Assembly: GCA_963663815.1 (NCBI GenBank) | Contig: OY760734.1 | Reading direction: 5' to 3' (one strand) | From: Vicinamibacterales bacterium | GTDB lineage: Bacteria; Acidobacteriota; Vicinamibacteria; Vicinamibacterales; UBA8438 | DNA: 64,000 nucleotides | Shown here: piece by piece, positions 1-64,000 of the stretch | Layout: each line of letters opens with the position of its first letter | Position numbering within the stretch: the first letter of the stretch is position 1 | The notes under the pieces: generated by a model | What the model saw: the letters and a program-made list of their open reading frames with translations, nothing else | The model's database searches: none | Told to the model about the DNA's origin: nothing | Position numbers and translations under genes: made by a program

Positions 1-163
1 GGAGGGCCGCCCGGGGGAGCATGACACCGCCGGTCGATGCCGCGGCCCGGGCCGGCACGCCGGCGGGAAGCCCGGCCGGCGTCTGGGCGCGGCCCGGAGC
101 GGGGTGTACGCCCGTCAGCGCGAACGCCGCGAGCATCGTAACGACCAGTCGTCCTCTGCGCAT
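1..163 (-). CDS. 5' end of an exported/secreted protein gene running off the left edge (partial)
   Basis: Minus-strand ATG at 163-161 (AGGAG 6 nt upstream; alternative ATG at 169-167) opens MRRGRLVVTMLAAFALTGVHPAPGRAQTPAG..., a basic n-region plus hydrophobic core like a signal peptide. The frame stays open to position 1. It is absent from the ORF track because it is truncated by the window edge. Confidence 0.45.
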   Translation of the reverse strand, partial: MRRGRLVVTMLAAFALTGVHPAPGRAQTPAGLPAGVPARAAASTGGVMLPRAAL

Positions 164-446
164 CTGCATCTCCTGAGACGCCGAAACCGTCCGTCCGGCG
201 GTGCCGTCGGTGCGCGATGCCCTGGTCGGGGCGCCGCCTCCTGTACTAAGACGTTTGCGAACGGCTCAAGTTCTGATCGGCCGGTCCCGTGCGGATCGTT
301 CGGGAGCGCACCGTCCGGGAAGTGCGACGGACGGGGTCGTCGGCGACGGGCAGGGCGGGCGACCGCCGCCCCGCCCGTCGCCGGGAGCCCCGCGGCCGCC
401 GTGGCGACCCCCGCGGGCGAGACGGAGAGCGCGGCCGGCGCCTCGC

Positions 447-782
447 TCAGACCTCCGTCAACCGCACGACGTGGGTGATGGCCTGCGAGAGCCGCTCCCA
501 GTTCGCCGATTCCTGCCGCAGGTACCGCCGCCCGGGCGGCGTCAGCGCGTAGGTCTTCGCGCGCCGCCGGTTGCTCGTCTCCCGCCACTCCGCCGCTATC
601 CACCCCTGCTGCTCGAGCTTGTGGAGGGCGGGGTAGAGCGATCCGTCGCTGACCTGCAGCACCTCGCCGGAGACCTGCTTCAGGCGTCGGCCGAGGGTCC
701 ACCCGTTCAGCGGCTCGAGGTCGAGGATCTTCAGAATCAGCAGGTCGAGCGTTCCCTGCACCAGGTTCGAGGGCTTGGTCAT
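447..782 (-). CDS. PadR-family transcriptional regulator
   Basis: 111-aa ORF with the winged-helix PadR pattern: GTLDLLILKIL...G.LYPALHKLEQQGWI..W......R.KTYALTP.G. Confidence 0.85.
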   Translation of the reverse strand: MTKPSNLVQGTLDLLILKILDLEPLNGWTLGRRLKQVSGEVLQVSDGSLYPALHKLEQQGWIAAEWRETSNRRRAKTYALTPPGRRYLRQESANWERLSQAITHVVRLTEV

Positions 783-789
783 GTTTAGC

Positions 790-802
790 CTCGGTTACCG
801 AG
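790..802. promoter_or_regulatory. Palindrome CTCGGTtACCGAG, candidate PadR operator
   Basis: 6-bp arms around a 1-nt centre, 8 nt upstream of the padR ATG and overlapping its GAGG Shine-Dalgarno. Position only; no comparative support. Confidence 0.2.
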
Positions 803-988
803 TTTTCAAGGTAGCACGGCGCCTCCCCGCCGGCAAGGGCAGGATTCCGGAGGGGCGGAAGCGGCGAGACGGCGGGGGGGGCGAGGCGCCGGGGTTGTAT
901 ACTTCGAAGATACGTAGCGCTCGTTCGGCGCCGATCTCCTGTTCGCAAGGACCCGCCGGCCCGGCCCGCGGCGGCCGTCGCCACCGTC

Positions 989-1768
989 GTGATGCGCACG
1001 TTCAAGCTCACCGTGGCCTACGACGGCACCGCCTACGTCGGCTGGCAGCGGCAGGCGGCGGGGGCGTCGATTCAGGGACGTCTCGAGGCGGCCCTCGGAG
1101 ACCTCGGGGGAACCGGGGTCGCCGTCGTCGGCGCGGGGCGGACCGACGCCGGCGTCCACGCCCTCGGACAGGTGGCGGGCGTCCGCCTCGACGTCGGCAT
1201 CGATCCGGCGGCGCTGGCCCGCGCGGTGAACGCCCGGCTGCCCGAGGACATTCGCGTCGTCGACAGCGCGGTGGCCGCCGACGCGTTCCATGCCCGCTTC
1301 GACGCCGTCGCCAAGTCCTATCGCTACCGCCTGCTGCACGGCCCGGTGATGAGCCCTTTCCTCCGGCGGTACGCCTGGCACGTGCGCGAGCGGCTCGACG
1401 CGGCGGCAATGACCGAGGCGGGCCGGATGCTCGTCGGCGAGCACGACTTCGCCGCGTTCCAGGCCGCCGGCAGCGCGGTGCGCACCACCGTGCGCACGTT
1501 GTTCGACCTGACGGTCGGCCGGGCCGCCCCCGGCGCGTGGGCCGGCGCCGACGCCGGGGGCGCGGAGATGACCGTCATCGAGGTGCGGGGCAGCGGCTTT
1601 CTCCGCCACATGGTCAGGACCATCGTGGGGACCCTCGTCGAGGTCGGCCGGGGCCGGTGGGGCCCGGCCGAGGTCGAACGGGCCCTGCGGGCCGCGGACC
1701 GCAACGCGGCGGGGCCGACGGCGCCGCCGCGGGGCCTGTTCCTGACCGGGGTCGCGTACCCGCGGTGA
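989..1768 (+). CDS. truA: tRNA pseudouridine(38-40) synthase TruA
   Basis: 259 aa. N-terminal KLTVAYDGT.Y.GWQRQ and the catalytic-Asp motif GAGRTDAGVHA. Confidence 0.9.
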   Translation: MMRTFKLTVAYDGTAYVGWQRQAAGASIQGRLEAALGDLGGTGVAVVGAGRTDAGVHALGQVAGVRLDVGIDPAALARAVNARLPEDIRVVDSAVAADAFHARFDAVAKSYRYRLLHGPVMSPFLRRYAWHVRERLDAAAMTEAGRMLVGEHDFAAFQAAGSAVRTTVRTLFDLTVGRAAPGAWAGADAGGAEMTVIEVRGSGFLRHMVRTIVGTLVEVGRGRWGPAEVERALRAADRNAAGPTAPPRGLFLTGVAYPR

Positions 1769-1879
1769 CCGCGACCCGGAGGCGCCCGCCGTCTTGAAGG
1801 AGACGCGGGCGGTTCGTATCATCAAGGCTGAGCCGTCAGTGGCCCGTGGATCGCGGGCCCTGCGCTCGACGACACGCGG

Positions 1880-2665
1880 ATGAGTCTCGAAGACCTGCTG
1901 ACCTGGGCCCCGGCCGGCTCGCATGAAGCGGCGCTCGCCCGGCAGGTCGACTTCGGCCGCCTGCCGGCGCACGTCGCCGTCATCATGGACGGCAACGGGC
2001 GGTGGGCGGCCCGGCGGCACCTGCCTCGGGCCGAGGGCCACCGGGCGGGCATCGACTCGGTCCGGGACGTGGTGGAGGCGTCCGCCCGGCTCGGTATTCG
2101 GGTTCTGACCCTCTATGCGTTCTCGGTCGAGAACTGGAAGCGGCCCCCCGCCGAGGTGTCGGTGCTGATGGCGTTGCTGAAGAAGTACTTGTGGCTCGAG
2201 CTCGAGAGGCTCCACGACAACGACATCCGCCTTCGCGTCATCGGCTGCGAGGACAAGCTGCCGGCCGACGTCCGGCGCGAGCTCGACGCGGGCCGGGAGC
2301 GCACCCGCGGCAACCGCGGCATGCTGTTCAACATCGCCCTCAACTACGGCGGGCGGGCCGAGATCGTCGAGGCGGCGCGGCGGGCCATCGAGAACGCCGT
2401 CCGTCCGTCCGACCTCGACGAGGGGCGCTTCGCCGAGCTGCTTTACACGGCCGGGCAGCCGGACCCCGATCTGCTCATCCGCACCAGCGGCGAGATGCGG
2501 GTCAGCAACTTCCTGCTGTGGCAGATCGCGTACTCGGAGATCTGGGTCACCGACACGCTGTGGCCCGACTTCCGGGCGCGGCACCTGCTCGAGGCGATCG
2601 TCGGCTACCAGAAGCGCGACCGGCGCTACGGCGGGATCACCCGGCCGGTGGCGGCCGGCGGGTAG
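1880..2665 (+). CDS. uppS: Undecaprenyl-diphosphate synthase (cis-prenyltransferase)
   Basis: 261 aa with the IMDGNGRWA motif, LTLYAFS.ENW.R and RTSGE.R.SNFLLWQ.AYSE. Confidence 0.92.
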   Translation: MSLEDLLTWAPAGSHEAALARQVDFGRLPAHVAVIMDGNGRWAARRHLPRAEGHRAGIDSVRDVVEASARLGIRVLTLYAFSVENWKRPPAEVSVLMALLKKYLWLELERLHDNDIRLRVIGCEDKLPADVRRELDAGRERTRGNRGMLFNIALNYGGRAEIVEAARRAIENAVRPSDLDEGRFAELLYTAGQPDPDLLIRTSGEMRVSNFLLWQIAYSEIWVTDTLWPDFRARHLLEAIVGYQKRDRRYGGITRPVAAGG

Positions 2666-2726
2666 AGCCGCAGCCGATGACTTTCCCCGGATCGGACCCG
2701 AGCAGTCCGGCGAGAGCGTTCGCGGA

Positions 2727-3521
2727 ATGAAGCGCATCCTGAGCGCCCTGACGCTGCTGCCGGTGGTGGTCGCGGTCATCCGGTTCCTGCCGCCGGCGGC
2801 CACCGTGGCGCTGGCGTCGGTGGCGGCGTTGCTGGCGTTGCACGAGTACGCCGGGCTCGCCGCCGCCTTCGGCGCCCGGGTGTTCCGCGGGGTGGCGGCC
2901 GCCGGCGTCGTCGCCACCGTGGCCGGCGTGGCGTACGGCGCCGCGGCGGCCGTGCTGCTGGCCGCGCTGCTCGCCGTCGGCGCGATGAGCCTGTGGGCGG
3001 GGCGCGGCGACCGGGTGCTCGGCGACGCCGCCGCGTCGGCGTTTCCGTTGCTGTACATCGGCCTCCCGCTGGGGGCGGTCGCGGCCGTGAGCACGTCGGC
3101 CGGGCCGCTGGCCGTCCTCTTCCTGCTCGGGTTGATCGTGGCCAGCGACACCGCGCAGTACTACGGGGGGCGGTGGTTCGGGCGCACGCCCCTGGCCCCC
3201 GCCGTCAGTCCCGGCAAGACGGTCGAGGGGGCCCTGTTCGGGCTGGCCGCGGGGGCCGGGGTGATGGCCGCGGCGGGCTTTTTCGCGCACGCGGCGTTGA
3301 GCCACCGGCCGGCGCTCGGCGCGCTCCTCGGCCTGGTCATCGCCGGCCTGGGCATCGCCGGCGACCTCTTCGAGTCGCAGCTCAAGCGCGGCGCGGGCGT
3401 CAAGGACGCCTCGGCCCTCATTCCCGGCCACGGCGGGATGCTCGATCGCATCGACAGCCTGCTGTTCGCCGGACCGGGCTTCTACCTGATGCTGCAGCTC
3501 CTCTGCCGGGTGTACCGGTGA
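2727..3521 (+). CDS. cdsA: Phosphatidate cytidylyltransferase
   Basis: 264-aa multi-TM protein with the C-terminal signature FESQLKRGAGVKDASALIPGHGGMLDRIDS. Confidence 0.9.
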   Translation: MKRILSALTLLPVVVAVIRFLPPAATVALASVAALLALHEYAGLAAAFGARVFRGVAAAGVVATVAGVAYGAAAAVLLAALLAVGAMSLWAGRGDRVLGDAAASAFPLLYIGLPLGAVAAVSTSAGPLAVLFLLGLIVASDTAQYYGGRWFGRTPLAPAVSPGKTVEGALFGLAAGAGVMAAAGFFAHAALSHRPALGALLGLVIAGLGIAGDLFESQLKRGAGVKDASALIPGHGGMLDRIDSLLFAGPGFYLMLQLLCRVYR

Positions 3522-3573
3522 TGCACGTCCGCGGCGGCGTCCGCCGCCCGCGGGGGAAGGCGGAGCGGCACGC

Positions 3574-4755
3574 GTGAGACGCATCGCGATTCTCGGCTCG
3601 ACCGGCTCCATCGGCGTCAGCGCGCTGTCGGTGGCGGCGGCGCATCCCGATCGGATAGAGGTCGTCGGTCTTGCGGCCGGCGCCAACGCGTCCCGGCTCG
3701 CCGAGCAGGTCGAACGCCATCGGCCGCGGTTGGTCTCGACCGCCGCCGACGCGGGGCTGGACGCGGTGCAGGCGGCGCTGCCGGCGCCGGTCCGGGCGGG
3801 TATCGAGCACGCGGCCACGGGCGCCGAGGGGCTGCGCGCGGTAGCCACCCATCCCGCCGTCGACCTCGTGCTGATCGCGACCACCGGGACCACCGCCCTC
3901 GACGCGGTGCTCGCGGCGATCGAGGCGGGGAAGACCATCGCCCTGGCCAACAAGGAGGTCCTGGTGATGGCCGGCGGCCTCGTCATGGCCGCGGCCCGCC
4001 GGCGCGGGGTCGCGGTGCTGCCGGTCGACAGCGAGCACAACGCCATCCACCAGTGCCTCCACGGGCGCTCCCCCGGCGAGGTCCGGCGGCTGCTGCTGAC
4101 CGCCTCCGGAGGTCCGTTCCGGGGCTGGGCGGCCGAGCGGCTGGACGGCGTGCGGCCGGCCGACGCCCTCGCCCACCCGACCTGGCGCATGGGCCGCAAG
4201 ATCACCGTCGACTCGGCGACGTTGATGAACAAGGGCCTCGAGGTCATCGAGGCCCGGTGGCTGTTCGACACGCCGGCCGACCGCATCGACGTGGTCGTGC
4301 ACCCGCAGTCGGTGGTGCATTCGCTGGTCGAGCTCCGCGACGGGTCGGTGATCGCCCAGATGGGGGTCACCGACATGCGGCTGCCCATCCAGTACGCGTT
4401 TTCGTACCCCGACCGGTGGGACAGCCCCCTGCCGCCGCTCGATCTCGCCGCCTGCGGCCGCCTCGAGTTCGCCCCGCCGGACCTCGAACGGTTCCCGTGC
4501 CTGGGGCTCGCCTACCGGGCGTTGCGCGGCGGGCCGGCCCTGCCCGTCGCCCTCAACGCCGCCAACGAGGCCGCGGTCGAGGCGTTCCTCGCCGAGCGGC
4601 TCGCGTTCACCGCGATTCCCGCCGTCATCGCGGGGGCCCTCGACGACGCGGAGGCGGCGTCGGACCCGGCGACCCTCGACGAGGTGCGGCGCGTGCACGG
4701 ACGCGCCGTCCGGTATTCCCGCCGCCGCATCACCGAGTTACAATCGAAACGATGA
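3574..4755 (+). CDS. dxr: 1-deoxy-D-xylulose-5-phosphate reductoisomerase
   Basis: 393 aa with a GTG start behind GGAAGGCGGAG. IAILGSTGSIG NADPH-binding N-terminus, LANKE, and the HP.W.MG.KITVDSAT.MNKGLE block. Overlaps rseP in an ATGA junction. Confidence 0.93.
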   Translation: MRRIAILGSTGSIGVSALSVAAAHPDRIEVVGLAAGANASRLAEQVERHRPRLVSTAADAGLDAVQAALPAPVRAGIEHAATGAEGLRAVATHPAVDLVLIATTGTTALDAVLAAIEAGKTIALANKEVLVMAGGLVMAAARRRGVAVLPVDSEHNAIHQCLHGRSPGEVRRLLLTASGGPFRGWAAERLDGVRPADALAHPTWRMGRKITVDSATLMNKGLEVIEARWLFDTPADRIDVVVHPQSVVHSLVELRDGSVIAQMGVTDMRLPIQYAFSYPDRWDSPLPPLDLAACGRLEFAPPDLERFPCLGLAYRALRGGPALPVALNAANEAAVEAFLAERLAFTAIPAVIAGALDDAEAASDPATLDEVRRVHGRAVRYSRRRITELQSKR

Positions 4756-6071
4756 CCACTCTCCTCGCGTTCCTGTTCGTCCTCGGGGTGCTCGTCTTCG
4801 TGCACGAGCTGGGGCACTTTCTCGTCGCCCGGCATCACGGCGTCCGTGTCCTGACGTTCTCGCTCGGGTTCGGCCCGAAGATCCTGCAGACGAAGCGGGG
4901 CGACACGGTCTACTGCGTCAGCGCCATACCCCTCGGCGGCTACGTGAAGATGGCCGGCGAGACGGTCGAGGACAAGCGCGAGGGCCGGGACGACGAGTTC
5001 CTGTCCAAGACCAAGTGGCAGCGCTTCCAGGTCCTGATCGCCGGGCCCGCGATGAACGTCGTGCTCGCGGTGGTGGTCATGACCGTCGTGCTCCTGCAGG
5101 GGGCCCGGGTCCCCCTCTACGAGGAGGGGCCGCCGGTCATCGGGTCGGTGGCCGAGGACTCTCCCGCCGAAGACGCCGGCATGCTCCCCGGCGATCGCAT
5201 CCTGACCGTGGCGGGGCGGCCCGTCGACACGTGGGAAGAGCTGGTGCTCGCCGTCGTGGAGCGTCCGGACCGCGAGGTCGAGGTGTCGCTGCGGCGCGAC
5301 GGAGAGGTCCGGCGGCTGCGGGTGACCCCGGTGGGCCAGGGCAGGTACAACCTGGGCGATCTCGGCGTCGGACCCGATGTCTCGCCGGTGGTGGTCGCGT
5401 GGTCGTCGCAGGCCACCGCCGCCCGCGACGCCGGCATCGAGGTCGGCGACGCGATCGTGGCCGTCGATGGCCGGAGAGTCCAGCAGGAGTCGTTGATCGA
5501 AGCGATCAACGCCAGCGACGGCGCGCCCCTGACGCTCCAGGTTCGCCGCGGCGGCGAGAGCCGGGAGATCACCCTGGCCCCGGAGCAGGTCGGCGACGCG
5601 TGGATGATCGGGATCTCGTTCAGCCCGTTCGAGACGCGCGTCGTCGAGCCGGGGCTGTTCGAGGCGTTCACGCTCAGCCTCGAGCAGAACCTCGAATGGT
5701 CGCAGCTCATCTTCCGGACCCTGTGGGGGCTGCTGACGCGGGAGACCCCGGCGTCGCAGCTCGTGGGGCCGGTGGGCATCGCCCAGCTCTCCGGCGACGC
5801 GGCCCGGTTCGGCTGGGTGACGCTGTTCCAGCTGATGGCGATGATCAGCCTCAATCTCGGCATTCTGAACCTCCTGCCGATCCCGATCCTCGACGGCGGC
5901 CACATCACCGTCCTCGCGCTCGAGGGCATCGCCCGCCGGGAGTTCAGCGTGCGGTTGAAGGAACGGATGCTCCTCGCGGGCTTCGTGGTCCTCATGACCC
6001 TGATGGTGACGGTGATCTACAACGACCTGACACGCGTCGCGTGGATCGAGCGCCTGATGATCTGGCGCTAG
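4752..6071 (+). CDS. rseP: RIP zinc metalloprotease RseP (site-2 protease)
   Basis: ATG at 4752 inside the 4053..6071 frame. HELGHF (HExxH) in the first TM segment, PDZ-like middle part, and NLLPIPILDGGH near the C-terminus. The stop TAG (6069-6071) lies inside the repeat at 6068-6155. Confidence 0.9.
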   Translation: MTTLLAFLFVLGVLVFVHELGHFLVARHHGVRVLTFSLGFGPKILQTKRGDTVYCVSAIPLGGYVKMAGETVEDKREGRDDEFLSKTKWQRFQVLIAGPAMNVVLAVVVMTVVLLQGARVPLYEEGPPVIGSVAEDSPAEDAGMLPGDRILTVAGRPVDTWEELVLAVVERPDREVEVSLRRDGEVRRLRVTPVGQGRYNLGDLGVGPDVSPVVVAWSSQATAARDAGIEVGDAIVAVDGRRVQQESLIEAINASDGAPLTLQVRRGGESREITLAPEQVGDAWMIGISFSPFETRVVEPGLFEAFTLSLEQNLEWSQLIFRTLWGLLTRETPASQLVGPVGIAQLSGDAARFGWVTLFQLMAMISLNLGILNLLPIPILDGGHITVLALEGIARREFSVRLKERMLLAGFVVLMTLMVTVIYNDLTRVAWIERLMIWR

Positions 6072-6155
6072 GAGTCTGCGCCGTAGAACGGTGCAGACTC
6101 CTAGCAGGGTTGGTTGGGCGGCAATCGGAGCCGTAGGCGACGATTTCCGGGCTAG
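6068..6155 (+). repeat. Family-1 88-bp two-hairpin 'CTAG' repeat, copy 1
   Basis: CTAGGAGTCTGCGCCGTAGAACGGTGCAGACTCCTAGCAGGGTTGGTTGGGCGGCAATCGGAGCCGTAGGCGACGATTTCCGGGCTAG. It has a 17-bp-stem hairpin plus a second 8-bp-stem hairpin. Homologous copies lie at 15699, 19184 and 34665. Confidence 0.9.
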
Positions 6156-6276
6156 CAGCACGCGCGGCCGGGCCGCCTATCGGCTTCTTCCGCCTGACGA
6201 GTCCGCACCCACCCCCGTCGGCGCTCCCGTCGCGCCGCCGTCCGCGACCATCCGACTGCCGCGAAGTGGAGCCCCC

Positions 6277-7779
6277 GTGTCGAGCCCGATCCGGACAGGA
6301 CCCGTGACGGCCGGGCCCGGGCCGAGGGCCGGGCCGGGGACGGCGCTGCGGGCGCTCCGCCGCGAGCTGCCTCCGACCGTTGGCCTCGCCGCGCCGATCG
6401 TGATGGCCGAGCTCGGGTGGATCGCGATGGGCATCGTCGACATCGCGATGGTCGGCCGCCTGGGGCCGGCCGCCATCGGGGCGGTGGGCGTGGGCAGCGT
6501 CCTCTGCTTCGCGGTGGTGGTGTTCGGCATCGGCATGCTGCTGGGGCTCGACCCCCTGGTGGCGCGGGCCCACGGCCGGCGGCGCCTCGACGCGTGCCGG
6601 CGGTGGCTCGTCCACGGGGCCGGCCTCGCGGTGGCCCTGGCCGCGCCGCTGACCCTCGCGGCCGGCGTGGTGGCCGCGACCCTCGACGCGTGGGGCATGG
6701 ACCCCGAGGTCCAACGGCTCGCCGGGCCCTACTTCGCGATCGTCCTGTGGAGCGTGCTGCCGCTGCTGCTCTACACCGCGTTCCGCCGCTACCTGCAGGC
6801 CATCGGCCTCGCCACCCGGGTCACGGCGGCCCTGATCAGCGCGAACGCCATCAACGCCGCCGCCAACTGGCTGCTCATCTTCGGCAACCTCGGCCTGCCC
6901 GCCCTCGGCGTCGACGGCGCGGCCTGGGCCACGGTCATCTCGCGCGCGTACCTGGCCGTGTTCCTCGCGGCGGCGATCCTGCGCCACGAGCGCCGCGCCG
7001 CCGCCCCCTGGCCGCGGCTGCGCTTCGAGCGCCGCCGCCTTCGCCGCCTCCTCGCGATCGGCCTGCCGGCGGCGGGGCAGGTGACCCTCGAGTTCGGGGT
7101 GTTCGCGGTCGTCACCGCCCTCGCGGGCCGCCTCGAGGCGGCCACCCTGGCCGCGCACCAGATCGTCCTCAACGTCGCCAGCGCGACGTTCATGGTGCCG
7201 CTGGGCGTGGGCGCGGCCGGCGCGGTCCGGGTGGGGCACGCGGTCGGCCGGCGCGACCCGTCCGGGGCCCGGCGGGCGGGCTGGGCCGCCCTCGCCCTCG
7301 GCGGGGGCTTCATGAGCATCGCCGCCCTGTTCTTCGTGCTCGCGCCGCATCCCATCCTGCGGCTGTTCACCACCGACCCGGCGGTGACCCGGGCCGGCGT
7401 GACGCTACTGCTCGTCGCCGCGGTCTTCCAGCTCTTCGACGGGCTGCAGGCGGTGGCGACGGGGGCGCTCCGGGGGCTGGGCGACACGCGGACGCCGCTG
7501 GTGTGCAACCTCGCCGGTCACTGGCTCATCGGCCTGCCGGTCGGCTACGTGCTCTGCTTCGTCGCGGGCTGGGGCATCGTCGGCCTGTGGGTGGGGTTGT
7601 CGATCGGGCTCGTCCTCGTGGGGGCGGCCCTCGTGGCGGCGTGGTGGTGGGCGACCGGCCCGCGCGGCGGCGCGGCGGCGCGCGACCGGCCCGCGGCGCT
7701 CGGAGCACCCGCTCTCGAATCGCCTGGGCCAGCCCCGTCTCGTCGTGCCCGGCCGTCAGCGGCCACCCGCGGCGCTTGA
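6277..7779 (+). CDS. MATE-family efflux transporter
   Basis: Polytopic protein with a typical MATE N-terminus (LRRELPPTVGLAAPIVMAELGWIAMGIVDIAMVGRLG) and a GALRGLGDTRTP motif. The start is uncertain: GTG 6277 sits behind GGAG, GTG 6304 is an alternative, and the ORF-track start at 6091 lies inside a repeat. The last ~25 codons run into the 117-bp tandem repeat. Confidence 0.8.
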   Translation: MSSPIRTGPVTAGPGPRAGPGTALRALRRELPPTVGLAAPIVMAELGWIAMGIVDIAMVGRLGPAAIGAVGVGSVLCFAVVVFGIGMLLGLDPLVARAHGRRRLDACRRWLVHGAGLAVALAAPLTLAAGVVAATLDAWGMDPEVQRLAGPYFAIVLWSVLPLLLYTAFRRYLQAIGLATRVTAALISANAINAAANWLLIFGNLGLPALGVDGAAWATVISRAYLAVFLAAAILRHERRAAAPWPRLRFERRRLRRLLAIGLPAAGQVTLEFGVFAVVTALAGRLEAATLAAHQIVLNVASATFMVPLGVGAAGAVRVGHAVGRRDPSGARRAGWAALALGGGFMSIAALFFVLAPHPILRLFTTDPAVTRAGVTLLLVAAVFQLFDGLQAVATGALRGLGDTRTPLVCNLAGHWLIGLPVGYVLCFVAGWGIVGLWVGLSIGLVLVGAALVAAWWWATGPRGGAAARDRPAALGAPALESPGPAPSRRARPSAATRGA

Positions 7780-8053
7780 GCTCGTCCGCCGCGTTGCCCG
7801 TGACCGGCCCGGGCATTCAGAGCACCCGCTCTCGAATCGCCTGGGCCGGCCCCGTCTCGTCGTGACCGCCCGTCAGCGGCCACCCCCGGCGCCTGAGCTC
7901 GGCCGCCGCGTTGCCCGTGACCGGCCCGGGCATTCAGAGCACTCGCTCCCGAATCGCCTGGGCCAGCCCCGCCTCGTCGTGACCGCCCGTCAGGGGCCAC
8001 CCGCAGCGCTTGAGCTCGGCCACCGCGTTGCCCATGACGACGGGGTGCCCGGC
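7703..8053. repeat. 117-bp tandem repeat x3 built from the 3' end of the HAD phosphatase gene
   Basis: Units at 7703-7819, 7820-7936 and 7937-8053 (the last is the real gene end). Each carries the last ~38 codons plus the TGA stop on the minus strand. The copies differ at roughly 10% of positions. Confidence 0.9.
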
Positions 8054-8776
8054 CAGCTCCAGCATGTCGAGGTCGTTCAGGTTGTCGCCGACCGCCATGA
8101 TCCCGGCCGGCGGCACGCCGCGGCGCGCCGCCCAGTCGCCGAGGGCGGCGCCCTTCGAGCAGCCCTCGGCGGTGACGTCGAGGAGCGAGAAGTCGCGCTG
8201 CTCGTACTCGGTCAGGGTGACGGTGAGGGTGCGGGCGCTCGGCAGCCCGCGCACGCGGCCGGCCAGCACCCGCATGTCGGCGACCCCGCCGGTGAACGCG
8301 ACCTGCACCGGGTCGTCGTCGAGCGCCCTCTCGAGGGGATCGACCCGCGTCATGTAGACGCGGTTGCGGTCGTAGTACCACCGCCGCTGCGGATGCGACC
8401 AGTCGATCCGCTCGTAGACGTACTGCCGGTCGTCCGGCCGGTCGAAGATGAGGGCGGCCCCCTCGCGGAACGGCCGGGTGTCGGCGACCAGCGATCGGGC
8501 GAGGCCGCGCGGCACGGGGCGGCGGGCGAGGGTCTCCCCCTCCGGTGTCTTGACCAGCGCGCCGTTGTTGACGATGAGGGTCACGGGGGTGCCCAGCCGT
8601 TCCGCGACCGGGCGGGCATGGTGGAACGCGCGGCCGGTGGCCAGCACGACCTCGATGCCGCGCGCGGCCGCGGCCTGCAGGGCGCGCCGGTTCGCGTCCG
8701 GTATGCGGCTCGCGGCGTCGAGCAGGGTGCCGTCGATGTCGACCGCGATGAGCCGAATCGGTGCCGGGTCCGGCAT
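7934..8776 (-). CDS. Cof-type HAD-IIB family hydrolase (sugar-phosphatase like)
   Basis: The C-terminal 280 aa of the 7934..11626 ORF, starting at MPDPAPIRLIAVDIDGTLL (DxDGT motif I). Also ATGR and GDNLNDLDML (motif IV). The start ATG shares one base with the ispG stop. Confidence 0.85.
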   Translation of the reverse strand: MPDPAPIRLIAVDIDGTLLDAASRIPDANRRALQAAAARGIEVVLATGRAFHHARPVAERLGTPVTLIVNNGALVKTPEGETLARRPVPRGLARSLVADTRPFREGAALIFDRPDDRQYVYERIDWSHPQRRWYYDRNRVYMTRVDPLERALDDDPVQVAFTGGVADMRVLAGRVRGLPSARTLTVTLTEYEQRDFSLLDVTAEGCSKGAALGDWAARRGVPPAGIMAVGDNLNDLDMLELAGHPVVMGNAVAELKRCGWPLTGGHDEAGLAQAIRERVL

Positions 8777-10011
8777 CACCCCGCCGGCTTCTCCGTGTAG
8801 CGCCGCGCGACGTAGTCGTCGACGAGCCGGCGGAACGCCTCGGCGAGCTCGTCGTACGAGCCGCGCAGGGTCGTCGCGTGCCGGCCGTCCACGTAGACCG
8901 GGCAGGTGGGCTCCTCGCCGGTGCCGGGCAGGCTGATGCCGATGTTCGCGGCCTTCGACTCGCCGGGGCCGTTGACCACGCAGCCCATCACCGCGACCCG
9001 CATTTCCTCGACCCCCGCGTGGCGGGTCTTCCACACCGGCATCATGTCGCGCACGTACTGCTGAATCCGCTCCGCCAGCTCCTGGAACGTGGTGCTGGTG
9101 GTGCGGCCGCATCCGGGGCAGGCGGTGATGCTCGGGGCGAACGACCGCAGCCCCAGCGACTGCAGCAGCTCGCACGCCGCGTACACCTCCTCGCGCCGGT
9201 CGCCGCCCGGCCGCGGCGTCAGCGAGACCCGGACGGTGTCGCCGATGCCCGCGGCGAGGAGCACCCCCATCGCCGCCGCCGACCAGATCTGCCCCTTCAT
9301 GCCCATGCCCGCCTCGGTCAGGCCGAGGTGCAGGGGCTGGGTGGTCTCGGCCGCGAGGCGGCGGTAGATGGCGATGAGGTCGGGGGGCGACGACACCTTG
9401 CACGAGATCACGATGCGGTCGGGGCCGAGCCCCGCGTCGATGGCCAGCGCCGTCGACTCCACGGCCGAGATCACCATGCAGTCGTTGACGATCTCCTCCG
9501 AGCTGCGGCCGAGCTGCCGGTCGGTGTTCTCCTGCATCCGGGCCATCACCAGGTCCTGGTTCAGGGACCCGCCGTTCACCCCGATGCGCACCGGCTTGCC
9601 GTTGTCCCGGGCAATCCTGCAGATCGTCGCGAAGTGGTCGTCGCGCCGGGCCCCGGTGCCGACGTTGCCGGGGTTGATGCGGTACTTGTCGAGGGCCCGG
9701 GCGCATGCCGGATGCCGCGACAGCAGGAGGTGTCCGTTGTAATGGAAGTCGCCGATGAGCGGCGCCCGGCAGCCGCGGTCGTTCATGCGCTGCCTGATCT
9801 CGGGGACCGCCGCCGCCGCGGCCGGGTTGTTGACGGTCACCCGCACCAGCTCCGAGCCGGCCTCGGCCAGCTCGACGCACTGCGCGGCCGTCGCCGCCGC
9901 GTCGGCGGTGTCGGTGATGGTCATCGACTGCACGACGATGGGGGCGCCGCCGCCGATCTGGACGTCGCCCACGCGGACGCCGGTGGTGCGGTGCAGTCTG
10001 ACGGTGCTCAT
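8776..10011 (-). CDS. ispG: 4-hydroxy-3-methylbut-2-en-1-yl diphosphate synthase (flavodoxin)
   Basis: Start taken at MSTVRLHRTTG.. (ATG 10011). PIVVQSMT, RVTVNN, the ACPGCGRT cluster-binding motif and GCVVNGPGE are present. Confidence 0.92.
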   Translation of the reverse strand: MSTVRLHRTTGVRVGDVQIGGGAPIVVQSMTITDTADAAATAAQCVELAEAGSELVRVTVNNPAAAAAVPEIRQRMNDRGCRAPLIGDFHYNGHLLLSRHPACARALDKYRINPGNVGTGARRDDHFATICRIARDNGKPVRIGVNGGSLNQDLVMARMQENTDRQLGRSSEEIVNDCMVISAVESTALAIDAGLGPDRIVISCKVSSPPDLIAIYRRLAAETTQPLHLGLTEAGMGMKGQIWSAAAMGVLLAAGIGDTVRVSLTPRPGGDRREEVYAACELLQSLGLRSFAPSITACPGCGRTTSTTFQELAERIQQYVRDMMPVWKTRHAGVEEMRVAVMGCVVNGPGESKAANIGISLPGTGEEPTCPVYVDGRHATTLRGSYDELAEAFRRLVDDYVARRYTEKPAG

Positions 10012-10131
10012 GGGGTCGGGCGATGCGGACGCGGAGACAGGTACCCAGAAAGCGTACCACACGCCCGAGCCCGTGGCTTGCCGCCTCCCGGGCGGGTCGC
10101 CGGCCGAGCGGCCGAGGGTCCGAACCGCCGA

Positions 10132-11454
10132 TCAGCGGGCCTCGGCGGTCCGCGGGCGCCGGCGGCGCATTCCCCGAAGGGTGGCGCGCGCGGCTGCCAC
10201 CGCCTCGTCGACGTCGGCGGGGGTGTGGGCGGCCGAGAGGAACCAGCCCTCGAACTGGGAGGGCGGCGGGTAGACGCCGCGCGACAGCATGCCGCGGAAG
10301 AACCGCGCGTAGGCGGCGGTGTCGGCGGCGGTGGCGCTCTCGTAGTCGCTCACCGGCGCCGCCGTGAAGAACGGCGTCAGCACCGAGCCGAGGACGTTCA
10401 CCTGCAGGTCGATCCCGGCTTCCTCCGCCGCGTCGGCGAGGCCGGCCGCGAGGCGGGCTCCCAGCCGGTCCAGGCGCGCGTACAGATTCGGCGACAGCTT
10501 CGACAGGGCCCAGCCGCCGGCGGCCATCGCGAGGGGGTTGCCGGACAGGGTGCCGGCCTGGTACACCGGCCCCGCCGGCGCCACCTGCTCCATCAGGTCG
10601 CGCCGCCCCCCGTAGGCGCCGACCGGCAGCCCCCCGCCGATGATCTTGCCGAGGCAGGTGAGGTCGGGGCGGACCCCGAACCGCTCCTGCGCGCCGCCGG
10701 GGCCGGCGCGGAAGCCCGAGATCACCTCGTCGAAGATCAGGATCGCGCCGTGCTCGTCGCACAGGGCCCGCAGCCCCTCGAGGAACCCGGGCTCGGGGGG
10801 CACGACGCCCATGTTGCCGGCCACGGGCTCCACGATCAGCGCCGCCACCCGATCTCGGTGCCGGCGGAACAGCCGGTCGACCGATCCGAGGTCGTTGTAG
10901 CGCGCGACGAGGGTCTCGGCCGCCACCGCCGGCGATACCCCCGGGCTCGTGGGGACTCCGAGGGTGGTGGCCCCGGACCCCGCCTGCACGAGAAAGGGGT
11001 CGGCATGGCCGTGATAGCACCCCGCGAACTTGATCACCCGGCTCCGCCCCGTTGCGGCCCGCGCGAGCCGCAGCGCGCTCATCGCCGCCTCGGTGCCCGA
11101 GTTCACGAACCGCACCCGCTCGAGCGACGGCATGAGCTCCCGCACCGCCGTCCCCAGCTCCACCTCCGCCGCCGTCGGGGCGCCGAAGCTCGTGCCCTGC
11201 TTCGCGGCCGCGGCCAGCACCCGGGTCAGCCCGGCCGGGGCGTGCCCGTGGATGAGGGGCCCCCACGACATGACGAAGTCGACGTAGGAACGGCCGTCCT
11301 CGTCCTCGATGCGGGCGCCGCTCGCCCGCCGGATGAACGGCGGCGTGCCCCCGACGGCGGAGAAGGCGCGCACGGGGCTGTCGACCCCGCCCGGCAGAAT
11401 CCGCTTGGCGCGGGCGAACAGGCGGGCGGACTGCTTGCGGCCGGCGGTGTTCAT
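10132..11454 (-). CDS. hemL: Glutamate-1-semialdehyde 2,1-aminomutase
   Basis: Start at MNTAGRKQSARLFARAKRILPGGVDSPVRAF (ATG 11454). The aminotransferase class-III pattern continues through FDEVISGFR and LGKIIGGGLPVGAYGG. Confidence 0.92.
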   Translation of the reverse strand: MNTAGRKQSARLFARAKRILPGGVDSPVRAFSAVGGTPPFIRRASGARIEDEDGRSYVDFVMSWGPLIHGHAPAGLTRVLAAAAKQGTSFGAPTAAEVELGTAVRELMPSLERVRFVNSGTEAAMSALRLARAATGRSRVIKFAGCYHGHADPFLVQAGSGATTLGVPTSPGVSPAVAAETLVARYNDLGSVDRLFRRHRDRVAALIVEPVAGNMGVVPPEPGFLEGLRALCDEHGAILIFDEVISGFRAGPGGAQERFGVRPDLTCLGKIIGGGLPVGAYGGRRDLMEQVAPAGPVYQAGTLSGNPLAMAAGGWALSKLSPNLYARLDRLGARLAAGLADAAEEAGIDLQVNVLGSVLTPFFTAAPVSDYESATAADTAAYARFFRGMLSRGVYPPPSQFEGWFLSAAHTPADVDEAVAAARATLRGMRRRRPRTAEAR

Positions 11455-11504
11455 TATGGCGGGGAACGATATCACGGGGCGGCCGGCCGCTTCGCAGCCG
11501 CGGC

Positions 11505-11650
11505 AGGGTCCCGCGGCAGGCGACCGGCGACGCATCCCGCCTGACGGTGCCGTTTCTCGGTCCCCTGTGCCCGGCAAGTTCCTCGTCACGCCTTGTCACG
11601 CAAGCGCCTTGCCGGTCTCGGTGCAACGCCCGGGTTTCGCCACGAGCGGC
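11505..11650 (-). repeat. Family-2 rod-like element, degenerate third copy
   Basis: GACGCATCCCGCCTGAC and CCTCGTCACGCCTTGTCAC..GCC...CTCGGTGCAACGC...TT.CGCCACGAGC align with 43088-43247 and 62212-62456. The AT-rich central part is replaced. The ends are approximate. Confidence 0.5.
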
Positions 11651-11808
11651 GCGGGTTGATCGGTCGGATGCGGAATGCCAGAATGTCGTGTTCGGATCTG
11701 GAACCTGCGCCGCGGCACGGTGCAGACGGCGGTGAGATCGCCTGGGCGGAACCGGCGTCGCAGGCGGCGATTTTCAGGGCCGGGGAGGCTCTCGACGGGA
11801 GACGACCG

Positions 11809-12282
11809 ATGAACAGGTGCTTGACCGTGTGTTGTTCGGGGGCGGTATTGGCGTTCGTTTCGATGGGCGGCGCGCCGGTCGAGACCGCGTCGGGCGTGGG
11901 CGCGGCGTTCCCCGCGGCGATGCAGGAGACCACCAGCTCGACCCTCGACGGCGTGTTCACGTCCGCCCAGGCGCGCCGGGGGCGGCGCGTCTACAACCAG
12001 AACTGCGCGTCCTGCCACGGGCAGGGTCTGCGGGGCGGCGAGATGGCGCCGAGCGTCGCCGGCAGCGACTTCATCGTCTTCTGGACCGAGATACCGGTGG
12101 GGGTCCTGTTCGAGCGCATCAAGGTGACGATGCCCGAGGACGGGCCGGGTCGGCTGTCGGACGAGGAGTACACCGACGTCGTGGCCTTCATGCTCGACCG
12201 GAACGACTATCCGTCCGGCGACACGGAGATGCCCGCCGACAAGGCGGAGATGGACAAGATCATGATCGTCGCGGCCGAGTGA
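11809..12282 (+). CDS. Small c-type cytochrome (single heme)
   Basis: ATG 11809 behind GGGAGA. Hydrophobic N-terminus MNRCLTVCCSGAVLAFVSMGG and one CxxCH motif (CASCHG). Confidence 0.75.
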   Translation: MNRCLTVCCSGAVLAFVSMGGAPVETASGVGAAFPAAMQETTSSTLDGVFTSAQARRGRRVYNQNCASCHGQGLRGGEMAPSVAGSDFIVFWTEIPVGVLFERIKVTMPEDGPGRLSDEEYTDVVAFMLDRNDYPSGDTEMPADKAEMDKIMIVAAE

Positions 12283-12411
12283 CGTCGCAGGGCGGCGCGA
12301 GCCGCCGGCCGAGGGGGGGCGCCGTGCGTTCCCCAGCCGGGGCCGGCTCCCTCCCACCGTGGTCCGCTGCCTCCGCCGGCGCCTCCCTGCGCCGGCGAGC
12401 CGACGCGCCGC

Positions 12412-13458
12412 CTACCCTTCCCGCCCCGCCAGCGCGCGCGCGGCCTCGCGGGCGTAGTAGGTGATGACGATGTCGGCGCCGGCCCGGCGGATGGCGGTCA
12501 GGGTCTCCAGCATGACCCGCTCCTCGTCCAGCCAGCCCAGCCGCGCCGCCGCCTTGGCCATCGCGTACTCGCCGCTGACCTGGTAGGCGGCGGTCGGGCG
12601 CTCGAACCGGGTCTTCACGCGGTGAATCACGTCCAGGTACGGCATCGCCGGCTTGACCATGACGATGTCCGCGCCCTCGTCGAGGTCGAGGGCCACCTCG
12701 CGGAGGGCCTCGTCGGTGTTGGCGGGGTCCATCTGGTGGGTCCGGCGGTCGCCGAACGCGGGGGTGGAGTCGGCGGCGTCCCGGAACGGGCCGTAGAAGG
12801 CGGAGCAGTACTTCGCCGCGTAGGACATGATGGTCACGTCCTCGAAGCCCCGGGCGTCGAGGCCCCGCCGGATGGCCCCGACCCGCCCGTCCAACATGTC
12901 CGAGGGCGCGACGACGTGGGCGCCGGCGTCGGCGTGCGACACCGCCGCCTCCACGAGACGGTCGACGGAGACGTCGTTGAGAATCGTCTCGCCGTCGAGG
13001 ATGCCGCAGTGGCCGTGCGACGTGTACTCGCACAGGCAGACGTCGGTGACGATCGCGACGTCGTCGAGCCGGCCGCGCATGGCGCGGACCGCGGTCTGGA
13101 CCGGAGCCGCGGGGTCGGCGGCGGCGGTGCCCCGCTCGTCCTTGCCGGCGGGCAGCCCGAACAGCAGCACCGCCCGCACCCCGTCGGCCCGGGCGGCGGC
13201 CGCCTCGTCGACCGCCTCGTCGACGGACAGCTGAAAGACCCCCGGCATCGACGGCACCTCGCGCCGCACCCCGGCGCCCTCGCAGACGAACAAGGGATAC
13301 ACGAGCATGTCGGCCGACAGCCGGGTCTCGCGCACGAGGCCGCGGATGGCGTCGGTGCGGCGCAGCCGGCGGGGGCGGTGAAGCGGTCCGGCGGCGCCCC
13401 CGCGGGCCGGCGCGTCGGCGGCGGGAGCGTCGGCGACACGAGTGTCGGTGGTCGTCAT
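12412..13458 (-). CDS. hemB: Porphobilinogen synthase (delta-aminolevulinate dehydratase)
   Basis: 348 aa: RPRRLRR...R.LV.ET.L....L.YPLFV, VAPSDMLDGRV, active-site region MVKPA.PYLD, and YQVSGEYAM. Confidence 0.92.
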   Translation of the reverse strand: MTTTDTRVADAPAADAPARGGAAGPLHRPRRLRRTDAIRGLVRETRLSADMLVYPLFVCEGAGVRREVPSMPGVFQLSVDEAVDEAAAARADGVRAVLLFGLPAGKDERGTAAADPAAPVQTAVRAMRGRLDDVAIVTDVCLCEYTSHGHCGILDGETILNDVSVDRLVEAAVSHADAGAHVVAPSDMLDGRVGAIRRGLDARGFEDVTIMSYAAKYCSAFYGPFRDAADSTPAFGDRRTHQMDPANTDEALREVALDLDEGADIVMVKPAMPYLDVIHRVKTRFERPTAAYQVSGEYAMAKAAARLGWLDEERVMLETLTAIRRAGADIVITYYAREAARALAGREG

Positions 13459-13511
13459 CGGGCTTCCTCCTCGCCCGTTCCGATGAGGCGCGGGGTTCGG
13501 CCACGGGGGGC

Positions 13512-13698
13512 GAGCCGCTCGGATCGCCTCGATCCGCGCCGGGATTGCCGTCAGGCGCGCTCCTTGCCGTTCCGGCGGTCGCGCAGCCGCTCGACAATCG
13601 CCTCGATCCGCGCCGGGATTGCCGTCAGGCGCGCTCCTTGCCGTTCCGGCGGTCGCGCAGCCGCTCGACGATCGCCTCGAGCAGCGCCGGCACCGTCG
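13512..13698. repeat. 74-bp tandem repeat (about 2.5 units) built from the 3' end of hemD
   Basis: TCAGGCGCGCTCCTTGCCGTTCCGGCGGTCGCGCAGCCGCTCGAC(A/G)ATCGCCTCGA... occurs at 13551 and 13625, with a partial unit at 13512-13550. The unit contains the last ~15 codons and the stop of hemD. Confidence 0.9.
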
Positions 13699-14530
13699 AC
13701 TCGGCCGGCATGATGGTGGTGGCGATGCCCAGCCGGCCCGCGGTCTCGGCGGTCACCGGGCCGATGCACGCGACCTCGATCGGCCGCAGCAGGTCCGCCG
13801 CCTGCTCTCCGCCGATCGCCCGCGCGAAGTTCTGTACGCTGGACCCGCTCGTGAACGTGACCACGTCGACCCCGCGCTCGCGCAGCATCCCTCGGATGTC
13901 CGGGCCCTCGCGGTCGAGGTCGGCCGGCACCGTCCGATAGGCCGTGACCGCGGTCACCGTCGCCCCGGCCCGCCCGAGCTCCGTCGCCAGCAGGTCGCGG
14001 GCCAGGTCCCCGCGGGGCAGGAGCACCCGGGCCCCCGTCAGATCGCCCCGCCCACGCAGCGCCGCGAGGACGCCCTCGGCCCGGTACTCGCCCGGCACCA
14101 GGTCCACCCGCAACCCGTGGCCGGTCAGGGCCTCGGCGGTGGCCGCCCCGACCGCGCAGAGACGCACGCCTTCGAGGCCGCGGACGCCGCCGGCGCCCTC
14201 CTGCAGGTGCTTCACGAGGCGGGCCACCGCGTTGACGCTCGTGAACACGACCCAGTCGAACGTCCCGATCCGGGCGCACGCGGCGTCGAGGGGGCCCGGG
14301 TCGTCGGGGGGCGCGATCGCGATGGTCGGCACCTCGATGGCCTCGGCCCCCAAGCCCTCGAGCCGGGCCACCATCCCCACCGCCTGGGCCTTCGCGCGCG
14401 TCACGACCACCCGCACTCCGGCGAGGGGAAGGGTTGCGGACCCCGTGCGAGCCCGGATCACTGCTTCGTCTTCTCCCGCGTGCGACGCGTCTCGACAATC
14501 TCCGGCTGCCGCCGGATGCCATCCTAGCAT
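13625..14530 (-). CDS. hemD: Uroporphyrinogen-III synthase
   Basis: C-terminal part of the 13625..16015 ORF: LAGVRVVVTRA...LE.LGAE.IE.PTI....D.VVFTS.NAV...LP....L...L...GA.V..V.AY. Start at ATG 14530, or GTG 14461 as an alternative. Confidence 0.8.
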   Translation of the reverse strand: MLGWHPAAAGDCRDASHAGEDEAVIRARTGSATLPLAGVRVVVTRAKAQAVGMVARLEGLGAEAIEVPTIAIAPPDDPGPLDAACARIGTFDWVVFTSVNAVARLVKHLQEGAGGVRGLEGVRLCAVGAATAEALTGHGLRVDLVPGEYRAEGVLAALRGRGDLTGARVLLPRGDLARDLLATELGRAGATVTAVTAYRTVPADLDREGPDIRGMLRERGVDVVTFTSGSSVQNFARAIGGEQAADLLRPIEVACIGPVTAETAGRLGIATTIMPAESTVPALLEAIVERLRDRRNGKERA

Positions 14531-14668
14531 CGATTCCGGGTAGAGTAATGGGAGTCTGCGGTGAGACGGTGGGGGGCCTTTGCCGCCGCTTGCCCGGTGC
14601 GTCCGGCTGAGCGGAGGTGGGAATCGCCGGGCAGCGCTACCCCCGAACGAGGTCCGGGCGTACCGACC

Positions 14669-15658
14669 ATGAACACGATATCGCTGGCCGACGTGGCCCG
14701 CTCCCTCGACAAGATGCTGGACGGTCAGATGACCGCGCAGGCGCGCATCGCCGCGCACCTGGTCGCGGCCGAAGAGGCGGCCGGGCACGCCGCGCCGCGG
14801 ATCATCGAGACCCTCGACGCCGTCGCCGCGGACACCGTGCTCGACGAGGTGTGGATCAGCGACCAGCGCGGCGTCGTCTACCTCACCAACGTTCGGGACG
14901 AGGCCGGGGCGCCGATGCCCTTCGAGTTCTGTCCCGATCCCGCCATTCAGCCCCAGGCCTCCGCGTTCCACGCCCTGCTGGCCGCTTCGGTCGACAGCGA
15001 CGCCGTCGTCGCGCAGGCGGCGCAGGTGCGGGAGATCGACCACGAGGTCTACAAGTACGTGGGGGTTGGCGGCGTCGACCGGCGTCGCATCGTGCAGGTG
15101 GGCAACGCGCTCGCCTTCGAGGAGCAGGCGCCGAGCGACGCCTACACGTCGCCGGTCATGACCGCGGTGCTCGCCGCGTTCGGCGAGCCCGAGCTGCTGA
15201 GCAGCTCGCGCACCGACCGCCTCGCCGAGATCCGGGCCGTCTTCGAGGCCATTCTCGGCCGGCAGATGGTGGTGCAGGCCGCTCTCGTGGATGCCTTCGT
15301 CGCGGGGGCCGAGGCGGCGGGGTGGCCGGCGGAGGAGATCGGCGGCAGGCTGCGGCGCATCGTGCGCTCGAGCCCCACCGGCGAGATCGACGTGGCGGCG
15401 GCGGACGGCGAGACGGTGTACGCGAGCGGCTCGGCCGCACCCGCCGGCGACGCGTCGGACGACCGCGCTGCCGGGCCGCCGGCGGACGAGGCTCGGCGGG
15501 TGTCGGAGCATCCCATCGCGCCGCGCCCGTCCGACGGCGCCCTCTACAAGTACGTCACGGCGGCGACCCCGCGGTCGGACCGGGTCGTGCGGGTGGGGCT
15601 GCCGATCGACGATGGCTCCCCGGTCTCTCCACGGTTCAGGGTGGCCGCCGCGGGTTGA
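14669..15658 (+). CDS. Hypothetical cytoplasmic protein with an internal two-fold repeat
   Basis: ATG 14669 inside the 14561..15658 ORF. GC3-rich codon usage. The two halves align (LDGQMTAQARI..AAEEAAG...EVWISDQRGVVY...EVYKYVGVGGVDRRRIVQVG versus ILGRQMVVQAAL..AGAEAAG...EIDVAAADGETVY...ALYKYVTAATPRSDRVVRVG). No TM segment, signal peptide or family motif that I recognise. Confidence 0.65.
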   Translation: MNTISLADVARSLDKMLDGQMTAQARIAAHLVAAEEAAGHAAPRIIETLDAVAADTVLDEVWISDQRGVVYLTNVRDEAGAPMPFEFCPDPAIQPQASAFHALLAASVDSDAVVAQAAQVREIDHEVYKYVGVGGVDRRRIVQVGNALAFEEQAPSDAYTSPVMTAVLAAFGEPELLSSSRTDRLAEIRAVFEAILGRQMVVQAALVDAFVAGAEAAGWPAEEIGGRLRRIVRSSPTGEIDVAAADGETVYASGSAAPAGDASDDRAAGPPADEARRVSEHPIAPRPSDGALYKYVTAATPRSDRVVRVGLPIDDGSPVSPRFRVAAAG

Positions 15659-15698
15659 TGGCCCGCTCCGCGCCTGCGCGGTCAAGGCATCGTCGGCG

Positions 15699-15786
15699 CT
15701 GGCCCGCCCATCGTCGCCTTCGGCTCCGCTGGGCGCCCAACCAACCCTGCCAGGAGTCTGCACCGTTCTACGGCGCAGACTCCTAG
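15699..15786 (-). repeat. Family-1 88-bp 'CTAG' repeat, copy 2
   Basis: Near-identical to 19184-19271 and 34665-34752. The outer CTAG is mutated to CTGG. It lies downstream of hemC in the sense orientation. Confidence 0.9.
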
Positions 15787-15893
15787 CCCGCATCGTTGGG
15801 CCACGGGGCGAAGTCGCGCAACCGAGAGACTCCCGCCGGCGGCCGATCGGATCCGGGGGCGTCGCCGGTGTCCCGGATGGGGCGGGAGCACCG

Positions 15894-16883
15894 TCACCCG
15901 GCGTTCGGGACCTCGCCGTGCCCGGCCGCGGCGCGTTGCGCGGCCTCCAGAATGGGGCCGGCGCCGTCCGCGAGCAGCCCGTGGGCGACGGCGGCGCCCA
16001 GCGCCTGCGCCGCATCGGCAGGCATCGCGGCCTCGCGGCAGAGGCGTTGCGCCCCGTCGAGGGAGGCCACCATCGCCCGCAGGCGCAGGCGGTCGCCGCC
16101 GTGCTCGGCGAGGGCGCCGACGGGCACCTGGCACCCGCCGCCGAGGGCCGCGACGACGGCGCGCTCGGCCGTGAACGCGGCGCGGGTCGGCGGGTCGTCG
16201 ATGGCCGCGAGGGCGTCGCCGGTGTCCGCGTCGCCGGCGCGGGTCTCGACGGCGACGATGCCCTGCCCGGGGGCGGGCAGGCAGACGTCCGAGTCGATCG
16301 GCATCGAGATGCGGTGGGCGAGGCCCAGCCGCTCCAGCCCCGCCGCCGCGAGCACGAGCAGGTCGTAGGCGCCCGCGTCCAGCTTGCGGAGACGGGTGCC
16401 GACGTTGCCGCGCACGAGCCGGAACTCCGCGCGGGGCCACGCCCGCCGCAGCTGCGCCACCCGTCGCACGCTCCCGCTGCCCACGCGGGGGGCGGGGCCG
16501 CCCTCGCCCCCGCCGTTCCCGCCCGCCGTCAGAGCCGCCGGCAGATGTTCCGATCCCGCCGGCAGCACGACCGCGTCCCGCGGGTCCGCCCGGGGCAGGA
16601 CCGCGGCGATCGCGAGCCCGTCCGGCAGCTCCGCCGGCATGTCCTTGGCGCTGTGCACGGCGAGGTCGACGTCGCCGCGGGCGAGCGCCTGCTCGATCTC
16701 CTTGACGAAGACCCGCTTGCCCCCGACCTTCGACAGGTTGGCCTCGCGCAGCCGGTCGCCGGTGGTGGCGATGACCACCAGCTCGCACTCGCGCCCGCTT
16801 CGGCCGCGCACCCGGGCCGCCACCGCCTTGGCCTGCCAGAGGGCGAGCTCGCTCCCGCGGGTGCCGAGCCTCAGCCGGTTCAC
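15894..16883 (-). CDS. hemC: Hydroxymethylbilane synthase (porphobilinogen deaminase)
   Basis: The last 329 aa of the 15894..20387 ORF. GTG start (VNRLRLGTRGSELALWQA) overlaps the hemA stop as GTGA. KGGKRVFVKEIE, DLAVHSAKD and PAPGQG are present. Confidence 0.9.
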   Translation of the reverse strand: MNRLRLGTRGSELALWQAKAVAARVRGRSGRECELVVIATTGDRLREANLSKVGGKRVFVKEIEQALARGDVDLAVHSAKDMPAELPDGLAIAAVLPRADPRDAVVLPAGSEHLPAALTAGGNGGGEGGPAPRVGSGSVRRVAQLRRAWPRAEFRLVRGNVGTRLRKLDAGAYDLLVLAAAGLERLGLAHRISMPIDSDVCLPAPGQGIVAVETRAGDADTGDALAAIDDPPTRAAFTAERAVVAALGGGCQVPVGALAEHGGDRLRLRAMVASLDGAQRLCREAAMPADAAQALGAAVAHGLLADGAGPILEAAQRAAAGHGEVPNAG

Positions 16884-18229
16884 GACGCCACCGGGGCCTT
16901 CGACGACGCGGAGGACGCCGCTTCTTCGCCCATCCCGCCGGTGCGGGAGGAGAGACGGGACCCGTTCTCGTCGAGATCGAAGAGCCGCGTCACGGCCTCG
17001 GCGTACTGTGCGGCGGTCGCCGCGTCGCCGGCCGACTTGAGGCGCTCGGTCGGGGTCAGGAGCAGCTTCTGGACGAGGAGCCGCGTGGTCTCCTCGACCC
17101 GCGCCCGCGCCTCGGGGGCGAGCCGGCTCAGCTTCGGCTCGAGCCGCTCGAGCTCGGCCTGGCGGACCGCCTCGAACCGGCGGCGCAGCGCGACCACGGT
17201 GGGGATCGCCCCGCGCGACCGCAGCCAGGCGACGAACTCCGCCGCCGCGTCCGACACCATCGCCTCGGCCCGGGACGTCTGCTCCTGCCGCCGCGCCAGG
17301 TTCTCGCTGACGATGCTGCGCAGGTCGTCGATGTTGTAGAGGAACACCTGCTCCATGTCGCCGGAATCGGGGTCCACGTCGCGGGGCAGCCCGACGTCGA
17401 TCATGAAGAGCGGCCGGTTCCGGCGCGCGCGCATGGCGCGCTCGATTGCGGCCCGGGTCAGTATCGGCGTGGGGGCGCCGGTGGCCGTCACCACGACGTC
17501 CACCCGCAGCAGCTCGTCGTCGATGGCCGACCAGTCCACCGCGGCGCCGCCGACCTTGCCGGCGAGGTCCGTGGCCCGGGTCAGGGTCCGGCTGGTGACC
17601 GCGATTCGCCGCACCTGCTGCGACTGCAGGTGCACGGCGGTCAGCTCGGCCATCTCGCCGGCCCCCACCACCAGCACCGAGAGCCCCTTCATGTCGCCGA
17701 ATATCTTGCGGGCGAGCGAGACCGCGGCGTAGCTGACCGACACCGCCCCCTCGCCGAGGCCGGTGTCCGTCCGGACCCGCTTGCCGACCGCGAACGACCA
17801 GGAGAAGAGCTTGTTCAGCAGCGTGCCGGTGCACCGCTCGCTCGCCGCGGCGGCGTAGGCGTCCTTCACCTGGCCGAAGACCTGCGGCTCGCCGACCACC
17901 AGCGAGTCGAGGCCGGCCGCGACCCGGAACAGGTGCCGCGCGACGTCGCCGTCGGTGCGCGCATACAGGTGCGGGGTCAGCTCGGCCGCGGGAACGTCGT
18001 GAAACCGGCTCATGAAGCCCGCGAGGTCCTCGCGCGCGACCCCGGTGTCCTCGCAGGCCACGTAGATCTCGGACCGGTTGCAGGTCGTCAGCACCACCGA
18101 CTCGGTCGGCGACGGGCGCCGGGCCAGCTCCCGGAGGGCGGTGACGACGCCGCGCTTCGAGAAGTCGACCCGCTCGCGCAGGTCGACCGGCGCCGTGTGG
18201 TGGCTCAAGCCCAGCAGCAGCAGGTTCAT
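16880..18229 (-). CDS. hemA: Glutamyl-tRNA reductase
   Basis: 449 aa: LLGLSHHTAPV..RE, active-site TCNRSEIY, and NADPH-binding VVGAGEMAE. Confidence 0.93.
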   Translation of the reverse strand: MNLLLLGLSHHTAPVDLRERVDFSKRGVVTALRELARRPSPTESVVLTTCNRSEIYVACEDTGVAREDLAGFMSRFHDVPAAELTPHLYARTDGDVARHLFRVAAGLDSLVVGEPQVFGQVKDAYAAAASERCTGTLLNKLFSWSFAVGKRVRTDTGLGEGAVSVSYAAVSLARKIFGDMKGLSVLVVGAGEMAELTAVHLQSQQVRRIAVTSRTLTRATDLAGKVGGAAVDWSAIDDELLRVDVVVTATGAPTPILTRAAIERAMRARRNRPLFMIDVGLPRDVDPDSGDMEQVFLYNIDDLRSIVSENLARRQEQTSRAEAMVSDAAAEFVAWLRSRGAIPTVVALRRRFEAVRQAELERLEPKLSRLAPEARARVEETTRLLVQKLLLTPTERLKSAGDAATAAQYAEAVTRLFDLDENGSRLSSRTGGMGEEAASSASSKAPVAS

Positions 18230-18235
18230 GCCGAC

Positions 18236-19057
18236 TCAGAAATTGTGGCTCTCCGTCAGGAAGTACCCCACCGGCACCAGGTTGACGAGCACGATGGAGA
18301 ACCCCAGCGTCGACAGCCAGGCGTCGCGGCGGCCGCTCCATCCGATGACCCGGCGGGCGTAGAGCTCGAACGAGTAGACGGCCCAGCTCAGCACCACCAC
18401 GAAGATCTTCGGGTCGGAGAACGACATCGCGAGCACGCGCGGGTCCGACGTCTCGGGCTGGAGCCGCATGGTCCAGGCCACGCCCACGAGCAGCCCCGCG
18501 GTCAGGAACAGCCACCCGACGCCCACCGCGCGCCCGTTCATCGCGTCCACCACCTGCAGCGAGGGCAGCCGCGCCGCGAAGAACCCGGGATGCTTCGACT
18601 TCAGCTCGCGGAACAGCAGCACGTAGGTGATGCCGACGACGCAGGCCAGCGCGAAGGCGGCGTAGGCGAACAGCAGCGACAGCACATGGGCGGCGAGCAG
18701 GGGGCTGTCGAGAATCGGGGCCGGCTCGCTCACCGTCCCGCTCAGGGTCGAGATGGCCTGGAGCCCGACCAGCAGCGGGGCGATGAACACGCCGAGGGCG
18801 CGCTCGTCGGTGGTGACCTCGGTATAGAGGTAGGCGACGGCGAGCATCCACACGAACGCGGAGATCGCCGAGGCGGTGTCGACGAACGGCAGGTGGCCGA
18901 TCTCCACCGTGCGCATGCCGATGACGAACGTGTGGATGAAGGCGGCGGCCGACAGCGAGGCCGTCGCGAGCCGGCCCGCCCGGACGCTGCGCCGCACGAA
19001 GAACACGGCGTAGACGACGCCCGCGACGAGATACAGGAGCAGGGGGAGGAGGGTCAT
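18236..19057 (-). CDS. Cytochrome c assembly (CcsA/HemX-like) membrane protein
   Basis: 273-aa polytopic protein directly upstream of hemA, as hemX is in hemAXCDBL-type operons. Trp-rich segments (GVAWTM, VVLSWAVYS). Confidence 0.7.
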   Translation of the reverse strand: MTLLPLLLYLVAGVVYAVFFVRRSVRAGRLATASLSAAAFIHTFVIGMRTVEIGHLPFVDTASAISAFVWMLAVAYLYTEVTTDERALGVFIAPLLVGLQAISTLSGTVSEPAPILDSPLLAAHVLSLLFAYAAFALACVVGITYVLLFRELKSKHPGFFAARLPSLQVVDAMNGRAVGVGWLFLTAGLLVGVAWTMRLQPETSDPRVLAMSFSDPKIFVVVLSWAVYSFELYARRVIGWSGRRDAWLSTLGFSIVLVNLVPVGYFLTESHNF

Positions 19058-19183
19058 GGGTTCGTGAGGTTTCGGCTGAATGGGCCCCCTCGGCCGGAAT
19101 GCGGCAGGAGGGGCGACCCGGACACGGCCGCCCCCGGCGCCGCCCGCCCCGCCTCGGGCCGGGGGGCGGCGCCGCCCGCCGCG

Positions 19184-19271
19184 CTAGCCCGCCCATCGTC
19201 GCCTTCGGCTCCGCTGGGCGCCCAACCAACCCTGCCAGGAGTCTGCACCGTTCCACGGCGCAGACTCCTAG
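19184..19271 (-). repeat. Family-1 88-bp 'CTAG' repeat, copy 3
   Basis: Full copy. Its first CTAG (sense orientation) contains the TAG stop of the VWA gene (19270-19268). Confidence 0.9.
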
Positions 19272-20350
19272 TTCATGGTCGGCGCGTAGTAGCCCTGCTT
19301 CGTCCGCGCGGCGACGTTCGGCTCGTCGATGCGGACGACGAGCCGCCGCCACTGGCCGTCGCGCAACGGGTTCTTCGAGGTGTACCCGAGCGTGTACTGG
19401 CTGGACAGCTCGTCGGATATCTGCTGGTAGATTGCCGCGAGCTCGTCCACGCCCCGGGGGAAGAAGGCCCGGCCGCCGGTCTCCTGCGCGAGCTGGCGCA
19501 GCACGAAGTCGGCTTCGCGGAACCCGCGCCGCGTGCGGATGTCCCGCGAGCGCAACCCGATCGAGTAGATGACGGTGTCGGAACGCTTGGCCAGCTCGAG
19601 GACCTCGTCGAAGTCGACGAGGCTCGACGTGTCCTCGCCGTCCGAGAGCACGATGATGGCCTGGCGCCGGATGTCGCCGGTGGCCGTCGCCGCGATCTTG
19701 CCCAGCTCCTTGAGCGAGATGTAGATGGCGTTGTAGAGCGAGGTCGAGCCGCCGGCCGAGGTGCGCCGGATCGCCACCGCCAGATCGTCGAGCGAGTTGG
19801 TGAATCCCTGGCGGATGTCCACCCGGCTGTCGAAGTCGATGACGCTGGCCAGGTCCTCCGCCCGCAGCCGCTCCGCGAACCCGATGGCGGCCTGCTGCGC
19901 CGTCTCCATCTTCTCGGTCATGCTCGCGCTGGTGTCCATCAGCAGCGACAGCGCGATCGGCAGCTGGGTGCGCGAGAAGAAGGTGACGTCCTGCAGGGCG
20001 CCGTCCTCGTACACCTGGAACCGATCGACGTCGATGTCGGTGACGTACCGGCTGTTCCGGTCGGTCACGGTGACGTTGAGGGAGACGAGATCGACGCCGG
20101 CGCGGAACGCCGGCACCTGCGGCGCCGGCTCCTGGGCGCCCGGGGAGGCCGTCGCGGCGAGGCCGGCCAGGGCCGCCGCGGCCAGGCCGAGGCCGAGGCG
20201 CCGCCCGGCCGCGCCGCGGGTCCCCGGCGGCCGGCGGCGGGGGCCCCGGACTCCGGAATCGTCGCGGCCGCTCCCGGCCGCGCGGGAGCAGGGGGCCGCG
20301 GGGTCGCAGCGGCGGGAGGCGCCGATCGACAGTCTCGGCTCGGTCGTCAT
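19268..20350 (-). CDS. Secreted VWA-domain protein (acidobacterial VWFA-related type)
   Basis: 360 aa with a hydrophobic leader ([23 protein letters not shown]), the F..GV.LV.L.V.V.D motif, the MIDAS motif DTSASM, and the C-terminal Y.LGY block. From memory it resembles the 'VWFA-related acidobacterial domain' family. Confidence 0.8.
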   Translation of the reverse strand: MTTEPRLSIGASRRCDPAAPCSRAAGSGRDDSGVRGPRRRPPGTRGAAGRRLGLGLAAAALAGLAATASPGAQEPAPQVPAFRAGVDLVSLNVTVTDRNSRYVTDIDVDRFQVYEDGALQDVTFFSRTQLPIALSLLMDTSASMTEKMETAQQAAIGFAERLRAEDLASVIDFDSRVDIRQGFTNSLDDLAVAIRRTSAGGSTSLYNAIYISLKELGKIAATATGDIRRQAIIVLSDGEDTSSLVDFDEVLELAKRSDTVIYSIGLRSRDIRTRRGFREADFVLRQLAQETGGRAFFPRGVDELAAIYQQISDELSSQYTLGYTSKNPLRDGQWRRLVVRIDEPNVAARTKQGYYAPTMN

Positions 20351-21312
20351 GGGCTGTCCTCTCCCGGCCGTCTGACCGGTGTTCCACGGGCGGCGAGATC
20401 CGCCCTCCGCATCCGCACCGAGATCGTCTCGGGCGGGATCAGGCTGGGCGGGCGCGAGTACACGACGCGGTACTGGTTCGTCATCACCTCGGCCAGGGCG
20501 CCCATCCTGTCGGGCAGCGCCGTACTGAGCAGCAGGTCGTAGCGCTGACCGCCGGTCGCCTCGGGCAGCTGCGCCAGGGCCCGGTCGCGCTGGAGGATCT
20601 CGTTGGAGAAGCTGAACGGGTCCCCGCGCAGCGCGGTGTTGCCGCGCTGCTGCACCACGAGCACGTGGGTCGCGACCCCGGAAGCCTGAAGCGCGTCGCG
20701 GGTCCGCCGATAGTCGTAGCGGCTGAAGTCGAGGCCTTCCGAGGCCACCACGACCACCGCCGGCCGGGGGGCCTCGCGCCGTTCGAACCCCCGGGCGGTC
20801 TCCATCAGGGCGTCGAGGAGATAGGCGGCGCTCTCCGGAAACGAGAAGACGAGGCCGATGCCGTCACGGAGCCGGTCGAGGCGGCGGGTCGACTCGACGA
20901 GGACGCGGGGCGGCCCGCCGTAGCTGATGAGGGCGACGTCGTTGTCTTCGGCCAGAACCGGGACCAGCCGTTCCAGGCCGTTGCGGATGTCGCGGATGGC
21001 GAACCCCGCCGCCGCGCTGGTGTCCACGAGCACCGCTACCTGCATCGGGCTCCGGGCCGGCCCGGCCCGGAGGACCTCGCGCTCGACGCCGTCCTCCTCC
21101 ACCGCGAACTCGTCGGCAGCGAGGCCCGGGACGGGCGCGCCGTCCTCGTCGAGCACGCTCACGAACAGGGACCGCTCGTTGTCCTGTCCGCGGAGCGGGG
21201 CCGCCAGCAGCCCGAGCAGGCAGGCGGAGGCCGCGAGCAGCGCCGGGAGCCCCGGGCGATCGAATCGGAGCGGTCTGCGGGGGGCCGCTCGCCCGGACGC
21301 TCGTCGATGCAT
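20347..21312 (-). CDS. Secreted VWA-like protein, paralog-type partner of the downstream gene
   Basis: ATG 21312 behind GGAGGA. Leader LPALLAASACLLGLLAAPLRGQ, then the same F.V.EDG..R.V.....P architecture. The MIDAS site is degenerate (DTSAAAG). Overlaps the next gene by 4 bp. Confidence 0.7.
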   Translation of the reverse strand: MHRRASGRAAPRRPLRFDRPGLPALLAASACLLGLLAAPLRGQDNERSLFVSVLDEDGAPVPGLAADEFAVEEDGVEREVLRAGPARSPMQVAVLVDTSAAAGFAIRDIRNGLERLVPVLAEDNDVALISYGGPPRVLVESTRRLDRLRDGIGLVFSFPESAAYLLDALMETARGFERREAPRPAVVVVASEGLDFSRYDYRRTRDALQASGVATHVLVVQQRGNTALRGDPFSFSNEILQRDRALAQLPEATGGQRYDLLLSTALPDRMGALAEVMTNQYRVVYSRPPSLIPPETISVRMRRADLAARGTPVRRPGEDSP

Positions 21313-21465
21313 GTGCACAGTCCTCCACGGTGAGTCGACAACCCGAAGTATAGCCCGGTTTCGGCCGGGGCGGGTGCGACCCGCCCGTCGGTCCCGGCCA
21401 GCCTCGCCCCCGGGGCCCCGAGGTCTCCGCCGGCCGCCGGCCGCCCGTGTCGCGGCCCGGGATTC

Positions 21466-23910
21466 CGTGCTTTCCAATCCTGAAATGAGCCTGAAGCGGC
21501 GGCACGTGAACCGAGGTGACGGCGGCCGAATCAGCGGACCGAAACAGGGGTCCTGGCGCGGGCTGCGGTGAGCCGGCGCACACTGACCGACATTATCCGT
21601 CATGGGCGGGGCCGAGGTCCTCCGGTTCCTGGCCAGCACGTCAATCCTGCTTGGGCGGAGGGGTTAGGCGCCCGGGGTGCCCGCCGGGGGTCCGCCGTCG
21701 TCCGCCACCGCCGACTCCACCCCGAGGCGGCGGTTCGGGTCGGCGACCGGCGGTCGGCTCGTCCCGTGGCCGGCCTTGATGCGTCTGTGGCCCGTGGTCG
21801 GTCACCGGTGCCGTGGTTCCGGCGGCCGCCCCGCCTGACCAGCCCGACCTCCAGGTCGGCACGCCGACCGAAGGGCGGCGTGCTGCGGCAGCGAGAGCGG
21901 CGGTTCCGGTCCGGCGCGGCGTTCGGAGCGGGGCGGGTCCAAAACGGAGCGGGTCCGAACCGGGGAGCCCGAAGCCCTGGGTAGATTCGACAGCCTCCAG
22001 GCCTTCCGCCGCTTTCCGGTAACGCGCCTGCCGCTCCGCGTTCGTCAACGCCACGACCAACTCCACACCGTTACGTAACGGACCGGTGACAGGCGGCTCG
22101 GCGCCCGGACGTCACGGCTGTCGAGCGACGGCGGACTCGGGGCAACAGCGGACCGGGAGCACGGGGCCTCCGAACGGGTCTCCCGCGGCGCCGGGGGGGG
22201 GCGCGTGTCCTGCCACGGCGTCTCGTGGACGGCCGGGACGTCCCGTCCAGGCCGGGCCGCAAGGCCCATATCTGCAATCCGAGTTGCGGGACGGCCGGTG
22301 TGTCACCCGCAGGGCCGTAGCGCAGCGGAGGACGCGCGGAGCGCGTTGACACGCTGGCCGGCCCGCAGCTACGCGGTTCGAACGGGGAGCACAAACCCGG
22401 CGGCGGCATCCGGGGCTGCCTCTTGCCGGCGACCGGTGCGGGCAGCCGGCGACACGCCAGCCACCCGGCGCTGCCTCCATCCCCTCCCCCCCCCGTCCGC
22501 CGGTGCGGCGACTCATGGGCCGGGCGTCGGCGACACCGAGCTGCGGGTCGACGCCGCCCGTCGCCGCGGGTATTTCAGGCGGCGGGGTCGATGGCGGCGA
22601 ACAGGCGGTCGCGGGCCTGGTTGAGGGCGCGTGCCGCGTCGTTGTCGCTCATGGCGGCGGCGACGGCGTCGAGCTCGTCGAAGGAGGTCCCCGGCTTGAG
22701 GCAGTCGGCGGCGTCGGGCAACGACTTGAGCTTCTCGTAGGGGGTCATGACGTTGGCGTGGGGGTAGCGCTTGCGGACGCGGCCCTTGGCGTCGACGACT
22801 TCGACGGGGAAGAGACAGGGGCGGTGGAAGTTCAGGTAGGGGGAGAGGACCCGCTGGGTGAAGGCGTTGACGCGTTCCGCGTAGCGGCTGGGGATGTGGC
22901 CGTATCCGAGGTGCTTGCGGATGACCGAGCCGTTCTTGCTCTCGACGAGGGCGTTGTCGTTGCTGCGTCGGGGGCGGGATTTGGTGAACTCGTCGACGTG
23001 GAGGGCCTGCAGCAGGGCGGCGACCTTGCGGTTGATGAACTCGGTACCGTTGTCGGCGTGGAATCCGCGGACGATGAAGGGGAACGCCCGGAGCAGCGCT
23101 TCGAGGACGGGGGCGAGGCAGGGCGTCTCGATGCGCTCGAGGGAGCCGACGAACTGGAACTGGCTGACCTCGTCGACGAGGTTGAGGTGGTAGAGGCCCT
23201 TGATGCCGTCGAGGTCGCCTTGGTGGACGGTATCGACCCGCAGGTAGCCGGGTTGCCCGTCGGGCCGGGGCCGGCGGCGCTCGCCGATGGCGATGTGCAC
23301 GGCGCGGGTCGGCGCGGGCATCGTCCCGCGGCGGCGCTGATAGCTGGTCGAGTGGCGCAGGTTGTAGAGATGTCCGTTGGAGATGGCGGCGAGGCGCTCG
23401 AAGCGGTGGTCCCCGAACACGTGCAGGGCCCGGATGCAGAGCTGGCGGGTGGCGGGCCCGGAGAGGGTGCCGTGGAGGGCGTCGACTTCGGCGAGCAGCC
23501 CGATGTCGGCCTTGGTGTAGCGGCGGGGGAAGGGGCGCCGGGGGCCGCGGCGGTCGGCGATGGCGCCCGTGGCCCGGTGCTGGCGCAGCAGGCGGGTGAC
23601 CTGCGCTCGCGAGAGGCCGGCCACCCTGACCAGGAACCGGCGGAGCAGGCCCTTGTCGGCCTTCCCCCGGCCGGGGTAGTCGAACCGTTCCAGGGTCTCG
23701 GCCACGAACGCGTAGGCCTCGGCCCGGGTCTGCGGCCGCAGGTCGAGCGGTCGGCTGTCGGCCAGGAACTCCCGAATCTGGTCCAGGGTCTGCAGGCGCT
23801 GGGTGTCGAGTCTCACGATCATCCTCCGATGATCCGGGACCCGGCCCCTTCAGGCTCATTTCACGTTGGAATCAATCCTCCCTTCAGGCTCACTTCTGGT
23901 TGGACAAGGC
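21466..23910 (-). mobile_element. IS-like element: DDE (rve) transposase plus ~1.1 kb ORF-less segment
   Basis: The left end TGCTTTCCAATCCTGAAATGAGCCTGAAG (21468-21496) is inverted relative to two direct copies at the right end (23848-23874 and 23882-23906). GGATTC occurs at 21460-21465 and 23911-23916 as a possible target duplication. The exact termini are uncertain. Confidence 0.65.
22575..23822 (-). CDS. Integrase-type DDE transposase (rve catalytic core)
   Basis: 415 aa with an N-terminal HTH-like part. Catalytic context LRVDTVHQGD, GFHADNGTEFIN, RPRRSNDNALVESKNG and NFHRPC. I recall similar proteins being filed under ISNCY-like families, with low confidence. GTG 23816 is an alternative start. 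Confidence 0.85.
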   Translation of the reverse strand: MIVRLDTQRLQTLDQIREFLADSRPLDLRPQTRAEAYAFVAETLERFDYPGRGKADKGLLRRFLVRVAGLSRAQVTRLLRQHRATGAIADRRGPRRPFPRRYTKADIGLLAEVDALHGTLSGPATRQLCIRALHVFGDHRFERLAAISNGHLYNLRHSTSYQRRRGTMPAPTRAVHIAIGERRRPRPDGQPGYLRVDTVHQGDLDGIKGLYHLNLVDEVSQFQFVGSLERIETPCLAPVLEALLRAFPFIVRGFHADNGTEFINRKVAALLQALHVDEFTKSRPRRSNDNALVESKNGSVIRKHLGYGHIPSRYAERVNAFTQRVLSPYLNFHRPCLFPVEVVDAKGRVRKRYPHANVMTPYEKLKSLPDAADCLKPGTSFDELDAVAAAMSDNDAARALNQARDRLFAAIDPAA

Positions 23911-23916
23911 GGATTC

Positions 23917-23946
23917 TTGACACCCCGGCGGCCGCAATGCTATAAG
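23917..23946 (+). promoter_or_regulatory. Candidate sigma70-type promoter of the nuo cluster
   Basis: TTGACA (23917-23922), an 18-nt spacer, then TATAAG (23941-23946), about 120 nt upstream of nuoA. Such AT-rich consensus hexamers stand out in this GC-rich DNA. Confidence 0.45.
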
Positions 23947-24064
23947 TTTCCGGCTTTCCGCGACCGACCCTGCCGCATCGAAGCTCTCCGGGTAGACATG
24001 GCTTGCGCATGCGGGGGGTGTCGGTTCATCCGGTCGTCAACGGACTGTGCACGGGGTTGATCCC

Positions 24065-24421
24065 ATGATCGAGGCGTACGTTCCGATCCTGTTGTTCATA
24101 CTGGTCGCGATCGGCTTCGCCATCTTCACGTTGATCGTCTCGTCGCTGATCCAGTCGTCGCGCTACAACAAGGTGAAGCTCGAGCCCTACGAGTGCGGCA
24201 TCGAGCCGGCCACCGACGCGCGCGACCGCTACAGCGTCCGCTACTACCTGATCGCGATGCTGTTCGTGATCTTCGACATCGAGACCGTGTTCATGTTCCC
24301 GTGGGCCGTCATCATGGACGAGCTCGCCCTGTTCGGGCTCATCGAGATGCTCGTCTTCCTGTTCATCCTGGTGCTGGGCTACGTGTACGCGTGGCGCAAG
24401 GGCGCGCTGGAATGGGCGTGA
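24065..24421 (+). CDS. nuoA: NADH-quinone oxidoreductase subunit A
   Basis: MIEAYVPILLF... with 3 TM segments and the YECG.EP motif. ATG 24065 is preferred over GTG 24047. Confidence 0.88.
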   Translation: MIEAYVPILLFILVAIGFAIFTLIVSSLIQSSRYNKVKLEPYECGIEPATDARDRYSVRYYLIAMLFVIFDIETVFMFPWAVIMDELALFGLIEMLVFLFILVLGYVYAWRKGALEWA

Positions 24422-24576
24422 GGCGCCGTCCGGACGCTCGGGGGCGGACGGCCCGCGCGGCGGGGCCCGACGGGGGCAGGCCGGGCGGCTAGTGCGGCCG
24501 CGGGCGCAGATTTTCCGGGCTGGTAGAGCCGTTCCGCAACTCCGGTTCGCGGGGCGAAGCGGAGTTTCACTGGACC

Positions 24577-25428
24577 ATGGCAGACGCACCGAAATCGGGT
24601 GAACCGGCGGCCGGGCCGCCGAGCGCGCCGGCAGAGACGGACGGCGCATCGAGCCCCGGCGCGGAGCCGAAGTCGGGCTCGGCCGGCGGCGCCTCCTCCG
24701 GGCCGGCTGCCGCTCCGAAGCCGGCTGCTGCCAAGAAGCCGGCCGGGAAGCCGGCCGCCGCCGGGAAGGCGGCTGCAACCACCGCGAAGCCGGCCGCCGC
24801 CGGGAAGCCCGCGGCCGCCGCCAAGCCGAGGCCCAAGCCGAAGCCGAAGGCGCCGCCCGAAGCGCCCAAGGGTCCGGTCGATCCGCCGCCGCCCGACGAC
24901 CTCGCGAAGCCGGCGTTCCTCACCGCCCTCGAGGCGGCCCTGCCCGGCCGCATCGAGCAGCTCTCGTACTGGGTCGGCGACTGGACGGTCATCATCGCGG
25001 CCGGGGCCCTGCCCGAGGTCGCCGCCTTCCTGAAGGACTCCGACGAGGGGTCGTTCGACTACTGCGCCGACCTCACCGCCACCGACTGGCCGCCCCGCGA
25101 GAAGCGTTTCGATGTAGTGTATTGCCTGTATTCGACCCGGCGCCGGCAGCGCGTCCGGGTCAAGGTGCGGGCCGCCGGCGGCGAGCCCGTGCCCTCGGTG
25201 ACGGGCGTGTGGCCGGCCGCGAACTGGCTGGAGCGCGAGGTGTGGGACATGTTCGGGATCGACTTCACCGGACATCCCGATCTGCGCAGGATCCTCATGC
25301 CGCAGGAATGGCAGGGGCACCCGCAGCGCAAGGACTATCCGCTCGAGGGCCCGGGCGAGTTCCTGCTCGAGAGCCCGATGGAGTGGCTGCGGCTGCGCAA
25401 CGCCCGGGACGAAGCCGAGATCGAGTAA
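24577..25428 (+). CDS. nuoC: NADH-quinone oxidoreductase subunit C with ~105-aa Ala/Pro/Lys-rich N-terminal extension
   Basis: The C-terminal ~175 aa form the 30-kDa subunit core ([10 protein letters not shown]...[44 protein letters not shown]). The N-terminus is a low-complexity KPAAA-type sequence. Confidence 0.85.
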
Positions 25429-25435
25429 TCGAACC

Positions 25436-26575
25436 ATGACTGGCCAGGCAGCGGCGGCGCCCAAGGCGGCGCCCATCTTCGACACCGACGAGCTCGTCAT
25501 CAACATGGGGCCCCAGCACCCCAGCACGCACGGCGTGCTCCGGGTGGTGCTGCGGCTCGACGGCGAACGGGTGGTCGACGCCGACGTCGTCATCGGCTAC
25601 ATCCACCGCGGCATCGAGAAGCTCAGCGAGAACCGCGACTGGACGCAGATCATCCTGCTGACCGACCGCATGGACTACGTGGCGGCGGCCACGAACAACC
25701 TCGGCTACTGCGAGACGGTCGAGAAGCTGATGGAGATCGAGGTGCCCCGGCGCGCCCGCTACATCCGCACCGTCCTCGCCGAGCTGCAGCGCATCGCGAG
25801 CCATTGCCTCTGGCTGGGCACCCACGCCATGGACATCGGCGCGATGACCGTGTTCCTCTACGCGTTCCGCGAGCGCGAGCTCATCCTCGACCTGTTCGAG
25901 GAGTACTGCGGGGCCCGGCTCACCTACAACGCCATGCGCATCGGCGGGCTCCCCCTCGACATCCCCTCCGGCTGGGACGTCAAGGTCCGGTCGTTCTGCG
26001 ACCTCATGGAGGGGAAGATCGCCGAGTACGAGGAGCTGCTGACCAACAACCGCATCTGGCTCGAGCGCACGCGGAACATCGGGGTCATCTCGGCCGGGGA
26101 CGCGATCGGGCTGGGGCTGTGCGGCCCGCCGCTGCGCGGGTCCGGGGTCTACCGCGACGTGCGGAAGGACGAGCCCTACGCCGCCTACGACGAGATGGAC
26201 TTCCAGGTGCCCCTCGGCACCCGGGGCGACACCTACGACCGGTACCTCATCCGGCTCGAGGAGTTCCGGCAGTCGATCCGCATCATCCGGCAGGCCCTCG
26301 ACGGGTTGCCGGAGGGGCCGATCATGGGCAAGGTGCCGCGGCTGATCAAGCCCAAGGCGGGCGAGACCTACCACGCCATCGAGTCGCCGAAGGGCGAGCT
26401 CGGCTACTTCATCGTGAGCGACGGGCGGGCCACCAACCCCTACCGCTTCCGGGTCAGGCCCCCCTCGTTCTGCAACCTGCAGGGCCTGCGGCCGCTGGTG
26501 ATCGGGCACCTCGTGGCCGACGTGGTCGCCCTGATCGGCACGATCGACATCGTGCTGGGCGAGGTCGACAGATAG
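25436..26575 (+). CDS. nuoD: NADH-quinone oxidoreductase subunit D
   Basis: 379 aa: [25 protein letters not shown], the YDRY.IR.EE block and the C-terminal DIVLGEVDR. Confidence 0.93.
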
Positions 26576-27574
26576 ATGATCGACACCATCGTCGTCCCGG
26601 TGTTCAAGATCCTCGTGCTGCTGAACGCGGTGCTCGTGGCGGTGACGTTCATGACCCTGCTCGAGCGCAAGGTCATCGCGTGGGCGCAGTCGCGGCTGGG
26701 GCCGATGCGCGTCGGGCCCTACGGGGTGCTGCAGGCCATCGCCGACCCCATCAAGCTGATCCTCAAGGAGGACATCACCCCGGCCCGGGCCGACCGGATG
26801 CTGTTCACCCTGGCGCCGATCCTGTCGCTGGTGCCGGCCCTGGTGGTGTTCTCGGTGGTGCCCTTCGGGGGCGACGAGCTGTTCTACATCACCGACATCA
26901 ACGTCGGGCTGCTGTTCGTCATCTCGGTGACCTCCATCGGGGTCTACGGCATCATCCTCGCCGGCTGGGCGTCGAACAGCAAGTACCCCCTGCTCGCGAG
27001 CCTGCGCGCGTCGGCCCAGCTCATCAGCTACGAGATCGCGGTGACGATGACCCTCGTCAGCGTCATCCTGACCGCGGGTACCCTGAGCATGGTCGGCATC
27101 GTCGAGGCCCAGCAGGACTCGGGCCTGTGGTTCGCGTTCGTGCAGCCGGTGGCCTTCGCGCTCGTGTTCATCGGCGGGCTCGCCGAGACGAACCGGGCCC
27201 CGTTCGACCTCCCCGAGGCCGAGCAGGAGCTGACCGGCGGCTTCCACACCGAGTACAGCGGCATGCGGTTCGCGCTGTTCTTCCTCGCCGAGTACGCCAA
27301 CATGATCGTCATCTCGGCCGTCGTGGCGATCCTGTTCTGGGGGGGCTGGCTGCGGCCGTTCCCGAACGTCGAGGCGCTCGGGTTCCTCGACCTCATCCCC
27401 GGCTGGATCTGGTTGTTTGGGAAGATGTTCGTGTTCCTCTACATCTTCATCTGGATCCGGGCCACGCTGCCGCGCTACCGCTACGACCAGCTGATGCGGC
27501 TCGGGTGGAAGGTCCTCATCCCCATCGCCATCGCGAACATCGTGGTGACGGGCGTCTTCAAGGTGCTGCTGTAG
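26576..27574 (+). CDS. nuoH: NADH-quinone oxidoreductase subunit H
   Basis: 332-aa polytopic protein: ERK..A..Q.R.GP, AETNRAPFDLPEAEQELT.GFHTEYSGM.FALFFLAEY. Confidence 0.93.
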   Translation: MIDTIVVPVFKILVLLNAVLVAVTFMTLLERKVIAWAQSRLGPMRVGPYGVLQAIADPIKLILKEDITPARADRMLFTLAPILSLVPALVVFSVVPFGGDELFYITDINVGLLFVISVTSIGVYGIILAGWASNSKYPLLASLRASAQLISYEIAVTMTLVSVILTAGTLSMVGIVEAQQDSGLWFAFVQPVAFALVFIGGLAETNRAPFDLPEAEQELTGGFHTEYSGMRFALFFLAEYANMIVISAVVAILFWGGWLRPFPNVEALGFLDLIPGWIWLFGKMFVFLYIFIWIRATLPRYRYDQLMRLGWKVLIPIAIANIVVTGVFKVLL

Positions 27575-27578
27575 AGCC

Positions 27579-28097
27579 ATGGCCGAAGCAATCGCGTTCT
27601 ACACGCTCGCGGTCCTGATTCTCGGGTTGGGGGTGGCCGTCGTCACCACCCCCAAGACCGTGCACAGCGTGGTGTTCCTCGTCCTCAACTTCCTCTGCGT
27701 GGCCATCCTCTACGTGGTGCTGCGGGCCGAGTTCCTGGCCGTCATCCAGGTGCTGGTCTACGCCGGCGGCATCGTCGTGCTGTACCTGTTCGTGGTCATG
27801 CTCGTGAACCTGAAGCGGGCCCCCGAGGCGCACGAGGACCCGCGGCGGCTGGCCCGGCTCGGGCTCGGGCTGTCGGGCGCGGTGCTGCTCGAGCTGGCCG
27901 GCATCGTGGTCTACAGCTCAGACCGCCTCACGCCGGCGTCCGCCCCCGCCGCCGTCGGCCCCGTCACGGGCGCGGGCAACACCGAGGAGCTCGGCTGGCT
28001 GCTCTACACCGACTACCTGATCCCGTTCGAGGTGGCGTCGGTGCTGCTGCTGGTCGCGATGGTCGGGGCCATCGTGCTGGCGAGACGAGAGTCGTAG
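27579..28097 (+). CDS. nuoJ: NADH-quinone oxidoreductase subunit J
   Basis: 172 aa: LRAEFLAVIQVLVYAGGIVVL..FV.ML, with the C-terminal PFE..S.LLLVAMVGA. Confidence 0.88.
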   Translation: MAEAIAFYTLAVLILGLGVAVVTTPKTVHSVVFLVLNFLCVAILYVVLRAEFLAVIQVLVYAGGIVVLYLFVVMLVNLKRAPEAHEDPRRLARLGLGLSGAVLLELAGIVVYSSDRLTPASAPAAVGPVTGAGNTEELGWLLYTDYLIPFEVASVLLLVAMVGAIVLARRES

Positions 28098-28100
28098 ACG

Positions 28101-28406
28101 ATGGAAATCACGCCGGCGCACTACACGGTCCTCTCGGCCGCGCTGTTCAGCATCGGGGTCATCGGCGTCCTCGTGCGGCGCAACGTCATCATCATCTTCA
28201 TGGCGATCGAGCTGATGCTGAACGCCGTGAACATCAATCTCGTGGCGCATGCCCGGTACCTGGAGAACCTCGTCGGCCAGGTCTTCGTCGTGTTCGTCAT
28301 CGCGGTCGCGGCGGCCGAGGCCGCGGTCGGGCTGGGCATCCTCCTGGCCTTCTTCCGGAACAAGGAGACCGTGAACATCGACGAGATGAACATCATGCGC
28401 TGGTAG
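28101..28406 (+). CDS. nuoK: NADH-quinone oxidoreductase subunit K
   Basis: 101 aa with 3 TM segments: [15 protein letters not shown]....FM.IELMLNA.N and AAAEAAVGL. Confidence 0.92.
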
Positions 28407-28448
28407 CGGCCGCGCTTTCCCCTGATCTGACATCACTCACGGTAGACG

Positions 28449-30575
<2,127 letters not shown>

Positions 30576-30679
30576 GTCCGCGGGCCGCCCGATCGCGTCG
30601 GGACGATCGACGAATCGAGACCGAGGGTACCAACGAGCGACGGCCCTGACGGGCCCGTGACCGTATCGAGAATCCGCTC

Positions 30680-32281
30680 ATGAGCAACAACCTGGACTAT
30701 CCGCTGTTGTCGCTGATCATGTTCACGCCGCTCGTCGGCGCCGTGATCCTGCTGTTCGTCAACAAGCACAGCGAGGACACCATCCGCTGGATCGCCAACG
30801 TGACGGCCGGCATCGGCTTCCTGGTGTCGCTGCCGCTGTGGTTCTCGTTCGACATCGCGACCCCCGACTGGCAGTTCGTCGAGCGGCTGCCGTGGATACC
30901 CTCGATCGGGGCCGAGTACCACCTCGGCGTCGACGGGTTCAGCGCGCTCCTGATTCTGCTGGCGACCCTGATGGGGGTCATCGCGATCCTCTGCTCGTGG
31001 ACCGCCATCACCGAGCGGGTCAAGGAGTACTACATCTTCATGCTGGTGCTCCAGACCGGCATGATCGGCGCCTTCGTCGCCCTCGACTTCCTGCTGTTCT
31101 TCGTGTTCTGGGAGGTCATGCTGGTGCCGATGTACTTCCTCATCGGCATCTGGGGCAGCGACAACCGGCTCTACTCGGCCATCAAGTTCTTCCTGTTCAC
31201 CCTCGTCGGCAGCGTCGTCATGCTGCTCGGCATCCTCGCGGTCTACTTCTACCACCACGAGGTCACCGGGGTTTACACCTTCGACATCACCCAGTTCCAC
31301 CAGCTGAACATGCCGTTCGGCCTGCAGTGGTGGGTCTTCATCGCGTTCTTCCTGGGCTTCGCGGTCAAGGTGCCGATGTTCCCGTTCCACACCTGGCTGC
31401 CCGACGCCCACACCGACGCCCCCACCGCGGGGTCGGTCATCCTGGCCGCGGTGCTCCTGAAGATGGGCACCTACGGGTTCATCCGGTTCTCGCTGCCGAT
31501 CCTGCCCGAGGCGACGCACGCGTTCGTGCCGTGGGTGGCGGGGCTGTCCATCATCGGCATCATCTACGGGGCCCTGGTGGCGATGGCGCAGCACGACTGG
31601 AAGCGCCTCGTCGCGTACTCGAGCGTCAGCCACATGGGCATGGTCATGCTCGGCATGTTCGCCCTGACCCCCGTCGGCATCACCGGCAGCATCGTGCAGC
31701 AGCTGAACCACGGCATCTCCACCGGCGCCCTCTTCCTCCTCGTGGGGGTGGTGTACGAGCGCCGGCACACCCGCGAGATCGCCGAGTACGGCGGCCTGTC
31801 GAAGATCATGCCCGCCTACGCGGCGGTGTTCCTGATCATGACGATGTCGTCCATCGGCCTGCCGACCCTGAACGGCTTCATCGGCGAGGTGCTCATCCTG
31901 CAGGGCATCTTCGTCGTCAACATGTGGTGGGCGGCGGCGGCGGCGACCGGCATCGTGCTCGGGGCGGCGTACATGCTGTGGCTCTACCAGCGCACCATGT
32001 TCGGCGCCGTCACCAACCCCAAGAACGAGAACCTGCCGGATCTGAGCATCCGCGAGTGGGCGACGTTCACGCCGCTCATCATTCTCGCGGTGTGGATCGG
32101 GCTCTATCCCAAGCCGTTCATCGACCGCCTCGACACCTCGGTCGATCGCGTGATGGTCCGGGTGAACGGCGCCTACGAGCCGGTCAACGCGGAGGACTCG
32201 GGGGCGGCGTCGCCGGCGGCGCTCGTCCGCGACGGCGGGGTCGATGACGCCGGGACGCCGGTGCGCGGGGGCGCCCGATAA
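30680..32281 (+). CDS. nuoM: NADH-quinone oxidoreductase subunit M
   Basis: 533 aa: FF.FWE.MLVPMYFLIGIWG, KVPMFPFHTWLPDAH.DAPTAGSV.LA.VLLKMG.YG. Confidence 0.93.
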   Translation: MSNNLDYPLLSLIMFTPLVGAVILLFVNKHSEDTIRWIANVTAGIGFLVSLPLWFSFDIATPDWQFVERLPWIPSIGAEYHLGVDGFSALLILLATLMGVIAILCSWTAITERVKEYYIFMLVLQTGMIGAFVALDFLLFFVFWEVMLVPMYFLIGIWGSDNRLYSAIKFFLFTLVGSVVMLLGILAVYFYHHEVTGVYTFDITQFHQLNMPFGLQWWVFIAFFLGFAVKVPMFPFHTWLPDAHTDAPTAGSVILAAVLLKMGTYGFIRFSLPILPEATHAFVPWVAGLSIIGIIYGALVAMAQHDWKRLVAYSSVSHMGMVMLGMFALTPVGITGSIVQQLNHGISTGALFLLVGVVYERRHTREIAEYGGLSKIMPAYAAVFLIMTMSSIGLPTLNGFIGEVLILQGIFVVNMWWAAAAATGIVLGAAYMLWLYQRTMFGAVTNPKNENLPDLSIREWATFTPLIILAVWIGLYPKPFIDRLDTSVDRVMVRVNGAYEPVNAEDSGAASPAALVRDGGVDDAGTPVRGGAR

Positions 32282-33759
32282 TGCCGCCAGGATTCTCCGC
32301 GTCCGACTTCTACTACATCCTGCCCGAGCTGGTGCTCACCGGCGGGGCCCTCGTCATCCTCCTCCTGTCGGTGGTGACGCCGCGCCGCGACGACCTGCTG
32401 CTCGGCATCTCCCTCGCCACGGTGGCCGCGACCCTCTACGGGGTGGCCTCGTTCGCCGGCCTCGACGAGACCGCGTCGAAGGGGCTGCTCGCCATCGACG
32501 GGTTCGCCGCGTTCTTCAAGGTCGTGATCCTCGCGTCGGCGGCGCTGACCCTGCTGATGTCGGCGCCCTATCTGCGGGTCGAGGGGCTCCGGGCCGGCGA
32601 GTACTACTTCCTCATTCTCTGCGCCACCCTCGGCATGATGTTCATGGCGAGCGGGGTCGACCTCATCACCCTGTTCATCGGGCTCGAGACGATGGCGGTG
32701 TCGTTCTACGTCCTCGCCGGCTACCTCAAGCCCAACCCGCGGTCCAACGAGGCCGCCGTCAAGTACTTCCTGCTCGGGGCGTTCTCGCTGGGGGTCCTGC
32801 TCTACGGCATGTCGATCCTCTACGGGGTCACCGGCACCACCCGGCTCGACGAGATCGCCGCCGCCCTCGCCGGGCAGGGGCCGAGCCTGTTGCTGGTGCT
32901 CGCGGTGGTCCTCGTGGCCGCGGGCATGGGCTTCAAGATCGCCGCGGTGCCGTTCCACATGTGGGCCCCCGACGTGTACGAGGGCGCGCCCACCCCGGTC
33001 ACCGCGTTCCTCTCGGTGGGGTCGAAGGCGGCGTCGTTCGCCATGCTGATCCGCATCTTCCTTGAGGGGCTCCCGTCCCTCGGGGCGGAGTGGACGACCC
33101 TGTTCTGGGGGCTCGCGGTCGTCACCATGACGGTCGGCAACGTCGCCGCCCTGACCCAGAGCAACCTGAAGCGGCTGCTGGCGTACTCTTCGATCGCCCA
33201 CGCCGGCTACCTGCTGATGGGGGTCGTCGCCGGCACCCAGCGCGGCGTCGCCGCGATGCTCGTCTACCTCGGCGTCTACCTCTTCATGCAGCTCGGGGCG
33301 TTCGCGGTGGTCGCCGCGATGCGTCGCAGCGACGTCGTGGGCGACGAGCTGAAGGACCTCGCCGGCCTCTCGCGGCGCAGCCCGATGATGGCCTTCGCCA
33401 TGCTCTTCTTCATGCTGTCGCTGGGGGGCATTCCCCCCACCGCCGGGTTCATGGGGAAGGTCTGGCTCTTCGGGGCCGCCATCGACGCCGGCTTCGTGTG
33501 GCTCGCCGTCATCGCCGTCGCCAACAGCGCGGTGTCGCTGTACTACTACCTGCGCGTCGTCGTGTTCATGTGGATCACCGACGAGACGGCGCCCGCCGCC
33601 TCGCCCCTCGTCCTCGGGCCGGCGATGACCGCGGCCCTCGTGGTCGCGGTTGTCGGCACGGTCCTGTTCGGCCTCTATCCCCAGTTCCTCTTCGCGTCCG
33701 CCGAGGCCGCGGCGACCGCCATCGAGGGCCTCGGCGCCGGCACGGCGGCCCTGCGCTGA
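32281..33759 (+). CDS. nuoN: NADH-quinone oxidoreductase subunit N
   Basis: 492 aa with a 1-nt TAATG overlap with nuoM. GFKIAAVPFHMWAPDVYEGAPTPVTAF and KR.LAYSSIAH.GY are present. Confidence 0.92.
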   Translation: MPPGFSASDFYYILPELVLTGGALVILLLSVVTPRRDDLLLGISLATVAATLYGVASFAGLDETASKGLLAIDGFAAFFKVVILASAALTLLMSAPYLRVEGLRAGEYYFLILCATLGMMFMASGVDLITLFIGLETMAVSFYVLAGYLKPNPRSNEAAVKYFLLGAFSLGVLLYGMSILYGVTGTTRLDEIAAALAGQGPSLLLVLAVVLVAAGMGFKIAAVPFHMWAPDVYEGAPTPVTAFLSVGSKAASFAMLIRIFLEGLPSLGAEWTTLFWGLAVVTMTVGNVAALTQSNLKRLLAYSSIAHAGYLLMGVVAGTQRGVAAMLVYLGVYLFMQLGAFAVVAAMRRSDVVGDELKDLAGLSRRSPMMAFAMLFFMLSLGGIPPTAGFMGKVWLFGAAIDAGFVWLAVIAVANSAVSLYYYLRVVVFMWITDETAPAASPLVLGPAMTAALVVAVVGTVLFGLYPQFLFASAEAAATAIEGLGAGTAALR

Positions 33760-33973
33760 CCGTCTGCTGCCTCCGCAACGTCGGCTTTCTGCCACCCCGG
33801 CGGTCAGTTTGTGCCCCAACAGGGGGTGCGGCAACCGTGATCTTCGTCCCGCTGCATCCGGCCGCCCGGCTCGGAACGAGCTGATCGATGTGCCGGGCAG
33901 GTGCGCGCAGAGGGCCGCCATCGAGGGCCTCTGCGCCGGCGTGGCCCTGCGCCGAGCCGTTCGGTTCGAGCAC

Positions 33974-34231
33974 TCAGGCGGTGTCGTGCTTCGCGATCCA
34001 CTCGCGAAGCGCGTCGTTCATCCGGGTCTGCCAACCGGGGCCGCCAGCCTTGAAGTGGTCGAGCACGTCCTGTGAAAGACGGATCGTGGTCGACAGCTTC
34101 GGATGCGCGGTCCGCGGCCGGCCGCGGCGAACGGTCGCCCGCGCCAACCGCTCCGGCCAGCCATCCGTGGAGAGGTCCGGAGCGGTATCCGCGTCAAAAC
34201 CGCGGGCCGTAGTGCGCTCGTTCCCGCTCAT
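33974..34231 (-). CDS. brnA: BrnA-type antitoxin
   Basis: 85 aa. C-terminal RHH-like block STTIRLSQDVLDHFKAGGPGWQTRMNDALREWI, typical of BrnA partners of DUF497 toxins. Confidence 0.75.
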   Translation of the reverse strand: MSGNERTTARGFDADTAPDLSTDGWPERLARATVRRGRPRTAHPKLSTTIRLSQDVLDHFKAGGPGWQTRMNDALREWIAKHDTA

Positions 34232-34240
34232 TGGCTCTCC

Positions 34241-34453
34241 TCATGCTGATGATCCGATACGCGCCGCTTCGCGGTGTACCACCATGATCCCGTCGAGGAA
34301 CCCGATGGTGATGAAGCGGTCCTCTCCATAGTCCTGCCGGTCATCCTCGACGGTCAGCGTGGCACCCGCAAGCAGTTCCTCGGCCCGCGCCATGTCCAGC
34401 CCTCTGGCTTCGAGGGTGGCCGCGCGCTTCGCGGCATCGAACTCGACGCGCAT
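34241..34453 (-). CDS. brnT: BrnT (DUF497) toxin, apparently frameshifted near the 3' end
   Basis: MRVEFD..K...L..RG......E.L......ED.R.DYGE.RFITIG matches the DUF497 pattern. The conserved tail (IISMRRANERE...) is readable only in the -1 frame, down to a TGA at 34196-34194. Confidence 0.7.
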   Translation of the reverse strand: MRVEFDAAKRAATLEARGLDMARAEELLAGATLTVEDDRQDYGEDRFITIGFLDGIMVVHREAARIGSSA

Positions 34454-34664
34454 TTATGTTACTACGATAAATTGCCGGCCCACCTGGCAGGGCAGGACAC
34501 GGGCCCGCCAACGGGCGAAGGCGCGATCTGGTCGCGGGGTGGGGACGGCGGCCTGCACTCGACTCTTGCCGGCGGCAGGTTCCGTCGAGCCGCCGTTGTG
34601 GGGGGAAGCCGGTCGGAAGCCCGCGCCGGGGAGCGCGAGCCCCCGGCCTCGGGCTTCCCCGGCA

Positions 34665-34752
34665 CTAGCCCGCCCATCGTCGCCTTCGGCTCCGCTGGGC
34701 GCCCAACCAACCCTGCTAGGAGTCTGCACCGTTCTACGGCGCAGACTCCTAG
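34665..34752 (-). repeat. Family-1 88-bp 'CTAG' repeat, copy 4
   Basis: Full copy. Its first CTAG (sense orientation) contains the TAG stop of atpF (34751-34749). Confidence 0.9.
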
Positions 34753-35249
34753 TGCGGAGTGTCGATCTGGCCGAGCGACTCCCGTATCAGGGCGTCGTTG
34801 TCTTCCGGCGTCAGATTCTTGCGAATGAGCTTCGACGCGATCTGCAGCGACAGGTCGACCGTCTCGCGGCGGATGTCCTGCATCGCCCGCGCCGTCTCCT
34901 GCTGAATCTGGCGCTGGGCGGCCGCCACCAGGGCTTCCTGCTCCGCCCTGGCCTTCTGCCTCGAGTCTTCCTGGAAGGCCTCGGCCGCGGTTCGGCTCCG
35001 GGCCAGTATCGACTGGGCCTCGGCGCGGGCGTCGGCCATGACCTTCTCCGACGCCTGTTGCGCCTGCTCCAGCGCCAGCCGGGCCTGCTCGGCGTCGTCC
35101 AGCGACTTGCGTATCGTCTCCTGGCGCGCGTCGAGCGCCTGGAGCAGGGGGCCCCACGCGTACTTGCGCAGCGCCCAGAGCAGGGACAGGAAAGTGATGA
35201 TGGTCCAGATGAACAGCCCGGGATCCGGCTGGACCAGCGGATTATCCAT
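34749..35249 (-). CDS. atpF: F0F1 ATP synthase subunit b
   Basis: 166 aa with a single N-terminal TM segment (LFIWTIITFLSLLWAL.KYAW.P), then a long charged Ala/Gln/Glu/Arg helix. Confidence 0.88.
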   Translation of the reverse strand: MDNPLVQPDPGLFIWTIITFLSLLWALRKYAWGPLLQALDARQETIRKSLDDAEQARLALEQAQQASEKVMADARAEAQSILARSRTAAEAFQEDSRQKARAEQEALVAAAQRQIQQETARAMQDIRRETVDLSLQIASKLIRKNLTPEDNDALIRESLGQIDTPH

Positions 35250-35300
35250 GAGTCGCTCCCTCCCGCGGTGTCAACCGTCGCATTCCGGGGAATGCGGCGG

Positions 35301-35525
35301 TCACCGCATCAGGACGACGACGAAGACGAAGACCTCGGCGAGAATCGCGACCCCTTCCAGCAGGAAGAGCGGCAGCTGCACGGCCCCCGTGATCTGCGCC
35401 GCGGCCGAAGGCTGGCGCGCGATGCTCTCCGCGGCCGCCGCCGTGAACCGGCCGATTCCCAGCCCCGCGCCAATCACGATCAATCCGAGCCCGATCGCAA
35501 CGCCGGCGATGTACAACAGTTCCAT
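35301..35525 (-). CDS. atpE: F0F1 ATP synthase subunit c
   Basis: 74-aa helical hairpin: GAGLGIG, ARQP loop, and the essential carboxylate in LFLLEGVAIL. Confidence 0.92.
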   Translation of the reverse strand: MELLYIAGVAIGLGLIVIGAGLGIGRFTAAAAESIARQPSAAAQITGAVQLPLFLLEGVAILAEVFVFVVVLMR

Positions 35526-35594
35526 GCAGTCAACCTCCGTGTGAGAGTGTGCCGTCTTGTTCGAATGAATGTGCCGTGGTTCGAGGAAGTGCGG

Positions 35595-36584
35595 CTAGTG
35601 GTGCACGTTGATGGCCATGCCGACGAAGACCGACGTCAGCAGGGCGAAGACATAGGCCTGGACGAGGACGACGATGATCTCGAGGGCCAGGATCCCCGTC
35701 GCCAGGGGCACCCCGACGACGAGGCCGACTCCCATCGACAGAAGCTGGCTTCCGAACTGCTGGTTGAAGATGAAGACCAGCGACAGGATCGCGAGGATGG
35801 CGATGTGCCCCCCGCTCATGTTGGCGGCGAGCCGCATCGTGAGCGCGAACGGCTTGACGAACATGCCCATGACCTCGATGGGGATGAGCAGGATGTAGAT
35901 CGGCCACGCCAGCCCCGACGGCACCAGGTTCTTCCAGTGGGCGATGAAGCCGTGGGCCAGGGTGCCGGCCACGATGATCGCGAAGAACGTGATCGTGGCC
36001 AGCGCCGCCGTCACGTTGTAGTTGGCGGTGGCGGTGGCCCCGCCGTGGAGCACGCTGTTGAGCAGCGACTCCTCGGACGTATGCAGCGCGAAACGGTCCA
36101 GCAGTCCGAACACCTCGAAGATCGGCACCAGGCCGACCGCGTTCGCGGTCAGGATGAAGACGAAGAGGGTCAGGATCATCGGCGTCCAGGTGTTGACCCA
36201 CTTCGCGCCGACGTTCGGCAGCACCATCGAGTCTCGGACGAACTGCACCACCGCCTCGAGCGCGTTCATGAACCCGGCGGGAACCGGACGCTCCTGCGCG
36301 AGGAACCGTCGGGTCGCGAGGGTGATGACGATGAACAGGAAGCCCGCCACCAGCCACAGCATCATGACGTGCTTGGTGACCGAGAAGTCGATGCCGGCCC
36401 AGTGCGGCAGGTGCAGGATCGGGTGGTCGAGCGGGCTGTTCGCGATGTGCTCGATGATGACCTCGCCCGCGTCGAACTCGCCTTCGCCGTGCCCGCCCGC
36501 GGCGTGTTCGGTGCCGGCGTGCTCGGGGGTGGCGTTCACGTCCTCGGCGTGCGCGTCCTCGGCGTGCTGTGCGGCGTTCATCAT
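35595..36584 (-). CDS. atpB: F0F1 ATP synthase subunit a
   Basis: 329-aa polytopic protein with the conserved LTMRLAANMSGGH (essential Arg) region. The acidic/His-rich N-terminus makes the start uncertain. Confidence 0.88.
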   Translation of the reverse strand: MMNAAQHAEDAHAEDVNATPEHAGTEHAAGGHGEGEFDAGEVIIEHIANSPLDHPILHLPHWAGIDFSVTKHVMMLWLVAGFLFIVITLATRRFLAQERPVPAGFMNALEAVVQFVRDSMVLPNVGAKWVNTWTPMILTLFVFILTANAVGLVPIFEVFGLLDRFALHTSEESLLNSVLHGGATATANYNVTAALATITFFAIIVAGTLAHGFIAHWKNLVPSGLAWPIYILLIPIEVMGMFVKPFALTMRLAANMSGGHIAILAILSLVFIFNQQFGSQLLSMGVGLVVGVPLATGILALEIIVVLVQAYVFALLTSVFVGMAINVHH

Positions 36585-36606
36585 GATGTTCGGTGGCGGC
36601 GCCGGG

Positions 36607-36984
36607 TCAGTGCCCCGCCGACGGGGTTGCGCTGGCGTTCACCAGCAGGGTCCTGAAGTACAGCGCCTCCGCGATCTGGAGCGCGACGAAGTAGAAGGTG
36701 AAGCTGAGCGTGAAGGGCACCGGCTCGACCCGGAGCAGTCCGATGACGACGGAGACGTACACCGCGTAGAACACCAGCTTCACTGCGAAAGCGGCGGCCA
36801 TCCGCGCCGTGAGGCGGGTCACGTCGGCGTGCACCGTCCGTTCGACGAGCCGTATCGTCGCCAGCCCCACCACGAGCGGCGCGCCCATGCCGAGAAACGC
36901 GGCCACGGCCGCCTGCGGCGCCACTGCCGCCGCCGCCCCGCAGGTGAGCACGCACGCCGCCGCCAGTGCCGCCGACAACCTCAT
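36607..36984 (-). CDS. atpI: ATP synthase protein I-like small membrane protein
   Basis: ATG 36984 (MRLSAALAAACVL...). About 4 hydrophobic segments. The position between atpZ and atpB fits AtpI. Overlaps atpZ as ATGA. Confidence 0.55.
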   Translation of the reverse strand: MRLSAALAAACVLTCGAAAAVAPQAAVAAFLGMGAPLVVGLATIRLVERTVHADVTRLTARMAAAFAVKLVFYAVYVSVVIGLLRVEPVPFTLSFTFYFVALQIAEALYFRTLLVNASATPSAGH

Positions 36985-37223
36985 GGCTTCCAGACCGTCT
37001 TCGCCAGCTCGTAGAATCCGACGACCATCCCTGTCAACAGACCCGCGAGCAGGAACCACGGCTCGGTCGCCGCCCAGCGATCGACCAGATGCCCCACCCC
37101 CCCGAGGAGGAGGATGGCGCCGATCAACGTGTACCCGGCGCTGGCCGCCGGACCCGCTCGGCGCACGTTCTCCTGCATGGCCTCGAGCGACTTCGCGAGG
37201 AAATGGTCGTCGGGGTCGGGCAT
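36981..37223 (-). CDS. atpZ: AtpZ/AtpI-family small membrane protein (ATPase_gene1 type)
   Basis: 80 aa: G..AS.GYTLIGAILLLGGVGHLVDRW..T.PWFLL.G.L.G...GFY.L is the pattern of the small protein that heads many atp operons. Confidence 0.7.
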   Translation of the reverse strand: MPDPDDHFLAKSLEAMQENVRRAGPAASAGYTLIGAILLLGGVGHLVDRWAATEPWFLLAGLLTGMVVGFYELAKTVWKP

Positions 37224-37334
37224 CGCGAGCGCCGATAGCGGGTGTGCGCGGCTGTGTCTCTCAGTCCGCCACCGCCGTCAGGTCACGGTTCATACCCGTA
37301 GGATGGCCGTTCCCACACCCTCTACAAACGCATA

Positions 37335-37364
37335 ATCATAGCAGGGGCGGCGCTCCCGTGGCAA
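37335..37364 (-). promoter_or_regulatory. Candidate sigma70-type promoter of the atp (F0) operon
   Basis: On the minus strand: TTGCCA (37364-37359), an 18-nt spacer, then TATGAT (37340-37335), about 110 nt upstream of atpZ. Confidence 0.4.
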
Positions 37365-37524
37365 CAGACGCGGGTACGCCGCTCGCCGTGCCGCCGCGTG
37401 ACGCGCCGTGCCCCGCGACGGCCCTGGTGGCTCATGGCGACAGACCTCGGGTCGAGGGTGCTCGCTACGCCGATGTGGCCGGGGCCCGCGGTCGCGGTCG
37501 ACGCGGACAGCGAGCCAGCCTGAA

Positions 37525-39660
37525 TCAGTACGCGGCGGCGGCCGTAATCGCCCGCAGGATGTCGTCCGACTGCGGCAGGATCGCCTCTTCGAGAGCGGGG
37601 TGGTAGGCGACGGGGCAGTCGAGGGCGCCGACGCGCTTGACGGGCGCGTCGAGATGGTCGAAGAGCTCGTCGGCGATGCGCGCGGCCAGCTCGGCCCCGA
37701 ACCCGCACGTGAGCTGGTCCTCGTGGGCCACCACCACGCGGCTGGTGGCGGCTACCGCCGCCGCGATCGACGGCCAGTCGTAGGGCGCCAGCGTCCGGAG
37801 GTCGATCACTTGCACGCTGACGTCCTCCTGCCCCGCCCGCTCCGCCGCGAGCAGTGACCGCTGCACCAGCGAGCCCCACGTGATCACGACGACGTCGGTT
37901 CCCTCGCGCCGGACGCTCGCCCGGGCGAACGGGATCTGATGGTGCGGCCCGTGGTACGCGGCCTTGCTGTAGGTCTGGCGGTAGAGGTGCTTGGGCTCGA
38001 GGAACAGCACCGGGTCGTCGCAGCGCATGGCGGTCCTGAGCAGCCCCGCCGCGTCGGCCGCGTTCGACGGATAGGCGATGCGCAGGCCGGGGCAGTGCGC
38101 GAAGATGCTCTCGCCCGACTGGCTGTGGTACAGCGACCCGCCGCGGAGGTAGCCGCCGATCGGCGCCCGGATCACGAGGGGGCACGAGAACGCGTTGTTC
38201 GACCGGTACCGCAGCATCGTGAGCTCGTCGCGGATCTGCATCATCGCCGGCCAGATGTAGTCGAAGAACTGGATCTCGACCACCGGCTTGAGCCCGCGGA
38301 CGGCCATCCCGACGGCCCGGCCCACGATGTTGGCCTCGGCCAGCGGCGAGTTGAACACGCGCTCGCGCCCGAACTTCCGTTGCAGGCCCAGGGTGGCCTT
38401 GAACACCCCGCCCTTGCCCGGCACCGCGGACAGGACCTCGGCCCGGCTGCAGTCGGCCACGTCCTCCCCGAATACGACGATCCGGGGGTTGTGGGCCATC
38501 TCGTCCTCGAGGGTGCGGTTGATGGCCGTCACCATCGTTATCGGCTCGCCCTCGGGGGCGCCGGGCACGTCGAAGCGCCCGTCCGCCGGGTCCACGTCGG
38601 GCGAGTACACGTAGCGGAGCGCCGTGGCGGGGTCGGGCGGGGCGGCGGCCAACGCCTCGTCGGCCGCCGCCCGGATCTCGTCGTCCACGCCGGCCGCCAG
38701 CCGCGCCAGCTCGGCGTCGTCAGCGATCCGGCGGCCCGTCAGGAACGCGGCGAGCCGGGTGATGGGGTCGCGGGCCCGATCCGCCTCGCGCTCCGCCTCG
38801 CTCTTGTACTGGCCGTCGTCGTCCGATTCGGAATGCGAGTGCAGCCGCACCACGCCGGCCTTGACGAGGACCGGTCCGCGGCCGCCGCGCGCGTAGGCGA
38901 GGGCCCGCCGCATCGCCTCGACGCTCGCAAGGGCGTCGGTGCCGTCGACGCTGACGACCTCGAGCCCCGGGAAGCCCGACACGAGGCGCGCGACGTCGCC
39001 GCCCGGCGTCTGTATCTCGACCGGAACCGAGATGGCGTAGCCGTTGTCCTCGATCAGGTAGATCACCGGGAGCCGCCGCGTGCAGGCGGTGTTCAGCGAC
39101 TCCCAGAACTCGCCCTCGCTCGTGCCCCCCTCGCCGAGCGACACGTAGACGACGTCGCCCTCCGCGCCGGACCCGGCGTCGGCGGCGTCCGGGGACTGGA
39201 AATGGAACTGGCAGGCCTCGGCGCACCCGACGGCGTGGAGGCACTGGGTCGACACCGCGCTGGAGGGCGAGACGAGGTTCAGGGCCGGCTTGCTCCAGTG
39301 GGCGGGCATCTGGCGCCCCCCCGACGACGGATCGGCCGCGGCCCCGACCGCCGCCAGCAGCATCTCGTGGGCCGACATGCCCAGGGCCAGGGCCAGGGCC
39401 CGGTCGCGGTAGTAGGGGAAGAACCAGTCGCGGCCCGCCGTCAGCAGCGTGCCCGCCGCCACCTGGATCGCCTCGTGGCCCGCGCCGCTGATCTGGAAGA
39501 AGCTCTTGCTCTGCCGCTTGAGCTGCAGCTCCTTCTCGTCGAGGCGCCGCGCCATGAGCATCGTGCGGTAGAACCGCAGCAGCTCATCCCGCGACAGCCC
39601 GCCGTACAGCCGCTGCGTAGTCGCGGCAGGCGCGTTCCCCGAGCCCGTCGAGCGCTCCAT
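37525..39660 (-). CDS. Fused 2-oxoacid dehydrogenase E1 component (alpha + beta subunits, TPP-dependent)
   Basis: Start at MERSTGSG (ATG 39660) inside the 37525..40251 ORF, giving 711 aa. The N-terminal half looks like E1-alpha (YR.M...R..DE........[22 protein letters not shown]). The C-terminal half looks like E1-beta (V.GEDV....GGVF..T.GL...FG..RV.N.PL.E..I.G). Confidence 0.85.
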
Positions 39661-39715
39661 GGTGCAGTCCTGCGTGCCAAAGGTGGGACCGACGGCTGGC
39701 CCGCATTGGCAATAG

Positions 39716-39724
39716 ATTATAGCA
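39716..39724 (-). promoter_or_regulatory. Candidate extended -10 promoter (TGCTATAAT) for the E1 gene
   Basis: The minus strand reads TGcTATAAT, a perfect -10 with a TGn extension, about 55 nt upstream of the E1 start codon. No recognisable -35. Confidence 0.4.
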
Positions 39725-39774
39725 TCGCGGCGGCGACCCGGGAGCGGCCCCGGGCGCCCGCGTGAGCCAGGGCG

Positions 39775-40140
39775 ATGAGAGACGAGACTGCGGGGACGGT
39801 GACGGCGTGGGACGATCTGGAGCTCGAGAAGGTCACGGCGCTCATCTCGCGGAAGCGGGTCGACGGCGCCCGCCAGACGCTGGCCCAGGTGTACCTGAAG
39901 CGCGGGGCGCTCGTGCCGCTCCACGCCCACGAGGGCGAGCAGATGATCTACGTGCTCGACGGGTTGCTGAGGCTGCGGGTGGCGGGCGAGGACGTCATCG
40001 TGCGCGACGGCGAGGTGGTGCGCGTCTCCCCGGAGGCCCCGCGCCAGATCGAGGCCCTCGCCGACACCTTCGCGCTGGCCGTCCGAGGCGAGACCCCGCC
40101 CCGTGCGGGGGGCGGCGAGGGCGCCGGCCGGAGACGCTGA
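39775..40140 (+). CDS. Cupin-domain protein
   Basis: 121 aa: G...P.H.H..EQ..YVL.G.L......E...V..GEV...P pattern of the two cupin motifs. Confidence 0.7.
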
Positions 40141-40314
40141 CGGAAACCGCCTCCCCGGGGGGCCAAGGGCGCGAGAACGCAGGAGACAGGCTGCACCCGC
40201 GGGCCGTCGGCAACCTGCCGATACGCTCGCCATCCCCCCCGGGGACGCCAAGGGTCGAGGGGCGCCGGGCCGCGGCCCGGGCCGTGAGGAGGCGCACGGC
40301 CGGCGAGCCGGCCG

Positions 40315-41091
40315 TCAGTGGATCGTGCCGTCCCAGTCGTCGCGGCCCGGCAGGACGCGGAACTTGCGGCGCAGGCGGCCCATCTTCCACTGCAGATAGC
40401 GGTACTTGATCTCCGCCCGCACCCCGAACCGGCCGAGCCGGGGCAGGCCGATGCCCCGGCCCCGCTTGAGGTACAGGTAGCCGACGACGAGCCCGGCGAG
40501 GTGGGCGACGTGGGCGACGCCCTCGCCGCGGGGCACCGACAGGAACGCGATGGCCCCGATGATCATCACGAAGTACCGGGCCGGGACGGGGAACACGAAG
40601 AACACCAGTATCGGCGCGTTCGGATAGTAGACGGCGAACGCCATCAGCAGCCCGTAGATGGCCCCGGAGGCGCCGATGGTCACCCCGTACCAGGTCGGTC
40701 CGGCGAACGCGAACGGCAGCAGTCCGGCCACGATGGTCGCGACGCCGGCCCCGACGCCGGTGACGAGGTAGAAGCGCAGGAAGTACCCGGGCCCCCACAG
40801 GCGTTCGAGCTGCACCCCGAACATCCACAGGACCAGCATGTTGAAGAAGACGTGGCCGATGCTCCCGTGCAGGAACATGTAGGTGGCCGGCTGCCAGAAC
40901 CGCAGCCCCGACACCACCGCCTGCGGGCGCAGCCCGAACGCCTCGATGAGGAGGCCGCCCAGCGGCGGGATCAGCGAGCCGGCCACGAAGACGCCGACGT
41001 TGGCCCAGAGCAGCATCTTCACGGCCGGGGTCATCGGACCCGGGCCGAACGACATTCCGGGCGGCCCCTGTTGGTAGTAGGCGCGGCGCAT
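40315..41091 (-). CDS. Rhomboid-family intramembrane serine protease
   Basis: Start at MRRAYYQQG (ATG 41091). FLHGSIGHVFFNM, catalytic GASGAIYG and HLAGLVVG are present. The longer ORF-track version runs through repeats. Confidence 0.88.
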   Translation of the reverse strand: MRRAYYQQGPPGMSFGPGPMTPAVKMLLWANVGVFVAGSLIPPLGGLLIEAFGLRPQAVVSGLRFWQPATYMFLHGSIGHVFFNMLVLWMFGVQLERLWGPGYFLRFYLVTGVGAGVATIVAGLLPFAFAGPTWYGVTIGASGAIYGLLMAFAVYYPNAPILVFFVFPVPARYFVMIIGAIAFLSVPRGEGVAHVAHLAGLVVGYLYLKRGRGIGLPRLGRFGVRAEIKYRYLQWKMGRLRRKFRVLPGRDDWDGTIH

Positions 41092-41229
41092 CTCCAGGCC
41101 ATCGTACCACGGCCGTCGGAAGCTCGCCGGGGCGAACGCCCGCCAGTCGTCGCCTGCGCTCCGCTCGCGCCCGGCCAACCCTGCAGTCGTCCACGCCGTC
41201 CTGCGGCGCGGCCTCCTGGCCGGCCAGTC

Positions 41230-41292
41230 GTCGCCGGGCGACCTTGCGGTCGCCGGGCGACCTTGCGGTCGCCGGGCGACCTTGCGGTCGCC
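41230..41292. repeat. 19-bp tandem repeat x3.3, each unit containing a GGTCGCC-G-GGCGACC palindrome
   Basis: GTCGCCGGGCGACCTTGCG at 41230, 41249 and 41268, plus a partial unit. Located in the intergenic region between murJ and the rhomboid gene. Confidence 0.9.
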
Positions 41293-41295
41293 TTG

Positions 41296-41319
41296 GAAGT
41301 TTCGCTGGCGCGAAACTTC
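41296..41319 (-). terminator. Perfect 10-bp hairpin downstream of murJ (possible U-tract-less terminator)
   Basis: GAAGTTTCGC-TGGC-GCGAAACTTC, about 50 nt after the murJ stop. There is no T-run, so terminator function is a guess. Confidence 0.3.
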
Positions 41320-41334
41320 TGCGCCGCGAGGATG

Positions 41335-41376
41335 GCCGCCCAACAAGTCCTGCCGGGAGTCCGCGCCGTTCTACGG
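41335..41376 (-). repeat. Family-1 repeat, truncated/diverged copy
   Basis: GCCGCCCAACAAGTCCTGCCGGGAGTCCGCGCCGTTCTACGG aligns with the ...GCGCCCAACCAACCCTGCCAGGAGTCTGCACCGTTCTACGG part of the full copies. The murJ TAG stop lies in its loop. Confidence 0.6.
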
Positions 41377-43059
41377 CTCCCCTCGCCCTCCGTCCTCGGC
41401 CGACGAGGGCCGCCCCGCGCCCGGCCGGCCCAGGATCTGCGCGCGGACCTCGTCGAGCTCGGCGATGCCGAGGAGCCGGGCGGCGGCGGTCAGCACCACC
41501 AGGCCCAGCATGATCTCGCCGCCGAGGACGAGCGCCTCGATCAAGAGGCCGCCCTCCGCCGCCAGGTTCCCGGCCATGCCCTCGGCCGCGGCGACCGCCG
41601 CGCCCATGATCCCGGCCGCGAGGCAGGTCCGCGCCAGGCGGTCCGCGAGGCGGCGGGCGTCGATGCCCCCGAGCCGGTGGTGCAGCAGCACGAGCAGGAC
41701 GCCCGCGTTGAGCCAGGACGCGAGGGACGTGCCCAGCGCGAGACCGGGATACCCCATGACCCGCACGAGGGCGAGGTTCAGCCCGACGTTGACCGCGACG
41801 GTGGCGACGCCGACCCCGGCCGGGGTCAGGCTGTTGCCGAAGGCGTAGAACACCGGGGCGGTCAGCCGCACCGCCGCGTAGCCGACGATGCCCGGGGCAT
41901 AGAACACCAGGGCTCGCGCGGTCGCGGGAGTGTCGGCGGCGGTGAACTCGCCGTGCTCGAAGACGAGCCGAACGACGGGGGTCGCGAGGACCGCGAGGCC
42001 CACCGCCGCCGGCACCATCACCGCGAGCATGAGGCGCAACCCGCGGAAAACGGCGTTCCGCACCGCCGCGAGGTCGCCGGCCGCGGCGTGGCGGGACACC
42101 GCGGGCAGCGTCACGGTGGCTATCGACACGCCGAACACGCCCAGCGGGAGGTACATCAGGCGGAACGCCATCGTAAGCCAGGTGACGGCGCCGGTGCCCT
42201 CGCCGGTGGCGAGGTGGGTGTTGACGAGCAGGTTCACCTGCAGCGCCGCCCCCGCCACCGTCGCCGGCCCCATCAGCCCCGCGACCTCGCGCAGAGTCCG
42301 GTCGGCCGGATCCAGGGCGGGCCGCCAGCGGAACCCCTCGCGGCGCAGCGCCCACCACTGCGCCGCGATCTGCCCCGCCCCGCCGAGCAGCACCGCGGCC
42401 GCGACCGCCGCGATGGGGTCGACGCCGCCCTCGGGCATCAGGGGCACGACGACGAGGGTGCCCGCGATGAGGCAGACGTTGTAGGCGGCAGGCGACAGCG
42501 CGGGGACGAAGAACCGCCGCAGCGAGTTGAGCATGCCCATGCAGGCGGCGGCGATCGCCACCAGGGTGAAGAACGGCAGCACGATGCGGGTCAGCTGCAC
42601 GGTCAGCTCGAACTTGCCGGGGACTTCCTGGTAGCCGGCGGCGAACAGGCGGGTCAGGGGCTCGGCGAAGACGATGCCGGCCACCACGATGCCGCCGGTG
42701 ATGACCGCGAGGGCGTTGATGAGCTGGACCCCCAGCCGCCACGCCGCGTCGCGGCCCCCGCGGGTCAGGCGCCGCGTGAAGACGGGCACGAAGGCGGCGT
42801 TCATCGCTCCTTCCGCGAAGAGCTCGCGCAGCAGGTTGGGAATGCGCAGGGCTACGAGGAAGGCGTCCATCCGGTCGCCCGCCCCGAAGCGGTAGGCGAG
42901 GGCCTGGTCCCGCACCAGTCCCAGCACCCGGCTCGTCATGGTGGCGAGGCTCACGATGCCGGCCGAGCGGGTGAGGCCGTCGCGCGTGGAGTTGGGGGGC
43001 GTCATCGTCGGGGACGCGTCGAGGCGCCGCGCCTCGCGGGCCTCGGCGCTGCGCGCCAT
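41371..43059 (-). CDS. murJ: Lipid II flippase MurJ
   Basis: Start ATG 43059 (GGGAG 12 nt upstream; ATG 43005 is an alternative). SAGIVSLATMTSRVLGLVRDQ..A..FGAG...DAF..A.R.PN.LR.LFAEGA and about 14 TM segments. Confidence 0.88.
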   Translation of the reverse strand: MARSAEAREARRLDASPTMTPPNSTRDGLTRSAGIVSLATMTSRVLGLVRDQALAYRFGAGDRMDAFLVALRIPNLLRELFAEGAMNAAFVPVFTRRLTRGGRDAAWRLGVQLINALAVITGGIVVAGIVFAEPLTRLFAAGYQEVPGKFELTVQLTRIVLPFFTLVAIAAACMGMLNSLRRFFVPALSPAAYNVCLIAGTLVVVPLMPEGGVDPIAAVAAAVLLGGAGQIAAQWWALRREGFRWRPALDPADRTLREVAGLMGPATVAGAALQVNLLVNTHLATGEGTGAVTWLTMAFRLMYLPLGVFGVSIATVTLPAVSRHAAAGDLAAVRNAVFRGLRLMLAVMVPAAVGLAVLATPVVRLVFEHGEFTAADTPATARALVFYAPGIVGYAAVRLTAPVFYAFGNSLTPAGVGVATVAVNVGLNLALVRVMGYPGLALGTSLASWLNAGVLLVLLHHRLGGIDARRLADRLARTCLAAGIMGAAVAAAEGMAGNLAAEGGLLIEALVLGGEIMLGLVVLTAAARLLGIAELDEVRAQILGRPGAGRPSSAEDGGRGEP

Positions 43060-43087
43060 CGCGTCAGGGGGCTCCCGGCGGGGCTCA

Positions 43088-43247
43088 ACAGCCCGTGGTG
43101 GAAGTCCCCGCTGCATTCGAGCGACGATGCATCCCGCCTGACTGCGTTGTTCGTCGGTTGCATATGCCCAATATGCGCCCTCCTCACGCCTTGTCAGCCG
43201 GGCGCCTCGCCGCTCTCGGTGCAACGCGGGGTTCCACCACGGGCTGT
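43088..43247 (-). repeat. Family-2 ~160-nt rod-like inverted-repeat element, copy a
   Basis: Terminal 16-bp inverted repeat ACAGCCCGTGGTGGAA / TTCCACCACGGGCTGT. The interior pairs almost continuously and has an apical GCATAT-n5-ATATGC hairpin. It fills the ychF-murJ spacer. The strand is assigned from G-U versus A-C asymmetry. Confidence 0.85.
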
Positions 43248-44329
43248 CACGTGGCGAACCGGAAGTTGATGACGTCGCCGTCGCGGACCACGTAGTCCTT
43301 GCCCTCCAGCCGCACCTCTCCGTGCTCGCGGCAGGCGGCGTGCGAGCCCTCGCGGGCGGTCAGGGCGTCGTAGTGGACGACCTCGGCGCGGATGAACCCG
43401 CGGGCGATGTCGCTGTGAATCTCGCCGGCCGCCTCTTGCGCGGGGGTGCCGCGCGGGATCGACCAGGCCCGGCACTCGTCCTTGCCCACCGTGAAGAACG
43501 AGATGTACCCCAGCAGCCGGTAGCTCGCCCGGATCACCCGGTCGAGCCCCGAGTCGGCGAGGCCGAGGTCGGCGAGGAAGGCGGCCCGGTCGCCGGCCGG
43601 CAGCTCCGCTATCTCCAGCTCGATCTTCGCGCAGGCCGGGACCGTCTCGATGCCGCTGCCGGACAGGGCGCCGGCGAGGCCGGCCCGCTCGACGGCCCCC
43701 TCCGGGTCCGCCACGTCCGCCTCGTCGAGGTTGAGCACGACGAGCAGCGGCTTGGCCGAGAGGAAGCTGAAGCCCCGCAGCCGCCTGGCGTCGGCCGCGT
43801 CGAGGTCGAGGGCGCGCAGCGGCCGGCCGTCCTCGAGGGCGGCCCGGCACCGCTCGATCAGCCGCAGCTCCTCCTCCAGCTCGCGGCTCCGGCCCTTCTT
43901 CATGTCCTGGCCGATCTTCTCGCGCCGCCGCTCGGCCACCCCCAGGTCGGCCAGGATCAGCTCGTCCTCCATCTGCCGCGCGTCCCGCGCGGGGTCGAGG
44001 CCGCCGGCCGCGTGGGGGACGCGCTCGTCCGAGAACATCCGCAGCACGTGGAGCAGCGCGTCGGCGGTGCGGAAGCCCGACACGTCGAGCATCGCCGCGG
44101 CCGAGCCGTGGCCGGCGAGCTCGCTCACCTCGACCGTGGCCGGCACCCGCCGGCGCGGGTCGAAGAGGGCCGTCAACCGATCGAGCCGCGGGTCCGGCAC
44201 CTGCGCGACGCCGACCTGCGCCGCCTGCCGGCGCGGCGCCGCCGCCGGCTCGCCGGACGTTTGCGTCAGCAGTCGGAACAGGGTGGTCTTCCCGGTCGAC
44301 GGCAGCCCGATGAGCCCGGCCCGCAGCAT
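43247..44329 (-). CDS. ychF: Redox-regulated ATPase YchF
   Basis: Start at MLRAGLIGLPSTGKTTLF (P-loop; ATG 44329). TGS-like C-terminus: RAW.I..G..A..AAG.IHSD...GFIRAEV. and V.DGD...F.F. Confidence 0.9.
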   Translation of the reverse strand: MLRAGLIGLPSTGKTTLFRLLTQTSGEPAAAPRRQAAQVGVAQVPDPRLDRLTALFDPRRRVPATVEVSELAGHGSAAAMLDVSGFRTADALLHVLRMFSDERVPHAAGGLDPARDARQMEDELILADLGVAERRREKIGQDMKKGRSRELEEELRLIERCRAALEDGRPLRALDLDAADARRLRGFSFLSAKPLLVVLNLDEADVADPEGAVERAGLAGALSGSGIETVPACAKIELEIAELPAGDRAAFLADLGLADSGLDRVIRASYRLLGYISFFTVGKDECRAWSIPRGTPAQEAAGEIHSDIARGFIRAEVVHYDALTAREGSHAACREHGEVRLEGKDYVVRDGDVINFRFAT

Positions 44330-44401
44330 GATGTGCGTCGTCCTTCCCGTGCGCGGCAAAATACGAAAATAAAGCGTAAGTTCTAGATTTCACGTCACTT
44401 G

Positions 44402-44430
44402 TTGACACCGGTGGTGGTCGGTTCTATAGT
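44402..44430 (+). promoter_or_regulatory. Pmra-type sigma70 promoter of the dcw cluster
   Basis: TTGACA (44402-44407), a 17-nt spacer, then TATAGT (44425-44430). This near-consensus promoter sits in an AT-enriched divergent ychF/mraZ spacer. Confidence 0.6.
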
Positions 44431-44435
44431 GTGAG

Positions 44436-44460
44436 TGGACTTTATTGGACCTCAGTGGAG
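44436..44460 (+). promoter_or_regulatory. Three direct TGGAC/TGGAC/TGGAG repeats at 10-bp spacing (candidate MraZ operator)
   Basis: TGGAC at 44436, TGGAC at 44446 and TGGAG at 44456, immediately downstream of the -10 box. The layout matches the known MraZ operator in E. coli, which has three TGGGN repeats with a 10-bp period. Confidence 0.45.
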
Positions 44461-44467
44461 CATAGTG

Positions 44468-44914
44468 GTGCTTCGGGGGAACTACTCAGTCAAGATCGAC
44501 GAGAAGGGGCGGCTGAAGATCCCCGCCCTGTTCCGGACCGCCATGCAGGACCGGTACGGCACCCAGGTGTACGTGACCTCTCGCAAGGACAAGGGCGTGG
44601 TCGTCAACATCTATCCGATGCCGGTGTGGGAGGAGATGGAGCGCAAGCTGGCGACGCTGCCGCCGTCGCTGCCCGAGCTCGCCCGCTACGTCGACCTCGT
44701 CAACTACTACGGCCAGCCCGGCGAGATCGACAAGCAGGGCCGGGTGTCCATCCACCCCCTGCTGCGCGAGTCGGCGGCGATGGCCGGCGACGTGGACGTC
44801 CTCGGGCAGCTCGACCATCTCGACGTGTGGAATCACGAGCGGTTCTCGACCCGCATGGCGAACGAGCCGTTCACGGACGCCGACGCCCGGAAGCTGTCGG
44901 AGTTTGGCATCTGA
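44468..44914 (+). CDS. mraZ: Transcriptional regulator MraZ
   Basis: Two DxxxR-type repeats (DEKGRLKIP and DKQGRVSIH). Start moved to GTG 44468 (GGAG 7 nt upstream), because the ORF-track start at 44435 lies at the predicted transcription start. Confidence 0.85.
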   Translation: MLRGNYSVKIDEKGRLKIPALFRTAMQDRYGTQVYVTSRKDKGVVVNIYPMPVWEEMERKLATLPPSLPELARYVDLVNYYGQPGEIDKQGRVSIHPLLRESAAMAGDVDVLGQLDHLDVWNHERFSTRMANEPFTDADARKLSEFGI

Positions 44915-45807
44915 TGCCCGAGATCCTACACGAGCCGGTGCTGCGGGCCGAGACGGTAGAGCTCCTCGATCCGGCGGGCCGGGGCCTCGTCGTCGACTGC
45001 ACGGTGGGGACCGGCGGACACGCGGCGGCCCTGCTCGAGGCGGGGGCGGCCCGCGTCCTCGGGTTCGATCGCGATGCCGACGTGCTCCCGCTTGCCCGCC
45101 GCCGCCTCGCCGCCTGGAAGGACCGCGTGAACCTCGTGCACGCCGACTACCGCAGCCTCGACGACGTGCTCGACCGGCTGGGCGTCGAGCGGGTCGACGG
45201 GGCCCTCGCCGACCTCGGGTGCTCCTCGCTGCAGCTCGAGACCGAGGGGCGGGGGTTCAGCTTCCGCCGCGACGACCCCCTGGACATGCGCATGGACCGG
45301 ACGGGGGGGCGGACCCTCGCCGATCTCCTCGCGGAGGCGACGCCCGAGGGGCTGGCCGACGTGATCTACGAGTACGGCGAGGAGCGCCGTTCGCGGCGCA
45401 TCGCCCGCGCCATCGTCGCCGCGTGGACGGGGGCCGGCATCAGGACGACGGCCGAGCTCGCCGCCGTCGTCCGCCGGGCTGCGCGGTACCCCTTCCGGTC
45501 CCGCATCGACCCCGCGACCCGCACGTTCCAGGCGCTGCGCATCTGGGTCAACCGCGAGCTCGACGGGCTCGACGCGTTCCTGCGGTCGGCCGTCGGCCGC
45601 CTCGCCGAGGGCGCGCGCCTCGCCGTCATCAGCTTCCACTCGCTCGAGGACCGCATCGTCAAGCACACCCTGCGCGAGATCGAGCGCGGCGGCGAGCTCG
45701 CGCTGCGCATCCTGACCCGCAAGCCGGTGCGGCCGTCCGGCGACGAGGTGGCCCGCAACCCCCGCGCCCGCTCCGCCCGGCTGCGCGCGGCCTGGAGGGC
45801 GTCGTGA
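44914..45807 (+). CDS. rsmH: 16S rRNA (cytosine1402-N4)-methyltransferase
   Basis: ATG 44914 overlaps the mraZ TGA. HEPVL, SAM-binding DCTVGTGGH, and SFHSLEDR.VK are present. Confidence 0.92.
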   Translation: MPEILHEPVLRAETVELLDPAGRGLVVDCTVGTGGHAAALLEAGAARVLGFDRDADVLPLARRRLAAWKDRVNLVHADYRSLDDVLDRLGVERVDGALADLGCSSLQLETEGRGFSFRRDDPLDMRMDRTGGRTLADLLAEATPEGLADVIYEYGEERRSRRIARAIVAAWTGAGIRTTAELAAVVRRAARYPFRSRIDPATRTFQALRIWVNRELDGLDAFLRSAVGRLAEGARLAVISFHSLEDRIVKHTLREIERGGELALRILTRKPVRPSGDEVARNPRARSARLRAAWRAS

Positions 45808-46235
45808 ACCAGCAGAACCTCGACTTCCGCGTCACCCGCGACATCCGCAACGCGCCGATCGTCCGCGAGCTCGACCGCCGCCGGCAGCGCGAGCTGTGGC
45901 GGTCCCTCGCGGTCGGGGTCTGCTTCGTGGCCGTGCTCCTGTTCTCCGCGTGGCAGAACTTCGAGCTGCTGAGATATGGCTACGAGATAGAGCAGATGGA
46001 GCGGGACCGGTCCGAGCAGCTCGACCTGAACCGGCACCTGCGCCTGGAGATCGAGACGTTGAGCGCCCCGCAGCGGATCGAGCGCATCGCGAGGGCCGAG
46101 CTGGGGCTGGTGGCCCCGGCCGCGGCCGGCATGCGGGTGGTCGAGCGTCAGGCGGCGTCGCCGCCGCCGGACGGCGCCCTCATCGCAGACCGGGCCGCGG
46201 GTGCCGCGCCCACCGTCCCGGTAGCTGCACGTTGA
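45804..46235 (+). CDS. ftsL: Cell division protein FtsL
   Basis: GTG 45804 overlaps the rsmH stop. 143 aa with a single TM segment (LAVGVCFVAVLLFSAW) followed by a coiled-coil. The position between rsmH and ftsI fits FtsL. Confidence 0.7.
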   Translation: MNQQNLDFRVTRDIRNAPIVRELDRRRQRELWRSLAVGVCFVAVLLFSAWQNFELLRYGYEIEQMERDRSEQLDLNRHLRLEIETLSAPQRIERIARAELGLVAPAAAGMRVVERQAASPPPDGALIADRAAGAAPTVPVAAR

Positions 46236-46242
46236 GAAGACG

Positions 46243-48246
46243 ATGGCGATGAACCCCGGCGCGCCCGGCGATTGGCGGCGGGTCCTGCTCCCGCGGGTCC
46301 GGCTCGCCGCCTGCGTGATGGTGCTGTGGGGCCTGGCCATCGGGGGCCGGCTCGTCCAGCTCCAGGTCGTCAGCCACGACTTCTACGTCCAACGGGCCGA
46401 GGACCAGCACGAGCGCGCCATCGAGACCCCGGCCCGCCGCGGCGAGCTCCTCGACCGCGACGGGCGCGTGCTGGCCTTCGACGTGGCCGCCGACACCGTC
46501 ATCGCCGAGCCGAGGAAGGTGGACGATCCGGCGGAGACGGCCCGGCGGCTCTGCGCGGTCATGGCGTGCAAGCCGGACCGGCAGGCGCGGCTCGAGTCGA
46601 TCTTCGAGAGGGACAGCGCCTTCGCCTACGTCGAGCGGCAGATCTCGCCCCGGGTGGCCGAGCGCATACGCGAGCTCGGCCTCGACGGCATCGACTTCCT
46701 CAAGGAGAACCGGCGCTACTATCCCAACGGCGCCCTCGCCGCGCACCTCCTCGGCCACGCCGGCGTCGACAACCAGGGGCTGCACGGACTGGAATCGCTG
46801 TACGAGCGGACGCTGACCGGCGAGCCGGGGAGAATCCTGGTGCAGCGCGACGCCCAGCAGCAGGCGTTCAGCCGCGTCGAGCGGCGGCCGACGGCGGGGG
46901 TCTCGCTCGAGCTCTCCATCGACAGCTACATTCAGCACGTCGCCGAGCGGGAGCTCCGCGCCGCGGTCCGCGAGCACGGCGCGGAAGGCGGCAGCGTCGT
47001 GGTCCTGGACCCGGGCACCGGCGACATCCTCGCCCTCGCCAACGAGCCCACGTTCAACCCGAACGCGTGGGCCGGCTCCCCGTCCGACGCGCGCCGGAAC
47101 CGGGCGACGCAGGACGTCTACGAGCCGGGGTCGACCTTCAAGATCGTCACCGCCTCGGCCGCCCTCGAGGAGCAGGTGTTCCGCCCCGGCGACGTCATCG
47201 ACGTGAGCCCCGGCGTCATCTTCTACGGGGGGCGGCCGATCCGGGACTTCCGCGACTACGGGGCCCTGACGTTCGCCGACGTCATCGTCAAGTCCAGCAA
47301 CGTGGGGACGAGCCAGGTCGGGGTGGCCCTGGGGGCGGACCGGCTCAACCGCTACGTGCGGCGATTCGGCTTCGGGCACACCGCCTCGAGGGACTTCCCC
47401 GGCGAGAGCCGCGGCATCGTGCACGACGCGGCGGGGCTTCGCGAGGGGACTCTGGCCCGGGTGGCGATGGGCTACAGCGTCTCGGTCACGCCCCTCCAGA
47501 TGGCCCTCGCGATGAACGCGGTCGCCAACCGCGGCGAGCTGATGGCCCCCCGCCTGGTCCGGGCCGAGCTCCGCGGCGGCGTCCGCGAGGAGATCCCGCC
47601 GCGGGTCGTCAGGCGGGTGATCAAGGCGCGGACCGCGGACACCCTGACCCGGATCATGGAGGACGTGGTCGCCCGCGGGACGGCCCGACAGGCCCGCATC
47701 CCCGGATACGCGGCGGCCGGCAAGACCGGCACCGCCGAGAAGCTCCTGCCCGGCGGCGGCTACTCCCGCACCAACCACGTCGCCTCGTTCGGGGGGTTCG
47801 TGCCGTCCGCCCGGCCCGAGGTCACCATTCTCGTCGTCGTCGACGGCGTGGCCGGGTTCGGCGGTGCGGTCGCGGCCCCCGCGTTCCGCCGGATCGGCGA
47901 GGCCGTTCTCCACCATCTCGGCGTCGCTCCCGAGCTCGATGCGCCGCCCGCGCTGCTCGTGCCGCCCGGGCCGGCGCCGTTCCCGGGCGTGCGGACGGTC
48001 CCGGTGCGCGCGGAAGCGCCGCCCCGACCGGCCGGAACGGCGGTCGGCGCGTCCGGCTCGATGCCCGATCTGCAGGGGCTCGGCGCGCGGGCGGCGCTGG
48101 CCGTGGCGACCGATCTGGGCCTGTCGGCGCGGCTCCGGGGGCGGGGCGTCGTCGTGACGCAGTCGCCGGCGGCCGGCGATGCGATTGCGCCGGGGCAGGC
48201 GCTGCTGCTGACGCTCGACCGCCGCCGGGCGGGGGCCGGGTCATGA
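46243..48246 (+). CDS. ftsI: Peptidoglycan D,D-transpeptidase FtsI (class B PBP)
   Basis: 667 aa with an N-terminal TM segment, the STFK, SSN and KTGT active-site motifs, and a PASTA-like C-terminal segment. Confidence 0.9.
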   Translation: MAMNPGAPGDWRRVLLPRVRLAACVMVLWGLAIGGRLVQLQVVSHDFYVQRAEDQHERAIETPARRGELLDRDGRVLAFDVAADTVIAEPRKVDDPAETARRLCAVMACKPDRQARLESIFERDSAFAYVERQISPRVAERIRELGLDGIDFLKENRRYYPNGALAAHLLGHAGVDNQGLHGLESLYERTLTGEPGRILVQRDAQQQAFSRVERRPTAGVSLELSIDSYIQHVAERELRAAVREHGAEGGSVVVLDPGTGDILALANEPTFNPNAWAGSPSDARRNRATQDVYEPGSTFKIVTASAALEEQVFRPGDVIDVSPGVIFYGGRPIRDFRDYGALTFADVIVKSSNVGTSQVGVALGADRLNRYVRRFGFGHTASRDFPGESRGIVHDAAGLREGTLARVAMGYSVSVTPLQMALAMNAVANRGELMAPRLVRAELRGGVREEIPPRVVRRVIKARTADTLTRIMEDVVARGTARQARIPGYAAAGKTGTAEKLLPGGGYSRTNHVASFGGFVPSARPEVTILVVVDGVAGFGGAVAAPAFRRIGEAVLHHLGVAPELDAPPALLVPPGPAPFPGVRTVPVRAEAPPRPAGTAVGASGSMPDLQGLGARAALAVATDLGLSARLRGRGVVVTQSPAAGDAIAPGQALLLTLDRRRAGAGS

Positions 48247-49757
48247 CCGTCGGCGATCTGATGCCGCGGCTGTCCGGCCGGGTGGAGACCGGCGGCGGGC
48301 CCCCGCCGGTCGCGGCCGCCGTCCTCGAGCGGGACGCGACGGCCATCGCCTTCGATTCGCGCCGCGTCGAGCCGGGGGCGATCTTCGTGGCGATGCAGGG
48401 GCAGCACGCCGACGGCGCCGCCTTCGCGGCGGAAGCGACCCGGCGGGGGGCGGTGATGGTCGTCTCCGACTCGCCGGCGCGTCCCGGGGCCGAAGGGCGG
48501 TGGGTGCAGGTGACCGACGCGCGGCTCGCCCTCGCCGAGCTGGCGGCGGCGTTCCACGGCAACCCCAGCCGCGACCTGACGGTGGCGGGGGTCACCGGCA
48601 CCAACGGCAAGACCACCACGACGTACCTGCTGGCGGCGATCCTCGAGGCGGCGGGCCGCCCGTGCGGGCGCATCGGGACGGTGTCGTACCAGACCGGCGG
48701 TGCCGTTGCGGAGGCGCCGTTGACGACCCCCGAGGCGCCGCAGGTGCAGGCGCTGCTGCGCGAGATGGTCGAGCACGACGTCGCCGCCTGCGTGATGGAG
48801 GTGTCCTCGCACGCGTTGGCGATGCGCCGGGTGGACCAGACGCTGTTCCGGGCCGCGGTCTTCACCAACCTCACCCGGGACCACCTCGACTTCCACGCCG
48901 ACATGGCGGACTACTTCGACGCGAAGCGCCGCCTCTTCGACATGCTGCCCCTCGGCGCCCCGTCCGTCGTCAACCTCGACGACCCCGCCGGCCGCCGCCT
49001 CGCCGGCATGGTCGGCCACGCCGTGACCTACGCCGTCGACCGGCCGGCCGCGGTGCGGCCCGAGCGGGTCGTCTCGACGCGGGCGGGAACCCGGCTCGAC
49101 GTCTCGACGCCCCGAGGGCGGCTGCGGCTGCGGTCGCCGCTTCCCGGGCTCGTGAACGCCTACAACGTGCTCGCGGCCGCCGCCGCCGGCCTCGCCCTCG
49201 ACCTGCCCCTCTCCGCCATCGAGCAGGGGGTGGCCGGGCTCGACGGCGTGCCGGGGCGGTTCGAGGTCATTTCCTCGCCCGACGACGACGTGTGGGTGAT
49301 GCTCGACTTCGCCCACACCGACGACGCGCTGCGGGCGGTGCTCGGGGCGGTGCGCGAGCTCGGCGCCGGCCGCCTCGTCAGCGTCTTCGGCTGCGGCGGC
49401 GACCGCGACCGCGCCAAGCGCCCCCTGATGGGGGCGGTGGCGGCCCGGCTCAGCGACGTCGTCGTGCTGACCTCGGACAATCCGCGGTCCGAGGACCCGG
49501 ACCGCATCATCGACGAGATTCGCCGCGGCGTCCTCGCGACGGCCGGCGAGGCGGAAGGATGCCGGCACGTGGCGATCACCGACCGCCGCGCCGCCATCGA
49601 GCTCGCCATCGCCGAGGCCGAGCCGGGCGACGCGGTCGTCCTCGCCGGCAAGGGGCATGAGCGCGTGCAGGTGATCGGCGACGCGCAGCTGCCGTTCGAA
49701 GACCGCGAAGTGGCCCGGGAGGCCCTCGCGAGCCGGCGGACCCGGGCGCATGCGTGA
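48243..49757 (+). CDS. murE: UDP-N-acetylmuramoyl-L-alanyl-D-glutamate--2,6-diaminopimelate ligase
   Basis: ATGA overlap with ftsI. GVTGTNGKTTT P-loop, and DNPR in LTSDNPRSED (the meso-DAP type motif). Confidence 0.9.
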   Translation: MTVGDLMPRLSGRVETGGGPPPVAAAVLERDATAIAFDSRRVEPGAIFVAMQGQHADGAAFAAEATRRGAVMVVSDSPARPGAEGRWVQVTDARLALAELAAAFHGNPSRDLTVAGVTGTNGKTTTTYLLAAILEAAGRPCGRIGTVSYQTGGAVAEAPLTTPEAPQVQALLREMVEHDVAACVMEVSSHALAMRRVDQTLFRAAVFTNLTRDHLDFHADMADYFDAKRRLFDMLPLGAPSVVNLDDPAGRRLAGMVGHAVTYAVDRPAAVRPERVVSTRAGTRLDVSTPRGRLRLRSPLPGLVNAYNVLAAAAAGLALDLPLSAIEQGVAGLDGVPGRFEVISSPDDDVWVMLDFAHTDDALRAVLGAVRELGAGRLVSVFGCGGDRDRAKRPLMGAVAARLSDVVVLTSDNPRSEDPDRIIDEIRRGVLATAGEAEGCRHVAITDRRAAIELAIAEAEPGDAVVLAGKGHERVQVIGDAQLPFEDREVAREALASRRTRAHA

Positions 49758-49839
49758 TGGACCTCGACGGGAGGGCGCGTCATCGCGGTCGGGCCGAGGC
49801 GGCCCGGGCGGGTTGCAGGAGATGGGCGAATCGTGGTCG

Positions 49840-51240
49840 ATGACGCTGCGCGATCTGGCCGGGGCCGTCGGCAGCCGGCGGATCGCCGGGGCGGGGGAGG
49901 CCCGCGCCACCGGCGTCTCCATCGATTCCCGCTCGCTCTCCCCGGGGGACCTGTTCGTCGCCATCCGCGGCGCCCGCTTCGACGGGCACCGCTTCGTGGC
50001 CGAGGCCCTGGGGCGTGGCGCGGCGGGGGCCCTCGTCAGCGATGCGGCCGCCCTGGGAACGCCGCCGGGGCCGGGGATTGTCGTCGATGACACCCTGCGC
50101 GCGTTGCAGGCCCTGGCCCGCCACGTCCGGCGGGCCTCGGGGGCCCGGGTGGTCGCGGTGACCGGCAGCGTCGGGAAGACCACGACCAAGGAGCTGGCGG
50201 CGGCGCTGCTCGCGGGGCGGTACCGGGTGTTTCGGAATCGGGGCAACCTGAACAACCACATCGGGTTGCCGTTGTCGTTGCTGGAGCTGCGCACGCGGCC
50301 GGAGGTGGCGGTGGTGGAGCTCGGAATGAGCGGTCCCGGAGAGATTCGCCGCCTCGTGGACATCGCCGAGCCCGATCTGCGGGTGTGGACGAACGTCGCC
50401 GAGGCGCACGCCGAGTTCTTCCCCTCGATCGAGGCGATTGCCGACGCCAAGGCCGAGATCCTGACGGGGGCGGCGCGGGACACCGTGCTCGTGGCCAACG
50501 CCGCCGATCACCGGGTCATGCGGCGGGTGTCGGGGTTCCCGGGCCGGGTCGTCACGTTCGGCGTCGACGTCGAGGCGGAGGTGACCGCGGGCGCCGTCGA
50601 GGACCTCGGCCTCGACGGCATGCGCGCGCGGCTCCGGACTCCGGTCGGCGCGGCGGCGGTGCGCACGCGGCTGCTCGGCCGCGGCAACCTCGCCAACGTC
50701 CTCGCGGCGGTCGGGGTCGCGTTGACCCTCGACGTGCCGCTGGCCGAGGCGGTGGAGCGGGCGGCGGCGGTGGAGGCGCCGCCGCATCGGGGACGGATAC
50801 ACCGGCTGTCCGGCGGCGTCGTCGTCATCGACGACTCCTACAACGCCAGCCCGCTGGCGGTCGAGACGGCCCTGGCGAGCCTGCCGGGCGGCGAGGGCGG
50901 CGGCCGCCGGGTGGCGGTGCTCGGCGAGATGCTCGAGCTCGGCGCCCGTTCCGAGGACCTGCATCGGGCCGCCGGCCGGGCCGCGGCGGCGGCCGGGGTG
51001 GGGCTGCTGCTGACGGTCGGGGGCGATCCGGCGCGGGCCCTCGGCCGGGCCGCGGTCGACGCCGGCGCCGCCTCCTCGAGCGTCGTCCACTGCGAGAGCA
51101 GCGCCGAGGCGGCGGCCCGCGCGGCCGGGTCCGTCCGCGACGGCGACGTCGTGCTCGTCAAGGGGTCGCGGGGCGTGGGGACCGAGCTCGTCGTGACGCG
51201 GCTCTGCGCCGATCGGGCGGTGGAGACGGAGCGGACCTGA
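49840..51240 (+). CDS. murF: UDP-N-acetylmuramoyl-tripeptide--D-alanyl-D-alanine ligase
   Basis: Start at MTLRDLAGAVG (ATG 49840) within the 49750..51240 ORF. VTGSVGKTTTKE P-loop and the DDSYNA motif are present. Confidence 0.88.
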   Translation: MTLRDLAGAVGSRRIAGAGEARATGVSIDSRSLSPGDLFVAIRGARFDGHRFVAEALGRGAAGALVSDAAALGTPPGPGIVVDDTLRALQALARHVRRASGARVVAVTGSVGKTTTKELAAALLAGRYRVFRNRGNLNNHIGLPLSLLELRTRPEVAVVELGMSGPGEIRRLVDIAEPDLRVWTNVAEAHAEFFPSIEAIADAKAEILTGAARDTVLVANAADHRVMRRVSGFPGRVVTFGVDVEAEVTAGAVEDLGLDGMRARLRTPVGAAAVRTRLLGRGNLANVLAAVGVALTLDVPLAEAVERAAAVEAPPHRGRIHRLSGGVVVIDDSYNASPLAVETALASLPGGEGGGRRVAVLGEMLELGARSEDLHRAAGRAAAAAGVGLLLTVGGDPARALGRAAVDAGAASSSVVHCESSAEAAARAAGSVRDGDVVLVKGSRGVGTELVVTRLCADRAVETERT

Positions 51241-52304
51241 TGCTCTATCACCTGCTGTATCCGCCGCTCAACGTGGTCCAGTACATCACCGTCCGCACCG
51301 CCGCGGCCGGCACCACCGCGTTCGTGATCAGCCTCGTCGTCGGGCCGTGGCTCATCCGGACCCTCCGCGAGCTCCAGATCGGTCAGGTCGTGCGCGACGA
51401 CCTGACCGGGCACCAGTCCAAGGCCGGCACGCCCACGATGGGGGGGCTGCTCATCCTCGCCGCGGCGACGCTCCCCACGCTGGCGTGGGGCGACCTCACG
51501 AACGCCTACGTGTGGATCGCCATCCTCTCGATGATCGCGTTCGGGCTCGTCGGCTTCCTCGACGACTACCTGAAGGTCGTCCGCCGGAGCCACAACGGGC
51601 TCCGTCCCCGCTACAAGCTCGCCGGGCAGGCCGTGGTGGCCCTCGCCGTCGGCCTCGCCCTGCTGTGGATGACGGGCCGCGAGCTCTACGACACCGAGCT
51701 CGTGCTGCCGTTCTTCAAGCAGCTCACCCCCGACCTGGGGTGGCTGTACGTCCCGTTCGGGATGCTCGTGCTGGTGTTCTTCTCCAACGCCGTCAACCTG
51801 TCGGACGGGCTCGACGGCCTCGCCATCAGCCTCTTCATCGTGGCGGCGGCGGCGATGACCGCGCTGGCGTACGTCACCGGCCACGCGACCTTCGCCGAGT
51901 ACCTGCTGCTGACCCACGTGGCGCCGGCGGCCGAGCTCACGGTGTTCTGCGGCGCGCTGGTCGGGGCCGGGCTCGGCTTCCTCTGGTACAACTCGCATCC
52001 CGCCGAGATCTTCATGGGCGACGTGGGGTCCCTCGCGCTGGGCGGGGCCCTCGGCACCGTGGCCATCCTCATCAAGCAGGAGCTGTTGCTGCCCATCGTG
52101 GGCGCGGTGTTCGTCATCGAGCTCCTGTCGGTCGTCATTCAGGTCGGGTCGTTCAAGCTCACGGGCCAGCGGGTGTTCCGCATGGCCCCGCTCCACCATC
52201 ACTGCGAGCTGATCGGGTGGAGCGAGCCGAAGGTGATCAGCCGGTTCCTGATCGCCGCGGTGGTCTTCGCCTGTTTCAGCCTCGCCACCCTGAAGCTGCG
52301 ATGA
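51240..52304 (+). CDS. mraY: Phospho-N-acetylmuramoyl-pentapeptide transferase
   Basis: ATG 51240 overlaps the murF TGA. GTPTMGG, NAVNLSDGLDGLA, F.GD.GS.ALG and MAPLHHH.E..GW.E are present. Confidence 0.93.
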   Translation: MLYHLLYPPLNVVQYITVRTAAAGTTAFVISLVVGPWLIRTLRELQIGQVVRDDLTGHQSKAGTPTMGGLLILAAATLPTLAWGDLTNAYVWIAILSMIAFGLVGFLDDYLKVVRRSHNGLRPRYKLAGQAVVALAVGLALLWMTGRELYDTELVLPFFKQLTPDLGWLYVPFGMLVLVFFSNAVNLSDGLDGLAISLFIVAAAAMTALAYVTGHATFAEYLLLTHVAPAAELTVFCGALVGAGLGFLWYNSHPAEIFMGDVGSLALGGALGTVAILIKQELLLPIVGAVFVIELLSVVIQVGSFKLTGQRVFRMAPLHHHCELIGWSEPKVISRFLIAAVVFACFSLATLKLR

Positions 52305-53680
52305 GCGCATTCTCCGTGCGGGGGTCGACGGTCGTGGTGGTGGGGGCGGCCCGCAGCGGCGTGGCCGCGGCGCGGCTCCTCGCCGGCCGGGGCGCCCGGG
52401 TGGTCCTGACCGAACGGCGCCGCGAGGTCGCCGAGCCGGTGCGGCGCCTCGAGGGCGCGGGCATCGAGCTCGAGCTCGGCGGCCACCGGGCCGAGACCCT
52501 GGCCCGCGCCGACCTGGTGGTGCTGAGCCCCGGCGTGCCCCCCGCGCTGCCGGTGCTCGAGGGCGTCCGGCGGCGGGGCGTCCCCCTCATCAGCGAGCTC
52601 GAGCTGGCGTGCCGCTGGCTGCGGGGGCGCATCGTGGCGGTCACCGGCACCAAGGGCAAGTCGACGACGGTGGTGCTGGCGGGGCGGATGCTCGAAGCCG
52701 GAGGCTGGGACGTGCTGGTGGGGGGCAACACGGGCACCGCCCTCAGCACGCAGGTGGGCGAGTCGACGCCCGGGACGGTCCACGTGGTCGAGGCGTCGAG
52801 CTTTCAGCTCGAGCTGACCGAGACGTTCCGACCCTCGATCGCGGTGCTGCTCAACCTGCATCGCGACCACCTCGATCGGCACGGGGGATACCCCGCCTAC
52901 GCGGCGGCCAAGGCCCGCATCTTCGCCAACCAGACGGAGTCCGACACCCTCGTGGTGAACGCCGACGATCCCGAGGTGCTGCGGATGACGCGCGGCAGCC
53001 GCGCCCGGCGGGTGGCCTACGCCCTGACGGCGCCGGTCGAGGCGGGCATCGCGGTCGCGGGCGGCGCCATCGTGCGGCGCACCGCGGCCGGCGACGACCC
53101 CCTCGTGCCGCTGTCGGCGGTGCACCTGACGGGGCGCCACCTGTTGAGCGACGTCCTCGCCGCGGGCGCGGTGGCGAGCCTCGTCGGGGTGTCCGCGGGC
53201 GACATGACCCGGGCCGTCGACGGGTTCGCGGGGCTCGACCACGCCCTGGCCCCGGCCGGGGAGGTGACGGGGGTGCGGTTCGTCGACGACTCGAAGGCGA
53301 CCAACGTCGCGGCCGCGCGCTGCGCCATCGAGAGCTGCGGCGACCGCCTCGTGGTCATCATGGGCGGGCGCTTCAAGGGGGGCGACCTCGAGTCGCTCGC
53401 CCCGCTGCTCGAGCGCCGGGCCGACGCGGTCGTCGCCATCGGCGAGATCCGCGGACGGATCCGCGAGGCGTTCGAGGCGGTGGTGCGGGTGGTCGAGGCC
53501 GGCTCGCTCGACGACGCCGTCCGCGCCGCCTACGGGCTGGCCGCGCCCGGGGGCACGGTGCTGTTGGCGCCGGCGTGCGCCAGCCTCGACATGTTCCGGG
53601 ACTATGCGGAACGCGGCCGGGTGTTCGTGCAGGCGGTGGACCGCCTGCGGGAGGAGGTCGGAGGGAAGCGTGAGCAGTGA
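52301..53680 (+). CDS. murD: UDP-N-acetylmuramoylalanine--D-glutamate ligase
   Basis: ATGA overlap with mraY. GAARSG Rossmann-like N-terminus, VTGTKGKSTT P-loop and DDSKATN are present. Confidence 0.9.
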   Translation: MSAFSVRGSTVVVVGAARSGVAAARLLAGRGARVVLTERRREVAEPVRRLEGAGIELELGGHRAETLARADLVVLSPGVPPALPVLEGVRRRGVPLISELELACRWLRGRIVAVTGTKGKSTTVVLAGRMLEAGGWDVLVGGNTGTALSTQVGESTPGTVHVVEASSFQLELTETFRPSIAVLLNLHRDHLDRHGGYPAYAAAKARIFANQTESDTLVVNADDPEVLRMTRGSRARRVAYALTAPVEAGIAVAGGAIVRRTAAGDDPLVPLSAVHLTGRHLLSDVLAAGAVASLVGVSAGDMTRAVDGFAGLDHALAPAGEVTGVRFVDDSKATNVAAARCAIESCGDRLVVIMGGRFKGGDLESLAPLLERRADAVVAIGEIRGRIREAFEAVVRVVEAGSLDDAVRAAYGLAAPGGTVLLAPACASLDMFRDYAERGRVFVQAVDRLREEVGGKREQ

Positions 53681-53796
53681 GCAGTCATCAGTCGTGTCGC
53701 GGCGGGGGAGAGTCGACCGCTGGGAACGCAGGCTGCCTCGGTCTGCGAGGTCGGTGTCTTCTCCTCGCGCGCGGCTGATGACTGCTGACCGCTCAC
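53670..53796 (+). other. Long-range imperfect inverted repeat overlapping the murD stop codon
   Basis: GTGAGCAGTGAGCAGTCATCAG (53670-53691) matches the reverse complement of CTGATGACTGCTGACCGCTCAC (53775-53796) at 20 of 22 positions. The 83-nt interior has further short stems (CCTCG/CGAGG). Confidence 0.6.
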
Positions 53797-53870
53797 GCTA
53801 CCTGGATGTCGGGTCGAAGCGTCCCGGACTTTAGGGCCGCCTCGACCCGTCGAGGTCACGAGCTGCGACC

Positions 53871-54998
53871 ATGGCGCGAAAGCTGAAATCCGACAAGGTG
53901 CTGTTCCTCGCCACCGCGCTGCTCCTGTGCGTCAGCGTGGTCATGGTCTACAGCGCCTCGGCCGTCCTCGCCATGGGCCGTTTCGAGCAACCGCCCTGGT
54001 TCTTTCTCCTCAAGCAGGTGATCTGGGCGGTCCTCGGCATCGGCCTGCTCGGCGTCGCCATGCGGGTCGACTACCGCCTGCTGCGGCGGCCCATCGTGAT
54101 CCACGGCGCGCTGGCGATCTCCGTCGTCGCCCTCATCCTCGTCTTTTTCGGGCCCGCGATCAACGGGACGCGCCGGTGGTTCTCGGTGGGGGGCGTCGGC
54201 ATCCAGCCCTCGGAGTTCGCGAAGGTCGCGGTCATCCTGTTCGCCGCCGCCAGCCTCGAGCGGCGCATGGAGACCGTGGACCGGGCGGCCCGGGCGCTGT
54301 GGCCGGTGGCCCTCGTCACCGGCGCCGTCTGCGGCCTGATCGTGCTCGAGCCCGATTTCGGGACCGCGTTCACCCTGCTCGCGATCATCGGCGTGATGGT
54401 GTTCGCGGCGGGGCTGCCGTACCGCTACCTCGCGGGGCTGACCCTGGCCCTCGTCCCCCTGCTGTTCGCGGTCATGATCAGCGCCCCCTACCGGGTCCAG
54501 CGGCTGCTCGCGTTCCTCGATCCCTGGGCCGACCCCTACGGCAACGGATACCAGGTCATCCAGTCGCAGATCGCGGTGGGCACGGGGGGGCTTCTCGGGC
54601 AGGGCCTGATGGCCGGCGTGCAGAAGCTGTTCTACCTGCCGCATCCCCACACCGACTTCATCTATGCGGTGATCGCCGAGGAGACCGGGCTGGTCGGGGC
54701 GACCGCGGTGCTGCTGTGCTTCGGGGTCATCCTGTGGCGCGGGCTGGGGACGGCGGCGGCGGCCCCGGACCCGTTCGGGGCGTTCCTGGCCCTCGGCATC
54801 ACGATGATGGTGACGTTCCAGGCGTTCTTCAACATCAGCGTCGTGCTGGGGCTGCTGCCCACCAAGGGCATTCCGTTGCCGTTCGTCAGCGCGGGAGGCT
54901 CGTCGCTGCTCATCAACCTGTTGGCGATGGGCATTCTGCTGAACGTCTCGCAACACGCGTCGCGGCCACGGCGGATGCCGGGGGTGCGGGCCGGATGA
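53871..54998 (+). CDS. ftsW: SEDS-family peptidoglycan glycosyltransferase / cell division protein FtsW
   Basis: 375 aa with about 10 TM segments: QPSEF.K, the Q...A.G.GG..G.G......KL.YLP...TDFI.A.I.EE.G block, and the P.TG...PF.S.GGSS motif. Confidence 0.9.
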   Translation: MARKLKSDKVLFLATALLLCVSVVMVYSASAVLAMGRFEQPPWFFLLKQVIWAVLGIGLLGVAMRVDYRLLRRPIVIHGALAISVVALILVFFGPAINGTRRWFSVGGVGIQPSEFAKVAVILFAAASLERRMETVDRAARALWPVALVTGAVCGLIVLEPDFGTAFTLLAIIGVMVFAAGLPYRYLAGLTLALVPLLFAVMISAPYRVQRLLAFLDPWADPYGNGYQVIQSQIAVGTGGLLGQGLMAGVQKLFYLPHPHTDFIYAVIAEETGLVGATAVLLCFGVILWRGLGTAAAAPDPFGAFLALGITMMVTFQAFFNISVVLGLLPTKGIPLPFVSAGGSSLLINLLAMGILLNVSQHASRPRRMPGVRAG

Positions 54999-55075
54999 GC
55001 GCGTTGACGGCAGGACGGCGGGCGGCCGCGGGCCGGGCGGCGAGGTGGCGGGATGCGCGGGAGAGGGAGCGGGTG

Positions 55076-56194
55076 ATGTCCGGACCGCACGTGCTGATGA
55101 GCGGGGGCGGCACCGGCGGGCACCTCTACCCGGGCATCGCGGTGGCCCGCGAGCTCCGGCGCCGGCACCCCGCGGCGCGCATCGTCTTCGCGGGCACCGG
55201 GCGCGGCGCCGAGGTGCGGACCGTCGACGATCAGGGGTTCGAGCACGTGCTGATTCGCAGCGCCGGGTTGAAGGGCACGTCGTGGCGGGCGCGGGCCCGC
55301 GGGCTGTCCTTGCTGCCGGTGAGCGCCTGGGACGCCTGGCGGGTGCTCGATCGGGTTCGTCCGCACCTCGTCATCGGACTCGGCGGCTACTCGGCCGGGG
55401 CGGTCGTGATGCTGGCCGCGCTGCGGCGCATTCCGACCCTGGTGCTCGAGCAGAACGTCACGCCCGGCATCACCAACCGGTTGCTGGCGCCGGTGGTCAG
55501 CGCCGCCGCGGTGTCGCACGACGCGACCCTGCCGCAGTTTCGCGGCAAGGGGTTCGTGTCGGGGAATCCGGTACGGGCCGAGTTCTTCGAGCCGGTCCCG
55601 GCGCCGGCGCCTTCCGGCGCGTCGGCGATGCCGTTGCCCCGCCCGGTGCGCCTGCTCGTCCTCGGGGGGTCGCAGGGGGCCCACGCCATCAATCTCGCCA
55701 TGGTGGCGGCGGCGCCGGTGCTGGCCGGCTCGGGGGTCCCGATGGCGGTCACCCACCAGACCGGGCAGCGCGATCGGGACCTGGTGCAGGAGGCGTACAT
55801 CAGGGCGGGGGTGTCGGCGCGGGTCGCGCCGTTCTTCCCCGAAGTCGCCGACATCATGCGCCGGGCCGACGTCGTGGTCAGCCGCGCCGGCGCGACCACC
55901 CTCGCCGAGCTGGCCGCGGCCGGCCGTCCGTCCGTGCTGGTGCCGTTGCCCGGCGCCGCCGACGGGCATCAGCAGGCGAACGCCGAGGTGATGGCGGACC
56001 GGGGCGCGGCCGAGGTGTTGTCCGAGGCCGGCCTGAGCGGTGAGCGGCTGGCGGGGCGGGTGCTCGCCCTCGCCGCCGACGGCGAGCGGCGCCGGGGGAT
56101 GGGGGCGGCGGCCAGGACCCTGGCGAGGCCGCGGGCGGTGACCATCATCGTCGATCGGGCCGAAGGGCTGATCGGAGAGACGAACGACGCGTGA
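55076..56194 (+). CDS. murG: Undecaprenyldiphospho-muramoylpentapeptide beta-N-acetylglucosaminyltransferase
   Basis: Start at MSGPHVLMSGGGTGGHLYPGIAVA (ATG 55076, GGGAG upstream). An ATG at 54995 overlapping the ftsW stop is an alternative. The C-terminal H.Q..NA motif is present. Confidence 0.88.
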   Translation: MSGPHVLMSGGGTGGHLYPGIAVARELRRRHPAARIVFAGTGRGAEVRTVDDQGFEHVLIRSAGLKGTSWRARARGLSLLPVSAWDAWRVLDRVRPHLVIGLGGYSAGAVVMLAALRRIPTLVLEQNVTPGITNRLLAPVVSAAAVSHDATLPQFRGKGFVSGNPVRAEFFEPVPAPAPSGASAMPLPRPVRLLVLGGSQGAHAINLAMVAAAPVLAGSGVPMAVTHQTGQRDRDLVQEAYIRAGVSARVAPFFPEVADIMRRADVVVSRAGATTLAELAAAGRPSVLVPLPGAADGHQQANAEVMADRGAAEVLSEAGLSGERLAGRVLALAADGERRRGMGAAARTLARPRAVTIIVDRAEGLIGETNDA

Positions 56195-56198
56195 ACCG

Positions 56199-57662
56199 GT
56201 GGCGAGGCATTCTCCCGGCGGGGACCGGCGGGCGCCGGCGGCGGTCGGCCATGGCCTGCCCCCCGATGCCCGCCGGGTGCACTTCGTGGGCGTGGGCGGG
56301 GTCGGCATGAGCGGTGTGGCTGAAATGATGAGTGGTCTCGGCTACGAGGTCAGCGGCTCGGACATGACCGCGTCGGCGGCCGTCGAACGGCTGCGGGCGC
56401 GCGGGGTCGCCGTCGAGACCGGCCACGACGCCGGCCGGCTCGGCGGGGCCCAGGCCGTGGTCGTGTCGGCCGCGGTGCCCGACGACAATCCCGAGGTCGT
56501 CGAGGCCCGGCGCCGCGGGCTGCCGGTGGTGCCGCGCGGGGTCATGCTGGCGCGGCTGGCCGCCTCCCGCGACGCCGTCGCGGTGACCGGGACCCACGGC
56601 AAGAGCACCACCTCGTCGATGGTGGCGGTGATGCTGGCCGAGTGCGGGCTCGACCCGTCGGTCCTGGTGGGGGCCCGGGTCGCCGCCTTCGGGAGCAACG
56701 CGAGGATCGGGAACGGACCCCACTTCGTGGTCGAGGCGGACGAGAGCGAGCCGTCGCTGCTGGCCCTGCGCCCCCGCGTCGCGGTGCTGACGAATCTAGA
56801 GCCCGAGCATCTCGACTACTACGGGTCGTTCGACCGCCTGCGCGACACCGTGGTGCGCTTCGCCAACCGCACCGTCGAGCCGGGCGCGGTCGTGCTGTGC
56901 GCGGACGACCCCGGCGCGGCCGGCCTGCGGGGCCGCATCGGGCGGCGGGTCGTGACCTACGCGATCGACGACGGGTCCGCCGACGTGGTCGGCCGCGGGC
57001 CGGTCCATGACGCCGCCGGGTCGCGGTGCCGCGTCCAGTACACGCGCCGGGGCCGGCGCGGGACGGCGGCGCTCGAGATCGGGGTGCCGGGCGCGCACAA
57101 CCTGCTGAACGGCCTCGCCGCCTTCGCCGTGGGGCTGGAGCTGGGGCTCGAGCCGGAAGCGGCCCGAGCCGGGCTGTCGCGGTTCACCGGCGTCGGCCGG
57201 CGGTTCGAGCATCGCGGCGCCGCGGCCGGCGTGCGGGTGGTCGACGACTACGGTCACCATCCGACCGAGGTCGCGGCGGCCCTGGCCACCGCCCGCCGGC
57301 AGCCGCACGACCGGCTCGTGGTGGTCTTCCAGCCCCATCGGTACACGCGGACGGCCCGGTTCCTCGACCGGTTCGCGCAGGCGCTGGCCTCGGCCGACGT
57401 CGTGGTCCTCGTCGACATCTTCGCCGCCGGGGAAGAGGCGCTCCCGGGCGTCACGACCGAGAGGCTGGTGCGGGCGGTGCGCCGGGAGACGGACCGTCCG
57501 GTGCACCACGTCCGCGCCCTCGACGAGGTCGCGCCGGTGGTGGCCGGCCTGTCGCGGCCCGGCGACCTCGTGCTCACGCTGGGGGCCGGCCCGATCGGCG
57601 GGGTCGGCGCCCCCCTGCTGCGGGCGATCGAAGCCGCCGCCGCCGGGGCGGGGGAGGGATGA
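56199..57662 (+). CDS. murC: UDP-N-acetylmuramate--L-alanine ligase
   Basis: VHFVGVGGVGMSGVAE..SGLGYEVSGSD and the GTHGKSTTSSM P-loop. GTG start. Confidence 0.9.
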   Translation: MARHSPGGDRRAPAAVGHGLPPDARRVHFVGVGGVGMSGVAEMMSGLGYEVSGSDMTASAAVERLRARGVAVETGHDAGRLGGAQAVVVSAAVPDDNPEVVEARRRGLPVVPRGVMLARLAASRDAVAVTGTHGKSTTSSMVAVMLAECGLDPSVLVGARVAAFGSNARIGNGPHFVVEADESEPSLLALRPRVAVLTNLEPEHLDYYGSFDRLRDTVVRFANRTVEPGAVVLCADDPGAAGLRGRIGRRVVTYAIDDGSADVVGRGPVHDAAGSRCRVQYTRRGRRGTAALEIGVPGAHNLLNGLAAFAVGLELGLEPEAARAGLSRFTGVGRRFEHRGAAAGVRVVDDYGHHPTEVAAALATARRQPHDRLVVVFQPHRYTRTARFLDRFAQALASADVVVLVDIFAAGEEALPGVTTERLVRAVRRETDRPVHHVRALDEVAPVVAGLSRPGDLVLTLGAGPIGGVGAPLLRAIEAAAAGAGEG

Positions 57663-58591
57663 CGGTGTCGCCCCTGAACGCGCCGCCCACGCCCCCGACC
57701 GGCCCCGGGCGCCGCCCGCGCCTCGCGAGGCTCGCCTCCGGCGCCGCGCTGCACTGGGTGCGGATCGTGCGCGGCCTCGGCCTCGCCGTCGGCCTGTGCC
57801 TCGGCGGATGGACGGCGGCGACGGAGCTGCCCGCCGCCCCGTTCCTGGTCATCGACGACGTCGTCGTGCACGGCAACCGGCAGCTGTCGGACGGGGAGGT
57901 GCTGGCGTTGATGCCGGGCCTTCACGGCGCCGGCATCCTGTCCGTCGACCTGGAGGATCACCGGCGGCGGCTCTCCGCGTCGCCGTGGCTGACCTCCGGC
58001 GCCCTCCGCCGCCGGTTGCCGTCGACGGTCGAGGTCTTCGTGACCGAACGCCGTCCCATCGCCCTCGCCCGGTTCGGCGGTCGGCTGTTCCTGCTGGACG
58101 CGTCCGGAGCGATCGTCGACGCCTACGGCCCGCGCTTCGCGGGGTTCGATTTCCCCATCGTCGACGGCCTGGGGAGCGGAGGGGGAACGGAGGCCGTCGA
58201 CCCGGGGCGCATGGCGCTGGCCGCGCGGCTGCTGGCGGAGCTGGCGGGGCGGCCCGACGTGCTGGGCGCGGTCTCCCAGATCGACGTCGCCGACCCCGAC
58301 GACGCGGTGGTGCTGCTCGATGACGACGTGACGCTGCTGCATCTGGGGGCGGAGCGGTTTCTCGCGCGGCTGCGGCTCTACGCCGAGCTGGCGCCGCTCC
58401 TGCACGAGGAGGTCCGGGACGTCGACGAGGTCGATCTGAGGTTCGACCCGCGGGTGTACGTCCGGGCCCGGACCGATGGCCGCGAGCCCGCCGGGCGGGC
58501 GGGGCCGGCCCGGGGCCGGCGGGTCGACGGGGTCGCCGATGCGGCGTCGGCCGGCCGGGCGGGCGGCGCCCGTGCCGACGGCCTGTGGTGA
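57659..58591 (+). CDS. ftsQ: Cell division protein FtsQ
   Basis: ATGA overlap with murC. 310 aa with one TM segment, then a POTRA-like V.V.GN..L...EV and a beta domain. The position between murC and ftsA fits FtsQ. Confidence 0.75.
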   Translation: MTVSPLNAPPTPPTGPGRRPRLARLASGAALHWVRIVRGLGLAVGLCLGGWTAATELPAAPFLVIDDVVVHGNRQLSDGEVLALMPGLHGAGILSVDLEDHRRRLSASPWLTSGALRRRLPSTVEVFVTERRPIALARFGGRLFLLDASGAIVDAYGPRFAGFDFPIVDGLGSGGGTEAVDPGRMALAARLLAELAGRPDVLGAVSQIDVADPDDAVVLLDDDVTLLHLGAERFLARLRLYAELAPLLHEEVRDVDEVDLRFDPRVYVRARTDGREPAGRAGPARGRRVDGVADAASAGRAGGARADGLW

Positions 58592-58637
58592 AGGGCGCTT
58601 CATCCGCGGCTTCTGCAACGTGACGGACGGGGGTTTC

Positions 58638-59900
58638 ATGGCGCGAAAGGACAATCATCTCGTCGGCCTCGACGTCGGCACCTCGAAGGTGGCGGCCATC
58701 GTGGCCGAGCCCCTGGACGACGGCGGCATCGACATCATCGGGGTCGGGGTCGTCGAGGCCCAGGGCATCCGGGGCGGGGTCGTGGTCAATCTCGAGGCCG
58801 CGGTCGAGTCGATCAAGAAGGCCATCGAGGAGGCCGAGCTGACCGCCGGCGTGGAGATCGACTCGGTGGCCCTGGGCCTGTCCGGGGCGCATCTGAAGGC
58901 GTTCAACAGCCGCGGCGTGGTGGCGGTCGCGGACCGGCATCGCGAGATCACGCGCGGCGACGTCCGCCGCGCGATCGACGCCGCCAAGGCGGTGACGCTG
59001 CGGAAGGGCCGCGAGATCGTGCACGTCCTGGCCCAGAACTTCGTGGTCGACGGCGAGGACGGGATCGGCGCGCCGGTCGGCGTGACCGGCTCCCGCCTCG
59101 AGGTCAACGTGCACATCGTCACCGGCAGCATCGCGTCGACCCAGAACATCATCGCCTGCGTCAACCAGGCGGGGGTCGAGGTCGCCGACATGTTCATCGA
59201 GCAGCTGGCCGCGAGCGAGTCGGTCCTGACCGCGGCCGAGAAGGACCTGGGCGTGGCGCTGGCGGACATCGGCGGCGGCACTACCGACCTCGCCGTCTTC
59301 GAGCGCGGCAGCCTGTGGCACACCGGTGTCGTCACCCTGGGCGGCGGCCACTTCACGAACGACGTCGCGGTCGAGCTGCGGATGCCGATTGCCGATGCCG
59401 AGAGGACCAAGCGCCTGCAGGGTTGCGCGCTCGACTCGATGGTCGGCGAGGACGAGCGCATCGAGGTCGCGAGCGTGGGGGGGCGGCCGCCGCGGGAGGT
59501 GTCGCGGCGCGTGCTGTCCCGGGTCCTGCAGCCGCGCGCGGAGGAGCTCTTTCACAAGGTGTGGGACGAGATACGGCAGGCCGGCTACGAGGACTCCCTG
59601 CATTCCGGCATCGTGCTGTGCGGCGGGGGGGCGCTGCTCGAGGGCATGGCGGAGATCGCCGAGCAGATCTTCGATCTGCCGATTCGCCGCGGGTGCCCGG
59701 CCGCGGTCGGGGGTCTCACCGACCACGTCAACACTCCGGCCTTCGCAACCGGGGTGGGGCTGGTGATGCACGCGTACCGCCGCCAGATGCAGGAGCAGGC
59801 GCGAGAGGGCGGGTGGAACGTCGATCGGAGCCTCACCGGGCGCCTGAGAGGGTTGTTCCGGTTCCTGGGGCGGGCCCGAGGCCGCAGTTGGGCGTCATGA
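58638..59900 (+). CDS. ftsA: Cell division protein FtsA
   Basis: Start at MARKDNHLVGLDVGTSKV (ATG 58638). Actin-fold motifs DIGGGTTD and G.VLCGGGA.L.G. Confidence 0.92.
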   Translation: MARKDNHLVGLDVGTSKVAAIVAEPLDDGGIDIIGVGVVEAQGIRGGVVVNLEAAVESIKKAIEEAELTAGVEIDSVALGLSGAHLKAFNSRGVVAVADRHREITRGDVRRAIDAAKAVTLRKGREIVHVLAQNFVVDGEDGIGAPVGVTGSRLEVNVHIVTGSIASTQNIIACVNQAGVEVADMFIEQLAASESVLTAAEKDLGVALADIGGGTTDLAVFERGSLWHTGVVTLGGGHFTNDVAVELRMPIADAERTKRLQGCALDSMVGEDERIEVASVGGRPPREVSRRVLSRVLQPRAEELFHKVWDEIRQAGYEDSLHSGIVLCGGGALLEGMAEIAEQIFDLPIRRGCPAAVGGLTDHVNTPAFATGVGLVMHAYRRQMQEQAREGGWNVDRSLTGRLRGLFRFLGRARGRSWAS

Positions 59901-60015
59901 CCCGGTCGTTGGAGCGGCGGCGTCTTCCGGAGTCCGCCGGGCGGCGGGGTCCGGGATACGCATTGTTCGGCGTTCGGCGCCGATCGCACGTTGGCGGAAG
60001 GACAAGGGGGAGTAG

Positions 60016-61305
60016 ATGGAATCTTCTGGGCTGAGAGATGCACGCGGTGACGAGGCCGCTCGCCAGGACGCGGCATCCGACAAGCAGAGCCCGCGCCTGA
60101 CGATTCACGACCCGGTCGACGCGTTGGGCGCGCGCATCAAGGTCATCGGCGTCGGCGGCGGCGGCAGCAACGCCGTGAACCGCATGGTCCGCTCCGGCGT
60201 CTCCTCCGTGGAGTTCGTCGTCGCCAACACCGATGCGCAGGCGTTGAGCCACAGCGAGGCGCCCCTCTGCATCCAGATCGGCGCCAAGCTGACCAAGGGC
60301 CTGGGCGCGGGGGCGTCGCCCAGCGTGGGCCGGCAGGCGGCCCTCGAGGACACCGAGCAGATCATCTCGGCCCTCGACGGGGCGGACATGGTCTTCGTCA
60401 CGACCGGCCTCGGCGGGGGGACCGGCACCGGGGCCGCGCCGGTCATCGCCAGCCTCGCCAGCGAGCTGGGCGCGCTGACGGTGGCGGTCGTCACCAAGCC
60501 GTTCAAGTTCGAGGGGCGGCGGCGTCAGCTCCAGGCGGAGCGCGGCCTGGCCGAGCTGCGCGAGTGCGTCGACACGATGATCACGATTCCGAACGAGCGG
60601 TTGCTCACGACCACCGATCGCTCGGCGACGTTGCCCGAGGCCTTCGCCACCGCCGACGACGTGCTGCGGCAGGCCATTCAGGGCATCTCGGACCTCATTC
60701 TGAAGCCCGGCCTCATCAATCTCGACTTCGCGGACGTCAAGGCGATCATGTCCGGGGCGGGGCTGGCGGTCATGGGCACCGGCGTCGGTCACGGGGAGAC
60801 CAAGTCGATCGACGCCGCGAAGGAGGCCATCTCGAGCCCCCTGCTGGAGGACGCGACGGTCGAGGGGTCCCGCGGCGTCATCATCAACATCACCGGCGGC
60901 AACGACCTGTCGCTGGCCGAGGTCCACGAAGCGACCTCGGTCATCCACGAGTCGGCGCACGAGGACGCCAACATCATCTTCGGGGTCGTCATCGATCACG
61001 ACATCGAGGACGAGGTGAAGCTCACGGTGATCGCGACCGGCGTCGGGGGGCCTGACGCCGGCGTCTCGAAGCAGGACCGGGCGTCCGCGGACACGCCGAT
61101 CGATCTGCAGCAGTACGCGGACTGGAAGGACGATGCGCAGGGGGGCGGCGAGCCGCCGCGGGAGTCGCCCCTGCGCCGCCCGCCGGTCATCACGCTGCCG
61201 GTGCCGGACAGCTCGGAATCCGGTCGGGGCGGTGTCCCCGGGGAGGACCCGGGGCCCGAGGCCGAGATCGAGGTGCCGGTGTTCCTGCGGCAGCGCGCGA
61301 AGTAG
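60016..61305 (+). CDS. ftsZ: Cell division protein FtsZ
   Basis: GGGGGAG Shine-Dalgarno. [17 protein letters not shown], the tubulin signature [13 protein letters not shown], and a C-terminal conserved peptide ([10 protein letters not shown]). Confidence 0.95.
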
Positions 61306-61321
61306 GTCCGGGGGGTCGCGG

Positions 61322-62080
61322 TCACCGGGCCGAAGGCGCGGGCGCCGGGGCCTCCGCCGGCGGGTCCGGGGGGCGGTTCGGGTCGTGGTACAGCACGCGC
61401 AGGCAGCTCTCGCACCGAATCAGCGCGGTGTTCAGCAGGATCCGGTTGAAGACCTGCGGGCGTAGTCGCACGTTGCACACCGTGCAGTGCCCGTCCCTGG
61501 CCTCCACCACGGCCAGGCCCTGCCGCTGGCCGGCTATCGACTCGAAGAGCCGGAGGCTCTCCGAGCCGATGCTCTCGGTGAGCCTCGCCCGTTCGTCCGA
61601 GGCGCCGGTCAGCTCGCGCTCCATTCGGGCGCGCCGTTCCGCGAGCTCGGCGCGCTCCCGCTCCACCGCCTCCGTCTCCTCCCGGTCCGCGCGTTCGGCC
61701 GCGCCGACGGTCGCATCGAGCTCGTCGGCCTCGAGCATGTGCTCGAGAATGGTGTCCTCGAGCCGCGCCACCTCCTCCTCGGCGGTGGCGATCTCGTGCT
61801 GCATGGCCGTGTACTCCTTGTTGGTCTTGACGGCCATCAGCTGGTCCTTGAACCGGGACAGGCGGGCCTGAACCTCCCCGAGGCGCTTCTCGACGTCCCG
61901 CCGGCTCTTCCGCGCCTCCTCCTGCCGCCGCCGGGCGTCTTCCACCCGGGTCCGGCCGGCGCGCAGCCGTTCGTCGAGCGCGGTCATGCGTTCGGGGATG
62001 GCCGCGACCGTGCGCCGGGTCTCGACGGCTGCGTTGTCGAGGTGTTGCAGGCGAATCAACCGTTCGAGGTCTGGCAGCAT
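61322..62080 (-). CDS. Coiled-coil protein with C-terminal C4 zinc ribbon (COG1579/DUF164 type)
   Basis: 252 aa. Long heptad-rich N-terminal part (KTNKEY.A...E), then CTVCNVRL...CESC in the zinc-ribbon arrangement. Confidence 0.8.
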   Translation of the reverse strand: MLPDLERLIRLQHLDNAAVETRRTVAAIPERMTALDERLRAGRTRVEDARRRQEEARKSRRDVEKRLGEVQARLSRFKDQLMAVKTNKEYTAMQHEIATAEEEVARLEDTILEHMLEADELDATVGAAERADREETEAVERERAELAERRARMERELTGASDERARLTESIGSESLRLFESIAGQRQGLAVVEARDGHCTVCNVRLRPQVFNRILLNTALIRCESCLRVLYHDPNRPPDPPAEAPAPAPSAR

Positions 62081-62128
62081 CGCGTGTCACGTCTCCAGGG
62101 ATGGCGTCGGAGGCACCGGCATCCGGGC

Positions 62129-62155
62129 AAAAAAAACCCCGCCGTGGAGGCGGGG
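62129..62155 (-). terminator. Canonical rho-independent terminator
   Basis: The minus strand reads CCCCGCC-TCCAC-GGCGGGG followed by TTTTTTTT. An 8-nt T tract is exceptional in this window. Confidence 0.8.
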
Positions 62156-62211
62156 CAGGCGGGCACGGCCGCTCGTGCGCTCGACGAGCGTGCCGGCAGG
62201 TGGCGTAGCGT

Positions 62212-62456
62212 AGGAGCCCGTGGGGGAATCCCCGCTGCATTCGAGCGGCGATGCATCCCGCCTGCGCCCGGCAAGCGTCGCCTGCGGCTCCGATTGCCGC
62301 CCAACCACGCCTGCCGGGAGTCTGCGCCGTGACCGGCACAGACGCCCGGTTGCGTTGTTCGTCGGTTGCATATGGCCAATATGCGCCCTCCTCACGCCTT
62401 GTCAGGCGGGCGCCTCGCCGCTCTCGGTGCAACGCGGGGTTCCCCCACGGGCTCCT
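62212..62456 (-). repeat. Family-2 rod-like element, copy b (interrupted by an 85-bp insert)
   Basis: Collinear with 43088-43247 apart from 6 small differences and an insertion at 62265-62349. Terminal inverted repeat AGGAGCCCGTGGGGGAA / TTCCCCCACGGGCTCCT. Confidence 0.85.
62265..62349 (-). repeat. Family-1-like element nested inside family-2 copy b
   Basis: Diverged homolog of the 88-bp repeat (..GGCTCCGATTGCCGCCCAACCACGCCTGCCGGGAGTCTGCGCCGTGACCGGCACAGACGCCCGG). Both hairpins are retained, and the flanking tetranucleotide is CCGG-like instead of CTAG. Confidence 0.7.
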
Positions 62457-62480
62457 GTGCGAGATGTCCACTCGTTCAGA

Positions 62481-62555
62481 TGGTGGGCCCACCAGGATTC
62501 GAACCTGGGACAGACCGGTTATGAGCCGGCGGCTCTACCGCTGAGCTATGGGCCC
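62481..62555 (-). tRNA. tRNA with CAT anticodon (elongator Met, or Ile2 if lysidine-modified)
   Basis: The reverse complement GGGCCCATAGCTCAGCGGTAGAGCCGCCGGCTCATAACCGGTCTGTCCCAGGTTCGAATCCTGGTGGGCCCACCA folds as a cloverleaf. It has a 7-bp acceptor stem, GCTC/GAGC D stem, CTCATAA anticodon loop, TTCGAAT T loop and an encoded CCA. Confidence 0.93.
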
Positions 62556-62648
62556 CGATGGGATGGCGCATCCGCGGGTTGCCGCCGCGAAACGCGCCTG
62601 GAAGCCGGTGGCGAGCGTGCAGCGCGGCGTTCACCACGGCCCCCCGGT

Positions 62649-64000
<1,352 letters not shown>

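Follow-up and report, generated by a model that had tools for sequence, protein, structure and literature searches.

The 84-88-base two-hairpin DNA repeat of the window (the whole analysed stretch of 64,000 nucleotides of contig OY760734.1 from a Vicinamibacterales bacterium) resembles in its behaviour a small orphan mobile element rather than an established RNA signal, and it represents a new, REP/MITE-like repeat family. Taken as a whole, the observations are probably best explained by a non-autonomous selfish interspersed repeat, specific to Vicinamibacterales, with a unit of 84 nt plus a shared CTAG. Its key feature, missed in an earlier note on the same sequence, is the CTAG target. The family is abundant and previously uncatalogued, and its hosts are widespread, poorly studied soil Acidobacteria (Vicinamibacterales).

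Copies in the window and in related genomes

In the window, the element is full-length (88 nt) in four copies, diverged or partial in two and degenerate in two more. The full copies, which the earlier note had located correctly, were recovered with an nhmmer profile at E-values of about 1e-25, and the 37-nt hairpin 1 matched with 0-2 mismatches at 6068 (+), 15750-15786 (-), 19235-19271 (-) and 34716-34752 (-), with no chance matches expected (100 shuffles). The diverged and the partial copy reported previously were found again, and nhmmer placed them at 62263-62349 (-) with E 1e-14 and at 41331-41377 (-) with E 7e-8, respectively. Two copies had been overlooked, i.e. 41138-41218 (-) with E 1e-7 and the weak 11700-11777 (+) with E 3e-4. 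A suggested "possible" copy at 14551-14571 was unsupported, having only about 11 nt in common with the element.

6068..6155, + strand: full 88-nt copy, with the rseP stop codon (6069-6071) as the TAG of its first CTAG
11700..11777, + strand: weak candidate remnant (E 2.6e-4)
15699..15786, - strand: full copy, separated by 107 nt from the stop codon of hemC (15894-15896) upstream
19184..19271, - strand: full copy; the stop codon TAG of a VWA-domain gene (19268-19270) lies in its first CTAG
34665..34752, - strand: full copy; the stop codon TAG of atpF (34749-34751) lies in its first CTAG
41138..41218, - strand: degenerate copy, overlapping the predicted 5' end of a rhomboid gene
41331..41377, - strand: partial copy covering model positions 13-59; the TAG in its hairpin-1 loop serves as the murJ stop codon (41371-41373)
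62263..62349, - strand: diverged copy, nested in a second, unrelated repeat

Copy 34665..34752 is identical to the family consensus, and copy 6068..6155 belongs to the hairpin-2 subfamily CGGCAAT/ATTTCCG. The copy at 15699-15786 had been described as lying immediately behind hemC, but that gene ends at 15894, 107 nt before the copy, and the two are not adjacent; an attempt to read the spacer between them as a decayed copy was not convincing. A spurious ORF, 15682-16788, runs through the same copy. Annotation improves with the family known, since the element creates spurious long ORFs of this kind.

The census sample consisted of the at least 102 stretches matched by a pattern scan, which are 8-kb pieces and not whole genomes. 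Nearly all of the matches listed came from Vicinamibacterales MAGs, and the matches from outside this order contained no real copy. An nhmmer search over the 102 listed stretches produced 154 full and 54 partial hits, and at least 176 substantial copies, forming at least 145 units, were present in 97 of these stretches. On this sample of at least 102 8-kb stretches, the family was abundant, and its orientation was non-random, as the earlier note had proposed.

Structure of the unit

The subunits of the element are given below for the copy at 6068-6155.

6068..6104, + strand: hairpin 1, 17-bp stem, 3-nt loop, one G-T pair (G13-T25)
6105..6118, + strand: conserved G/T-rich linker CAGGGTTGGTTGGG
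6119..6149, + strand: hairpin 2, its basal stem variable and compensated, followed by a tandem G-A/A-G step and an apex that does not vary
6150..6155, + strand: 3' tail GGCTAG, the terminal CTAG of which is common to the next unit in tandem arrays

Both hairpins fold as previously described, including the GCC-GNA-GGC apex of hairpin 2, which is part of the invariant CGGAGCC-GNA-GGCGACG. Hairpin 1 has CTAG at both stem feet, and its loop reads GTAGAAC. Within the linker, the TTG at 6110-6112 is the counterpart of the integration core of an IS110-family insertion sequence (IS) in related genomes. Among 108 distinct copies, 92% of the stem cells were paired, against 34-41% when the partners were slid; these figures are explicit pair counts, used in place of an uninterpretable default RNAalifold consensus of the gapped alignment.

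The two compensatory changes noted earlier in hairpin 2 are real (CG 66 / GC 33 at one position; CG 39 / AU 36 / GC 21 at the other). They are subfamily markers, and hairpin 2 defines the subfamilies, which have diversified while the hairpin was kept by compensatory change. Covariation between subfamilies shows that the stem was maintained, and it fits RNA and single-stranded DNA alike.

Mobility, tandem arrays and decay

Orthologous sites were filled in one genome and empty in another, as seen between locus L011 (GGACCAC CGAG CATG) and loci L063 and L060, and between L093 and L004. At the "CGC TAG" stop of rseP, the element is present in the window and absent at that point in the ortholog L040. 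For copy 62263..62349, nested in the second repeat, a paralogous copy of that repeat (43100-43245) represents the empty site. In addition, orthologous murJ and rseP intergenic regions carried different subfamilies or orientations. Each insertion comprised exactly one 84-nt unit at a CTAG-like tetranucleotide, which is present once in empty and twice in filled sites; this fits either duplication of the target or insertion, behind a CTAG target, of an element that brings its own 3' CTAG.

Tandem arrays had a period of 84 nt, with one CTAG common to neighbouring units. All 31 adjacent pairs in the listed stretches were arranged head-to-tail and none was inverted. The pairs include members of different subfamilies and thus arose by independent insertions, with a new unit entering beside an existing copy in a single orientation. 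The arrays are possible strain-typing markers.

Orthologous copies were 81-86% identical, whereas their flanking genes were 91-96% and the neighbouring third codon positions 91-93% identical. Divergence faster than that of third codon positions argues against strong selection on individual copies, and after insertion the copies degenerate at a near-neutral pace. Junctions that recur in L021/L070 and in L090 and the window, considered as a second IS, are hairpin-2 variants or orthologous sequence.

CTAG target and stop codons

The tetranucleotide CTAG occurs 14 times in the window against 161 expected, i.e. it is about 11-fold depleted, and 9 of the 14 occurrences lie inside copies of the element. 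With such depletion, CTAG is tolerated mainly at gene ends reading "C-TAG", and targeting of CTAG accordingly brings the stop codons of flanking genes inside hairpin 1 or the 3' CTAG. This is a clean example of extreme tetranucleotide avoidance funnelling a mobile element onto stop codons.

In the listed stretches, the stop codon of a flanking gene was inside the element at about 43% of the sites. It was found at the 5' end in at least 50 units and at the 3' end in at least 14; after clustering by flanks, the counts were 44 and 13, respectively. Element position 1 was C in 94% of the copies, and in 33 of the 35 copies where the upstream stop codon coincided with element positions 2-4, compared with a preceding C at only 36 of 151 free TAG stops. 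An NTAG target oriented by the stop codon was considered as an explanation for the orientation bias and was ruled out by the 33 of 35.

Mutation of the first TAG to CAG would make translation five codons longer, up to the in-frame TAG of the hairpin loop. A change of CTAG to CCAG thus gives the upstream protein a five-residue tail, and real gene ends are moved or extended by the element.

Orientation relative to genes

All six clear copies of the window are sense to the upstream gene or tRNA, as stated in the earlier note; one is on the plus and five are on the minus strand, each matching the local genes. The generalisation that the element is always in sense orientation did not hold for the family, as only about 76% of the copies in the listed stretches were sense. 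The bias is nevertheless clear: independent contexts between same-direction genes, clustered by flanks, gave 55 sense and 17 antisense copies (p = 8e-6), and it persisted in copies without stop-codon overlap (31:13). The 115 classified independent sites were located between same-direction (72), convergent (28) and divergent (15) genes.

Copy pairs within 8 kb had the same orientation in 44 cases and opposite orientation in 27, and when the genes of a pair were opposite, the copies were opposite in 7 of 8 pairs. Orientation follows gene direction, not the replichore, which argues against lagging-strand-specific behaviour of the IS200/IS605 type. The transposition option offered in the earlier note was right in kind, but the 44 same and 27 opposite pairs speak against the strand specificity of IS200/IS605 that came with it.

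The 3:1 gene-sense bias most likely reflects a transcription-linked insertion preference or selection on which end abuts the stop codon, and a required RNA function is a less likely source. For the copies clear of stop codons, an RNA-level or transcription-linked effect is possible. If the bias is mechanistic and not selective, it would point to a coupling of insertion to transcription, which is not known for small repeats of bacteria.

Possible function as RNA

The element could alternatively be mainly a functional 3' UTR RNA module, i.e. a hairpin after the stop codon that stabilises mRNA or terminates transcription without a U tract, with selection producing the sense orientation; we regard this as unlikely. 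Stabilisation of mRNA by REPs is known in other bacteria (PMC3733652, PMC6006769). The sense bias in independent same-direction contexts, with and without stop-codon overlap (55:17 and 31:13), would be expected of such a module, yet a quarter of the copies in these contexts are antisense. Similarly, copies are under-represented between divergent genes (15 of the 115 classified independent sites), but 15-16 are located there.

In RNA folding, the sense strand scored -53.4 against -44.6 for the antisense strand, about 9 kcal/mol better, and the consensus pair G13-T25 is never A-C. The asymmetry of G-U over A-C pairs to which the earlier note had pointed is present but weak and position-dependent, amounting to 100:60 without the consensus G13-T25 pair. 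It is largely due to the CTAG...CTGG variant, which selection keeping the TAG stop would explain equally well. An extra, G-U-rich sense-only helix (positions 44-48 with 83-87), 94% pairable, was rejected as evidence, since every transition at a G-U pair keeps pairing.

The copies are followed by GC-rich sequence without a U tract, and no terminator-like site was found at any copy between 5000 and 21000. Rfam scans of the window, the IS110-family IS and the second repeat returned nothing relevant, the only gathering-score hit in the window being a tRNA, and no Rfam family matched the element. An RNA-level role of individual copies, as proposed in the earlier note, is possible but not supported, considering the missing U-tract terminator and Rfam match and the 81-86% identity of orthologous copies against 91-93% at third codon positions. 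Furthermore, presence/absence differences and tandem arrays are unexpected for a selected signal.

Proposed mobilising enzyme

For the selfish-repeat explanation, an enzyme encoded elsewhere would move the element in trans, most likely a single-strand HUH-type transposase (REP/RAYT-like, class 3 TnpA-Y1-like or rolling-circle). This is suggested by the lack of terminal inverted repeats, the two different imperfect end hairpins, the tetranucleotide target, the strictly head-to-tail arrays, and a unit too small for a comfortable double-stranded circle. On the other hand, the ends of IS200/IS605 elements usually resemble one another, and hairpins 1 and 2 are unlike each other; hairpin 1 also starts at the element terminus, so that a guide tetranucleotide in the IS608 arrangement would find no space.

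A regular-expression search for HUH and Y motifs in six frames of the 102 listed loci and the window gave no hits. This agrees with the earlier statement that the window has no RAYT/TnpA gene, and none was found in the 102 related loci either. Ten genes flanked by copies, including genes between inverted copies, had only housekeeping families in Pfam, and no longer element with the same two ends was seen among the partial hits.

It is also conceivable, though improbable, that an undescribed orientation-specific recombination system reads the palindromic CTAG core together with the direction of transcription, with the element serving in addition as a natural programmed target of a bridge-RNA (IS110) recombinase. 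As CTAG is palindromic, neither the orientation bias nor the head-to-tail rule follows from the target alone. Such a system could, for example, insert into the displaced non-template strand, and if it exists, it would place strong hairpins on stop codons in a systematic way.

Less likely still is a classical cut-and-paste MITE of an IS5- or IS630-type DDE transposon, with CTAG as target and CTAG or TA duplicated. CTAG is preferred by IS630 and IS5, and the target is CTAG and not NTAG, present at both ends of the element, once in empty sites and twice in filled ones. Terminal inverted repeats are absent, however: the 5' end GAGTCTGCGCC is unrelated to the reverse complement of the 3' end, CCCGCCCATCG, with only CTAG in common. 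Moreover, a symmetric target and ends would give both arrangements of adjacent pairs, whereas 31 of 31 were head-to-tail, and the partial hits included no parent IS with these ends.

Relationship to an IS110-family element

The same genomes contain a 1.8-kb IS110-family IS, the protein of which has DEDD_Tnp_IS110 and Transposase_20 domains. Judged from the aligned copies, this IS uses the linker of the element as a specific landing site and is not its parent. Our initial reading of the element as a MITE made of IS ends was dropped after alignment of the IS copies, the true IS ends being inside the linker.

That the element is a miniature deletion derivative of this IS, with hairpin 2 as its left and hairpin 1 as its right end, moved by the IS recombinase and bridge RNA, is thus very improbable: full IS copies encoding the DEDD_Tnp_IS110 / Transposase_20 protein are indeed bracketed by the two halves of the element, but the four IS copies in OY761475.2 are 99-100% identical from ACGCTCACGG to GAATTTCACGG, while the half-elements bracketing them are of different hairpin-2 subfamilies and have a diverged hairpin 1. 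The break in identity is sharp and lies at a CAA core found on both sides. Removal of the IS with one CAA restores an intact linker, which means that the IS integrated into pre-existing elements. An 84-bp double-stranded circle, needed for recombination of the IS110 type, is in addition physically unfavourable. The element is a natural target for an IS110-family, bridge-RNA-type recombinase. For the derivative reading there is a precedent on record, the IS110-associated MITE-like element MITEPpu9 (PMC12288879).

Comparison with known repeat systems

The REP/BIME repeats associated with RAYT are among the closest known systems, they and the element being high-copy, GC-rich extragenic hairpins without coding capacity of their own, mostly downstream of genes. 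REPs are mostly downstream of ORFs, and their GTAG termini often supply TAG stop codons, the terminal xTAG giving the stop of the flanking ORF as in the element (PMC3733652). REPs are likewise favoured landing sites of IS110-family elements (PMC12288879). They differ in the tag, which is GT[AG]G at 0-2 nt 5' of the hairpin foot in REP/BIME and CTAG inside the stem in the element, the only GTAG of which is in the hairpin-1 loop. A REP is a palindrome of 20-40 nt, in contrast to an 84-88-nt composite of two unrelated hairpins and a conserved linker; REPINs and BIMEs form inverted pairs, whereas the units of the element are strictly head-to-tail; and no RAYT partner was found in the 102 listed loci and the window.

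Class 3 TnpA-Y1 genes accompanied by atypical high-copy hairpins with a CnGA foot occur in Acidobacteria, and about 600 such hairpins, the CnGA being on the 5' side, are present in Solibacter usitatus (Quentin et al. 2018, PMC6006769). These "REPtron-like" systems of Acidobacteria and Planctomycetes thus have a phylum in common with the element. The CGGA directly 5' of the GCC-GNA-GGC mini-hairpin is only a four-base resemblance to the CnGA foot, and no class 3 gene was seen near any copy in the listed loci.

Like the PATEs of IS200/IS605, the element has no terminal inverted repeats, carries an imperfect hairpin at each end and a tetranucleotide where it inserts, and inserts in an orientation-specific manner. 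In IS200/IS605 the orientation is tied to the replication strand, whereas that of the element follows genes; its two hairpins differ, hairpin 1 begins at the terminus, and no TnpA/TnpB partner was found.

The MIRUs of Mycobacterium tuberculosis are intergenic, located within operons, oriented with transcription and overlap the upstream stop codon, and the period of their tandem arrays is a multiple of three. The element is similar in all these respects, and in the orthologous cluster L011/L060/L063 the space from a stop codon to the following ATG is taken up precisely by the element. It differs in occupying hundreds of sites, mostly as single units, in its strong hairpins, and in having no general coupling to downstream start codons.

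Finally, MITEPpu9/ISPpu9 (IS110 family) of Pseudomonas putida is another case of a small non-coding repeat associated with an IS110-family element, in which the IS lands in repeats (PMC12288879); the element described here differs in that the IS targets it, and its sequence does not come from the IS ends.

Copies of the CTAG repeat and their neighbouring genes

An nhmmer profile of the 88-nt CTAG repeat, made from its four full copies and iterated once, re-found all four in the window (72% G+C) with E-values of about 1e-25. The diverged and partial copies were recovered at the places claimed for them, and one further copy and one weak match were added.

6068-6155 (+), full copy
15699-15786 (-), full copy
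19184-19271 (-), full copy
34665-34752 (-), full copy
62263-62349 (-), diverged copy
41331-41377 (-), partial copy
41138-41218 (-), additional copy
11700-11777 (+), additional weak match

The window has four matches to the 37-nt hairpin-1 sequence (0-2 mismatches), against 0 expected by chance. A possible copy suggested in the earlier note at 14551-14571 was not supported, having only about 11 bases in common with the element. A scan of the window against Rfam families gave no match to the element. As upstream genes, rseP, the VWA-domain gene, atpF, murJ and tRNA-Met were confirmed by Pfam scans and a codon-usage gene caller; the adjacency of hemC, also proposed, did not hold, its end (15894) lying 107 nt before the copy. 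ORF 15682-16788, running through the hemC-side copy, lacks a family match and is spurious. Directly downstream of the atpF copy lies a BrnA-type antitoxin ORF (33974-34453, -), with a small ORF upstream that may be its toxin; GC3 of both is below that of neighbouring genes.

Distribution and secondary structure

A degenerate 21-mer from hairpin 1, scanned against one genome per species, matched at least 102 stretches of 8 kb (numbered with L), nearly all in Vicinamibacterales (Acidobacteriota) MAGs. Two of the MAGs were about 90% identical to the window over conserved genes, the window being distinct from both, and four matched stretches from other, lower-GC taxa (L005, L032, L058, L059) had no real copy inside. 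The fetched loci and the window together gave 154 full and 54 partial nhmmer matches, and the substantial copies (176) were grouped into 145 units.

Among 108 distinct copies, both hairpins as drawn were 92% paired, against 34-41% in a control with partners slid one to three columns. The apex of hairpin 2 is invariant (CGGAGCC-GNA-GGCGACG), with a G-N-A loop in 87 of the 108 copies; both RNA and DNA form stable C-G-closed GNA triloops and tandem sheared G-A pairs. The basal stem of hairpin 2 defines subfamilies (CGCCCAG/ATGGGCG, CGCCAAG/ATTGGCG, CGGCAAT/ATTTCCG and CGG(T/C)GAG/CTCTCCG). The compensatory changes noted earlier were confirmed between subfamilies, and the stem is maintained, although such changes do not separate RNA from single-stranded DNA. 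The proposed excess of G-U over A-C pairs was seen overall (100:60 with the consensus G13-T25 set aside) but was reversed at several positions, and its biggest component, CTAG...CTGG, would be equally explained by retention of the TAG stop alongside drift of its partner base to G. Predicted folding energies were -53.4 (sense) and -44.6 kcal/mol (antisense) for RNA, and -30.9 and -26.6, respectively, for DNA. One subfamily (L072:6041-6143, L075:4327-4428, L080:4087-4190) carries an extra small hairpin, GCGCCGCCTCCGGAGGAGGCGC, within the hairpin-1 loop, and the hairpin-2 apex is enlarged in L021 and L070.

CTAG target and stop codons

Base composition predicts 161 CTAG tetranucleotides in the window, but 14 are present (about 11-fold under-representation), and nine of the 14 belong to element copies; only five lie outside (14524, 24489, 35595, which is the atpB stop, 44383 and 56796). 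The first CTAG of the element supplies the upstream TAG stop in three of the four full window copies (rseP, VWA, atpF), and the murJ stop is the hairpin-1 loop TAG of the partial copy. By sequence, the element TAGs at positions 2, 17, 35 and 86 are all in frame with one another, and the 84-nt array period is divisible by three. A flanking-gene stop fell within the 5′ part of 50 units. In 35 of these it occupied positions 2-4, and in the other 15 it was the loop TAG, with the first CTAG changed to CCAG; in 14 units the stop lay in the 3′ CTAG on the opposite strand. Position 1 was C in 33 of the 35 cases with the stop at positions 2-4, when C preceded only 36 of 151 element-free TAG stops; the target is therefore CTAG, not any TAG. 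The loop tetranucleotide can also serve as target, since two copies (L013:339-426, L023:7347-7434) are inserted in the GT(A/G)G of another copy's hairpin-1 loop.

Orientation relative to genes

In same-direction gene contexts 66 units were sense and 21 antisense. With shared-flank sites merged, the bias was 55 to 17 (p = 8e-6), with stop codons 44 times at the 5′ end and 13 times at the 3′ end (p = 5e-5), and it was still 31:13 for copies touching no stop codon. The claim of an always sense-oriented family is thereby reduced to a gene-sense bias, as antisense copies exist family-wide. The bias is not a replication-strand effect, because unit pairs within one 8-kb stretch had the same orientation in 44 and the opposite in 27 cases, and orientation switches along with that of the genes, also in the window, where the single (+) copy lies in a (+) gene block. 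This speaks against the IS200/IS605-like strand-specific option of the earlier note, under which a replication-strand bias is expected. The target alone cannot explain the bias, since CTAG is palindromic; the source is either insertion machinery sensing transcription or flanking bases, or a stronger selective removal of antisense copies.

Insertion, arrays and decay

Filled and empty orthologous sites were found: L011 reads GGACCAC CGAG CATG and is empty where L063 and L060 hold one or two units, and L004 is filled and L093 empty at another site. In L040, rseP ends in CGC TAG as in the window, without an element at that point; the element occurs 102 nt further along, represented there by another subfamily; the orthologous murJ-rhomboid spacer of L078 holds a copy in the opposite orientation. 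A second repeat encloses the 62263-62349 copy, and the paralogue of this repeat at 43100-43245 has no such interruption.

Adjoining copies have one tetranucleotide in common, resulting in the 84-nt period, and were head-to-tail in 31 of 31 pairs. Several pairs mix different subfamilies, so these copies were inserted separately and did not arise by local duplication.

Across three species, identity was 81-86% between orthologous copies, 91-96% over 300 nt of flanking coding sequence and 91-93% at the upstream gene's third codon positions. Judged from these identities, individual copies decay no more slowly than weakly constrained sites, and a selfish repeat fits better than a required signal. 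No U tract was found after the copies. One orthologous copy is kept in three species (L011:1349-1432, L060:4285-4372, L063:4643-4730) and exactly fills the gap between two genes: its 5′ CTAG includes the stop codon of the first, and its 3′ CTGG is followed directly by the ATG of the second, an arrangement similar to that of MIRUs.

An IS110-family insertion sequence in the linker

An insertion sequence of the IS110 family (1,779 bp) was identified through recurrent partial element matches; its protein product (429 residues) has DEDD_Tnp_IS110 and Transposase_20 domains.

L089:1737-3515, one copy
L094, one copy
L055, two tandem copies

In the alignment of four copies, all from genome OY761475.2, the interior from ACGCTCACGG to GAATTTCACGG was 99-100% identical, and the bracketing half-elements belonged to different subfamilies, so that a reading of the 88-mer as a miniature of the insertion-sequence ends was rejected. 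CAA is found on both sides, and removal of the insertion sequence with one CAA restores an intact linker, CCCAAC-CAA-CCCTG; together, these features indicate integration in one orientation into pre-existing elements at this site. The same junctions were present in three further genomes (L012, L067, L068). The landing resembles that of ISPpu9 and relatives, which insert in REPs (PMC12288879). In its non-coding ends, the insertion sequence carries segments identical or complementary to the linker target (AACCAA, AGCAGGG and CCCAACC), candidate guides that may belong to a bridge RNA. The two tandem copies (L055:3780-7520) are joined at an internal, target-like left-end site, GAAACCAA|ACTGACC, which looks like integration into DNA encoding the putative guide itself.

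Candidate mobilising enzyme and relation to known repeats

By elimination and anatomy, a single-strand HUH-type enzyme, one per genome and encoded elsewhere, is favoured as the mover, because of the hairpin ends, the tetranucleotide target, the head-to-tail arrays and the small size of the unit, which is too short to close as a double-stranded circle. A search of the 102 loci and the window for ORFs combining HUH and Y motifs found none, and inverted copies bracketed ordinary genes only. In Acidobacteria and Planctomycetes, class 3 TnpA-Y1 genes lie between atypical hairpins of high copy number that have a CnGA foot (PMC6006769). In the element, CGGA stands immediately 5′ of the mini-hairpin, and the class 3 proteins are a possible lead to the mover.

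The element has no terminal inverted repeats, unlike MITEs, and lacks the replication-strand bias of IS200/IS605. Closest in behaviour are REPs, which lie mostly downstream of ORFs and whose GTAG termini supply TAG stop codons (PMC3733652), and which likewise attract IS110-family elements; however, their GT[AG]G foot, short single palindrome and inverted pairs are all absent from the element. It is best filed as a small non-autonomous bacterial repeat, a variant not previously described.

Other repeats in the window

The second repeat (about 146 nt) is unrelated to the CTAG family, sits shortly before (-)-strand gene starts and had no Rfam match; it is also present in L007, L037, L081, L067, L030 and L074.

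43100-43245 (-), second repeat
62224-62453 (-), second repeat containing the nested CTAG-family copy
11503-11629 (-), second repeat

The downstream genes are murJ, a zinc-ribbon/coiled-coil gene and the gene at 10132-11475. L040 and L041 carry the composite of second repeat and nested element as well, which means that the filled repeat has itself spread.

A 117-nt unit in three tandem copies (7695-8045, 84-92% identical) covers the 3′ ends of the MatE gene and the convergent gene 7934-8779 (-). A 74-nt unit is present in two tandem copies (13523-13670) in the spacer separating the hemB start from the next gene; their 99% identity suggests a very recent duplication.

Follow-up and report, generated by a model that had tools for sequence, protein, structure and literature searches.

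A CTAG-associated, rod-shaped repeat of Vicinamibacterales is very probably a 158-bp miniature inverted-repeat transposable element

[quoted passage not shown] MITEs are defined as small (50–800 bp), non-coding elements with inverted ends of at least 10–15 bp and a target duplication of 2–10 bp, occurring in many copies at polymorphic sites (PMC11602168), and the present repeat has the appropriate size, terminal inverted repeats, a 4-bp duplication, dispersed copies and presence/absence polymorphism. As such it is an element of a well-known kind, found in an under-studied order. A first-pass annotation of the window had listed two close copies and a degenerate third, and had put forward a MITE carrying an outward promoter, a structured 5′-UTR or sRNA element and a 6S-like rod RNA as candidate explanations. 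All three copies are present, with their limits now refined (Table 1), and the first of these explanations is supported, as far as the MITE is concerned, by target-site duplications, copy number and empty sites. Searching the window with copy 1 (nhmmer), and again with a family profile, returned these three copies and no others; their exact limits were set from the family consensus.

Table 1. Positions of the element copies and associated features in the window.
Feature	Position	Strand	Description
Copy 1	43089..43246	minus	Full-length MITE, 158 nt; ends CAGCCCGTGGTGGAA...TTCCACCACGGGCTG
Left flank of copy 1	43085..43088	plus	TCAA; half of a decayed 4-bp target-site duplication
Right flank of copy 1	43247..43250		TCAC; other half of the decayed duplication
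Promoter-like site in copy 1	43170..43197	minus	CTGACA, 16-nt spacer, CATATT; 9 of 12 consensus matches
Copy 2	62214..62454	minus	Composite MITE with GAG...CTC ends
Nested insert in right arm of copy 2	62265..62349		85 nt; member of the second repeat family of the window
Likely intrinsic terminator	62136..62156	minus	8-pair stem then T8; downstream of copy 2
Copy 3	~11495..11649	minus	Old, degenerate; ~75% identity to copy 1

Copy 1 folds into the end-to-end rod that had been proposed for it, and does so on both strands. As RNA, the minus strand is paired end to end at −107.1 kcal/mol (z = −8.2) and the plus strand reaches −95.1 kcal/mol (z = −6.3); as DNA, both strands are stable as well (−55.9 for the minus and −48.3 for the plus strand). 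Copy 1 departs from the family consensus by changes of its own, a G-G mismatch and a G-U wobble among them, and in copy 3 the fold is no better than that of shuffled sequence (z = −0.25). Copies 1 and 2 differ as first described: by two double changes in the terminal stem, by a G-U pair versus a G-C pair, by a mismatch versus a pair and, at unpaired positions, by one bulge change and one loop change. Their outer flanks, described before as non-homologous and complementary, are in part what remains of a target-site duplication (TCAA/TCAC at copy 1); the other part is a terminal base that varies between subfamilies (CAG..CTG or GAG..CTC). Read in the orientation of the element, the flanks of copy 1 are GTGA and TTGA and match at three of four positions; copies 2 and 3 have no recognisable target-site duplication, and no copy in the window has a perfect one.

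The genome-wide search for further copies that had been suggested was productive. A scan of one genome per species with a pattern from the left arm of the element gave at least 117 loci, nearly all of them in metagenome-assembled genomes (MAGs) of Vicinamibacterales, and these hold at least 134 non-redundant copies after removal of reverse-strand shadows and duplicates, in about 35 species-level genomes and with more than 20 loci in a single assembly among the matches listed. A second scan, of metagenomes and with the end sequence only, yielded 78 further loci, mostly from other subfamilies, whereas a scan of viral contigs gave 0 matches and plasmid and phage collections held no match to the element. 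The canonical length is 158 nt (58 of 94 full copies lie within 1 nt of it, among the matches listed), and the 21-bp terminal inverted repeats, CAGCCCGTGGTGRAACCCCGCG and its complement, are conserved. The canonical unit has the ends CAGCCCGTGGTGRAA...TTYCRCCACGGGCTG, replaced by GAG...CTC ends in nine copies among the matches listed; CAGCCCGTGGTG is likewise an end sequence of the MITE family. Size variants comprise short deletion forms and units to which a small hairpin or tandem insert has been added, either close to the apex or within the right arm. The composite of window copy 2 recurs at loci L027, L087, L093, L097 and L100, and since it is thus found in several other genomes, its spread came after the nested insertion. 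Internal loops and bulges are conserved in all subfamilies, which argues for one shared ancestor and not for separate fold-back duplications.

Genuine copies were also met outside the Vicinamibacterales label, in a Bryobacterales MAG (L059) and in Candidatus Rariloculus (L102); the element may have spread horizontally or have a wider host range, or the genomes may be wrongly binned or labelled. At two other loci, from Pyrinomonadaceae (L046) and Chloroflexi (L073), the short search pattern was all that matched and no recognisable element was present. Loci L019 and L079, about 6.35 Mb apart on chromosome OZ220718, belong to a segmental duplication of ~3.6 kb with 98.5% identity, which includes one MITE copy flanked by TCCA in both segments.

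Identical 4-nt flanks bound 44 of the 94 full copies among the matches listed, and in 66 of these 94 the flanks match at three or more of the four positions. Permutation of the flanks produced on average 14.7 identical pairs and at most 26, against the 44 observed, and other registers produced 0–2 identical pairs; of the 34 copies in the metagenome set, 24 are flanked by identical 4-mers. CTAG makes up 23 of the 44 identical duplications among the matches listed, and C, T, A and G are the consensus bases at the four positions. Filled and empty orthologous sites were found in the locus pairs L008/L067 (the clearest case), L002/L107 and L103/L094. The flanking CTAG might be read differently, as a target at one end and a cleavage tag at the opposite end rather than as a duplication, if the element were a derivative of a Y1/HUH single-strand transposon (of the REPIN/RAYT or IS200/IS605 PATE type) moving as a DNA hairpin. 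Arms that covary as in hairpin-dependent elements, the stable folding of both strands as DNA and the CTAG at both ends of most copies all accord with such a derivation, which we nonetheless regard as very improbable and have rejected on the grounds of the varied target-site duplications and the long terminal inverted repeats. Among the matches listed, 21 copies lacking CTAG have identical flanks, drawn from 15 different 4-mers that include TTTG, TCAA, TCCA, TCAG, CTGA, GTAG, CTAT and ATAG, some of them non-palindromic; where the left flank is non-palindromic, the right flank is a direct repeat of it in 20 copies and an inverted repeat in 1 (again among the matches listed). A tag that is fixed and travels with the element is ruled out by fifteen different duplicated 4-mers, which a duplicated target explains. 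The ends, moreover, are long perfect terminal inverted repeats and not subterminal hairpins, and there is no strand asymmetry. No RAYT gene lies near any copy examined.

Placement relative to genes can be understood for the MITE from its target preference. The first-pass annotation had the element always directly upstream of a minus-strand gene, which fails across the family; it had also taken further copies in both orientations as the mark of a plain MITE, and such copies are what we find, in every intergenic context. Genes were called with a GC3-based ORF filter, by which stops are reliable and starts approximate, and contexts were counted for copies with both neighbouring genes within 500 nt. 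Among the matches listed, 33 copies lie in tandem and co-oriented with the flanking genes, 20 in tandem and anti-oriented (18 at a 400-nt limit), 29 between convergent genes (25 at 400 nt) and 23 between divergent genes, and the distance to a co-oriented downstream start varies from −2 to 891 nt. Over all tandem copies the orientation bias (33 versus 20, p = 0.10) is not significant and for full-length copies (27 co- versus 13 anti-oriented, p = 0.04) it is marginal, both among the matches listed; a purely neutral MITE does not predict this lean of the full-length copies. One end adjoins a predicted stop codon in 41 of 96 full copies among the matches listed, and a predicted start codon in only 1 of the 96. 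In the window CTAG occurs 14 times against 161 expected from base composition, about eleven times more rarely, and the remaining sites are mostly at gene ends (stop codons) or repeat borders. Copies abut stop codons because TAG lies within CTAG, and as CTAG is rare in DNA of 72% G+C, they accumulate exactly at the 3′ ends of genes, where the upstream gene is left unharmed because the duplication restores its stop codon. In a compact operon, an insertion at a stop codon automatically puts the element just upstream of the next gene, so that the apparent tie to downstream genes is an effect of target preference.

This is the situation of copy 1, which has the ychF stop codon on one side and the murJ ATG (43060) on the other: positions 43247–43249 (TCA on the plus strand) are the minus-strand TGA stop of ychF and fall within the right flank of the element, and its position before murJ is explained by this stop codon, with no functional link to downstream genes required. 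Copy 2 lies between tRNA-Met (62481–62555) and the minus-strand terminator of Table 1, which is probably the terminator of this tRNA gene. It had been placed just upstream of a zinc-ribbon gene, a description that overlooks this terminator, which separates the two and is kept in L087. Copy 3 lies in intergenic DNA from which two genes diverge, hemL on the minus strand and a cytochrome-c-like gene on the plus strand. For both murJ and hemL the longest ORF extends into the element, the ORFs across copy 1 are spurious read-throughs and the element has no coding capacity.

Locus L087 has the same composite as window copy 2, with the same nested insert and again between tRNA-Met and the conserved terminator, and this composite is far better conserved than the intergenic DNA that flanks it. 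Between the two, double changes in the terminal stem exchange GAG..CTC for CAG..CTG and GGGGG..CCCCC for GGTGG..CCACC, and the flanks at the junctions differ by insertions and deletions. As the flanks differ in this way and both variants are found as subfamilies, conversion or replacement by another copy is as likely here as compensation in place. A lone MITE end, the remnant of another stop-codon insertion, is found upstream of tRNA-Met just after the TAG/TAA stop of rpoD, both in the window (62603–62642, degenerate) and in L087 (CAGCCCGTGGTGGAACCCCGCG).

A second repeat family of ~85–90 nt also occurs in the window, at 6068–6155, 15697–15786, 19184–19271 and 34665–34752, with a partial copy at 41333–41377 and the copy nested in copy 2. 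Two hairpins make up the unit, of which one is AGGAGTCTGCRCCGT..ACGGYGCAGACTCCT, and intact copies have a CTAG at either end, accounting for 9 of the 14 CTAG sites of the window. From its sequence it looks like another small CTAG-using mobile element, the ends of which are not obvious inverted repeats. Three tandem repeats were noted besides. Positions 13523–13690 hold a near-perfect duplication (74-nt unit, 2.3 copies, 96% matches) just upstream of the minus-strand start (13458) of a hemB-like gene. Three copies of a 117-nt unit, a multiple of 3, stand at 7684–8038 (91% matches), read as coding on the minus strand and resemble the C-terminal end of a Cof/HAD-type hydrolase ORF, so that this may be an internal repeat within a gene. 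A perfect 19-nt repeat, GTCGCCGGGCGACCTTGCG, is present in 3.3 copies at 41230–41292, between a rhomboid-like gene and the 3′ end of murJ.

The promoter-like hexamers reported for the element are indeed present on the minus strand in both copy 1 and copy 2. Neither region has a promoter-like match other than CTGACA-16-CATATT, and shuffled sequences contain no such match. The hexamers occur in 50 of the 70 copies of the genome set, in which the search pattern forced part of the −35 hexamer, and in just 2 of the 34 metagenome copies chosen by their ends alone. In other subfamilies CTGAC/GTCAG is changed to CCCGC/GCGGG, and CATATT to CAAATT, CACACC or AATACG, in each case with pairing kept. Judged from these sequences, the promoter-like site belongs to one subfamily and not to the whole family, and the predicted site may or may not fire as a promoter. 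The proposed MITE with an outward promoter therefore stands in its first half, and in its second only as a possibility for the subfamily of the window copies. Were the element a mobile promoter, transcription would leave through the right arm and drive murJ and hemL, and the facts that all three window copies face a downstream start codon and that Correia elements carry putative promoters (PMC2229807) would be accounted for. We consider this unlikely as an explanation of the family, given the 2 of 34 copies just mentioned and a −35 region that reads CCCGCA in other subfamilies, with the other arm compensating. Three of three copies in the same direction has a chance probability of 0.25, and copies facing a gene start are not significantly more numerous than those facing away (the 33 and 20 tandem copies above, among the matches listed). 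With a terminator between copy 2 and the next gene, a transcript from the putative promoter would stop before that gene. For the MITE, any effect on a neighbouring gene, through a promoter or a hairpin in the transcript, would be a side effect limited to a particular copy or subfamily.

Compensatory change is pronounced in the family. In the genome set (70 distinct copies), 33 of 51 predicted pairs show at least one double change in which pairing is kept. The 34 ends-selected metagenome copies, taken together with window copy 1, provide a cleaner test: 98.0% of cells are paired compared with 89.8% in shuffles, double changes occur in 23 of 57 pairs, and there are 136 double-change cells against 38 ± 4.4 in shuffles and at most 20 with slid partners. 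Across these 35 sequences the terminal 21-pair helix is nearly invariant, whereas the internal helices show double changes in 14 of 21 and 7 of 12 pairs. As covariation thus lies in the internal helices, the ends are constrained in sequence and the interior in complementarity only. The compensatory changes first noticed between the window copies are real and strong, but they do not speak for an RNA when the mobile element that carries them is a long palindrome. When pairs from both strands are pooled, G-U and A-C cells are equally common (219 versus 222 and 125 versus 134); the G-U excess on the forward strand disappears on pooling and is an artefact of predicting the structure on that strand. 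Private substitutions per column number 0.63 at paired and 0.52 at unpaired positions, so that paired columns are not depleted. Together with the loss of the fold in copy 3, this indicates that resident copies decay neutrally, and with neither strand asymmetry nor purifying selection after insertion the compensatory changes do not show RNA function.

These data bear on whether the MITE has been adopted by its host as a minus-strand structured RNA, with the rod acting on neighbouring transcripts (as a 3′-end stabiliser, an RNase III/RNase E target or a leader, for example) and covariation reflecting selection on RNA pairing. Strong covariation in two independently selected sets speaks for adoption, as do the weak co-orientation lean of full-length tandem copies (27 versus 13, among the matches listed) and the precedent of ERIC and Correia elements (PMC2229807). 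The forward strand, in addition, is ~8 kcal/mol more stable than the reverse strand in 68 of 70 and 34 of 35 copies, but the copies are not independent in this respect because the difference comes from few family-wide positions. Pooled G-U and A-C cells in equal numbers, undepleted paired columns, the lost fold of copy 3, copies in both orientations and every context, and an orientation bias that is not significant over all copies (p = 0.10, among the matches listed) weigh against it, and we judge host adoption to be improbable. A conserved non-coding RNA gene or cis-acting leader (6S-like, or a 5′-UTR) that happens to be multicopy would account for a rod fold of roughly 6S size with covariation, but is extremely improbable. 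The Rfam scan that had been advised identified only tRNA in the whole window at gathering thresholds, namely tRNA-Met at 62484–62555, and in 43000–43330, at E up to 10, two chance-level matches beside the element and none to it. The earlier candidates of a structured 5′-UTR or sRNA and of a 6S-like rod RNA are accordingly not supported: neither has an Rfam match, the distance and orientation to genes vary and a strand-specific signal is absent. A 6S-like RNA and a fixed 5′-leader are rejected, since each genome has many dispersed copies and the insertions show target-site duplications as well as empty sites.

We propose that the MITE is moved in trans by a DDE transposase with IS5-like behaviour, which would bind both ends and make 4-bp staggered cuts in the target. 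IS5 generates a 4-bp target duplication with the consensus C(A/T)AG/A (PMC11677980), MITEPsy1, a 100-nt MITE linked to the IS5 family, duplicates CTAG or YTAA (PMC3189936), and the present element has an IS5-type target, a 4-bp duplication resembling CTAG or C(A/T)AG/A. It is from this likeness in the length and sequence of the duplication, and from nothing else, that we infer an IS5-like partner. The search for a partner covered orphan ends, pairs of left and right halves separated by more than 300 nt, the sequence following truncated copies and, in metagenome contigs, the ORFs next to truncated ends. Neither a full-length insertion sequence sharing the terminal inverted repeat, for which the first-pass annotation had recommended a search, nor any other autonomous one with matching ends is present in the ~1.3 Mb made up of 8-kb blocks around MITE copies. 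The only transposase seen was an IS66-family gene in L043, dismissed as a partner as it is unrelated to the MITE ends. In that locus (Vicinamibacterales assembly CBDDJQ) the gene lies at 3817–5283 within a repeated segment, and a repeat of ~950 bp at 1–950 and 4912–5862 holds part of it.

The rod shape of the MITE would follow from its two arms, each the inverted copy of the other from end to end. In the interior, the arms would stay complementary while their sequence drifts, through constraint or correction acting on the amplifying lineages: either a hairpin or cruciform would help mobilisation, or template-switch correction would operate between the arms of the quasi-palindrome. Template-switch correction between arms is a known mutational process in quasi-palindromes. 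On neither option does complementarity stem from selection on resident copies, which decay neutrally. The internal covariation along the whole rod goes beyond what a simple model of an internally deleted insertion sequence needs. It could mean that the interior ~110 nt are selected for complementarity alone while the ends are fixed in sequence, and that spread requires the folded form or that the rod has an RNA role in the host, a stronger claim that we put forward as speculative and rather unlikely. If true, the spread of a DDE-type element would depend on a single-stranded or cruciform fold, or the rod would serve the host as RNA, and the element would be an unusual MITE, structure-dependent and targeted to gene ends via CTAG.

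Several consequences follow for the reading of such genomes. Strong covariation by itself does not point to a functional RNA when the repeat is a long palindrome, and recognising these elements in annotation avoids false RNA genes, false leaders and spurious ORF extensions. Where CTAG is rare, a simple target preference can steer insertions onto stop codons and leave genes unharmed. Vicinamibacterales are a soil order that is common though hardly cultured, and their intergenic DNA is home to at least two repeat families associated with CTAG. Insertions of the MITE can be used to type strains and to trace recent transposition.

Among known systems, MITEPsy1 of Pseudomonas syringae and the IS5-derived MITEs resemble the element in being small and non-coding, in their terminal inverted repeats and in a 4-bp target duplication that prefers CTAG. 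The element, however, has no sequence similarity to them, is 158 nt rather than 100 nt long, is G+C-rich and is paired along its whole length; and whereas MITEPsy1 matches ISPsy2, no candidate parent of the element was found in the loci around its copies. Long stem-loops are the usual fold of transcripts from bacterial MITE families (PMC2229807), and the ERIC/IRU, Correia/NEMIS, YPAL and RPE families (PMC2229807) are, like the element, dispersed intergenic units of ~100–170 bp in which the whole unit forms a long stem-loop (PMC2229807). Families of the ERIC and Correia type also share nested and deleted size variants with it, and some (Correia) carry putative promoters. In contrast to the 4-bp, mostly CTAG duplication of the element, the ERIC, Correia, YPAL and RPE families mostly have TA termini or a TA duplication, and they occur mostly in proteobacteria or Rickettsia whereas the element occurs in Acidobacteriota; RNA effects of ERIC and Correia have been shown experimentally, whereas the element is described here from its sequence. 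REPINs, the REP doublets moved by RAYT, resemble the element as hairpin-forming mobile units with arms that evolve together. They are tied to a RAYT gene, are built from REP units of 20–40 bp with a GTAG or CGTC tag (PMC3733652) and lack a target-site duplication, whereas the element described here has both a target-site duplication and 21-bp terminal inverted repeats.
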